Notes: generated from the sequence alone by a model not told the origin. A stretch of 56,225 bases of DNA from Neoconidiobolus thromboides FSU 785 (GCA_025603075.1 MU626393.1:1-56225); one strand, 5' to 3'; counted from the first letter of the stretch, positions 1 to 56,225 are shown. Numbers and translations are program-made.

Positions 1-1692
1 ATTAGTTGAATTAACTGTGATATTGTTTGTAATAGAATCAATATTAAATTCAGTTATCTCTCTATTTAGATTTACTTTAGTAGTCTTATTAGTTGAAGCA
101 GCAGTGTTATTACAACGACATAATACTATTGCTTCATTATAATGACTAAATTCAGCTTCAAAACTATGAACTGAATTAGTATAAATTGAGTTCATTTCCC
201 AGATTCCATATTCATCTCCATTTTTAGTATTAGGTAAAGATAAGTTTAAGGAAGATAAGAAAGTAGGACGTAGAGTTAATTCGATTGAACTATATTTCCT
301 AAACCATTTCCATCTTTTATATTTATTTCTTGAATAATTCAATAAAATAGCTGATATGATAATAAATAAAATTACAGCAAGTACAATTCTAACGACATCT
401 GATATAGTTAAATATAAATATGAATTTGAATTATATCTTTTTCTGTAATAAATCATAGCTTCATTTGGTGTATACAATTGACTAAAATCTTTATTCTCTC
501 TTTTTATTACTGGTTCAATTGTATCATCCAATTTAATTGTTTTCTTTTTCAAACCAAGCGTTCATAAATCAATTGTAATAACATATATTAATTATCGCTG
601 ATGTTAATATCCCCATAAAAGTATACCATTTTATCGCCAATTAATTCACTTGAATACCACGCTCTACCAACGTCAAATAAATTATTGTTAAAACCCTTTA
701 TGGTAATTCATATCTATTACCAATTGGTCAAACCTAATAGCACTATATTATTGTACAAAACATCATAGTCATTTACTTTACCTATATAATCACAAACCAA
801 TATAGAATTCATATCAGATAAATAAATATCAGAGCGTCCCATTCTTACTCTATCATCATAATCCTTCGTTTCTATTTTCTTATACAATCCCAAACCTATA
901 TTATACATATGGATATTTTCTAAATTTTCTATTGCTGATTTTTGGAATCATCTGTGTAGTTTGGACTGAAGTCATTTCCACATTCTATGTCGTCAAACTT
1001 TTTATAAGATACGCCACCAAGTATAATCATAGTAAATGTATGAAAAACATTAGGTGTCATGTTTGAATCAATTTCGACTCTAGCGTGGAAAGGGTTATTA
1101 TAGTTTGAGTCAAAAACTATTAAAATTTTACTTGTAGGAATATTAGTCTTTAGGCTTGATTTTTAACTGCCATAAGTAAATAAACTATTCTTTACATTTG
1201 TTATCAATCTACCACTGTAATTATCTGTGGAATACTCAGGCTTGCTATTTTTAATAGTCAATATTTTTCTCTCTAAACTAATTGTATACAGTAATAAAAA
1301 TTTGTCTTTTGCATTATTACATTTGTTATATGAATGAAGTTTATTTAACACTGTTATGACATTTGAATTGTTTTATGTGAGAAGAAAGTCAAAGCTATTG
1401 TTTATAAAATCACTTTTTAAATTCACATTTGAGTAAATTTGATTCAAGTTAATAGTTAAAGTTAAATTGACTAAAAAGCAACTATTTTTTGAGCTTCTCT
1501 CTTTGTCATCTGCTTCTCTCACTATTAATTTGTTTTTTTTTGATTGTATTATGAGTTAACAATGTTTGACCATATAATATTATGATACATTTTATAAACT
1601 CTGTTATCACTCTTGGTTTTCTCAAATCCTTTGTTTGTTACACTCATTGATGGCAACAAAAATAAAATTACTATATTCACACTATACATCAT
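1..1692 (-). pseudogene. Decayed Kelch-repeat, single-TM surface protein gene (runs off the left edge)
   Basis: Minus strand: signal-like start MMYSVNIVILFLLPSMSV (ATG 1692) and Kelch-like pieces (HTFTMIILGGVSY; RAWYSSELIGDKMVYFYG). A stop-free frame from ~552 to base 1 includes the TM stretch IVLAVILFIIISAILL. In-frame stops lie between the pieces, so it is a pseudogene or has introns I could not resolve. Confidence 0.45.
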
Positions 1693-2603
1693 TTATTGCT
1701 TTATTTTTTCAATTGTGATGTATAGTTATTCCCTCAAGTAATACTCTTCCTTGTTTATATTTAAACATAAGCTAAACATCTAGTCTCAATATTGATTAAA
1801 TTAAATAAAAGGTTAAGGGATAGCTATGCTTATTATAACTAAATAATATTATCCATTGTAAAGCTGTTGAATCATAGGAAAACCTCTAGCTTGGCAAAGT
1901 TTTACTCACGATCCCAATCCTTCAGTGTTAGTTTTTCGGAAAATTACAGGATAAATGGTATGAAAGCTTCCATTTTATAAAATTTCAACTTAAGTCATAT
2001 AAACTATTCTTTGTTAGCATTTAATTAGTGAATGTTGAATTCTAAAATGGATAAAGATAAAAATAAAACATAGAAGTAGGAAGACGCACCCCTATACAGA
2101 ATTGACCAATTCCTACATAAATCAAACTAGGGAAGTTGTCTATTGATTCTAACGAAATTTAAAATTTAGGTAAACTTATAAACATTACAACTATTACAAT
2201 CTTTTCGCGACCTAATCAACCGCTCATTTAGGAATAAAAATTATATCAAAAGTTATTTCTATACAGATCAGATTTAAAACTTGGATATGAATATTTGACT
2301 ATAAAAAATAACTCTGAAAATCACAAGGGAGTTCCAATAGGTACAACCATTGGGAAATATGAATTTAGCATTTGTGCTATTTTACATTTCAAAAATTGAA
2401 TAAAGAAAATTATAGCTTTTTATTGTTTAAGCTATTAGTAGATTTAAGATGTATGTATTTGAAACATTACAATAGATTAAAGCACATTACATAGTTCAAC
2501 TTATATTTAATTTATTTTAGTTTATTTCTCTTAAATCCATTTTTTCTAAACGTATTATTTTATCATAGTTGTAAAGTTTTTCAAATAAATAAACTGATCA
2601 AGT

Positions 2604-2709
2604 ATATGGGGCTGTTTTTTTTAGTTTCATTATTTTTCCATTTTTTAAGCACTATTTATGTGGAAAAATTGTCAGTAAAATTCTTAAATACAAAAATACA
2701 TCCCCATAT
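2604..2709 (+). mobile_element. ~105 bp MITE copy
   Basis: atat-GGGG...CCCC-atat ends; core TTTAAGCACTATTTATGTGGAAAA. Confidence 0.85.
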
Positions 2710-3429
2710 CTATTTAAAAACAAAACCTTTTTTTACGACAAAATTTCACTAGCGTTTCCCCAAAGGATATAAAGACATGATCTCTTTAATAAAAACTACA
2801 GATTCATCCTATTTTAGTCAATAATTAGACTGAACATTTAAAACATAAAAAAAGAATATATAACTAAAATAAATGAACTTATAGTTTTAAATATATGGTG
2901 TTGTTGAAGAAATAGGGTAAAAAGATGTATAACCTATATTTATTGATATCTACATTATTACCGCTATTGATGAACCTAACGAGTAGAGCGCTTAAAAAAG
3001 CCCAAAAGATAATAAAGGATTTATAAAATGTAGCATAATATTGTATGGTCAAACGCTATTAGTTCATACTACACTAAAAAGGAGAGAGATAAATTGTGAA
3101 AGAGAAGTAATTGGTGAGGGAATAAACTTAAACAGTCACCTTTTAATCATCTTAACTTTTGTTCAAATATAAGCTCAGTGATAAATTTTATTAGTAATGC
3201 ATTTGAGTTGTATTTTTATATGTAAAAAAATAATTTAAATGCAATAATAGACAGATTTCATTCCAGATCAAACCCAAGCATAAATTGAATAGATTTAGAA
3301 TTGTTTGCAATTAACTTAGATAAAGAAAATGGATAATTAAGGTTAGATTATTTGTATGTTATCAAGAAAATTTACTGGCAGATTGATTATAAGTGTAGGT
3401 GATACACTATTTTTATAGCGATTCTTCAT

Positions 3430-4330
3430 TAGATTTTAAAACCCATTTTTATCTATTAGTTAATGAAGTCATAATGTTCTGCACATCCGAACATCATTTT
3501 TAGGCTATTGGTGCTGCTTTTCTTCCTAATATGCCTCTCAATGGATCTCATATAGCTACTATGATCAATTCTACTACTAAGGCTATAATTGGTCGTATGC
3601 CTTATAAGAAACTTTGGTATGTGGATGTTCTTTTTCATCACTTTTTCCATTTTTTAAGCACTGTTTGAGTGGAAGATCATTAGTAAGATTCTCAAAAAAA
3701 ATATTCCTATATAGAACCTGAAAGTGAACATTCAAACCAAATTTACTCTATAGAGCTAATGATATAAAATTAGGTATATTTACTATATAATATATGTGAA
3801 AGCTTATGAAAGAATAAAAACAAAGGATTTTGATAATATAATAAGGGTGTGATGTTTAGCTACTTATTTACCTGATTTGAATTATGTATTGGTTTATAGT
3901 GATACAGACAAAATAAAAGACTACAATATTTTGTACAATCCCATACAAATTATAAACTTAACCGATTAGAAATGGACGAGAATTAATATTATCACTTTTA
4001 GTAGTGAGATACTTAATATTAACAGAGCATAACATTCAAGTAAGTTTATTGATGATTAGCATCATATTGCTTATCACTCATATTAATGTCTTCATGAAAG
4101 TATACCATTTTTTGTGATGAAGGAAAATGATTGAATCAAGCAATACAAGTGGGATAGTAATTTGAAAATGAATGAAGATTTCAGTCATCACATGCATTAA
4201 ATGAACATATAGAATATTAAAGCCAAATAGTAGCTTAGAAATGAATAAAGGTACTGGAGTTTAATTGGGATAGTTTTATTATTTATTATCATTTATAGGT
4301 TATATTGCTATTATAAGTAAAGGAAATAAA
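3430..4330 (+). pseudogene. Second decayed Kelch/TM paralog, interrupted by a MITE
   Basis: YERIKTKDFDNIIRV*CLATYLPDLNYVLVYSDTDKIKDYNILYN (from 3805) aligns with YKKIETKDYDDRVRMGRSDIYLSDMNSILVCDYIGKVNDYDVLYN of ORF 717..908. The upstream Kelch-like GSHIATMINSTTKAIIGRMPYKK is cut by the MITE at 3617; stops and frameshifts are present. Confidence 0.5.
3617..3712 (+). mobile_element. MITE copy, decayed ends
   Basis: GTGGATG...TTCCT ends; core TTTAAGCACTGTTTGAGTGGAAG. Confidence 0.75.
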
Positions 4331-4709
4331 ACAATAGTAAGAATAATTTGACCCTATACTTTTACCATTTAAACTCCTTAAAGCTATCCCAGGCTAACAA
4401 AAAGGTGAGTATGGATATGGGAACAAAATTCCCATTATTATAATTTTCCAGTTGAGGATTCAAACCTTGAATTAAATCAACTTAACGATCCAGCAATATT
4501 ATACCGTAATAGCACCGCTATTTCATTTGACAACTTATTTAAAGTAGATTCAAATGAAAGGACAGCTGTGTTTGATAATAATTCAAATATAAATAATACT
4601 ATTATTAATTTGATAGAAGACCTTAAATGAATTGTCATTTATACCACTACTATAAAAATTTTAGATAATTTTAAATCTAAGGACCAAATAGAAATCTATG
4701 CCAATCTTT

Positions 4710-4816
4710 AAATGGGGATGTTTTTTTTAGTTTCATTACTTTTTCCACCTTTTAAGCACTATTTGAGTAGAAAAATTATTGGTAAAATCCTTAAGCAAAC
4801 AAATACATCCCCAAAT
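4710..4816 (+). mobile_element. MITE copy with AAAT direct repeat
   Basis: aaat-GGGGATG...CATCCCC-aaat. Confidence 0.88.
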
Positions 4817-4885
4817 GCTAGCTTTTTCTTTTTATTAAACTTAAGGAATATCATATAAATAAATTTCATATATGATCCGATCATT

Positions 4886-4992
4886 ATATGGGAGTGTTTT
4901 TTTTGACTTCATTGTTTTTTCCACTTTTTAAGCGCTATTTAAGTAGAAAGATTATTAATAAAATTCTTAAACACAAAAATACATCCCCATAT
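4886..4992 (+). mobile_element. MITE copy
   Basis: atat-GGGAGTG...CATCCCC-atat; core AAGCGCTATTTAAGTAGAAAG. Confidence 0.85.
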
Positions 4993-5213
4993 TATATTTA
5001 AATTGTATGAGTAGAATAGAGCAAAAACAAAACATTTTAAATTGACACATTGTATGATTGTTAGTTTATTAAATTCTATTAAAGAAGTCTACAAAGTTTG
5101 CTTTCTTGAAGTATTTATTTAAATATAAAAAGTGTATTTTGAAAAACTAGATAGAACTAAATAACATTAATTTTTAAAACTTTACTTTATTTAATATTTA
5201 TTTAAATCATATT

Positions 5214-5315
5214 AAATGGGTTTTTTTTTGATTTCATTGTTTTTACATTTTTAAGCGCTATTTGAGTAGAAAGATTATTAGTAAAATTCTCAAATACAAA
5301 AATACATCCCCAAAC
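5214..5315 (+). mobile_element. MITE copy
   Basis: aaat-GGG...CATCCCC-aaac; core AAGCGCTATTTGAGTAGAAAG. Confidence 0.8.
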
Positions 5316-6776
5316 ACTTAAATAGTTTTGATATAAAATATAAATGAGATCAGTAAGTCCATAGAATAAAGGAGTTGAAGTAGTGCTAACTAAGGATATT
5401 TACGTAAATCTATTTTATATCTTCAAAATAGATCACATTCCAAGCTTTGTATTTATTGAATTATTTATTTCCAAGGTATCTAATGGGAACGTTTACTATA
5501 TCAAAAAAAGTATTAGTGCTTTGAGCTTTAGCTCCTAACAAAAAATCTCAATGTGATACACGTCAAAGTTATATCTACACTTTAATACATAACAACTCGA
5601 TTAACACTAAACTCGAAAACCATAATATTAATAAACTATATAAATCTGTGTAAAAAATAAAAATAACAAGCTTCACAATTTAAATATTTTATCAGGTTTG
5701 GGTCAAAAGCACCTCATAATATTTGCTCCTTTTTTTCGTATTTTAGAAATCAATAATTCAATCTTAAATTTGCATATATACAAAGAATACCTTACACAAT
5801 AAATTAAATAAACAATCCTGCTTATCTTGCTTTTAAGTACTTCTATTTATTTGTTCTATTGATTTTTTGACTTCTTCATATAAAAATAAATTTGACTTCA
5901 AAAGTATTAAAAATTTAAAGATAAGACTCATGAAAAATAATGTATAAAAAGCAAGGCCAAAAAGCTGTTTAGTTTTAAAATATTTTTAATTTTAGGATGA
6001 AATTAACTACAGCTCGAAAATGAAACTAAATCTAACAAGTTTATTATTATTAAAAAGGGACTTCTCTTTTGATATCTGGTTTTTAATGTCTTTTGTTTTT
6101 CATTAAATATTTGACAAAATAACACTATTTTTGACTATAACTTACTAGTTATTTTAAAACAGTCGCAAAGATAAAATAATAAATTAAGTTCTTAAAAAAA
6201 TGGCCATTTACAGTATTTACATGCTGTTGTACTTTGATAATTGGTTTAAAACAGCCTGAGCAACTCCAGCCTAATCCAATTAAAAAGTTATTAGTGGCAT
6301 TCACTGTTAATCATTGGTTAAATTAATTTGCCCATTTTAGTTCTAGTTGATTAAAGTGATAATGATTGCGATTTAGTATTGCCTACTATTTTAAAAATAA
6401 TTTTAAATTCAGAGCAATCTCAAACAATTGGAAAAGTTAGCACAGTTATACAAAAATTGAAGCTATGAGCTCACTTTTCAAAAACTTACACGTTGATGTA
6501 TCCAATTATCAGATTTCAACCAATGAGAGAAGGCTTTCTAACTATAATGACTCTTATCAATGTTAGATTTGTACTCACTTTTTAATAAATTGCCAAATCT
6601 CTTAAGCTTGAAAAATTTCGATAAAGAAAAAAGTGAGGAAAGTAATTCCGTTAATGGAACCAAATAATAGTGCAAAAAGCTAAGCGCATTAAAAAAAGCA
6701 AGCAAATTGCTTCAATTAAAACTTTTACTTTGATAACTTTTTTATATTATTAAGAATCTATTATTTTATATAAATT

Positions 6777-7662
6777 ATGAATCCAGAATAGTATGTTTTA
6801 TAGGTCATAATAATTAAATAAACTAACATTTTTGTACTTGTTTGTAGCGACTATCTATTTAAACTTTTATTAATTGGTGACTCCGGTGTTGGTAAATCTT
6901 GTTTATTACTCCGTTTTGCTGATGACACTTATACCGAGTCCTATATTTCCACCATCGGTGTTGATTTTGTAATTATACTTTAACTGTTCAAAAAATACAT
7001 ATTAGCTAACCTCAATCAATATTTTAGAAAATTCGTACTATCGAACTTGAAGGAAAAACCGTTAAACTTCAAATTGTAAGTTTAAATCATAAAATGATCA
7101 AAAAAATACTAAATTTATAAAGTGGGATACCGCCGGTCAAGAACGTTTCCGTACTATTACTTCATCCTATTATCGTGGCGCCCATGGTATTATTGTAGTA
7201 TATGATGTAACAGATCAAGACTCATTTGCCAATGTAAAACAATGGTTACAAGAAATTGAGCGTTATGCTTCAGAAGGTGTTTCAAAATTACTAGTTGGTA
7301 ATAAGAATGATTTAGTTGACAAAAAAGTAGTAGAAACAGAGACTGCTAAGGTATAATTAGATTTGAATTCAAAAGCAACTATAATAAATGTTTTTATTTA
7401 GGATTTCGCTGATAGTATCTCTATTCCATTCTTAGAAACTTCAGCTAAAGAAGCTACCAACGTTGAACAAGCTTTCTTAACTATGGCTAAACAAATTAAA
7501 GACAGGTAAAACAAAAACTAGTTGTAGTAAAAGAGTACTAACAGTAACAAATTAATTAGAATGGGCTCCTCTGCTGCCAATATGGCTGGAAATAAATCTC
7601 AAATTAAACTTCAACCTGGAGCAGCTGTACCAAAACAACAATCTAGTTCAGGATGTTGTTAA
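6777..7662 (+). CDS. YPT1: Rab1/Ypt1 small GTPase (multi-exon)
   Basis: Spliced MNPEY|[72 protein letters not shown]; ends GCC (prenylation motif); GT-AG introns. Confidence 0.97.
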
Positions 7663-8189
7663 ATAAGGTCGCTAATTTCTTTAAAGGAGTCCTTAATACG
7701 TTGACCTATAAACCACTTTTTACTAAAGCATAAAGCTAATTCTTTGTTCAAATTTTATTATATAAATAGCTTTTTTTAGGATATTTTGTTTATTTACTTT
7801 ATGACTGTTATTAAGATTTATTTTTGACCCGCTTTATTATTTTACTTGATTGATAATACTAATAGTGATGTATTATATATATTAAGTTAGATGTTTTTAT
7901 GATATATGATAATATCATAATAGTATGCATATCGATTATAATATGCTATATCATATAGCATTTATATTATGTTAATAAATACTTCCAATATTAAGTTATC
8001 TTTATAGCTGTATAATTTATATTCAAGCTTATTAACTTTAATTTCCTAACAAAAATAACTTAAGCCACAAAAATAAATCAAGAATGAATTCATACCAATC
8101 AAACTAGGAATAAAAAATAGGGAAAACTATCACGTAAACACTTAGAAAGCTGATTAAATTTGTTTTTTATATTTTTATTTTTTTCAAAA

Positions 8190-9495
8190 ATGACTTTATA
8201 TTGGCTTATCAGTTTACCCACAAGAGTCAATGGGAATCAACGATCTGGTGATAAAAGTATGGCTTTATCCAACTTGCGTACTTTAGTTTCCGAAGTCGAT
8301 CCTACCGCTGGTTCAGAATTAGCTTCTTTAACTTTACCAGAACTTAAGGTAAATTTATTTAAATTTGATAATAATAAAATATCATTAACGATTAAAATAA
8401 CAGGTAGGTACTTTAGACAGTTTAGTTATCCTATCTGATGAGTTAGCCAAATATGACACTACTTTTGAAGGTATATTATTAAAGCTTGTCGACACTTTAA
8501 GAAACAACCTTAAAAATGGCCACGGAAACAACTTAGGTACATTAAAAGATTATCTGAAAATAAACAACCGTACCGTAGATGATTATTTACGTTCTTTCCA
8601 ATGGAATAGTATGAAATACCGTACGGATAAATCATTAAAAGAAATAACTACCAATATCCAAACTGAAGTCACTAATTTAGACACTCAACTAAAACATAAA
8701 TCCACCCAATATCAAACCATCCGTAATTCCATGGTCAGTTATGAAAGAAGAATGACGGGTAATCTATCAGTACGTAGTTTAACCGAAGTAGTTGGGCCTG
8801 AGCACTCAATTTCTGGCTCTGAGTTTTTAACCTCAGTGTTTGTAGCAGTGCCAAATAACCAAGTAAAGGAGTGGGAATCTAGTTATGAAACTATATCTAC
8901 TATGGTGGTACCAAGATCTAGTATTAAGATTGCTGAAGATTCAGAATTTACTTTGTATTCAGCAGTAGTATTTAAAAAGGTAGCACAAGAGTTTTCTAAA
9001 GGATGTCGTGAACGTAAATTTGTGGTTAGGGACTTTGAATACTCAGAAGAAAAGAATGAAGAGACTAAAAAGGAAATTGAAAGAGTAACTAAGTTGGAAG
9101 TAGAACTTTGGCGTGGATTATTACAATGGTGTCAAGTTACTTTTGGGGATGCGTTTTCAGCTTGGATTCATATTAAGGTCCTTCGTGCCTTTACAGAATC
9201 TGTACTTCGTTATGGTCTGCCCCCAGATTATGTATTTTCAGTAATTAAGGTAAGTTTATTATTATTAAATTAAATGATATTTATATTAATGTTTTATTAG
9301 CCAAGAAATGAAGGCAAACTTCATAAAAAGTTAATTGAGCATTATGGATATTTGGCAGGTTCTCGAGGTGGAGTGCATGACGATGACAATAATGATTCTG
9401 AATTTGCTTCTGTACCTGGTGTTTTTGATGACCAAAATTATTCACCTTATACTCATTTTGCTTTTAATTGGAATGCCGAAGAAAGTCAAGATTAA
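8190..9495 (+). CDS. VMA5: V-type H+-ATPase V1 subunit C
   Basis: MTLYWLISLP...LPELK|VGTLDSLVILSDELAKYD, FQWNSMKY, TGNLSVRSL, HIKVLRAFTESVLRYGLPPDY; two introns. Confidence 0.95.
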
Positions 9496-9779
9496 ATTTT
9501 ATTAGAAAAAAGAGAAAGCAAATACAAATAGCATACATTTTATTTTATTATTTTTTTGATAATTTACTTTATATATTAATATTTAAGATAACTCATTAAA
9601 ATTAAAATTAAAACTAAAATCATTTAAATCTTATATATATTTATATATTTCATTTAAATAGTTAAGATAGGCGAAAGAAAAAAATCTTGAGTGTAATTTT
9701 AAAGCAAATAATCTTAAAAACAAAAAAAGTAAGCTTCTGTAAGCTTTGATTATTTACAAATAAAATGGAAACATTATCA

Positions 9780-10349
9780 TTAAGAGGAAGGAGAAGCAGC
9801 AGGTGCAGGGGTTTCATTTGAGGATGTATTACTTCCGCTGCTTTTCAATACAATTGGAACTATTAACAAACTATCAGTATTTTATCAGTAAATACTAAAA
9901 ATACTTACGTATGATGGCCAACAAAATGATAACTACTACAATAGCAATAATAATCTTAAGTTTGAAGTCTTTCCACCACATAGCTTTGCGTACCTTGTTA
10001 GCTCCACGCTTAAAGTGCATTGCGTTTTGGTTTAAATTTTCTAATAAAAGTTTATTAACAAGCTATTGTTTAAAAAGTAACTAGTATTATTTTGCTTTCT
10101 ACTCTTGATTTTTAGGTATGTTTGAAATACTTACCAGCTTTGTCATTCAAACTTTCTAAACGTTCTTGCTTTTCCATCACTTTATCAATATTTTCTTGCA
10201 TTATACCTACTACTTCGTCAACCTGTTGTTGAATCAACTTGGTCTTAGAAGAACCTGTTGGTGGCTGATTGTCATTATTTCCGGCTGGATAAGACCTAGA
10301 TTTTTTATTAGTATCGTATTAACTAATGCATTATAACCAATATTTACAT
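9780..10349 (-). CDS. SNC1: Synaptobrevin/VAMP R-SNARE (Snc1/2-like)
   Basis: [32 protein letters not shown]|...[20 protein letters not shown] then a TM helix. The start codon is inferred to be split AT|G by an intron (10349), so the start is less certain. Confidence 0.9.
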
Positions 10350-11208
10350 AATTTAATAGTATTAATTTAAAATATAAAAAATTGAAAAGTATTCTTTTTT
10401 TTACAATGCAAATAATCATCTTGTTCATTCTCATTTTTATTAGATACTTAATTAGCCACTCTTTTCTTAGTGATTAAAAATAAGTGGGATACTATTGGCT
10501 TCTTTCTCTGGTTGAAACTGAGTTTCTATTTCTTAGTTTAAACTTTAACTAATTCCAAGGCTTAAGATAATATAAATAGTTTTGCCGTAAATGTTATCAT
10601 TTTTTTATTCTTTAAAAATTTTATTTAAATATAATCTTATAGAAATATGCTATATTTTAAAAAGAATTTGATGTATAAAATTTTTTTATTGTTATAGATA
10701 TACTTTATTATTGTGAAAAACTTTCTAATATATTATGAAGTTAAATATTGAAAAACAATTTATAATCCTGAAAGCTTAAAGTAAAGTAATAGGAATACCA
10801 CATCTGAAGCCAAGTAATTATTTCATTTTATAATTCTTAAAATTTACAAACAAACTAAATATTTAAGTAAGCAAGTCATAGTTGTGATTAAAAGCCTACA
10901 ATAGACCCATCTTCATAATTTTGATATCGATTTAATTAAAAAGAACTATTAGTCATGATAAATTCAAATATTCCGGTTTTCAACTAATAAAACTAGGGAA
11001 ACGGTGATTAAGGAGTAACTCAAGGAGAAACTCTATACAAAAATTAAACGGATTTTACATAGGCTGTAAACCAATCAACTTAGAGCTATTAAAATTCATT
11101 ACTTTTAATTAGCTTTAATTCAAGTGCAGAAGCTACATCATAGTTTAAATTTTACATTAAAAATTATCTTTTTTATTAAGGAATCTATCTTATCTAAAAA
11201 TTAATAAA

Positions 11209-12615
11209 ATGAGTCAAGTTAAAACAGTACCATGCAAATATAAGACAGGGCGTACTTTAGGACAAGGAACATATGCGATCGTTAAAGGTAAATAGTAATA
11301 ACGCAGAAAGTCAATTTTATTAATATAAATTTATTACAGAGGCCATTCATGTAATATTAACAACCTACATAAAAAAGTAAAAATAACAAGTTTTAATTAT
11401 AACAGATAGAAACTGGAAAATACTATGCAGCTAAAGTGATGAATAAGAGGTTGATGGCTGGAAGAGAAAATATGATACGTAATGAAATTAGTATCCTTAA
11501 AAAAGTATCTCAAGGGAATAAAAATATTTTGACTTTGGTTGATTATTTTGAAACAGCTAATAATCGTAAGGCATTCCTTTAAGTTTTGGCTATCTAAACT
11601 AAACATCTTTTGTAGTTTATCTTATTACTGAATTAGCTACTGGTGGTGAATTATTTGATAGAATCTGTGATAAGGGCTCTTTCTTTGAGACAGATGCAGC
11701 TAAAATTATTTATACAATTGTAGAAGCTGTAGGATATCTCCACCAAAACGATATCGTACATAGAGGTAAATAAATGCACTATACAAAGAGAATACTAATA
11801 ACAAAATCCCTTAAATAGATTTGAAAGTAAAATTTAGCTAAAAAAATTTAAGTTTTCAGCATTTAATTTTAATTTTAGCCTGAAAATTTATTGTTTAAAA
11901 CTGATGATGAAGAAAGCGAATTGGTGATTGGTGACTTTGGTTTATCTCGTATCATTAATCAAGAGGAGTTTACTGCACTTACTACTACTTGCGGAACTCC
12001 TGGTTATATGGTAATAATGAATAAAAACAAGAGCAATAGAACAAACACTAATAATTTTTTAGGCACCTGAGATATTTTTAAAAAGTGGTCATGGGAAACC
12101 AGTGTAATTAATACATCAGATAGTAATATAAAATTTAGTAATAATTAAATAGAGATATGTGGGCCATTGGAGTCATTGCTTACTTTTTATTATGTGGCTA
12201 TCCACCATTCGACCAATCAGATGAAACAGTTGAAGTACAAGATATACTTAATGGTAACTTTAGCTTTGAACCTGAGAGGTATTGGGAGGATGTTAGTGAA
12301 ACAGCAAGGGATTTCATAAGAAATTTATTAGTAGTCCAACCAGAAGGTAGATTAACAGCAGAACAAGCGCTTTTACATCCCTGGTTACAATCTGTTATTA
12401 AAGAGAAAGATATACCCATCTTGGCCGAAGATACCAAGGAGGGCAATAACCTATTACCTACAGTCAAAGAGAACTTTAATGCTAGAAAAGCATTCAAGAG
12501 AGCTGTTGGTTTGGTTAAGGCCGTTAATCGTTTTAAAAAGTTATCACAAGCACCGATTGATGAAGACCTCTCTAAGGAAGGACAGCAGGTTTTAGCAAGA
12601 GATGATTCTAATTAA
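11209..12615 (+). CDS. CMK1: Ca2+/calmodulin-dependent kinase (CaMK1/Cmk family), 8 exons
   Basis: [67 protein letters not shown]; C-terminal CaM-binding-like [21 protein letters not shown]. Symbol is family-level. Confidence 0.95.
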
Positions 12616-12742
12616 AAATATGTTAGTTATAATTTTATTTTTATTTTTAAGTCTTTAGTAGAAAAAGTCAAGCTTAATTATTTTGGATTATAACAATTTG
12701 AAAAAATAATTTGCTTTTCAGTTTTAATATTTTTATAAAAAA

Positions 12743-13671
12743 ATGTCAGTAAATTTACAGATAAGCAGTGGCATCATCTATGTCGAAAAAAGATTTGATA
12801 AAGGCATAACATTAAGTAGTTTTAAAGTAAACACAAACAATAATAATGTGGAATAAATAAATAATAATTGTATTAAAATATAGAAAAGACTAGAGCCCAT
12901 CACTGGCATTTCAGTTTCAAACCAAATACTAAATTTATATAATGGGGAGCAATTAGTTCAAATAATGACCCCATTCAATGGCGAAACAGAAGACTCAATA
13001 ATGTTGGGTGCTTTTTATGTCGATGATGGGTATCGTGTGCAAGTAAGTGAATTATAAAATGATAATGAGATATAGTTTCTTAACAAATAAACAGGTGATT
13101 GATAGCTCTGGGAGTCAAAAACAGCAACAATACACGGACGTTAACCTGGTTAAAAAGTTCGAGTTGAGTAACGAGGAATATGAGAAGAGACAAGGTATTT
13201 ATAAGTGCAGATTAAATTCCAGATTAAATGATGTTTATAAATCTATTTAGATACTGTTCTAGCCTTTAAAAAGCGCAATCAGCTAGGTAAATTTTCTGAA
13301 AAAGAGCAGGAAATAAAAGAAGAAGAGACAGAGCCTAAAGATATGAGTGTAAATCAGAGATGTGAGATTAAAAATGAAGAGGATAGTATGGCAAAAAGAG
13401 GAACTATTAAATTTATTGGAAAAACTCAATTTAAGCCAGGTTACTGGGTTGGAGTTGAATTGGACGAACCTTATGGTAAAAACAATGGGAGGTAAGATGC
13501 TCATATTGACGATAGTATTGTTTTCATATTTTTGTTAGTGTAAATGAAGTTCCTTATTTTGAGTGTAGAGAAAAATACGGTCTGTTTGTTAAGCCATATA
13601 AAGTCAAAGTTGGGGATTACCCTCCCTTTAACATTGAGGATGATTTGTTTGATGAACTTGATGAGATATAG
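12743..13671 (+). CDS. TBCB: Tubulin-folding cofactor B (UBL + CAP-Gly)
   Basis: [14 protein letters not shown]|[10 protein letters not shown]...; [15 protein letters not shown]|[15 protein letters not shown]; CAP-Gly [32 protein letters not shown]; ends FDELDEI. Confidence 0.93.
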
Positions 13672-13789
13672 TTCAATTTTGTTAAATTAATAAAATAATA
13701 CAGCCCACTTTTAAGTAAATTTACTAGTTTACTTTTCATTTATAAAAAGCGAAAATTTATTTTGTTTTCCTTTTTTTCAAAAGTATAGA

Positions 13790-13894
13790 ATATGAGGGTG
13801 TTTTTTTTGGCTTTATCACTTTTTCCATCTTTCAAGCGCTATTTGAGTGGAAAAACTGTTAATAAAATTCTTAAACAAAAATACATCCCCATAT
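13790..13894 (+). mobile_element. MITE copy abutting the TACO1 start codon
   Basis: atat-GAGGGTG...CATCCCC-atat; the right ATAT overlaps ATG at 13893. Confidence 0.88.
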
Positions 13895-15109
13895 GCTACT
13901 TCAACTTTTTAGACAAGTAATATGAAACCAATTAGCAATAATAAATAAATAACAATAACAATAGAATAAACAACTCATCACCAGTGCAGAAAAAATAACA
14001 TTAAGGTATGCAGGGCACAGTAAGTGGGCAAACATTAGGCATACAAAAGGAGCTTTAGATAAAAAACGAGGAGCCGAATTTGCTAAAATCGGATTAGAAT
14101 TAATAGCTGCAATAAAATGTAGGTATTAATAAATTAAATTCGGAAACAAGTTAAGTTAATAAATCATGTTTAGCTGGAGGTGTGGATCCCCAGTTTAATT
14201 TAAGGCTGGCAGCTGCATTAGCGTTAGCTAAAAGTAAAGATTTTCCAAAAAAGAATTTGGAAAATGCTTTTAAAAAGGTAAAGATTTATTTACATATAAT
14301 AATTCGATTACCAAAATTAAATAATAACCAATAGGCAACAGGTAAGACTGAAGATGCAATGAACGAAGTATGTTTTTTTGGTATGGGACCATATTCGTTA
14401 GCTGTTGTTGTGTAAGTTCAGTTTCTATCACTCTATCAATATTTTAATCAATTCCAAATATTCAGCGAGGCTATTACAGCTTCTAGGAATCGTACCATTA
14501 AAGAGATACGTTCTATACTTACTAGGGCTGGGTAGTTAAATTTTTTACTATTGTTGAAGTCAAACTAATAAAATAGGGGTTCGATCACAGATGTTGCTTG
14601 GATGTTTGAAAAAAAAGGTATGTTTGTGGTATACGTTATTACGAATAATAAAACTAGTATAAGACATAAATTATATATATGGTGCAGTGTATAATATGAT
14701 TTTTTTCTAGGAAAAATAATCATATCAAGTAAAAGCGAATCAAACATGGATCTTAATACTTTAATGGAAGAGATGCTCGAGTATGACATTGAAGATATTG
14801 AAGAAGGTGAAGAAGCTAATGATTACGAAGTAAGCAAAGTCAATTTAAAAATAACAAGAAGCTCAAATAAATTATTTACAGATCATTTGTTCTTTTGACC
14901 AACTTGGAAATTTAAGTAATACCATCAATAAGTTGGACAAATATACTATTAAATCTATTAATCCCTATTATCACCCTACTGTTGAATGGCATCCTCCTCA
15001 AACAGAAAATGAAGATGACGTCGTGATTGATGAAATCAATCAATTTTTAAATCAAATTAATGAACTAGATGAAGTTATACGTGTTCATACTAATTTACCA
15101 AACAAATAA
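13893..15109 (+). CDS. TACO1: YebC/PmpR/TACO1-family mitochondrial translation factor
   Basis: MLLQLFRQ|[41 protein letters not shown] (48-nt intron 13917-13964 keeps frame); [12 protein letters not shown]; C-terminal [11 protein letters not shown]. Confidence 0.9.
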
Positions 15110-15210
15110 AATAATAAAACAATATTAAAATATAGACATAATATAATATGACAAAAATGTAACATAAATATAACAATGTATTCTTAATACAAATAAATAA
15201 CAAGTTATTA

Positions 15211-16184
15211 TTAAATAGGATAAGAAGTTAAATAATGATTAAACATAAACGAATTTTCCATTTTTTCAATCCAAACAATGACCAGTTTTAGAGCTGACAA
15301 TAAAGGCTCATTGATTAAACTTCTCTCTTTAGTAATTGAATTCATAACTAAAGGTATTGCTAAAATACTCTTACTCAGTTTTAAACTTAATTTCAAACGT
15401 CCAAATATATTAAAATAAGATAACGAGCACAATTCATTTTGTATAATGTATAACCGGAATATCTCTTCTTTTACTACTTCCATGTATTTATTGCTTACTA
15501 ACTTAAGTTAGATGATCAGTTATATATATTGTGAGTGTTATGTTACCTAATACTATATCTCTTAACTCCATTAGTAATTTATTTGCTGACTCTCTATCTA
15601 TATTTAATTCTGGATTTCTCTGTTGGATAAAATCTAATAATATTGTTATATATGCTAGTAATATAGTAAGCTTAAATTTTTACCTAAAATAGATAATAAA
15701 TTTTCAAAGTTACCATCAACAAAGTCCTTATAAATCTAAACAGAAATTGACTAAATAAATAAAATATGTTTATTTGAATTACCTGTGTTAAAGCATGTAT
15801 AAACGACAACTGAGAGTCAAAGCAAAATGTCTTCTCACCGTTAAAATCATAATTCAATTTACTTGTTGGATTGCTCAATGTTTCATATGCCGACGATAGT
15901 TCTATTCAGCTTTACTTAGTTAAATGATAATTCTAGTTTATGTGTATTTACTTTGAAATGCTCGTGTTGCTTTTGGATGTGTAGGTGACTTATCTGGGTG
16001 ACAATAACGAGATTTCTAAACAAATTTGTCAGGTTTTGATAATTTTGAAGCTGATGTTTTGAATTACTAGTATGTATGCTCTCCTTATCTCTTGAGGACT
16101 GGCATTTTTTGTTACTTGTAAAACATCATAATAACTTTGTTTATTTAATATATCTTCTATTTCTTGATTTTTATCTATTGTCAT
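15211..16184 (-). CDS. J-domain (DnaJ) co-chaperone
   Basis: Spliced SYYDVLQVTKNASPQEIRRAYIL|KSRYCHPDK...RAFQ|KLSSAYETLSNP; HPD motif intact; last exon is ORF 15211..15483. Confidence 0.85.
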
Positions 16185-16802
16185 TTTTGTTATTTTTGTT
16201 ATTTATAAGGATCTCTTTCTTTTTTATTATTGATTGTATCTTCGTTGTATGTAATGTTGAGAAATAGCTTGATTTTTTTAGAAAAAGAGCTATTTTTTGT
16301 TTTTTACGTGGAATTCTTTTGTATCCGTTAGGCTTATCTTTAAAATTTTATTTGTTTTGGTTTTAAAAAGGATAAATACAGATAGAACAGCTTATACTAT
16401 CATGTTATTTTTTGACAAAACTTGTTTAAACAAACTTAAATTTTAAACACAATGCACTTGATAGTATATTATTACATCTGGTTATTTATGAAGACAATCC
16501 TTATTTTTATGAGTTTAGTTCTATTTCTATTCGTTGCTTTATTTAATGTTACTAATAATAATAATTTTACATTATAACCAATAGTTGACTTTATATTGTA
16601 CTACTATTGTTTTGCTATTATTATAATTATTGTAGTTATTTATTATTATCATCTATCACTGTAGATTATAATTAAATGTGAGAAATTATTTCGAAATAAG
16701 CAACAAAAGTCTAGCCATAGATCAACCAATAAAACAAACTTATATTTTATTAACTTAGTTTAGATTCCAATTAAATTTCTTATTTTATTTGAATCAAAAA
16801 AA

Positions 16803-17213
16803 ATGAGTGTAATGACAATACATAATATCATATAACAATTACTAAACTTCAACTAGTCTCCATTTATGATAGGATTTGGTGTATTAGGAGGTGCTTTTTT
16901 AGCTGGGTATGCAGTAAGACGTGGCCGTGGTTTAAATAATGGCGGGAAGTTTCTAAGGGGCGGATTTGATGCTAAGATGAATAAAACAGAGGCTGCTCAA
17001 ATTTTAGGCTTAAAGTAGGTTTTATTTGATTTATTCAATCAAACATTAATTGACTTTTTTTATAATAGAGAGACTGGATTAACTAAAGATAAAATTAAAG
17101 TTGCACACCGTAGAATTATGTTAGCTAACCATCCAGATCGTGGAGGTTCCCCTTACTTGGCTACTAAAATTAATGAAGCAAAAGAATTTTTAGAAGGCAA
17201 AGCCAAGAAATAG
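16803..17213 (+). CDS. PAM18: Mitochondrial import motor J-protein Pam18/Tim14
   Basis: [18 protein letters not shown]|...[29 protein letters not shown]. Confidence 0.95.
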
Positions 17214-17288
17214 AGAATAAAATACTTTAATTTTAATTTTAAATAAACAGTAGAAAAAATTGATTTATTTATCATTATGAAAGTGAAT

Positions 17289-18138
17289 TCATAATTTAGG
17301 CATTGGAATTGTAGTTAAATAGCCTGGATTAAAGTGACTAAGTTGTTTAATAACTTCGGAATATAGCTCAGCTCTTAAATTCGAGTAAGTTGAATTATTG
17401 TTATTTTTGGCAATTGTTTTAGCAAACTCAAAACCATAGTTCAATAATGAGTCTTTTGGCTTTATATCATCAACAAGTGCAGCTTGCTTTGCTTCCTTGC
17501 CAGTAAAACGATGACCTTGTAATATGATCTTTTTTGCTATTACTGGATCCCTAACCTTCTGTTTTATCAGTTCTACTAAGCCGGGTGGTATCGCGGCTGG
17601 CATATCAACTTCATTCTTTTTAAAAGTTAACCAAAAAACTAATAGAAAAATAAAAATATTACCATGCATAAATAGCCGTGTTCACTTCGCATAAAGATAT
17701 AATCAAAACATAAAGTAAAAGTCTAAAATTTTTGGTGATTAAATATCAAACTTAACAAATAACATATATAATTACGAAACCAGCAGCAAAAGAGTGACCC
17801 TGAACTACAGCTATCGTAGGTATCGGGAAGGTTAACAAATTTGATAATAATTGATAATACCGTTCTAAAGAAGTTAGCTGAGAGTCTTTACCCCCAATTA
17901 TTGCCATAACATCCATACCATTTGAAAATATATTGCCATTATTGGAAATTAATAAAGCACAATTCTTTTTCTTCTTTATCTGTTGCCTTATATAACTTAA
18001 ACATTCTATTATAATTGAGCAACTATCTATGCTAAATAACTTTTGTTTGGTTATTAGATTTATGTAGTAGACTCGATCATCCAATACTCTTAATTCGAGA
18101 AGCTTAGGCTCTCTGTCATCTTGTGGAAATAGTAGCAT
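17289..18138 (-). CDS. Enoyl-CoA hydratase/isomerase (crotonase) family, probably peroxisomal delta3,delta2-enoyl-CoA isomerase
   Basis: FSNGMD, LLTFPIPTIAVVQGHSFAAGF|TFTLCFDYIFMR..LCM|NEVD; C-terminus PKL. Confidence 0.85.
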
Positions 18139-18589
18139 TTTTATTGAACAGAAGATGCTATTTCCAAATAGAACTATTTATAATAAATAGAATACTTATA
18201 ATTTATCCTAAACGTTTTACAGGTTTATTGCATGTTTGCTTTTTTGATTGGGTTTCGTTTTACTTTCAAATGCTTTTAATATTCAACCATAAACTTTGGT
18301 AGAGGTTTTTTATTGCCATACCAAAATGATCATAGAAAAAGGTTAATACACATGGCATCAAGAACAAATCATAGCAGTTCGTAATTCACAATAATTTGAG
18401 CCTTTCTGACTGCTATTTAGCCAAACTCTCAATTTATAAAGGTATCTAATAAACAAATAAAACCAAAAATCCAATCCTTAGATTAGAACATTGTTTTTAA
18501 CTTAGTTTTGAATGCAATTTATCTGTACAATCATAAAGAAGCAATCAAACGAGACAATGATAAATTAAAAAGATGATATTATTCGAATG

Positions 18590-18960
18590 TATAATGAGAT
18601 ATCCAATGGAACTTGTAAGAATTTGTGCTAACTGTGGAACAAAACAAAGAACAACTAAGGAGTGGCAGGACAATCGTTATAACTACTGTGCTCCAATGAA
18701 TGTTATTTTATAAAAAAAAGGACCTGAAATAATCAGAAAACTTGGAAAAAACAAATATACAAAAGGATGGGAGATTAAAAAGGTTTAACACTATAACTAA
18801 ATATATATAGGATGAGATATGGAGCTTATTAAAATTCGGTAAGTGAGCAAGGAGATTCAATCAGAAAATTGGCAGAAATATTATCTATGAGCTGTAGTAC
18901 TTCGACGAGTATTATTCTAAAGAAAAAAAGGATCGAAAGTGACTCAAAATGTAGATAAAT
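18590..18960 (+). mobile_element. Possible DNA-transposon relic (HTH fragment)
   Basis: 18842-: SEQGDSIRKLAEILSMSCSTSTSII resembles transposase HTH motifs (G.SIR.IA..L..S.ST); an upstream ICANCGT; broken by stops; no DDE domain or TIRs found. Confidence 0.3.
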
Positions 18961-20392
18961 TCAGTATAGCAGGGGATAGCAAAATAGGTATCCAAGAAAA
19001 AGATGAAACGAGTATTATAACCATTATTTAAATAATGTGTATGAATATGATAAAGTGTATACATAAGAGGATAAACAAGTAGCCCTACCAAAAGAAATTA
19101 AAAAAATATCAATGTTTCTTAAAATATTGATGTAGAAGTCAACATTAAAAAGGTCATACTATTGCTGTTGAGTAACCAAGAAATATTCAATAAGGTTATA
19201 TTGAAAAGACTCTCTGTTAATTACAACGATATAAATGCTTTTTTTTGAATGAAAAAGAAAGATCAACCATTAAAGTGATGATACGATATAAGATAGCATC
19301 AATTTCTTGCGTTTCAATAAAACAGGTTACTTTTATGATCAAGGAAATTAGTGAGAAAGTATACATGTAAGTTTTAAGCTAAATATAAAAGATGCTATAT
19401 AGATGGGTGAATATTAGATTAGAATGACCTTTAGTGAGAAAACCACTACAATTACCAAATATATTCTTTAGGATATAGCTTATAAGCTATATAAGTAAAC
19501 GGAAGGGCTATATTATCCAAAATAGTACAATATACTGCTTATTTTATTGAGTACCCTTGTAATAATATAAAAGACATTTATTTATGAGTTAGGCATCAAG
19601 TACCAGTTAAAAAATAAAAGTACGTAGCCTTTAAATCAAAACAGCTGACTTACAGATAGTCAATTGTAAATAATAATAGAGCATGTGTTACTATTTGAAG
19701 TATCCTGAGAAAAATACTTAGTTATGTATTGTCTGATACTATAGGTAATGCATAATCTTTCCTATACTTACTAATTAACTTGATATCATCTTTACTCGAT
19801 ATCAAGAACGAGCTAAACTTAGACAATCAAAGGTAATCCGAGGGTCTAAAGGGCTAAGAAAGCAACGGAATTATCAGATAATACTAAATTTCAAGCTAAT
19901 TTCTATTATTTTATTTTTGAGTGTCGAATTCTTTAGAACAGATTTTTTCCGATAAACAACTTCACAAGAACTTGTTTGTTTTGATACTCAAATACTTTTC
20001 AAAATATGAAAATCAATCTGAGAGATTTGATTAAATATTCAAGCTTGACAATTAATGAGTCAGAAACATGAATTATTTCGTGATATGATGAAATGCAGTT
20101 TTGATAATCGCATAAATTTCCTTCTGGATAACTTGAAGCTATTAAATGAACGATTTCAAAAGACTGTATAGTATCCCTTAACTTCAAGTATACCATAATC
20201 TCCCCATCCTACTTTACTATTGTATATAAGTATTAACATCCTCTTAAAAGAATAAATAAATAACTTTAGACTTTGATTATATTTATAAAGTCACAATAGC
20301 TTATAAAACATTTCGCTTTAAATGAGAGGGGCAATATATTTTACAGACTCCCTACTATGGATCCTTTGATCATGTTCAGTTGATAAAGTATT

Positions 20393-20497
20393 ATATGGGG
20401 ATGTTTTTCTTGATTTCATTACTTTTCTATCTTTTAAGCGGTATTTGGACGGAAAGATTATTAGCAAATTCTTAAACATAAAAATACATCCCCATAT
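20393..20497 (+). mobile_element. MITE copy
   Basis: atat-GGGGATG...CATCCCC-atat. Confidence 0.88.
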
Positions 20498-21300
20498 TGA
20501 TTTTCAAAAAAATAACTTTAACACAATATAATTTCTATAAAAAGTAGTTTGTGTCTGTCATTTCTTGCTTCATTTGTTTGTCTATTTTCCAAGCGCCCAT
20601 AAGAGGAATTTTTGGGAGTTCTTAAACAAAAGCCATACTCAGATCGTTTTCCCACACTCTATATTTTAAAAAATAAAGCCACTTTGTATGAATAGCCTAC
20701 AGTTCTAATATTAAAAATAGGCTGCTTACTCTACAGTTGTCTTTTTGAACAATGTATAATCTGAATTATAATTATGATATATTTTTCAAATCCTTCACCA
20801 ATTATTTTGGTTAAAGGCATTTCATAAATAACTTCAGACTTTTTACCAAAATTAATGGTAGGGATATAGAATTGCGGTATCAAAATGTATTCACTGAAAA
20901 ATAACTCTCATTTTTAGGTATTAAATATATATGTTATTGCATCCGAGAACACTATTCTTTTTTAATCAAAAACTATTGTTATTCATAAAACGACTGTATT
21001 TCTTTTATAAACCCATTACTAAATGAAATGGATTATTTCTAATGTGTTAAACCTTTATAGAGTTTATAAAAAATTTAGCCTGAAAAATGTGAATTGTTTT
21101 ATACAGTGCTAGTGGGAAACACTGAACAGTTTCATGTAAAAGTATTGCTGTTTACTATCAACTATTGAAATCTTAAACAGAAACAGATGAAAAATGACAA
21201 ACTCTATAATTAAATGTACAATGATTTATAAATAGTAATTAATTTTATTTTTAATAATTAAAGAGAAGGAAAAATAATTTAAATGAATATAATACGACCA

Positions 21301-21879
21301 TTATACTCTAACCCACTGCCTAGTACCATCCTCCAGTACTTTCTTCTGAATACGCCTTCTACGTGCGTTAATAAACCAATGACTTAATTGAGAAGCAGAT
21401 ACACCAGTTGCAGCAGCAATTTGGTCTTTTTCTTTTTCAGTTGGGAACGGATCATGAAGATGAGTGTATAACCAATTTTCCAAATAATCGATTGTTGCTT
21501 TAGGGAAATTGGGTCTTTTTTTGATTATTGAGTTGTTGTTATTTGATTGCCTAGCTGATGCTTTATATGGACGATAACTTGGTTTCTTCTTTTGCTCATC
21601 GCTCATTTTAGGCGATGACAATATGTTTATATTATTCACTTGATGCCCATCCCCCGAATAATCATAAGATGATAATCCTTCTGAAGTTGAATGTAGGGAA
21701 GCGCTAGTTGGAGGATGAAACGTAGAAGCATTGTTATTATCACTTAAGCAAAGAGATTTTGTATCATAACTAGGTGAGGAAGCGTGATCAAATGAGGAAG
21801 TGTAACTATGGCTAGTCGATTCATATAATTTAGAATCCCAATTCCTGAATAGATTGTTGTATGAATTATATGTAGACAT
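21301..21879 (-). CDS. TALE-class homeodomain transcription factor (Cup9/TGIF-like), intronless
   Basis: KKRPNFPKATIDYLENWLYTHLHDPFPTEKEK...QLSHWFINARRR; Ser-rich N-terminus; first ATG at 21879 (the ORF-track start at 21900 is TTG). Confidence 0.9.
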   Translation of the reverse strand: MSTYNSYNNLFRNWDSKLYESTSHSYTSSFDHASSPSYDTKSLCLSDNNNASTFHPPTSASLHSTSEGLSSYDYSGDGHQVNNINILSSPKMSDEQKKKPSYRPYKASARQSNNNNSIIKKRPNFPKATIDYLENWLYTHLHDPFPTEKEKDQIAAATGVSASQLSHWFINARRRRIQKKVLEDGTRQWVRV

Positions 21880-23573
21880 CTTTACAATTACAATAGTCAA
21901 AAGTAAATGATAGGAATAATTTAAAATAAAAAAGGATTTTCTTTTGATTTTGATAAAGTACCATTTGGTTTCTTTTATACTTTTTTCACTCTTAAACTAA
22001 ACCCCAAGATAACATCATATTCCATTAAGATGGTAGATAAAATCTGTCAAATTTTATATTATTAGATAATAAGAGCCTTATATATACTAAAATTAGTAAT
22101 TAAAGCATTTACTTCACAGCCTCTTGCAGTATTTTACTATAAAATGACCTAATCTCAATGGTCTAATATAACTATAAAATCACGCCATCTTCAAGCTAGC
22201 TTTGCTAATTTACTTTGACAGATTTCTAATTTGAAAGCAATTCAACAGAATAAATACAACATGATTTATTCAAAACGAAGATTACTATCACTTTATCTAA
22301 TAGAAACATACTATAATAAGTTTTAAATAGCGTATTAGATACTAAGTAAAGCAAAACTATTTTATAATATCATAAATAATTTGAAAGCAAGTTAAAAGAC
22401 AATTGTTTGTTTATTTTTATTGCTAATAATATTTGAAGATTAATAATCAAACGAGCCAATTAAAGTAAAATTTTAATATTTGTAATTCTTTAGTAAAATG
22501 ATAACACAGTAAAGATGAATCAGGTCAAGTAAGATTTTATCACCATTTGTGTCAATCTGATCTACATACTAGTACTAGTACTATAATAGTATTACTATTA
22601 TCATTGTATTGTTAATATTATATTTTATAGTACTACACTGTACTGTATTTGTAGTTATTATAATATCATTATTAGCAGCATATACCAATTATATTATACT
22701 TTAACACATTACTATCAAATAAAATAGTCACTAAGGCTAACAAATTATAAATTATTATTAAGCTTTATTATCATCAACAATAAATAACTAAAATGACACC
22801 ATATTGATAAATGGTTGTTAAATACATTTAATACCATTGTTCTTACTATTGTAAATCGTTTTAAATAAAGTTAATAAATAATGATACAGATATAATAGTA
22901 ATTTTATTAATTTTGTTAATTTTAAATATAATCCTAGTTATTTTTAATAATAGAATGTGGATATCTACTTTCTTTCAAGTATGATTTCAAAAAATATTAT
23001 TCCGAATATGTCAAAGAGTAATTTACTTTAAGAGTACAAACCAAACTGCATAACTCAATCAAATAAGTTTTGATATAGGTTGTCAAGCCTTTAAATCCGC
23101 TTTTATATAAAAAAAGGTAAAATAATAGGATTAGAAATTTACTTTACTATACTTCCATATCCAGTCACCTATCAATTTATCTAAAATACATCAAATAGCG
23201 AACTTTACACTTAATAGTACTTTAAGTCATTTGAATCATTTGACATTTTGCATGAAATATATAACATTTAATATCATAAATTTCATCTTTTTTTACTAGC
23301 TAATGTTTAAAAAATATTAATTGCATGCATTAGTTACATTTTTCAAAATGCTTAATTTCTTAATATAAAATAAAATGTATAAAAAATTAGTTAAAAAATT
23401 GATCACACTATAATACTTAAATGTTTATAAAGCTATAACTTAAATTAAAAATAAAAAAGTAAAAACAAAATTTCTTAGTAGTTTTATCATTTTCTATTAA
23501 AGCAGATCAGTTAGTAAATGAGATTTTATAAATTCATTATTAAATTAAGCATTTCATTGTAGAAACATATTCA

Positions 23574-23678
23574 ATACAAAAATGTTTTTTTATTTTATCA
23601 CTTTCTTTATCCTTTTAATCATTATTTAAGTAAAAAAGCTATCAAAAAATTTTTAAATAAAAAAATACCTTTTTATAA
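23574..23678 (+). mobile_element. Heavily transition-decayed MITE copy
   Basis: AAAAATGTTTTTT...TTTAATCATTATTTAAGTAAAAAAG...AATACCTTTTT matches the consensus once G>A and C>T changes are allowed. Confidence 0.6.
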
Positions 23679-24302
23679 ATTTGTTAAAATATTTTTTCAA
23701 CAATTTAAATTTAAAGTTAGATTCTTTTACAATAACTGTTTTTTTTAATTATTTATTATTATCATTATATTTATAAAGTGGTGATTTAAAAACATAACAA
23801 AAAATTTAAAATAAAGTTTGGAATATAATAATTTTAAAAGATTATTAATTTTAAAAATAAGTTTACATATATTTAAGCAAATATTTAAATTTAAACTATT
23901 AAAATTTAATACATTGTTTAGTTTATTAATTATAAGATATTGGTTTATTAGCTCTATAATTGATCATAACATAATAATCACTTAATTTATTTATAAAACT
24001 AACTGCAGTTTTATGATTAACATAATTGTGATTTATATAGTATAACTAATTCAAAGTTCCTTTAATTTAATTTGCTATGAGAATTTTTGTTACTTAGTTA
24101 TAAAAAACATTATTTTTTTATTTTAATATCTATGTTTAGCAATTATAATAAAAAATTATGACTATTATCATGCTTTTTATATACACTCTTTTTTAACTGA
24201 ATTATTTCCTAATATTAAACTTTAATAAAGCTATTAAGTTTTGTAGTATTTTGTATAAATTTTGTAATAATATTTTTTATTTTATGTAGTTTATAGCTTA
24301 CT

Positions 24303-24408
24303 ATATGGGGATGTTTTTTTTGGTTTCATTACTTTCTCCATTTTTAAGCCCTATTTGAGAGGAAAAATTGTTAATAAAATTCATAAACACAAAAATATAG
24401 TCCCATAT
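24303..24408 (+). mobile_element. MITE copy
   Basis: atat-GGGGATG...GTCCC-atat-gcta. Confidence 0.85.
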
Positions 24409-24854
24409 GCTATTTTTATCAACTTAAGTTTATTTTAGTTATACAAACTAATATTTTTTGACTTGTAGCCAGCTAATTAAGCAAAAACTCCTTTTAACTC
24501 TGGCCATTAAGTATTTAATTTTATATAATACACATAAATCAAAAAATAATAATATTTTAGTTTTTTAATTAACTGGAACTTAATAAAATTTGAGTTGACT
24601 GTTTTTGATTAAAACATTAATTAATAATTAACATGAATAAGCTTTAATAAAGTCTATTATACTATCATCAATAATATTTATCAAAATATTATTAAAATTA
24701 TAAAAGATTTATATTCTTTAACTTAAAATATTTGTGTTTACTGTGAAAATTAATGTTTAATAATTAGAATTAAAAACAATTTTTAATTAATTGATTATAG
24801 GTTAAAAGGGTTTAGTTCGTTTAATTAAAATAAGTTTAGATTAATAAAAATAGC

Positions 24855-24960
24855 ATATGGGGATGTTTTTTTTAACTTCATTATTTTTTCATCTTTTAAG
24901 CACTATTTGAGCGGAAAAACTGTTAGTAGAATAATGAAACCAAAAAAAACATCCTCATAT
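24855..24960 (+). mobile_element. MITE copy whose right end mirrors its left end
   Basis: tagc-atat-GGGGATG...ATAATGAAACCAAAAAAAACATCCTC-atat. Confidence 0.85.
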
Positions 24961-25005
24961 AATAAGCTATAAACTATATAAAATACTATAAATAATATTC
25001 AATAG

Positions 25006-25469
25006 TGTGAAATCTGGTACTTAGTGGTTGGAGTCAGAAGCAGTCTTTCCTTGATTGACTAGCCGTAAGTTGAAAAGTCTTAGTTTATACGACTAAAATA
25101 GACTTGAGTTATGAAAAATAGTGTGTAATATACTACAGACTATGTAAGACAAATAGAATAGACAACATTACTATAAAACTTAAGTAAAATACTATTAAGA
25201 AAATTTAATGGCTTTATTAAATGTATGAGATATCAGGGAATAATTCAATTAAAAAGCCCAGAATTGTGATGTCCTAAAATCTCTTTTATACTCCAACAAG
25301 TATGGATATTGAAATGAGAGGATAACATTCCTTGGAATAAAGTTGAAAATTCTCGCAGCAAATCAAAATAAGAGACTTTGAACTGATTATGCCTGAATTT
25401 GAAAACACAGTAACTTAAGTGATTATTATATTGTAATCAATTATAAAGATGACAAAGCGGTATTTCACA
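25006..25469. mobile_element. Solo LTR copy 1 (464 bp)
   Basis: TGTGAAAT...ATTTCACA termini; colinear with copy 2 plus a ~60 bp extra segment; flanks AATAG/ATAAA are not a clean TSD. Confidence 0.7.
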
Positions 25470-25607
25470 ATAAATTTATTAAAAAACATAATATTAAAAA
25501 TAATCTAATAAAAAGCTTTAAGTTTTTATATTATATTTTTTTATAAAGTTAAATAAAAAACTGAATTAGGTATATTTGAATTTAAAAATGTAGTAATTTT
25601 TAGTAAT

Positions 25608-26007
25608 TGTGAAATCTGGTACTCAGGGTTTGGAGTCAAGAACAGCTATTGCTGGGTTGACTACACTATAAGTCGAAAGGTCTTAGTTTATGTGACTAAG
25701 ATAGACTTGGGTTACGAGGAATAGCACGTAATAGGTTACAAGCTATATAAAACAAATGGAATAGACAATACTAATGTAAAATCTATGTAAAATACTATTA
25801 AGAAAACTTAGTGGCTTTATTAAATGTTCGAGATATCAGGGATTAATTCAGTTAAAAAGCCTCGAACTATTATACTCTGTAAACTCTTTTATACTCTGAA
25901 AAGTATAAGTATCAAAATGAGAAGATAATATTCTTTTGGGTGGAACTAGAAATTCTCATAACAAATCAAAATAATTAACCATGGGACTGACGAAGCGATA
26001 TTTCACA
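25608..26007. mobile_element. Solo LTR copy 2 (400 bp) with 5-bp TSD
   Basis: GTAAT-TGTGAAAT...ATTTCACA-GTAAT; TG..CA ends; internal TATATAAAA. Confidence 0.8.
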
Positions 26008-26271
26008 GTAATAGAACCATTTAAAGCTAATTGAATTTATTATATAAACTATGGTTAAATTGATTATAAAATTGTAATTAATTTTCTAAATAATTTTCTA
26101 AACAATTTAAATAGCATTATGCTATAATCAACTATAAAGCTGGTGAAGCAATATTTTATAATTTTCAACTTAAAGCACTTATTATTGGTTTATTTAAATA
26201 AATATAATCATTATATTATTGTAATATAAACTTATTATAAATATAAAAGCTTGTGGATATTATCTACTTTG

Positions 26272-26272
<1 letters not shown>

Positions 26273-26313
<41 letters not shown>
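26273..26313. repeat. (TTA)n microsatellite
   Basis: About 13 uninterrupted TTA units. Confidence 0.95.
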
Positions 26314-26470
26314 GTTCATTCCTTTATATAGTTTATTGATAAATATTATATATATATAATATTTTATAGTCATAAATTATAGATCATTCTAATTATATGT
26401 ATTAAAACTTATTAACTATCAGCTTTATCTAGGATTATAATGCTATAAAAAATGATCATTTCTATATAAA

Positions 26471-26573
26471 ATATGGGGATGCATTTTTGTATTTAAGGAT
26501 TTTATTAATAATTTTTCTGTTCAAATAGTGCTTAAAAATGAAATAAGTGATGAGGCCAAAAACATCTCCATAT
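26471..26573 (-). mobile_element. MITE copy (reverse)
   Basis: atat-GGGGATG...TCAAATAGTGCTTAAAA...CATCTCC-atat. Confidence 0.8.
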
Positions 26574-26691
26574 TTCTCAAGCTTGGATACATTTTAGCTA
26601 ACTGTTTATTTTAAAATACAAAGCAAATGAATTAGCTCTAAATTAACATAATAAAATAAATAATTAGTTATAAAATTTATTGTTTATTAGG

Positions 26692-26705
26692 ATATGGGGA
26701 TGGAC
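26692..26705. mobile_element. Isolated MITE terminus
   Basis: ATATGGGGATG with no recognisable body. Confidence 0.35.
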
Positions 26706-27053
26706 TTTTTATACTTTATATTAAAGTGCTATATATAAAAAGCATGCTTTTAATATAATTTTCTATTACAGTTATTAAATGTAAACATGAAAATATTTTA
26801 TAATATTTTTTATATTTAAACTGAAACTTTTGATCAAACTTAGTATCTAATTTAATAGCTCAAAATTAAAGTATAAGAGCTTTTTAAAAATTGTTTATAC
26901 AAGATCAATAAGGTACTTTAAAATATTTTGAAATACAACATAAATATAATGAAATTTTTTAATTTGTTAAATGTCAATTAAATTTATTAAATTAAATGTA
27001 ATTCCATGCAAATTACATTTTAGTATTGGGTTGGTTGTTACAGCTAATGGTCC

Positions 27054-27079
27054 TTGATTGGTTCGATTTCACCAATCAA
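27054..27079. promoter_or_regulatory. Inverted pair of CCAAT boxes upstream of the EDC4-like gene
   Basis: TTGATTGGT-8nt-ACCAATCAA perfect 9-bp inverted repeat, 133 nt before ATG 27212. Confidence 0.5.
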
Positions 27080-27211
27080 AAAGCAGCTGATGCTTTAGTT
27101 TAACCAGCATAAGTAAATTAAAATAAAAGGAAACGTACAATTAACAAATTCAACTTTTTAACTAAGAAAACTTTAAGAAATATAAAAAAAGAAACTTCAA
27201 TAAAGACAAGA

Positions 27212-30200
27212 ATGAATACAAATCGTTCTGATAGTGATATACCCGTTGAAGAAGTAATTGGTAAATTTTTAAATCGAATGGAAGAAGAGAAAGTTGAAAA
27301 AAATAAACAATTAGAAGGAAAAAAGAATCCAAATAGTACATCTTTTTTATCCATTTTTAACCAAAGGAATGATAATAGTTCTAGTCTTAACTTTGTAGAA
27401 GAAAAGATGTTGAATAATGTTAATAACTTGTTTTCAATGTTGGGTGGTAATCAGCAAAAGAATGAAAGTTACAATGCTTTTACAAGTCCCAGTGAAGAAG
27501 GTGGTAATAAATACTCGAATATTAATATTGATGACTTGTTTGATGAAGAGGAAGAAAAGCAAAGGTAACACCTATTGATTTCAAATTAATATAAAAATTG
27601 AAGCTATTTTTTAATATAGAACTGAAGAAGCAAATAAAAAAAGTTTAGACTATCAAAATTTGGAAAAAGTAACACCACAAACTAAAAAAGTGATTGATAT
27701 ACAAAAAAAGAGGGGTGATTCACCCTTTTCTTATGTTAATCCATTTGATGCGGCTTCTTACGAACCATTTTCAGATACTCAATCTCATGGTTCTAATAAT
27801 ACCATTACTGAAAATGATATTAAGGTTAAGACAAATGGTAAGTTTAATTATTTTTTATTTAGTGCCAAAAGTGCTTTATTAATATATAATACAAATTAAT
27901 AGAAATGGATCGAAATAGTTATAAAATAGCACATAAAGATTTATTTTTTGATCATAATAAATTTGATATGACCAATATTAAAGAAATTAATCCAAGTAAA
28001 CACACGATCTTTCGTAATGATGGTGAAATGATACTTCCTAACGGTAATTCTATTTTCACTCGTCTTGGATTAGTTGGCTTTTATTCAAAAGATTCAGGTA
28101 ATATATTACAATATTATAAAATGTTAATATTAATATAAATTATATTGTTAATTATATTATTAACTAGATTCTAAGTTAAGAATATGGAATGAAATCAGTA
28201 CTAAAAAACAAGTAATTGAAGATCATGATGAGAGTATCATTGATATAGCCATATGGAAACCATCAAATGAAACAATTGAAGAAAAGAGAAGTTACTTAAT
28301 GACGTTATCTTCTAACTTTACAGTTAGTATGTATTCCTTTGATAATCAATCAACACAAAAAGGAGAAATTAAATATAATTTATTTTATCGTTTTAAAAAT
28401 TCAACAATGCCATCAAATACTAAATGGTATACTCATATCGCTTGGGATCCTGCTAGTTTAGGTTCTTTTGTATTAGCTTCTAATGAATTAGGGGTTAAAT
28501 TGTTTCAAACCAATTTTAAACATGCATTTAATTATGAAGAAGAACAGGATATTTATTCAAAAGCTTTAGAAGTTAATTGTAATAAGGTAAATCATTTTAA
28601 TATCATTAATAATTATCATTGATAATATATTTTTTATAGCCAATAATGTGTATTAAATTTTCACCCAATGGTAATTTATTAGGCATTGGATTTGAAAATG
28701 GAGTCGTATCTATAATTGGGTTACATAAAGGAGAACAGATATTCAACAAAACAATTCAATTATCCGAAATTCATTCAATCTCATATATAGAATTTGTAGT
28801 TAATAAACAACGAGAAGATATATTAATAGTTGGTATTAATAAAAATACCAATATAATCTTATATAATTTAACACAATCAACAATCGTTCAAACGTTTAAA
28901 TTCAAAATTAATACAAAATTTATTAGCTTTAATTCTTTATGTTATGAACATCAAAATAAATTGTTATTTGTTGGATGTAATATAAGAAGAGTATTATTAT
29001 GCTTTCACTTTAATGAAAGTGTAACAACATTTGATTATGTTACTGAGATTGCTATTCCTGAAGGTTTTATTGAAATTTGTGTTGCAAAAGATAGCTTAAA
29101 TTCTCATTTAAAGGAGGATAAAAGTTTTATTCTAACTTATATTTTACAACAAAAAGCATTTACTAGATATGCTATTGGATTAAATAATTTAATTATTCAA
29201 GATGTTGCTTCATTAAATGATATTCCAGATAAATGTATTTTAATTCCGAGACAAGGTAATTTAATAGAATATTAGGTTTTATAAAACTAATATGTAATAA
29301 TAATTTTAAATAGAAGTTAATGATGATAAAAATAATCCACCCTCCCTTTTAGACACTTTTAATAAAACTAAAAATTCGCCAAATAATTCTAAAAATACTC
29401 GAACACCTTCAATCAAAAGTAATTTAGGTTCAATGAAATCGCCTGAAAATTTGAAATTTAAAGGTAATAATAATTAATAACAATGGTTTAAATATACTAA
29501 TTAATTTTTAATATTATAAGGCAATCAAGATGAAATTAATGAAAGTACCATGAATAAACCAGACAGAAGAATTAAATCGCATAGCAATTCTTTAGATTTA
29601 ACTAAAGAAAACAATAGTCGTGAAAATAAAGAGAAAGCAATAGATACTCCAAATTATTTAGATTTATTTACTCAACCTTCTGGATCTTCAGAACCAAAAA
29701 GAAGTGGTAATTTCTATTTTATTGTTTTATTAAATATTGTTATATTAACGTTTGTGTTTTGTTTTAGTTTCAAATTCTACTTTATTAAAACAACAATCCT
29801 CAGATAAAGAAAATAATCCGATTAAAAATTTTAATGTTAATTCATTAGCAAACAAATTAGATGGCGAAGCATTGGGTGAATTAGTACAAAATTTTACAAA
29901 TGAAGTGGGACATTTAGGTAAATAATTCAATAATTATAAATATACATATAACTAATTTTGTATTTTAAATAAATTATAGTCAGAAAAGGAGTATCCACTA
30001 CATTAAGTCATACAACTAGAGGTTTGGAAGGGCCAACTAAAATTGTAGAAAACCTTGAAAAAGAAGTTAAATTATTACCCGATTCTATAACTAGTAAAGT
30101 ACAAACGAAAGTAACCCAATCTATTCAATTAGCTTTAAGAGATAATTTACCAAAATTATTACATCAAGAAATTGGTAATTCAGCTAAAAATGTATTTTCA

Positions 30201-31622
30201 AGTCATGTAAGAAAACAATAACATTAATTTTATTATTATTATTATTATTATACTAATCTAATTTTTATAGGAATTTCAAGAATATTTTAATAATTTAATT
30301 AAACAACATTTATATGATGCCTTAGATTCTACCGATTTTGTACAAACTATATCAGAATCTATTACTAATCAAGTCCAACATGTGATTATTGAATCCTTTC
30401 GTAGTAATTTTGAAACTATATTAATACCAGCTTATCAAAAAGCAACCAATGCTATGTTCGAACAAATGCAAAATTCCTTTTTTAAACAAATTAAAAGTAG
30501 TAAGTTATTAATATTAATCTTATAAATAATAAATATATGACATATGCAACATAATTAATTAATCAATTAACATTTTAGTTCAAAAAGAGCAAGAAGAAAT
30601 GCTTAAACGTATACAACAAATGAATCAATTTACTCAATTGCCACAGGTACCACCACCAGTTCCATTTAATCCTTATCTGATGAACCCTCCATTGAGATAT
30701 GATCCTAATTTACCTCCACCTAATTTACCACCAAGTGCTTTATTTAGACCCGATTTAAATAATTCCCCATCTCATTTAATTAATGCTTTAAACAATAATT
30801 TAAGTTTTAATAATAGTCCAGTAGGAAATAATAATATTAATAATGGAGGATTTAATAAGAATAAAAATAACTTTAGTCCTAATAATAGAAACAACAATAA
30901 CAATGATAATGATAATGGTGATAATAATATTAGCAATCTAAACATTAATAATACAAATAATGATAGTAATAAGGTAATAATATTAATATTGCATTTTTAA
31001 ATTGGTATTAATTTTAATTTATAGTTTATTAATGAGAATCAACTAAACAAGAAGGTAAATATTGAAGAACAAAAAACACTAGTCGAATCAAATAATACAT
31101 TTAAAGAATTAAGTGGGGATAAAGAAATATTTGATGATGTAATTATTTTCTAAGAAATAATTGTATAGCTTTAAACTAATATTTTTATTTTTACTTTTTA
31201 TTCTAGGCTATTACAACTAATGATATTAAATCAGTATTGATTATGTTTAATGAATATGGAGTAAAACAAATATTTGATAAATGTGAATTTAATCAAAAAA
31301 CATTATTATTATTATCTAAATTAATGACTAAACAAATTCAACAAAGTACATCAATTAAATTAAAAGTAATTGAACAATGTTTAAATTTAATTGATCCAAA
31401 AGTAAGTTTTTAATTATTTTATATTATGATTTGTTTTAAGTATTAATTTATTTTTTATAATAGAATCCAGATATCATTCATCATGTAGGAAGATTCTTAT
31501 CTAATGTATTAAAAAATTTGATTGAATATTCAGCAACATTAAAAGGTAGTAATAACGAATTAAATGATCAATTAAATCATTGTATTCAATCATGTAATCA
31601 AATTATCATTAATTGTGAATGA
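27212..31622 (+). CDS. EDC4: EDC4/Ge-1/Pdc1-like decapping scaffold (WD40 + helical C-terminus), many exons
   Basis: WD-like segments (HIAWDP..GSFVLAS; CIKFSPNGNLLGIGFENGVVSI; FDYVTEI); helical FRSNFETILIPAYQKATNAMFEQMQ typical of EDC4/VARICOSE; Pro/Asn-rich insert; Ge-1-like C-terminal FNQKTLLLLSKL. Confidence 0.65.
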
Positions 31623-31724
31623 AATAAAATGAAATAAAATTTAAAAAATCAATCAACTTTATTTTTTATAGATTTGATATTATGGATTTTACATGATGAG
31701 TTATGACAAATAGGGCGGCAGGGG

Positions 31725-33286
31725 TTAATAGCTAGTTTTTTGTTAGTGAATTATAATTAGTTAAATTGAAATAACTTACTTGAGTATTTTTATTATTTTT
31801 ATTTAGTAAATCTTCAATCGTTTCTTTTTCTGTTGTTAAATTACTATTACAAATTAATTTTAACAAGTTAATTAATATCCTAAATATTATTATTATTATT
31901 TTAATAATGATAATAATATTTAATCCTACTTATGATATTTGAAATTTAACATCAAATAATTATTATTATCATTTTCCAAATGATTCCCAGTAATTATAGA
32001 TTCATTGCAATTATTAAAAAATAATTCCACTAATTTAGATTGATTTTGTAATAATAGATCTAAATTAGATACAATTTGAAATATCTGATTTTTAAGTTTA
32101 TCTATGAAAACAATAAAAAATGAGCTATTAATTCTAATAAAACTATACAGAATATCCCATCATCACTTACCTTTTGCTTCTATAGAAAAATAATCATGAT
32201 TTCTAATCCTCTTTTGTTCTCGTTGAAGTTGCAATTTTAACTATTTATAAATAGAATTACTATTAATGCAATTAACTATAGAACACTTAGAACTTACTTT
32301 ATAAACCTGGACTTCTAAATCATTAATTTGTTTTAATGAATCATCTACCATTATTTTTTCTTGATTTTCTTTTTTATCACATATCTATCAAATAAATTTG
32401 ATTAATTATTACTTACAGCTCTTGATTAATAATAATAATAAAATCCTACCTTAATATCCATTTGTTTTGCTAATTTCAATATACTATCAAGTTGCTGAGA
32501 ACAAGTGTCAAGCTTTATTGTACTATTTGATAAAGTATTCTTATTAATTGCTACACTATTTATTGTACTAGTTTTATCATTTGTGATATTATTTATTATA
32601 CTAGTTATTGAATTACTCTTATTATTTAAACCAACTTTTATTGAACTATTATTCCTACTATTTGTCCCACTACTAGTTGAACTATTTCCGATATTATTAA
32701 CTTGACCTCTTTTTAGTTGGAATCGATTTTCCCTCGCTATACTATTATTGCTAGTAATTGTTTTAATAACGCTTGTTCTATTGATACTGTTTGTACTTAT
32801 TCTATTGGAATGGATATTACTTATTCTATTAGTACTTATACTACTTATTCTGTTAAAGGTACTAATATTAGTTCCATTGTTGTTCTCATTAAAACTAACA
32901 GTCTTAGCACTATTAATTTTACTAATATCACCAATTTCATTTTTATTACCATTATCATACTTTTTATTGTTGATTTTATTAATTTTATTAATCTTATTAT
33001 CATCATTATCATTACACTTATCTCCATTTCTATTTCCCTTATCGTTTATTTTCTCTACATTACTAACAATGTTACTCTTTCCTCCTAATAATTTCAATTT
33101 CTCTTCTAATGCATTATTACTCTTTGTAATCCTTTCTAACCTTAATCTCTTAAATCGTTCAATCCTTTCTTTAGCACTTAATTTAGTTGTTGAATCTAAT
33201 ATTTTTGGTACTGGTTTTTCAGTAGTACCATTAGTATCAAATCGATGGGTCGGAATACCTGGTTTACTATTGTTGGAATTGTTCAT
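31725..33286 (-). CDS. Hypothetical Asn-rich protein with helical/coiled-coil segments
   Basis: Long first exon (ORF 32426..33310; first ATG 33286) followed by four more exons that join in frame over GT-AG introns (ICDKKENQEK...; LKLQLQREQKRIRN...; stop 31725). No family recognised. Confidence 0.6.
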
Positions 33287-33861
33287 ATTGAAAAATAAAA
33301 AAGATGACAAAATGGGAATAACTATTTTTTGAAATTAACTGAATTAAATTTTGATGGTTGAAATTTTGAAATCAATGTTTTCAATACTAATTAAAAAATC
33401 AATACTTAATCCAGCTGCTTTTAAAACTGAGCCTTTTGTACTACTTTGACAAATTCAACTTATCAAACTTTTTAATTGTTCTTTTTGAATTAATCTCAAT
33501 TTTTCTACATTTCATAATTTTAGTGTTAATTCAGATACAACTATAATTCAGTCTTAAATTTGACTGGATTCAAATATGAATTATTTAGGGCTTAAAGATT
33601 GCAAAAGATTAGCATAAACTCGATTTTTTGCAAAATACTTAAAAAAATGGTCATTTTATCCTTTCAACTTAAGCTTTGATTGGCTCTCAATAATTGAAAA
33701 TTTTTCTTTCCCCTACCTAAATGAAAAAAATGATACTGAAAAATTAGAAAATTTATCAATTCTTAATTTTGAAATCCCTTCTCTTTGCTAAATTTCATCC
33801 AAGTAAATATTCATTATTTATATTCCTTCACTTTGGCTTATCTAGTTGACTTTTTTTAAGG

Positions 33862-34542
33862 ATGCAAATTTCGATCCAAACTCTTACCGGAAAGAGTTTT
33901 GCTGTTGAAGCAAACTCAAATGCTACCGTTGCCCAACTTAAAGCTCAAGTTGAAGCTTGTTCTGGAATTCCAAGTGAGCAACAAAGCCTCCTTTTTGCTC
34001 AAAAATCTTTAGATGATGAACTTACCTTAGCTCATTACAATATCTCTACTGAATCCACCCTTCATATGGTTATTGACCTTCTTGGTGGTGGTAAGAAGAG
34101 AAAGAAGAAGAAGTAAGTGAAAAGTTATTGCTTTTTTTTACTTCACGCTTTTTTCTAGGACATCTCACCCCACTTTAATAAGTGTCCTATAATTAAATTA
34201 GTGTCGAAGATTTATTTAAACTAGGTCAAGTGAAAAAAGATACTAATCAAAAATCATTTTATTTTAGTTATACTACCCCAAAGAAAATTAAGCACAAGAA
34301 GAAGAAGGTCAAGCTTCCTGTATTAAAGTTCTATAAAGTTGATGCTGATGGTAAAATTACCCGTCTTCGTCGTGAATGTCCAAACACTGATTGTGGTGCT
34401 GGTAATTATTATTATTAGTTATTTTTTGTAGTTAGATTTAATTTAATTATTAGGTGTCTTCATGGCATGGCACAAGGATCGTCAATATTGTGGTCGTTGT
34501 GGACTCACTTATGTTTTCAACAAAGAAGGAGAACAAGCTTAA
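33862..34542 (+). CDS. RPS31: 40S ribosomal protein eS31/S27a fused to a divergent ubiquitin-like domain
   Basis: ...[14 protein letters not shown]|[17 protein letters not shown]...[14 protein letters not shown]|[19 protein letters not shown]; C4 zinc finger intact; introns 34113-34267 and ~34402-34453. Confidence 0.96.
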
Positions 34543-34648
34543 ATATTAATTATTAAATAAAAAAATCAATATTTATATATCTCTATTTTATGTTTATTTT
34601 ATATAATAATATTAAGTATATTTATATTGTTTTATTTTATATAATAAA

Positions 34649-36125
<1,477 letters not shown>

Positions 36126-37074
36126 TTTGGATAGTTTTATATTCTATTTGATAATTGTAGATTAAAGATTCTCTTTAATTATATTACTAATTTTATGATT
36201 TTATATTTTTTGTTTATCAAACATAATTTTAGTGTATAAATAGATAAGCCAATTAAAAGTAAGCTAATAATCCTCTAATTTAGTTGGATGTTTTAAAAGC
36301 AATTTGGATTTAATATCAATAATATTAAATCTAAGTCAATTTTAACACATTACTATTACTACAAGCTTTAAGATTCAAACTCAATATTAATGCTATGACA
36401 TACATTTATAAAATACAAAATATAATACTTGAAAAGTTTTAACAAAAAAGAAAAAAAAAGTACTTTCAAATTCAATGTTTAGTTTATTTTTCTTGTTATA
36501 TCATTATAAGATTCAACAAATTAAAGATACTTAAAGGTTTTTAATGTATTAGTAAACAACTATAAATTTACTTGAGTATTTTTAAAATTAGTTCAACTAA
36601 ATGCCGATGTAAGTAACAAACTCACCATTGATATCAATAGTACCAGTCCTTACCTCCCTTCCATTTCTTGGTACTTTACCTGGGATTTTATTGCAATTCT
36701 ATCATTATAGATAGCGGTTTTTATAAAATTCATTCAAAGATTTATATTTCATAAACTCATCGAAAATATTGTTTAAAGTTTTAATAAGTGTATCAAGTAC
36801 CGATGCTAATTTCAAGCCAATAAGGTAATCTTTTGTATATATGAAGAGTTTTTATATATTTTAATCTATGGTAACACTTCTTTAAAATGTTGATAATCAT
36901 CGCATTCCGAGCTCATATGCCATAAATTATTATTTTTACTAAACAAGTTATCACAGATGGTACTAGATAGGAGGTAATTTTCTTATTTGGCGAGTATCGC
37001 CACAGTTAAACCGTTTAATAATTATTGTGTATAGTTTTTCAATTTCATCAATAGATAAACTATTAAATGTATTA

Positions 37075-37179
37075 AGTTCATAATGTACATTTTTGACTTC
37101 ATTATTTTTCCATTTTTTAAGCGCTATTTGAGCGGAAAATTTGTTAGTGAAATTCAAAAATGAAAATACATTCCCATAT
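37075..37179 (+). mobile_element. MITE copy, left end decayed
   Basis: core TTTAAGCGCTATTTGAGCGGAAAA; right end CATTCCC-atat. Confidence 0.75.
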
Positions 37180-37529
37180 ACTGAAAAAAACACTCGTACC
37201 TTTATATATCACCCCATATATATACCGTATGAATGTTTTATAACTTCACTTTTAGATCTCAATAAATTACATTCGTCTTCTCCCCTATATTTCTTAAATA
37301 ATAACAATTCGTTAGGATCAAGCTTTAAACAAGGAAGGGTTATAGCTTTTTTATTGGATTTCTTCAAAGAGTTGATTTAAAATAATATCTATAAACATTT
37401 TTTATAGATATCATACCTTTTATGGCAATTTCCAAGAAAAAATCGAATGACCAATTAAAACCTTTGATTTCCAATATTCAAAGAACTAAATATTAAAATA
37501 GTTTATTTTATGAAAGACCTAGCATTAAG

Positions 37530-37575
37530 CCCAAAACCTAACCTAATCCCAAACCTAACTTTAACACTAATACCA
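37530..37575. repeat. Degenerate (CCCTAA)-like hexamer run
   Basis: CCCAAAACCTAACCTAATCCCAAACCTAACTTTAACACTAATACC with ~6-nt period. Confidence 0.4.
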
Positions 37576-37610
37576 GTTTTTCTTGAAACAATACCTTTTT
37601 GAAAATGTAA

Positions 37611-37716
37611 AGATGGGGATATTCCTTTTGGTTTCATTATTTTTCCATTTTTTAAGCACTATTTGAGTGGAAAGGTTGTTGGTAAAATTCTTAAACAAAA
37701 AAATACATCCCCAGAT
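37611..37716 (+). mobile_element. MITE copy with AGAT direct repeat
   Basis: agat-GGGGAT...CATCCCC-agat. Confidence 0.88.
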
Positions 37717-37759
37717 AATCTATATGGAAAATCGAATTCATAATATTAATATTGATTAT

Positions 37760-37864
37760 ATATGGGAGGTATTTTTATTTTATTTTATCGCTTTTTCTAT
37801 TTTTTAAGTGCTGTTTGAGTGGAAAAAATGTTAGTAAAATCCTTAACAAAATACATCCTCATAT
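37760..37864 (+). mobile_element. MITE copy
   Basis: atat-GGGAGGT...CATCCTC-atat. Confidence 0.82.
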
Positions 37865-37875
37865 ATTCATAATAA

Positions 37876-37980
37876 ATATGGGGATATGTTTTTTTGTTTA
37901 AGAATTTTACTACAATTTTTCCGCCCAAATAGCGCTCAAAAAATGGAAAAATAATGAAACCAAAAAAAACAGTCCCATAT
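37876..37980 (-). mobile_element. MITE copy (reverse)
   Basis: atat-GGGGATATG...CCAAATAGCGCTCAAAA...GTCCC-atat-gcta. Confidence 0.85.
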
Positions 37981-38686
37981 GCTAATCGGGGTTGATCAAG
38001 AATTAACTTAATCTTTAAATTATAGCTTATAAACTTAATCTCAGAATATTGAAAATAAAGTTTTTGATTAGCCACTTGACTTTTTTTCTTAGAAAATTAC
38101 CATAAAAGGTATGATGTCTATAAAAAAATGCTTTATAAGATAGATGTCTTTTGCCTTTAGAATGACCCCATTTATTAAAATAAAATGGATTAAATAAAGC
38201 AAAATTTAAGTTGGTTTAAAATATGAAAGTGGACATTAATTTAGTGATTGAAGTAACTAATATAACAGTTTTAAAATAAACTTGATTCATAATAATTTTA
38301 TAATTTTAATTAAAAGTGTTTCTACTCAAATTTGATTAAAGTAAACAAATAATAATGTAAGTTTAACATTAAACACCCGAGCTATATAATCTAAGATTCT
38401 ATTGATAAGAATAATCATTTTAATTTTCAATTCTAAAATAATCAAACTTTTATTTCAATGTGATTTGAAATATCAAACAAAAAATTGAGAAAATGGCTTA
38501 AAATTAGTCAAATAAAAGAGTTTTGAAGTCACTCAAAATACTATTCAAGGACATGAAACGTTTTAAAAAATAATATATTAAATATTTTAGTATAAAAGAG
38601 AATAATAAAAATATTCTAAACTTTTAAATTTTTTGTTTTATTTAAATTTCCGATACTTCTTCTTCAAGAAATCAACTGTTATAATT

Positions 38687-38890
38687 ATGAAATTATCTTT
38701 TCTATCTTTTTTTTCTTTATTAATAATTACTGTCCAAAGTTTACCTATTGGAAAACTAACAACTGCTTCTTCCAAAAGGCTACCAAAGATATCCACTGAA
38801 AAAGGTACCTTTGAAGTTAATAAAAACAATATGCTTCATAAACTCCAAGTCGAAAATTTACCAGCTAAAAATGATTTAGCTTATATTTAA
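38687..38890 (+). CDS. Small predicted secreted protein (67 aa)
   Basis: MKLSFLSFFSLLIITVQS-LP signal-peptide pattern; dibasic SSKR; single exon. Confidence 0.55.
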   Translation: MKLSFLSFFSLLIITVQSLPIGKLTTASSKRLPKISTEKGTFEVNKNNMLHKLQVENLPAKNDLAYI

Positions 38891-39148
38891 GGATATTATT
38901 TTAACTCTTGCTTATAGATAAGGATATGAATATGAATATCTTTTTCTTTCTTTTTCTTTTATATATTTGATATTTTTAAATAATTTTTATAAATTACTAT
39001 TTTCTGGATAAGTTATTATGGTGGGTTGATTTTGTAATAAATAGTTAATTTTTTTATTAATTATTTTATCCTTATTTTTTGTTATTTTGATTATTATTTG
39101 CAAATAAAATATCAATAATCCTTTAAGTATAAAGCTAAATTAAAAACA

Positions 39149-39254
39149 ATATGGGGATGTATTTTTTCATTTAAGAGTTTTACCAGTAATCTTTTGCTCG
39201 AATAGCGCTTAAAAAATGGAAAAAATGATGAAATCAAAAAGAACATCCCTATAT
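39149..39254 (-). mobile_element. MITE copy (reverse), 100 nt past the SEC1 stop
   Basis: atat-GGGGATG...CATCCCT-atat. Confidence 0.85.
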
Positions 39255-39353
39255 ATTGAATTCGAAATAGCAATCAAGTTTTATAAAAACATTACTTGAC
39301 TTCAACCTTAAATTTTAAAAAAGTTTTATAACTAACTTTATACATTTATTGTC

Positions 39354-41755
39354 TTATCGAAAATACATAAACTTAGGTATATTAAATGATTTACTACCAG
39401 CTTGTTGATTTGGTGCATTACCCTCATTAGAATTGCGTGAGGGAGGTGGGGTTTTACCACTTTTCTTAGGCTCCAAATTACTTCTTGAACTATCAATGGA
39501 ACTTTGTTGGGAATGTAAAGCTTGTTTCCAAGGGGCTTGGATTGAAGTAGGACTTGGGGTAGGTAGAGGAGAAGGTAAGCCATCTGCGCTAATTCTTCCA
39601 TGATCTCTTTTACTAGTTGGTAAACTAGCTGCTTTAAAACTCATACCACTTAGACAATTAATAAAATCGGCAGGTGTAGCAATATTAGTAGTACCAACAA
39701 AGATATCTCGATGTAAAGCTTTTGATATTTCATAAGCTGAACGTATTTCACTATAGGACATACCACCTGCCATAAATAATATAATGGGTCCTGCTTGTGC
39801 TTTTTTAGATGAATTTTTAGCAGTGGGGTTCGACTCATGTGCTTTCTTTTGCCAATTAGGTCGATTTACTCTTAACGATCTTATTGGATTTTTTATTTGT
39901 ATGGATTCTTCTTCTTTAACAAATGGAAATTCTTCAGGTGTAATTGTTTTTGATATTTGATCCAATATTACTTTTTTAAATTGAGGTGTATATCTTGATA
40001 ATGCATAAGGATTTTCATCCTCATCTTTTGGCTTAACATTCCTACGGAATGGGTTCACAAACCTTGAAGTTTCTTTTGGTTTAATCTAAAATAGTGAATT
40101 TATTATTATTGTTATTATTATTATTATTATTTATTTTACCAATGGTTTATTTGATAATAAATAACTAAAATTATTTAAGGACATTTTTTCCTCATCTGAT
40201 AAACCAGCATGAGTTTCTAATCTTCTACGGTCATAATCCGTTTGTTTTGAAGCTGTCAAAGTCAATAAAAGTCTTAGTTTCTTTTGACTACTAAGACTTG
40301 GATTAGTCAACAAAGGTGCTAAGTTAGCGATTATATTTTTAACAGGTTCACCTTCTGCAGTTAATCCAATGGATATATTTTGTTCTGTATCAATAGCTGG
40401 ATCTAAATTTTGATTTTTAATTAAATCCATACAACGAGCAGCAATATCCATATGAACCGAAAATCGTTTACTGATTTCTTGTAACTCAGGTACTGAAGAA
40501 ATTATATCCCTCATCTCTTGTAAAGAGGCATTATTACCTCCTTTTGCTCTTTTTAACATGTTTGCCGCTGCTGGATTTTCATTAACAGATGCTTTAAATT
40601 GCTTTACAAGTTCTTGTATACAATCGGCAATATGCATATGTCGTAATGAATTCCATACTGGATCAGATTCATCAAGTATAACTTCTTCTTCTACTTCAAT
40701 TCCTAAGCCATTAACATATTTATGACTAATAATTAGTTAACAACATCTCTCTCTATATTGTACACATAGTATTACCTGTATCTCTTTCCATCTTCTAAAC
40801 CAAGTAAATCAGCTACCATTGCTTGATAAGTAAGTTCATGTAAAATAGGAGCAAATGGATCAATTGATCTATCTGTTATTATTAATACAGCTCTACCTCT
40901 AGAAGACACATCTTTGGTCTAAAGTTATAAATAAATTAAATCATCAACAGCAAACTAAACTTACTGGAAACTCTGGATGTTTTGAAGTATAACTATCTAA
41001 TTCCGATTGTAATGCTAAAGCGATTGCTTGTGGATTATTTAAACCAGTTTCAATGGCTTGATATCGAATAACTGGATTTTCATTTAAACTTATACAAACG
41101 GAAGCTAACTTGAAACTTATTAATACAACTGGCTAGCTTAAAAATGTAGTTTACCTTTTCAGCAATCAATTGAATCTCAGCTCTACTTTTACTTGTTGAA
41201 GAGCAATATAAGTTCACAAATGAGTCTTCTTTTTTAAAATTAAAAACTTTTGACTCAAAAGGAAAGTAAGTAATATGGATCACTTTATACTTAAAAAAGT
41301 TTGAAGAAGCGGAAGAACTTAATAATTGAGTAATCTCCGAGCTTGGTTCGTTTAAAAAGAAAATTTTGGCTGATTTAAATTTAGGGGTTTTTACAGGAAA
41401 ATCTCTTATTATTAATTCTACATTACTTAAAGATGGTGTAACAAAATAAATGGCTACTTGAGTCGGTGCTGGATTCTTTTTGGTTGTTATAAGTTCAATG
41501 GCTATTAAGTTGGATTAATCAATTGATTTTTAAAGCTTCTTTTTGCTTTTACCTGTAACGTTTTCAGATAGTAAATCAAAATCTTGGCATGCTGAATGAA
41601 ATATGTTTTTAGCATATGGATCCATAATCACTATTTTCCATACATTGTTCCCAAACGCTTTGACAGTGCCAACAAACCCTTAAATTGATTTAACTTCATC
41701 TATTGATTATATAATAGTATTTACCTTCTCTTACTAACTCTATGAAGGAAGTCAT
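39354..41755 (-). CDS. SEC1: Sec1/Munc18 SM protein
   Basis: [111 protein letters not shown]. Confidence 0.95.
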
Positions 41756-42255
41756 AGTGATTCTAAATTATTTGCTATTAACTTAATAAAATAAAAATAA
41801 AATAAAATTGATGCTATTTTGAATTAAAGTTATTTCTAAACTTAAATTTCTTAAATTTTAAAAGTTCCTTGGCAGGCTTGGAAAGTGGGTGGCTCAAAAT
41901 TTGTTATAAAAATAAAAAAACCAAGTTTGTTAATTTAGTTTATAACTATTGTAGCATTTTATCTATTATTTAATAATGAATTGTCACATTACAATATTTA
42001 TTGAATTTTTGTAGTACCAAATTATAGGTTTAATAAAACTATTTTTGATATGATACAAATATAAATAATAAAATAAAAAACAAAAATTAAATCAAATATT
42101 AAAACGAATTTATAGCCAATAATTATAAAAGGCGAAGGGAAGAGAGCTTGAATTTAAGGGCCATAAATCAAAAGAATTAAATATTTAACAGAAATGGAAG
42201 CAAATGAATGAATATCAACTTAAACTTAAAGCTTCCCTTTTCTGAAAATTAAAAA

Positions 42256-43535
42256 TTATTGTGCATTAGAGCTACCTCTTCTTTCACCTCGACCATTATA
42301 ATAACCACCCCTACCTCTTCCTCTTCCACCACGAAAGTTACCACGATAATTATATCTTCCGCCTTGATTTCTTTGTACAAAAGTTTCTCCAAAAGTTTCT
42401 GTATTAGTAAAACGCTCTTGTTGAACCAAAGCTCTCCTATCCCTAATTTTATTAAGTATGAATTTAAAATGAAAAGAATCTTATCCTTACTTGCTATCTA
42501 ATCGGTCTTTAGCGTCGCATGAAATATTATCAAAAAAGGATGATTTTTTATTGTAAAAGTCTTTGGCATCAATATTGGAATTGTCTTGATCGGAATCAGT
42601 TTGACTTGACTTTCCGATTTGCGACTTACTAAACTGAGCGTTGAAAGCATCAAAATCAAAATCAGTTTTTGGAATAGTATTATTTCCATTGTTTTTGTTG
42701 TAATTTCCTTTATAAGGTTTACGATTCTGATTTTGGTTTTGATAATTGTTTTGGTGTTGATTATGTTGGTTTTGGTGTTGATTATGTTGGTTTTGATTAT
42801 GATATTGACTTTGGTTTTGATTTTGGTTGTATTCTAAAAATATTTAATAAATATTTTAATACAAAAAGCAAGGAATATTTACTTTGATAGTGTGGTTTGG
42901 TATTAGCTTGTTCGCTAGGTGCTGAAGGGTCTACAAAAGTGGGAGCTGAAAGCTCAGCTTTTTCTTCAGCTACTTTTTGAACTGGAATCTAAATTAATAA
43001 ATTAATATTAGTAGTTTTAAAATATAAAGATTATTACAGATTCAGGTTGGGGGATCGCATTATATTGATTAGGTTTATTATTTTGCTGAATAGACTCATA
43101 ACTAAAAGTTGATTGAGGCTTAGCATCAAATAATGACTAAATAAGATTTAATTTGGTTTAATTTCATAATAATTTTAAAATTTCTTACATAACCAAAATT
43201 AAGATCGTTTACTTTCTTTTTAGCAGCCTCGATATAAGCTGGATCTTCTCTTGAAAAATAGAAAATTTCATCAGATGGAAAAACCATGAACACTACTTCA
43301 TTCAAATCTGGTTGAATTTCATGGGCACCACCTCCTAATCTCCCTTCTGAGCCTAAATGAAATACTACAACACATCATCAGTACCACGATTTTCCAAATT
43401 ATTTATAAATTTACCATTTCCTAAACTGATTGTTCTTAAACTAGCGTCAATCTTGATCAAATTTCCCACATATTTCAAACCATTCTTTTTATTAATGAAG
43501 GAGTATAGTTCTCCTATAGCTACGCGGTTGGCCAT
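42256..43535 (-). CDS. SCD6: Scd6/LSM14 (RAP55) decapping activator
   Basis: N-terminal LSm14-like IGELYSFINKKNGLKYVGNLIKID...GSEGR; N/Q/H-rich linker with a 21-bp tandem repeat; DFDF, FFD and TFG boxes; RGG tail. Confidence 0.88.
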
Positions 43536-44132
43536 GTTGCTTAACTACCAATATCCTCCTCGTTAAAGCAGTGTACTACTGCTTACAATTTATCAATGGT
43601 TGCTTGCGCTTAGCAGAAGTTTGTCGTTGATCCTGGCTTTTTGCATCCATCATCATTTTTCCTTAGCTTGCTTTTGTCATCATCAAATCTTAGCTGAAAC
43701 GCAACCACTGAAATCATTTTGAATGTGGTCACGTAAGGGGAATTGATTGGTTGTATTTTTAGGCTAGCGTTTTAATTGGATTGTTTTTTAAGGATTTTGT
43801 TAGAGCGATGATTTTTTTAGTAATGCTTTTTTATCGAACTTATGTTATTTTAGCAAAATCCCTTATTTCCAATTAAAAACGAATGAATATTTATATAATA
43901 CGACATGAGCAGCATTTAAATAGTAATTTAAATATATTTATTTTGACTTTATTAAAATGATTTTTGAAGAAATATTTGTACAGCTTTTTTTATTTAAAAA
44001 TTCATGTAATAAATTTTTCAAGCTTAAATATAAAAACAAGTTTTTTCGCTTCCTTATTGTCCGTTTTTTATAGCATAAAATACAAAAGAATATTAGTTTA
44101 ATAAAACTTGCTATGATTTTCAATTTCAAATT

Positions 44133-44232
44133 ATTTGTGGATGCATTTTTTAAGAATTTTATCAACAATCTTTCCACTTAAATAGCGCTTAAAAGATAGA
44201 AAAAGTATGAAACCAAAAACATTACCCTTTAT
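44133..44232 (-). mobile_element. MITE copy (reverse, decayed)
   Basis: GTGGATG...TTTCCACTTAAATAGCGCTTAAAA...ATTACCC. Confidence 0.75.
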
Positions 44233-44419
44233 TCATGTATCTCTTACATTAGTATAAACATAGTATTCATTTAAATGGTGTTGGAAAACAGTTCTTATAC
44301 ACTAATATAATCTTAAACAACATCCATGGTATTAGTTTAAAGTCTTATAGAACATGTTTGGTATAGTATAAACCTATAATTTATGGTAAATTATCTAGTA
44401 ATCAAAAAATGAACATTGA

Positions 44420-44525
44420 ATATGGAGATGTTTTTTTTGATTCCATTACTTTTCCATTTTTTAAGCGCTATTTGAGTGGAAAGGTTGTTAATAAAATTTT
44501 TAAATGAAAAAATACACCCCTACAT
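44420..44525 (+). mobile_element. MITE copy
   Basis: atat-GGAGATG...CACCCCT-acat. Confidence 0.85.
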
Positions 44526-45335
44526 ATTAATGTTTATAAAAGATTTCTTTATCATTTTATCTACTACTTGTTTAATGATATACTAAATAATTAGTTGTAT
44601 CTTATTTAAATCAATGTTTTTGTTTTTTTGTTAATTAGTTTATTAAAACTTAAGCTGTGATAGTTACCTCGAAAATGTTGATGATATTTACAAAAACTGA
44701 TATTTGTACACATCAAGGATAATTAAAATGCTAAAGCTGACAAAATATTCAATGCAATAAACTTTAACAATCTTTTACCCTAGTCAAAATCTTCAAATCA
44801 TTTAGTAAGCTTCTTATATTGTAAATAAATAATCCATTAGTATTGAATGATAATAACATCTATTAAGCTAATTTAAGCAATAGTAATTAAAACTGAAATA
44901 CAAGTTATTTATTCAGAGGTTCGTATTCTGTTAATTAAAAGCCAATTTTAGTATTATTATAATAAATGACAGTTTATAAAAATTAATATAAAATGCAAGT
45001 ATCTTTTATGATTTAAAGACAAAAGTATGAAGGTGTTGATTGTTATCTTTAATCAAAACTAGTTTATAAATTAAATAATACTGATCAAAACCCAATTTTA
45101 GATAAAACATTGAACAGTTTATAATATATTTACTTATAAAATAATAGGTTATAACCTCTTGACTAAATTAAATATAGCATTAGCCCTATTTTATAAATGC
45201 GCTGTTTGATAATGTTATTTGAAAATGAAAGTTCAAAGTTAAAACAAAAAGTAGTGTATAATAATTCAATTCTATTTAAAGGACAATACAATAGGGTAAT
45301 AAAATAAAAAAGCGGATAAATGTGGACATAAACAC

Positions 45336-48096
45336 TTATTTATAAGAATATGAACTAACCTGTTGTTTACGATTTTTCTTCTTAAAGTTTTTAGGTATGT
45401 TATTATCTTCAGTTGAATCCAAATCAATTATATCTTTTGGTTCACTCTTAGCGGCCTTCTTCACTGCTTTAGATGCTTTCGTAGTAAACAGAGCATTAAT
45501 TTCTCCACTGTGTTGCGAATAATCAAAGCCAGTATTCTGATTCTCCTCAGTACTGATTTCTGTCTTATTTTGATTCTTACCCTTTCTCCTAACATCAATA
45601 TGGGTGTTTTTTAAAGCATCTTCAATGCTATGGGGCTTAATACCAAAGTTAGATTTACCCGATAATACTTTGATTTGATCTTTTAACTTTGGATTGAATT
45701 TATGTAATTCAGGAGCTTCATTTCCTTTCATTGGTATACTACTTTCATTTTCAATGTCTTCTATTTGGGCCTATTGAAGTTAGTTACTACTTTTAAAATT
45801 GTTATTACAATTCAAACTTACCTCAATTTCTACTGATGGTGGCAATACATTATAGCTTAAGTTGGCTTTGATCTGATCAATTAAAGCTAACCCAACTTCA
45901 GTTATTTGTTCATCATACTCAAGGCTTCTATCTTTAGCCTAAAAAGTTTATATTAAGAACAAAAACAAAACAAGTAAATAATATTTACAAAGAAAGATCC
46001 TCCAAAAAACTTTGAGTCGTCATCCAAATCAAATACTGTCTTCACTTTTGCTTTACATAACTCTTTAATAGTCTTTCCTTTCAAGCTCTTTGCAATCGGA
46101 AGCTCAACTTTAGCTAACAAGTTAGGATCCTCTTCTTCTTTTTCTTTAATTACTTGTCCACGATCAATCTTAGTTGATGGTACAAAGGAGGAGGGAATGG
46201 CTTCAGAAGAATTCGAAGCGGCTGTAATAAGAATGGCAAGATCAGAAGCATACATTCTTATAGCTGGTGGTATAGGATTGGTACAGGCTAAAACTTCTGC
46301 AGAATCCTTAGGGAGTTTAAGTGCTAAAGCATAAAGCATATGACCTGGTAAGATATATCTAGGCGACTCATCTTGTTCCCTTGCCAAATGATCACGCCAA
46401 GCATGAAGTTGTTTAAAAGCTTCGGTTTGGGCAAAATTAATAGGTACAATCCATTTTTCTAATTGTTTTGCCCAACTACCTGGGTTAAGGCCGTGCTCCA
46501 TATCGTAAGGATAAGTCATAAATCTTTGTAAACAAACCTGTTGTGAGTTTGTTAATGTATGGAATAATAAGTTTAATGAAACTGCATTAGACTCTTGAAT
46601 TAATTCATTTTTCATAGTTTCATAAATGTAAATTAAAAAATGAGTGTCGGATTTGGCATAGTCTAACATTGGTTTTGGAAGCGGCCTTACTCGCCAATCC
46701 GCTAATTGGAATGCTTTATTTGCGTCAAAGTTTACATACTTTTTAAGTAAATAAGCTAGCGACTTTTTTTCCAATTGCAAAGCACATGAAGCATGATAAG
46801 TATCAAACATATTGACAACATAAATACCAAAATCCCTTTGTAACCAAATAATATCTTGGTCAGCACCATGGAATACCTGTCAAGATTAATTAAAAATATA
46901 AATTAAACAATAGGTCTATTACTTTGACAATATTAGGATTAGCAAATATTCTATTAAGCTCAAATAGCTCTTTTCTTAATTCTAAAGTGTCAATGATGTA
47001 GTCACAATCGCTTGTTGATAATTGCATTAAACAAACAAAACCATGGTAACTACGATAATCATGATGCTCAAGATCCACTGCAATTGTTTGTTCTTTTTCT
47101 AACTCTTTAATTAATTCTTCAAGCTCACTTTGTTCTTTTATAACTTTATATTTGGTTTCTTGTAATGACTTTGGCATAGTTGGTTCTGAGGGTTTGGTCA
47201 TATGCTCTGGGTAAGAGATGTTGTTGATTTCAAATTCATAAGGGTTAGGAAGGCTAATAGAAATAATTATAAAAGATAAAATAAAATCGAGTTAAATCTT
47301 ACTTTGAAGCTGAAGTATAATCAATATCAACACTTTTTTTCCCTTTACAAAGTTCAAGTTCAGCTAAAAATGATTAATGACTTAAATACAAATATATATA
47401 AAAATACTTTTAGTTAATGGTTTCATGGCATGATACTTGATACCAAGTCTATACACTAAGGATACAAATTGGGCGTATTGGTCGGTAGATAGTTTTTCGT
47501 TGAATTTAGTTTGTGGCCTTGTAACATTTTTGCCAACAAGTAAGGAAAAGGAATCTTGATTTTTATTTTCTATATTGCCTAAATTTGCCTTTAATAGTTG
47601 AAAAAAATAAAATTAGTTATAGTCTTTAAGTTCATAATTGGATTACCTTATCAACATTGGTAATGTATGATACTTCACTGTTATCACCATTCTTTTCACC
47701 CTGTAACTTGGCCTTTTTTGATTTTTTCAGGCTATCAAGTTCTGTATTCTAAATTATTTAATCAACAAATACTAATAATGATAGTAATAAAAATACCACT
47801 CTATCATAGCTATTATCAAGAACTTCTACAATCTTTTCAAAGTTGGAAACATAGAGATCTTCTTCATTTAAACTTTTGATGTTGCTCAACCCTTGGTTGA
47901 CTAATAATCTATTACTAATCTGTAATAATCTGTTAACATTCTGGTATAACCTTAGGCCCAGGCCTTCTGGGTCCAATTGTAGACCAAAAAGTACATTGGG
48001 GTCATTGAAGTTGGCACTGCTTTGTGCTACTGATTTTACTGTACTATATAACGCTTTTGTTCTTTCCAAATACTCTTGATTATTTTCTGGCTCCAT
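45336..48096 (-). CDS. RRP6: Nuclear exosome 3'-5' exonuclease Rrp6/EXOSC10
   Basis: IAVDLEHHDYRSYHGFVCLMQLST, VFHGADQDIIWLQRDFG, MFDTYHAS, LADWRVRPLP, YAKSDTH; HRDC domain WRDHLAREQDESPRYILP. Confidence 0.96.
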
Positions 48097-48517
48097 TTTT
48101 TAAGCAAAAAATTCACAAAGAAGTTTAAAATCTATCAAAATTTAATCTTACAATTTCATATTGCAATTTTCCGAATTTATTTTTTAAACTTGAAAATGGG
48201 TACTGAATTAAATACATAAATTTATTAGGTAATAAAATTTAATAAATAGCAATGATAATTCATAATAATTTAATAGCTTCCACTCTTTGTAACTATCCAA
48301 GAAGTTAATGGCGAAGATGCAGGAAATGAGTTGGATTATCTAATAGGTAGTTTAGGAATTAATATTAATTTTGATCTAAAATCTAGAGTAAACTGAAATC
48401 AGAATAACTGATTTGGGTCATATGGGAATAGGAAATCACATTCGGTGGGCAAATTCCAGAAGATGTAAGCCTTGGAAAAAGGTAGGTTTGTTTAAGGACT
48501 GAAAAGTTTGAAAAAGT

Positions 48518-48620
48518 AATTGAGGGTGTTTTTTGACTTTATCACTTTTTCCATTCTTCGAGCACTATTTGAACGGAAAATCTGTTAGTAAAATTCTTAA
48601 ACAAAAATATGTCCCCATTT
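48518..48620 (+). mobile_element. MITE copy
   Basis: aatt-GAGGGTG...GTCCCC-attt. Confidence 0.8.
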
Positions 48621-49543
48621 GTTGATTTAAATATATTAAAAATAGTATCAAGAAAGATAGTATTATGAAAGATAAATATAAAAACAGAACATAAGAGCAA
48701 ACCAAAGCCAAGTCGAAAATCGAATAAGAAAACCTGAGGGAACTAATAAGTCGAAAAGGACAAAAGAAGGGAAAAATAAAAGAAAAAGAGAAAGCATTGG
48801 CTGATTACTTGAAGAATCCACCACATAACTTAAAATTTTAAGGGTTTAATGTATTTTCTAAAAATCTTAGTGTATAATTTTTTTCGGTGAAAGTTTAAGT
48901 AAAATTGAATGGTTTATCAAAAAGAAGTATTCTTTTATATATATAACTAGGTAACTATTATTCACTATTGTTTTATTATCTAAATTATTGCCTAGGCTAT
49001 TTTTCATCATACGAATGATTAACAAGTTTGACGAAGCAAATGACTATATGAATAATGCTAACATATCTATGCTACTTAATTTTAGTTCATAAATATATAA
49101 AGTTAAATTAATGTTTATTTTTTTATTAGCTGGGGACAAATAAACCCAGTGCTATTGATGTAGTGGTTAATAAGTTCTCCAACTCAAGCATTTATATTTT
49201 GAAAGGGGATGAAAATTATGCTTCTTTTAACAGAAAGTCAGATCCTTTTTTATAAATTAATTTGCTAGAACAACTACAATCCTCACGAATAGCTATTGAA
49301 TAGTTTTATAAACATTATTAATGATTTCAATCCGAGTTCAGAGGCAGTGAATTATCTCCAATCTCAACTTATTGAAGGAATAAAAACGGCATTACTCGGA
49401 CCTAGTATAGTAAAAGTAAAAATAAGGTAATTTTGTTACTATCTTTATTAAGCAAGTATTAATTAAACATTAAAGTCTAGGGAAACATTGTTTTAAAGCC
49501 CTCTATCAAGAAAAAACTCGGCCAAGAGAAAAAGTAAACAGCT

Positions 49544-49645
49544 ATATAGGGATGTTTTTTCTGATTTCATCGCTTTTGCTATTTTTAAGCACTGCTTAAG
49601 CAGAAAGATTGTTAGTAAAATTCTTAAAAGAATACACCCCTATAT
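49544..49645 (+). mobile_element. MITE copy with AGGG/CCCT ends
   Basis: atat-AGGGATG...CACCCCT-atat. Confidence 0.82.
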
Positions 49646-50085
49646 GGAGTCCAATTCATAACCAAAGTTTACTAAAAAGTAAGTTATCGGTATTAAAAGC
49701 AATCAATCATGTTTTAGTTAATTTTTTAATAGGATATTATTTAAATATTCTAATTATTTCAAAATTCTATTGAGCATATAGTGATTCGGGTGGTATTTGC
49801 TCAGCCTCTGAAAAGGAAATTATTATTTAGTTACAATCAAGTGTAAATTATCTTCAAGTGAAAGCGTCAGAGTTAAAGTAGCTGAAAATAATCGCCCTTT
49901 AGTTACATATATATTATCAAGGATCCTCATTTACTTGATCAGGTATTTGTTTTCCTGAGTAGTATTTTCAATCCTTAATTGATTATATGCATAATTTAAT
50001 ATATTAGAGAATTTGACTGCCAAGAAACTTTTTACACTACTTATGATATAATTAAAGTCATTGAGCAAAATGTAATGACAAATAG

Positions 50086-50183
50086 TTATGGGGACGATGT
50101 ATTTTAAGAATTACTAACAAATTTTTGGCTCAAATAGCACTTAAAAGATTGAAAAATAATGAAGCTATAAAACACCCTCATAT
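50086..50183 (-). mobile_element. MITE copy (reverse)
   Basis: ttat-GGGGACG...TCAAATAGCACTTAAAA...CACCCTC-atat. Confidence 0.78.
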
Positions 50184-51026
50184 ATTTGATTATATTATAT
50201 CATGTTAGATGATGTTATATTAATAGTTATGTGATACCATAGTCATAGTCATGTCGGTATTTTTTAAATTACCTGCCATCAAATTAAAGTTATTTGAATT
50301 AATAATCTATTTAGTTGTGTTTTATTTTATCACTTTAAAATTTCTAATGCTTTCATATTTTGGTTGATTTAAAATTCAACTTACTTTTCAGCTTGACTCT
50401 TGTTTGTAAAATTGATTTACTTTAATATTAATTTAAGATAAAGCAGCAGAACCTGTAACATTGTGATTCAGCATATAAAATATAAGCTAAAGTTGACACA
50501 TTATTCTGCTTTACTTTTTAACGTAAATCAAACCTGCAAGTGGTGCGATTCTTTTAAGATTTCTATAGTAGTAATTTTTATAATCAAATTATTCATGTAG
50601 CCAATTTTCTTAACACCTAACCCTTATATTTCAGCCTAATTTTGATATAATTCATCTTAAATGAATGACTAATTGGGTCGCAAAAGAGTTGTAATAGCTG
50701 TAAATTAAATCGGTAATTCAAAATTAGCCAGAAGTTAAAAGAGAGCTTTAGTGACTTAACTATCATCTAAATTAAATTACATTTATTATTTTATGACAAA
50801 CGAATTTCGATCCAAGCTAAAATGGGGTAGAATAATCTAAAATCGAAGAAATTAAGCAATATTTTTATGATCTAATTTACAGTTTCAATATCAGATTAAA
50901 CAAAAATGAGCAATTTAGTTGAAGATTAAACATTGTTAGAACCAGAATAATTTTCAAAAAAAAGTATAAAAGGAGATTAAAATCCATCAAATTAATTTAA
51001 AATTTAAAATTTAAACTTTAATAACA

Positions 51027-51530
51027 ATGATTCAAAATAGTCTTTTATTTAATACCGCTGTACCTTTAGTTGTTGGCTTTGCAAGTGCTTGGGATACCAG
51101 AGAAGCAGTACGTTCTGCTTGGTATCAAAAAGTTAAAAAGCCAAGCTTTAATCCACCACGTTATGTGTTTGCTCCTATTTGGACCTATTTGTATATATCC
51201 ACAGGTTATGCCTTATACCTTGTATGTAATGCGACCAACTTATCACCTGAATTAACAACTATAAGTAGTTGGGGTATTTATGCTTTTTGGACTCAATTTT
51301 TAGCCAACTTGCTATGGAGTAAGTTGTACTTTGTTCAAAGAGAGATCAATTTAGCTTTAGCTGATATTACCTTACTTTGGGGTCTTTCTATAGCTACTTG
51401 TATCTCCTTTTTTATGGTTAATCCCCTTGCTGGTGGCTTAATGCTTCCATATATTGTTTGGGCTACTTATGCGCTCGCTTTAACTTATGCAGTTAAACAA
51501 CTTAACCCTGATTTTAAAAATCCAAAATAA
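51027..51530 (+). CDS. TSPO: TspO/MBR translocator protein, intronless
   Basis: WYQKVKKPSFNPPRYVFAPIWTYLY, FWTQFLANLLWS.LYF, LAGGLMLPYIVWATYALAL. Confidence 0.95.
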   Translation: MIQNSLLFNTAVPLVVGFASAWDTREAVRSAWYQKVKKPSFNPPRYVFAPIWTYLYISTGYALYLVCNATNLSPELTTISSWGIYAFWTQFLANLLWSKLYFVQREINLALADITLLWGLSIATCISFFMVNPLAGGLMLPYIVWATYALALTYAVKQLNPDFKNPK

Positions 51531-51855
51531 GTATCTTATTTAAACTAATTCAATAATAAAGTTAATATATCTATTTAAATTTATTGGTCGTTGTGTAAGT
51601 TTACTAACAATATAATTTTGTTATCAGTATTAGAATAACTAAAAATGGTATAACTTTTAGTTAGCTGTAATGCTAATTTTTTAAGCAATGTGCATTAACA
51701 ACAGTTTAAACTTTTAGTATTATAGATAGATCTCATGTAAGCTAGTAGCTTTTAATACTTTTTCTTATTGAATTTAATATAATAAACATTGTGAAATAAG
51801 TCAATTTGAAAGCAAAACTAGACTTTATGAAAGCTAATATTAAACTTAAATAAGC

Positions 51856-51962
51856 ATGTGGGGATGTGTTTTTTTGTTTAAGAATTTTACTAGTAAATCT
51901 TTCTACCTAAATAGCACTTAAAAAATGGAAAAAGTAATGAAATAAAAAACACGCTCCTATAT
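51856..51962 (-). mobile_element. MITE copy (reverse)
   Basis: atgt-GGGGATG...CTAAATAGCACTTAAAA...CTCCT-atat. Confidence 0.82.
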
Positions 51963-52744
51963 AGCATGGTTTAATAGATAATTTTTTCTCTTTTTTTGAA
52001 TATAAACTTTAAAAACCTTTTTTCAAAATTGGCCCTCCCGGAAGAGCTTTAAAGCTATTTCATTACTATGTCGTTTAACACTCAAAAAAGTACCAAATTA
52101 TACATGTACAATAAATCTGAAAAACATTTTTGCCAGTATTTTTTAAATGTTTTTTTATGTAATAAAGTTTAGTATGATTAATAAATATACTTTTGCATCT
52201 TTATTGTAAAAAATCACTGCTTTTTTGCCCTTAGAAATGTTTTAGATAGTTTTTTACATATTACACTTTATATATTAAAAAGAACTAATAAACTTCTGTC
52301 AAGTAATTAGAAAGTTATTGAATTATTATAAATAAAAAAAGTAAACAGTTAGAATTTTTAATCGAAATTGTTCTATACTTTGTTTATTTTTGCTCCAATA
52401 TATTTTCTGAAAATTTGAGCAATTTGTTCAAACTTTTTAAGATAAATGTGATAGATCAAAAATATTATAACTTTTGATGTATCAGTAAGTTAAAAAAGCC
52501 CACTTAGAAAATAGATAAAAAACCGGAATCAAAAAATTTTACTTTTATTTATGTATCATAGAATTTTATAGAAATATTAACTAGATTTGAAAAATGGCAT
52601 GGTAGTAAACTCTAAAATTGAGTCAAAGCTATAATCTTTCTAGCATTTTTGATTAAGTTACAATTTTTGCTGAACTCAAACCAGAAAAAAGGAACTTTGT
52701 TCAAGCTAATCCCATATATTAAACCCATAAGAAATTTCTTTAAT

Positions 52745-52850
52745 AGATGTGGATGTATCCTTTTGTTTAAGAATTTTATTAATAATTTTTCCACTCAAAT
52801 AGCACTTAAAATATGGAAAAAGCAATGAAGCCAAAAAAACACTCCCGTAC
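52745..52850 (-). mobile_element. MITE copy (reverse)
   Basis: GTGGATG...TTTCCACTCAAATAGCACTTAAAA...CACTCCC. Confidence 0.8.
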
Positions 52851-55005
52851 CTTATTTATCAATCAAACATTTCTGAATTATAAGTGTTTATCTAAATAAA
52901 ATTATTGAATTTATTATTTACAGTAGTGCTCGGTCATATAAATTATTTTTATTAAATGGTATAAATGTTTAAGCTGTAGCGTATAATTTCTTTTAAAACC
53001 ATATAAACCATACTTTTTGAATATATGATTTAACTAACATTTTGGCGATTTTGTTATATTAAATAGATTTGATGTTTATTGTATTAAATTATTAAGCATT
53101 TGATTGAATGCTATATTGATTAAATTACCATATTTTAATACAAAACTAATGTTTTTAATATCTATTTTATATTTCAATTAAGGCTCATTATACTTTATTG
53201 CGCCAAGTTCTTATCATATAGAAATTAAAATATATTTAAAGTTTGTTATATCAAGTGATTAATGTAGATATATTAAGAGGATTGCATTAAAAAAGTACTA
53301 TTAATCAAATAGATTCTTATTATTAGTAACAACAAATAAAATTTTTAAAGTAACAACCCGGCTTGTATTATTTTTAATGAGCATTTTTAAAGACATTCAT
53401 TAACTTTAAAAGCGGAACAATAGTAAAAACATTGCTATGAGTGTCTAATTTCTGGTATTACTAGCTTTATTATAAATGATTTAAACACACTAAAGTATTA
53501 GTTTATACCAGAAATACATATATGAATGCTTAAATGGAATAAACACTAAATAGCAAATTTGATACTATTGATGGTAAAAGAAATATAGATTCTTATGAAA
53601 TTAAACTTGACTCAAAGTGTTCAACCCAATATAACCCTTTATGTTATGGCAGGTCTACTTTTTATGCTAATAACCTAGACTACCAGCTTTTTGATCTAAA
53701 ACAATTGGTAATTGGAATTGTACCAGTAAAAATGGAATTTATTGTAACAATAATTAAGAAGACGTATCAGTCTATTCCTCTAACCTATGAAACCTAAATG
53801 CCTTGGTGATTTTGATATAAATATTGATAAATACAGGAAATTATATTCTTCCAAAGGTTTTTTAGCTCCTAAATGCTGGACTAAATCGGGATTATTCAGG
53901 CCGTATTGAACTTTATTTAATGAATGTAAGGCAATGAAATTGATATCAAAACTTGTTGAGGGTGTTGTTTTTAAATAAGTACATATTTTTTATCCTCTTA
54001 TTTTAATTGGAGAAGGTTTTGCTATTATTGGATCGTATAATGATTTTTATCAATTTTTATGAACACAAAGTATGTAGAATAAAATCAATATCTTTATGCT
54101 AAAGCTATTATTTTGATGATTTCTATTGTTTAATATTATTTCTGGCGCTATCGGTTGCACAAGCCGGAATTCTCATTGAAGCTATAGTATTTTTGAATTC
54201 ACACCTTAAACTTTATCCTCAAAAATACCGCCTCAGTCTTATTATTGCTAATTCAACCATAGTCAAGTTTTAAACAATTAAACAAATTTTATTAACTATT
54301 ATAAGAATTTAAAATCATATACCAGTTTAGTTTATTGGACTTTAATATTGGCTGGGGGTTTAAAAGTCTGCCTTAATGGTAGCTGGGTAAATTCTTTATT
54401 TTGATTACACCTATTGTAGCTCTTTTGAAACTTAATAACTTAAGAAAAAAAATCTAGTTAAAATATAAGTATAATGCTTTGAAATTGATTCTAAAAATAA
54501 GTTGATTGTAAAAATTACCTCCAAAAAGGTCGAGAAAGTGTTGTAACAGCTATAAACCACACAAGAATGCTTCAAGTAATAAAAGCATATAAAATTAACT
54601 CAATTACTAACAAGGCTTTATTATAATCTAGTCAAAGGTTATGCAGTAGCTTATTTTATCAAACAAATTTAATGTAGCTATAAATGATAAAAACTTTGCC
54701 TCTATTTTATTGCTATTACTCTACGGTAATCAATATTTTTGATGATTTTAAATTATATAATCAAAAGGTTTACTATATATTTAAAAATAACGATTTTTAT
54801 CTTAGCTCGATAGTACGAAAACCTAATAATGTCAACTTTTCTAAATTGGCATTAATATTGAATAGTAATATTAAATAGTATTATTAAATAGGCCTTTTAT
54901 CTAGTATTTATTATTTGTGATTAAAAATCAAGATCTTGCAAAAATAAGGCTATTTTAAAAAACTAAGTTTAATAAATTCAGATTTAATCAAATTTATTTA
55001 AATAT

Positions 55006-55164
55006 TTAATAATAAGGAATTGTAGGACAGGTGCCTTGTACTGTTTTAGTCACATAGGTAACTGTAGTGCTGGTAACTACTTTGGTAACGTCTTTACATG
55101 GTCTTCCATAACCTTGGGCAAGAGAGGAGGCAGCAAGTAATACAATGGCGGATAAGAATTTCAT
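55006..55164 (-). CDS. 52-aa secreted Thr/Val-rich peptide with two Cys (missed by the ORF track)
   Basis: MKFLSAIVLLAASSLA-QGYGRPCKDVTKVVTSTTVTYVTKTVQGTCPTIPYY*; GC-richer than flanks; clear signal peptide. Confidence 0.75.
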   Translation of the reverse strand: MKFLSAIVLLAASSLAQGYGRPCKDVTKVVTSTTVTYVTKTVQGTCPTIPYY

Positions 55165-55887
55165 TTTCTCTTTATATATGATCAAATTGAGTTATGTTTA
55201 TAACAATTGTTTTTTAACTAAATTTCAGATATTGGGAGGGTTTATATACATATTTTAGATAACCATGTTGAGGGTGCAATGTATAAGATAATACAAAACC
55301 AAGCCTTCGCTTTTTAAAAAGCTATTTTTATACTTTCTACTTTAAATAACAGCGTTAAAATACTTTCATGTTAGTATTAAATTAACTTAAAAGGTTTCAA
55401 AACCTTATTTTTTATGATCTGAAAAGCAAATGATATTTAATTTAAACTAGAAATTTCATTGGCATAATTTAAAATTGGTGATTGAAAAGCTAAATTTTAG
55501 CCTTTTTAATTTTTTAGTTAAAGTTAATGCAACTTATTTGCAATGCTTTATTTTCAATTTAAAATTAGAACAAAAGTGAACTTTGAACTTAAAATTAGAG
55601 AAATTAGAAACATTAAGAACAATTTGAGATAAAGTTAAGCAAGCTTATCAATATAATACATTTTATTGCTAATCTTAAACTTCTTTTAATATACTTTTTT
55701 ACCCTAATAATAAGCCTGATTATGAACATAATAAATGTTATTATTAAATGTAAACTTGAGTTTATCAAATGTATTTTAATAAAAAGATAGACCCTTTTTA
55801 GAAGCCCATGTTTGTGTTTAAAATTACTAGTACCATAAACTATAAAAAGGGACTTTATGATGGTAACAATCATTATCAAAAACAACA

Positions 55888-56225
55888 ATGAAATTTCAAA
55901 TACTCATTCCAGTTACTTTTTTACTCTCTGCCCTCAATGCAGCTTCACCAGCTGATTACTACGGTGGTTACAATCCTTGTAGACCAAGAACTGTTACTTC
56001 TACTTCGAAAGTAACTAAAACATTGACAGCAACTGTGACAAAAAAACCGAGTTATTGTCCTACCCCATGTCGCCCTAAAACAGTCACTTCTACTAAAGTG
56101 ATTACTTCTACTGGTACCAAAGTAGTCACTGTTAAACCTCCTTATTGCTCAAAAACTAGAACCACTACCACTGGCACTAGCACTACTGGAACCTCCACTA
56201 CTGGAACCTCCACTACTGGAACTAG
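55888..56225 (+). CDS. Secreted Thr-rich repeat protein, adhesin/mucin-like (truncated by window edge)
   Basis: MKFQILIPVTFLLSALNA signal; two modules PCRP(R/K)TVTST...YC; then 15-bp ACCTCCACTACTGGA (GTSTT) repeats. Confidence 0.8.
   Translation, partial: MKFQILIPVTFLLSALNAASPADYYGGYNPCRPRTVTSTSKVTKTLTATVTKKPSYCPTPCRPKTVTSTKVITSTGTKVVTVKPPYCSKTRTTTTGTSTTGTSTTGTSTTGT

Follow-up and report, generated by a model that had tools for sequence, protein, structure and literature searches.

The RPS31 gene of Neoconidiobolus thromboides FSU 785 raises a simple question: is the protein encoded ahead of eS31 ubiquitin and, if it is not, what would such a leader do? The gene lies in a stretch of 56,225 nucleotides (GCA_025603075.1, MU626393.1:1-56225; G+C content 26%), which was analyzed as a whole and is called the window here. 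An initial annotation made from the sequence alone had proposed that eS31 is fused at this locus to a ubiquitin look-alike rather than to ubiquitin itself, and a gapless alignment (37/76 identical) together with a table of positions bears this out. The explanation that best fits the whole, and that we consider reasonably likely, is that the leader is a cleavable cis-chaperone and has ceased to contribute to the ubiquitin pool.

Gene structure, transcripts, and the public gene model

RPS31 has three coding exons at window positions 33862-34542 (+), and its product of 157 amino acids consists of a 76-residue ubiquitin-fold leader followed by eS31. This model is the one open reading frame that came from enumerating GT..AG combinations. 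Its features are listed below.

33792-33802 (+): 3' end of a non-coding first exon (5'UTR), ATTTCATCCAA, joined to 33861 in run X17
33803-33860 (+): 5'UTR intron, 58 nt, GT..AG; contigs of X4 and X17 match from 33861 on and are preceded by upstream-exon letters
33862-34089 (+): ubiquitin-like leader, 76 codons, ending VIDLLGG; gapless ubiquitin alignment, PF00240, AlphaFold2, Foldseek
34087-34092 (+): predicted processing site between Gly76 and Gly77; junction form as in canonical fungal Ub-eS31
34090-34112 (+): last part of coding exon 1, encoding the eS31 N-terminus GKKRKKK, with two bases of an Asn codon that intron 1 splits
34113-34267 (+): intron 1, 155 nt, GT..AG; junction of 34112 with 34268 in RNA contigs of X2, X4, and X17
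34268-34401 (+): coding exon 2, eS31 with the first zinc-ribbon half, C-x4-C; PF01599 profile positions 1-26
34402-34453 (+): intron 2, 52 nt, GT..AG; 52-nt skip in X1, X4, and X17
34454-34542 (+): coding exon 3, eS31 C-terminus, C-x2-C, TAA stop; PF01599 profile positions 27-44
34543-34575 (+): 3'UTR to the poly(A) site; A runs after 34575 in contigs of X2 and X4

Exon 1 matches the Pfam ubiquitin family (PF00240, 73.8 bits), and exons 2 and 3 match the two halves of Ribosomal_S27 (PF01599). That domain and a four-cysteine zinc ribbon (C-x4-C, C-x2-C) after KKRKKK identify the downstream part as eS31. The leader had been placed at 33862-34092; the start of that interval is right, and the leader proper stops at 34089, the last codon given being Gly77 of eS31. 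Upstream, the letters of 33792-33802 (ATTTCATCCAA) are followed directly by GTAAAT in the genome, and the 5'UTR intron at 33803-33860 ends one base ahead of the ATG context. About 500 nt upstream of RPS31, and oriented head to head with it, is a long Asn/Ser-rich open reading frame (32426-33310, minus strand), from which a promoter region common to both genes would follow.

In 24 public runs, a share of 0.2-0.57 of the 31-mers from a 1-kb stretch around RPS31 is present, which is the expectation for mRNA without introns. RNA contigs were examined for four runs (X1, X2, X4, and X17), and a single 525-nt contig of X4 covers the entire RPS31 coding sequence with 0 mismatches and carries an A run at 34575. 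This copy is clearly transcribed, spliced, and polyadenylated, and the suggestion that it might be silent fails on the exact splicing and the poly(A) of these contigs. Contigs that run through unspliced intron 1 (34084-34296) also exist, at depth 3699 in X1 and 650 in X2; relative to exon words their depth amounts to a few percent, and they could be unspliced pre-mRNA or DNA carry-over.

The public NCBI protein for this gene (P0157, 179 amino acids, named "ubiquitin/ribosomal protein S27a fusion protein") was found through scaffold alignment, with the eS31 protein P0059 and the three exons. It is identical to our 157-residue model except for a 22-residue insert. The public model uses an acceptor at 34202, which adds the 22 residues from intron 1; no RNA contig supports this acceptor, and three runs give the junction of 34112 with 34268 only. 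The practical point is that the public gene model at RPS31 is wrong by 22 residues.

The leader compared with ubiquitin

Against human-type ubiquitin (phmmer, polyubiquitin-C) the leader is identical at 37 of 76 positions, with no gaps over residues 1-76. Against the fungal/plant type, for which the variant recovered from the fetched eS31 fusions served as reference, 39 of 76 positions agree. All four arginines are gone (R42S, R54L, R72D, R74L), as are four lysines (K6Q, K29Q, K33C, K63T), so that three of the seven remain (K11, K27, and K48). Other changes are I44L and the replacement of F4 by Ser, G47 by Gln, and D58 by His. The tail reads VIDLLGG, with G75 and G76 kept; for comparison, 231 of about 290 fetched eS31-fusion leaders end in VLRLRGG. 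The count of 37 and every residue that the initial annotation had singled out (R42, R54, R72, R74, the lysines, I44, the diglycine, and the VIDLLGG end) agree with the position table. Overall the leader contains 3 Lys, no Arg, and 8 acidic residues, giving a net charge of -5 (ubiquitin, 0), and the eS31 part carries +17. In a tree of leaders, the terminal branch to N. thromboides is by far the longest, at 1.25 changes per site against a median of 0.029 for canonical leaders. By these comparisons, the divergence lies far beyond chance.

Measured against ubiquitin proper, then, the leader lacks near-identity to the canonical 76-residue sequence, has D72, S42, and L74 where Arg72, R42, and R74 are expected, and does not carry the seven chain-forming lysines. 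What it does have is the beta-grasp fold, as predicted, and a C-terminal Gly-Gly. All 14 ubiquitin core positions are still hydrophobic, 6 of them identical and 8 conservatively replaced; we take these positions in the leader to be I3, I5, F13, V15, A17, V23, L26, V30, L43, L50, L56, I61, L67, and M69. In an alignment of 20 leaders, canonical ones as well as divergent, the residues that never change are M1, Q2, L8, G10, K27, Q41, L43, L56, Y59, T66, L73, G75, and G76. These columns look like core and tail, and the fold and the cleavage tail are thus what the leader appears to retain; what it has lost is the surface for activation and chain building.

An AlphaFold2 model of the leader (pLDDT 87.3) is a beta-grasp with the strand-helix order of ubiquitin, and the best PDB matches of this model in Foldseek are ubiquitin chains (TM 0.92-0.95, rmsd about 1 A). 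Please note that this match is supportive and is not independent evidence, because the input alignment contained ubiquitin sequences. The leader is nonetheless predicted to fold like ubiquitin.

A close variant of the leader, which would come from a closely related strain or species, was seen in the metatranscriptome run X17 (33919-33966). It differs by two amino-acid replacements, N20G (AAT to GGT) and V23I (GTT to ATT), and by one silent change, GGA to GGG, which is a minority form in X2 too. This makes four base differences in the leader, N20G accounting for two, and one in about 205 bases of eS31. The pattern is compatible with a leader surface that is free to change, with the caution that the counts are tiny.

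It is also worthwhile asking whether the genome holds another copy. The main search used P0157 as the query against 5.8 billion protein clusters, and its 22-residue mis-spliced insert slightly distorts the scores. The self match scored 399 bits; next, at up to 311 bits, came multi-ubiquitin contigs, and the best single-leader eS31 proteins, all with canonical ubiquitin, scored about 209 bits. Any N. thromboides paralog with canonical ubiquitin on eS31 should score higher than these, and no second N. thromboides eS31 is among the matches listed above 191 bits; there is thus no second copy on record. This same result speaks against the proposal that a second, canonical Ub-eS31 gene might carry the expression, since none of this species is among the matches listed in the 5.8 billion clusters. 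The RPS31 gene described here therefore appears to be the only one in N. thromboides.

The same leader was found in no other species in the 5.8 billion clusters, and the N. thromboides protein falls within the canonical Ub-eS31 cluster at 50% clustering. Its eS31 part is about 84-85% identical to the best other eS31 (Dimargaris) and 84% identical to that of Umbelopsis, whereas its leader is 47-51% identical to those of the nearest named fungi. No protein of 46-147 amino acids in the 5.8-billion-cluster database shares three 5-mers with exon 1 (84 amino acids), a size range that leaves out 157-residue fusions and a threshold that canonical ubiquitin does not reach. There is thus no free copy of the leader, and no eL40 fusion with it, on record. 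A scan of the JGI metagenomes gave no relative of exon 1, exon 2 has no 100% match among cluster representatives, and tblastn found no other ubiquitin-like locus within the 56-kb window. We found no literature linking Conidiobolus with S27a.

Precedents and divergent leaders in other fungi

Divergence of the ubiquitin linked to S27a is an established and recurrent pattern, to which N. thromboides adds a fungal example. According to the passages on this subject in four papers (PMC10457151, PMC6332867, PMC3684764, PMC8122580), a divergent S27a-linked ubiquitin was described as UBL-1 in Caenorhabditis by Jones and Candido (1993), and Catic and Ploegh (2005) reported 12 further species, 9 of them protists of 6 phyla, and explained the divergence by a lack of recombination with the polyubiquitin locus. 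The same passages name Plasmodium (2023), Cryptosporidium, Toxoplasma, and the cryptophyte Guillardia theta as also having a divergent S27a ubiquitin, and they describe eukaryotes with such leaders as retaining canonical ubiquitin at other loci. For the Giardia variant (Catic et al. 2007), passages in three of them (PMC10457151, PMC3684764, PMC8122580) report a kept fold, a leader that is not cleaved, and a proposed role as chaperone only.

The N. thromboides protein shares with this class a strongly diverged N-terminal ubiquitin-fold leader, in frame on eS31/S27a, and in those species ubiquitin is otherwise near-invariant. Leader and eS31 are here fused in frame in one mRNA, contigs spanning both, and the diverged leader sits on a normally conserved eS31. 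What sets N. thromboides apart is its lineage, Entomophthoromycotina, and a leader sequence of its own. Like Giardia lamblia Ub(S27a), it has a highly divergent eS31 leader with a ubiquitin fold; in Giardia, however, the Gly-Gly junction is altered and the leader stays on the ribosome, whereas the N. thromboides junction (GG-GKKRKKK) is intact. With canonical Ubi3/RPS27A it shares the same architecture, the GG-(G/A)KKRKKK junction, and the eS31 zinc ribbon, but its leader differs at 37-39 of 76 positions, including R72, R42, K63, and F4.

The closest functional parallel comes from FUBI-eS30 (FAU) of holozoans, which likewise has a ubiquitin-like, GG-ending leader on a small-subunit ribosomal protein. 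FUBI is cut off ahead of 40S maturation, and the lysine equivalent to K27 is the only one it retains (PMC8354635), and its cleavage from eS30 needs particular ubiquitin-specific proteases, USP36 and USP16 (PMC10611586). FUBI belongs to an old, conserved family that is 36% identical to ubiquitin and has eS30 as its partner, whereas the N. thromboides leader shares 49-51% identity with ubiquitin, looks lineage-specific, and is joined to eS31 (PF01599). In addition, the best 60 sequence matches of the leader among solved structures are all ubiquitin or ubiquitin fusions. As an analogy, FUBI-eS30 is likely the appropriate working model for the N. thromboides leader.

Among fungi, the initial annotation held that RPS31 normally carries near-invariant ubiquitin. 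This is generally so: leaders of named fungi are mostly canonical, matching ubiquitin at 70-76 of 76 positions, as in Dimargaris, Zancudomyces (Kickxellomycotina), Rhizophagus clarus, five chytrids, Pneumocystis, and several basidiomycetes. Umbelopsis and Paraglomus are exceptions, and their divergent eS31 leaders are new from this analysis. The leader of Umbelopsis ramanniana (P0324) agrees with ubiquitin at 40 of 76 positions and ends in NAELLGG. Two related environmental leaders (P0288 and P0317) agree at 38 of 76, and these three Umbelopsis-type leaders match one another at only 45-50 of 76. Those of Paraglomus occultum and P. brasilianum (P0284, P0286) agree with ubiquitin at 51-52 of 76 and end in ALRLLGG. 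The earlier reading had pointed to FUBI and UBL-1 as parallels and in doing so understated the precedent, for divergent S27a ubiquitin is recurrent and occurs in other early-diverging fungi too.

Several traits recur among these leaders. Those of Umbelopsis and Paraglomus resemble that of N. thromboides in having Leu in place of R74, in keeping the diglycine (tails ELLGG or RLLGG), and in being net acidic. More widely, the fetched proteins include at least 14 different non-canonical leaders with Leu74, several of them with Asp or Glu at position 72 (DLLGG and ELLGG, with ELQGG or ELSGG in dinoflagellate-like sequences). The net charge is -2 to -7 in all six divergent leaders compared (ubiquitin, 0), K27 is invariant among the divergent leaders compared, and GG is kept in every fetched divergent leader despite the loss of R72 or R74.

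Did these leaders arise once or several times? The N. thromboides leader matches ubiquitin at 39 positions, the Umbelopsis type at 31-33, Paraglomus at 36, and P0308, an environmental eS31 fusion, at 35. Its identity to the Umbelopsis and Paraglomus leaders (31-36/76) is thus below the identity that each of them has to ubiquitin. In the maximum-likelihood tree it stands apart from the Umbelopsis and Paraglomus groups and pairs weakly (86/60) with P0308. Under the approximately unbiased (AU) test, a grouping of every divergent leader in one clade was not rejected (p = 0.39), and neither was a clade of N. thromboides with the Umbelopsis type (p = 0.34). Taxonomy and pairwise identities together suggest an independent origin of the N. 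thromboides leader. The earlier proposal of an independently derived leader is plausible: it has on its side the greater closeness to ubiquitin (39/76) than to divergent fungal leaders (31-36/76) and the separate place in the tree, while a single clade stands unrejected by the AU test.

Some environmental sequences deserve separate mention. P0308 (L001:27-497, Logan DRR256869) has a leader that agrees with ubiquitin at 50 of 76 positions and ends in SLIGG. It has in common with the N. thromboides leader the non-ubiquitin residues A14, A17, A21, E31, E39, E53, L54, and M69. In the eS31 part it stands no nearer to N. thromboides than other fungi do, and its contig carries a second open reading frame 130 nt downstream. 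Two further eS31 genes have very divergent leaders: P0122 (L003:368-928), with the tail LELLGG and an eS31 part like that of filamentous ascomycetes, and P0119 (L005:401-955), with the tail LRLLGG. Both genes as called appear to read through introns.

Predicted processing and fate of the leader

By analogy with these systems, we infer that the leader is cleaved, that it acts as a chaperone, that it is not charged by E1, and that canonical ubiquitin genes lie elsewhere. The precursor would be translated as leader plus eS31, with the leader still folding as a beta-grasp domain. In yeast, ubiquitin is a cis chaperone of eS31 (PMC8122580), and the N. thromboides leader most likely helps the very basic eS31 (+17) to stay soluble and competent for assembly. 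A cysteine protease of the deubiquitinase type would then cut behind Gly76 and release the leader, so that eS31 is free of it when it functions in the 40S subunit. This timing matters in known fusions: uncleaved yeast Ubi3 enters 40S subunits and impairs translation initiation (PMC8122580), and in human cells non-cleavable FUBI-eS30 blocks late 40S maturation, the diglycine being needed for cleavage (PMC8354635).

Which protease could do this is a question of the tail. USP36 has hydrophobic pockets that anchor L71 and L73, and glutamates that contact R72 and R74 (PMC10611586). The leader, with I71 and L73, keeps the side chains that are anchored; D72 and L74 remove two salt bridges between USP and the ubiquitin tail, so that ordinary deubiquitinases may cut poorly and a protease that tolerates D72 and L74 may be required. 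The same substitutions lend something to the view that the leader is never removed and stays with eS31 in the ribosome as an additional domain, for which Giardia ribosomes offer a natural precedent, a ubiquitin-like leader left uncleaved on eS31 (PMC3684764, PMC8122580). We consider this unlikely. The altered Giardia junction has no counterpart in N. thromboides, where GG-GKKRKKK is the same as in processed canonical fungal precursors such as that of Dimargaris; the diglycine, L73, and an aliphatic residue 71 are conserved though the remaining tail has changed; and the translation-initiation defects of uncleaved yeast Ubi3 (PMC8122580) speak against a leader that is tolerated in place. One might also ask whether a canonical Ub-eS31 gene exists alongside, with the present copy redundant and decaying, as the divergence of its leader is extreme for a ubiquitin moiety. 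This is highly improbable given an intact reading frame, an mRNA that is spliced and polyadenylated in several runs, an eS31 part that is normally conserved (84% to Dimargaris and Umbelopsis), core positions that are all hydrophobic, and the lack of a second N. thromboides eS31 among the matches listed above 191 bits.

If the leader is cleaved, as we prefer, its fate turns on activation. The ubiquitin E1 strictly requires Arg72, which fits a pocket near Asp591 and Gln576, and is permissive at positions 71, 73, and 74 (PMC3731359), which agrees with the role in E1 selectivity that the initial annotation had assigned to R72. With Asp at this position, no Arg, and three of seven lysines, the freed 76-residue leader probably stays out of the ubiquitin pool, and charging by UBA1 is not expected, in line with the Arg72 requirement. 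That it might still function as ubiquitin, charged by UBA1 and possibly through a co-evolved UBA1 of this species, has in its favor the predicted fold, the diglycine, K48, and most of the I44 patch. We regard it as very unlikely, since phage selection with the ubiquitin E1 kept Arg72 in every clone (PMC3731359) and an Asp there would face Asp591, since three further arginines (R42, R54, R74) are lost together with four lysines, K63 among them, and since other eukaryotes with divergent S27a leaders, in the passages cited above, keep canonical ubiquitin at other loci. More serious, and still unlikely, is the idea that the leader, once freed, serves as a protein modifier specific to this lineage and is activated not by the canonical UBA1 but by a different E1. 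It should be said that the retention of K11, K27, K48, GG, and most of the I44 patch (L8, L44, H68, V70) counts against our preferred reading, as it also fits a conjugatable modifier, and FUBI, the closest functional analog, has reported conjugates (PMC10611586). Against this, cleavage needs GG anyway, the leader is found in no other species in the 5.8 billion clusters, and the leader of the close variant, with two replacements and one silent change, fits a weak surface constraint, tiny as these numbers are. In its fullest form, a new, lineage-restricted modifier with its own activation route, we hold the idea to be distinctly improbable. Were it true, the conjugates would be invisible to standard ubiquitin proteomics, because a tail without Arg or Lys gives no tryptic Gly-Gly remnant.

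Under the cis-chaperone explanation, the constraint that normally holds the ubiquitin sequence would have lapsed for the moiety in this fusion, probably along with gene conversion, and ubiquitin itself would have to be supplied by other loci in the genome, namely Ub-eL40 and polyubiquitin genes. Few known proteins are as conserved as ubiquitin, and the eS31 fusion gene is the one place of its repeated escape from that conservation. N. thromboides provides a clean, expressed, and apparently single-copy case in a culturable fungus, to which Umbelopsis and Paraglomus add parallels. The recurrent (D/E/R)-L-L-G-G tail hints that the loss of E1 recognition with cleavability kept may be favored, or at least tolerated. 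These fungal cases are natural experiments on what a ribosomal leader must keep, namely the core, K27, L73, and GG, and on what it may lose: the arginines that bind E1 and the lysines that build chains.
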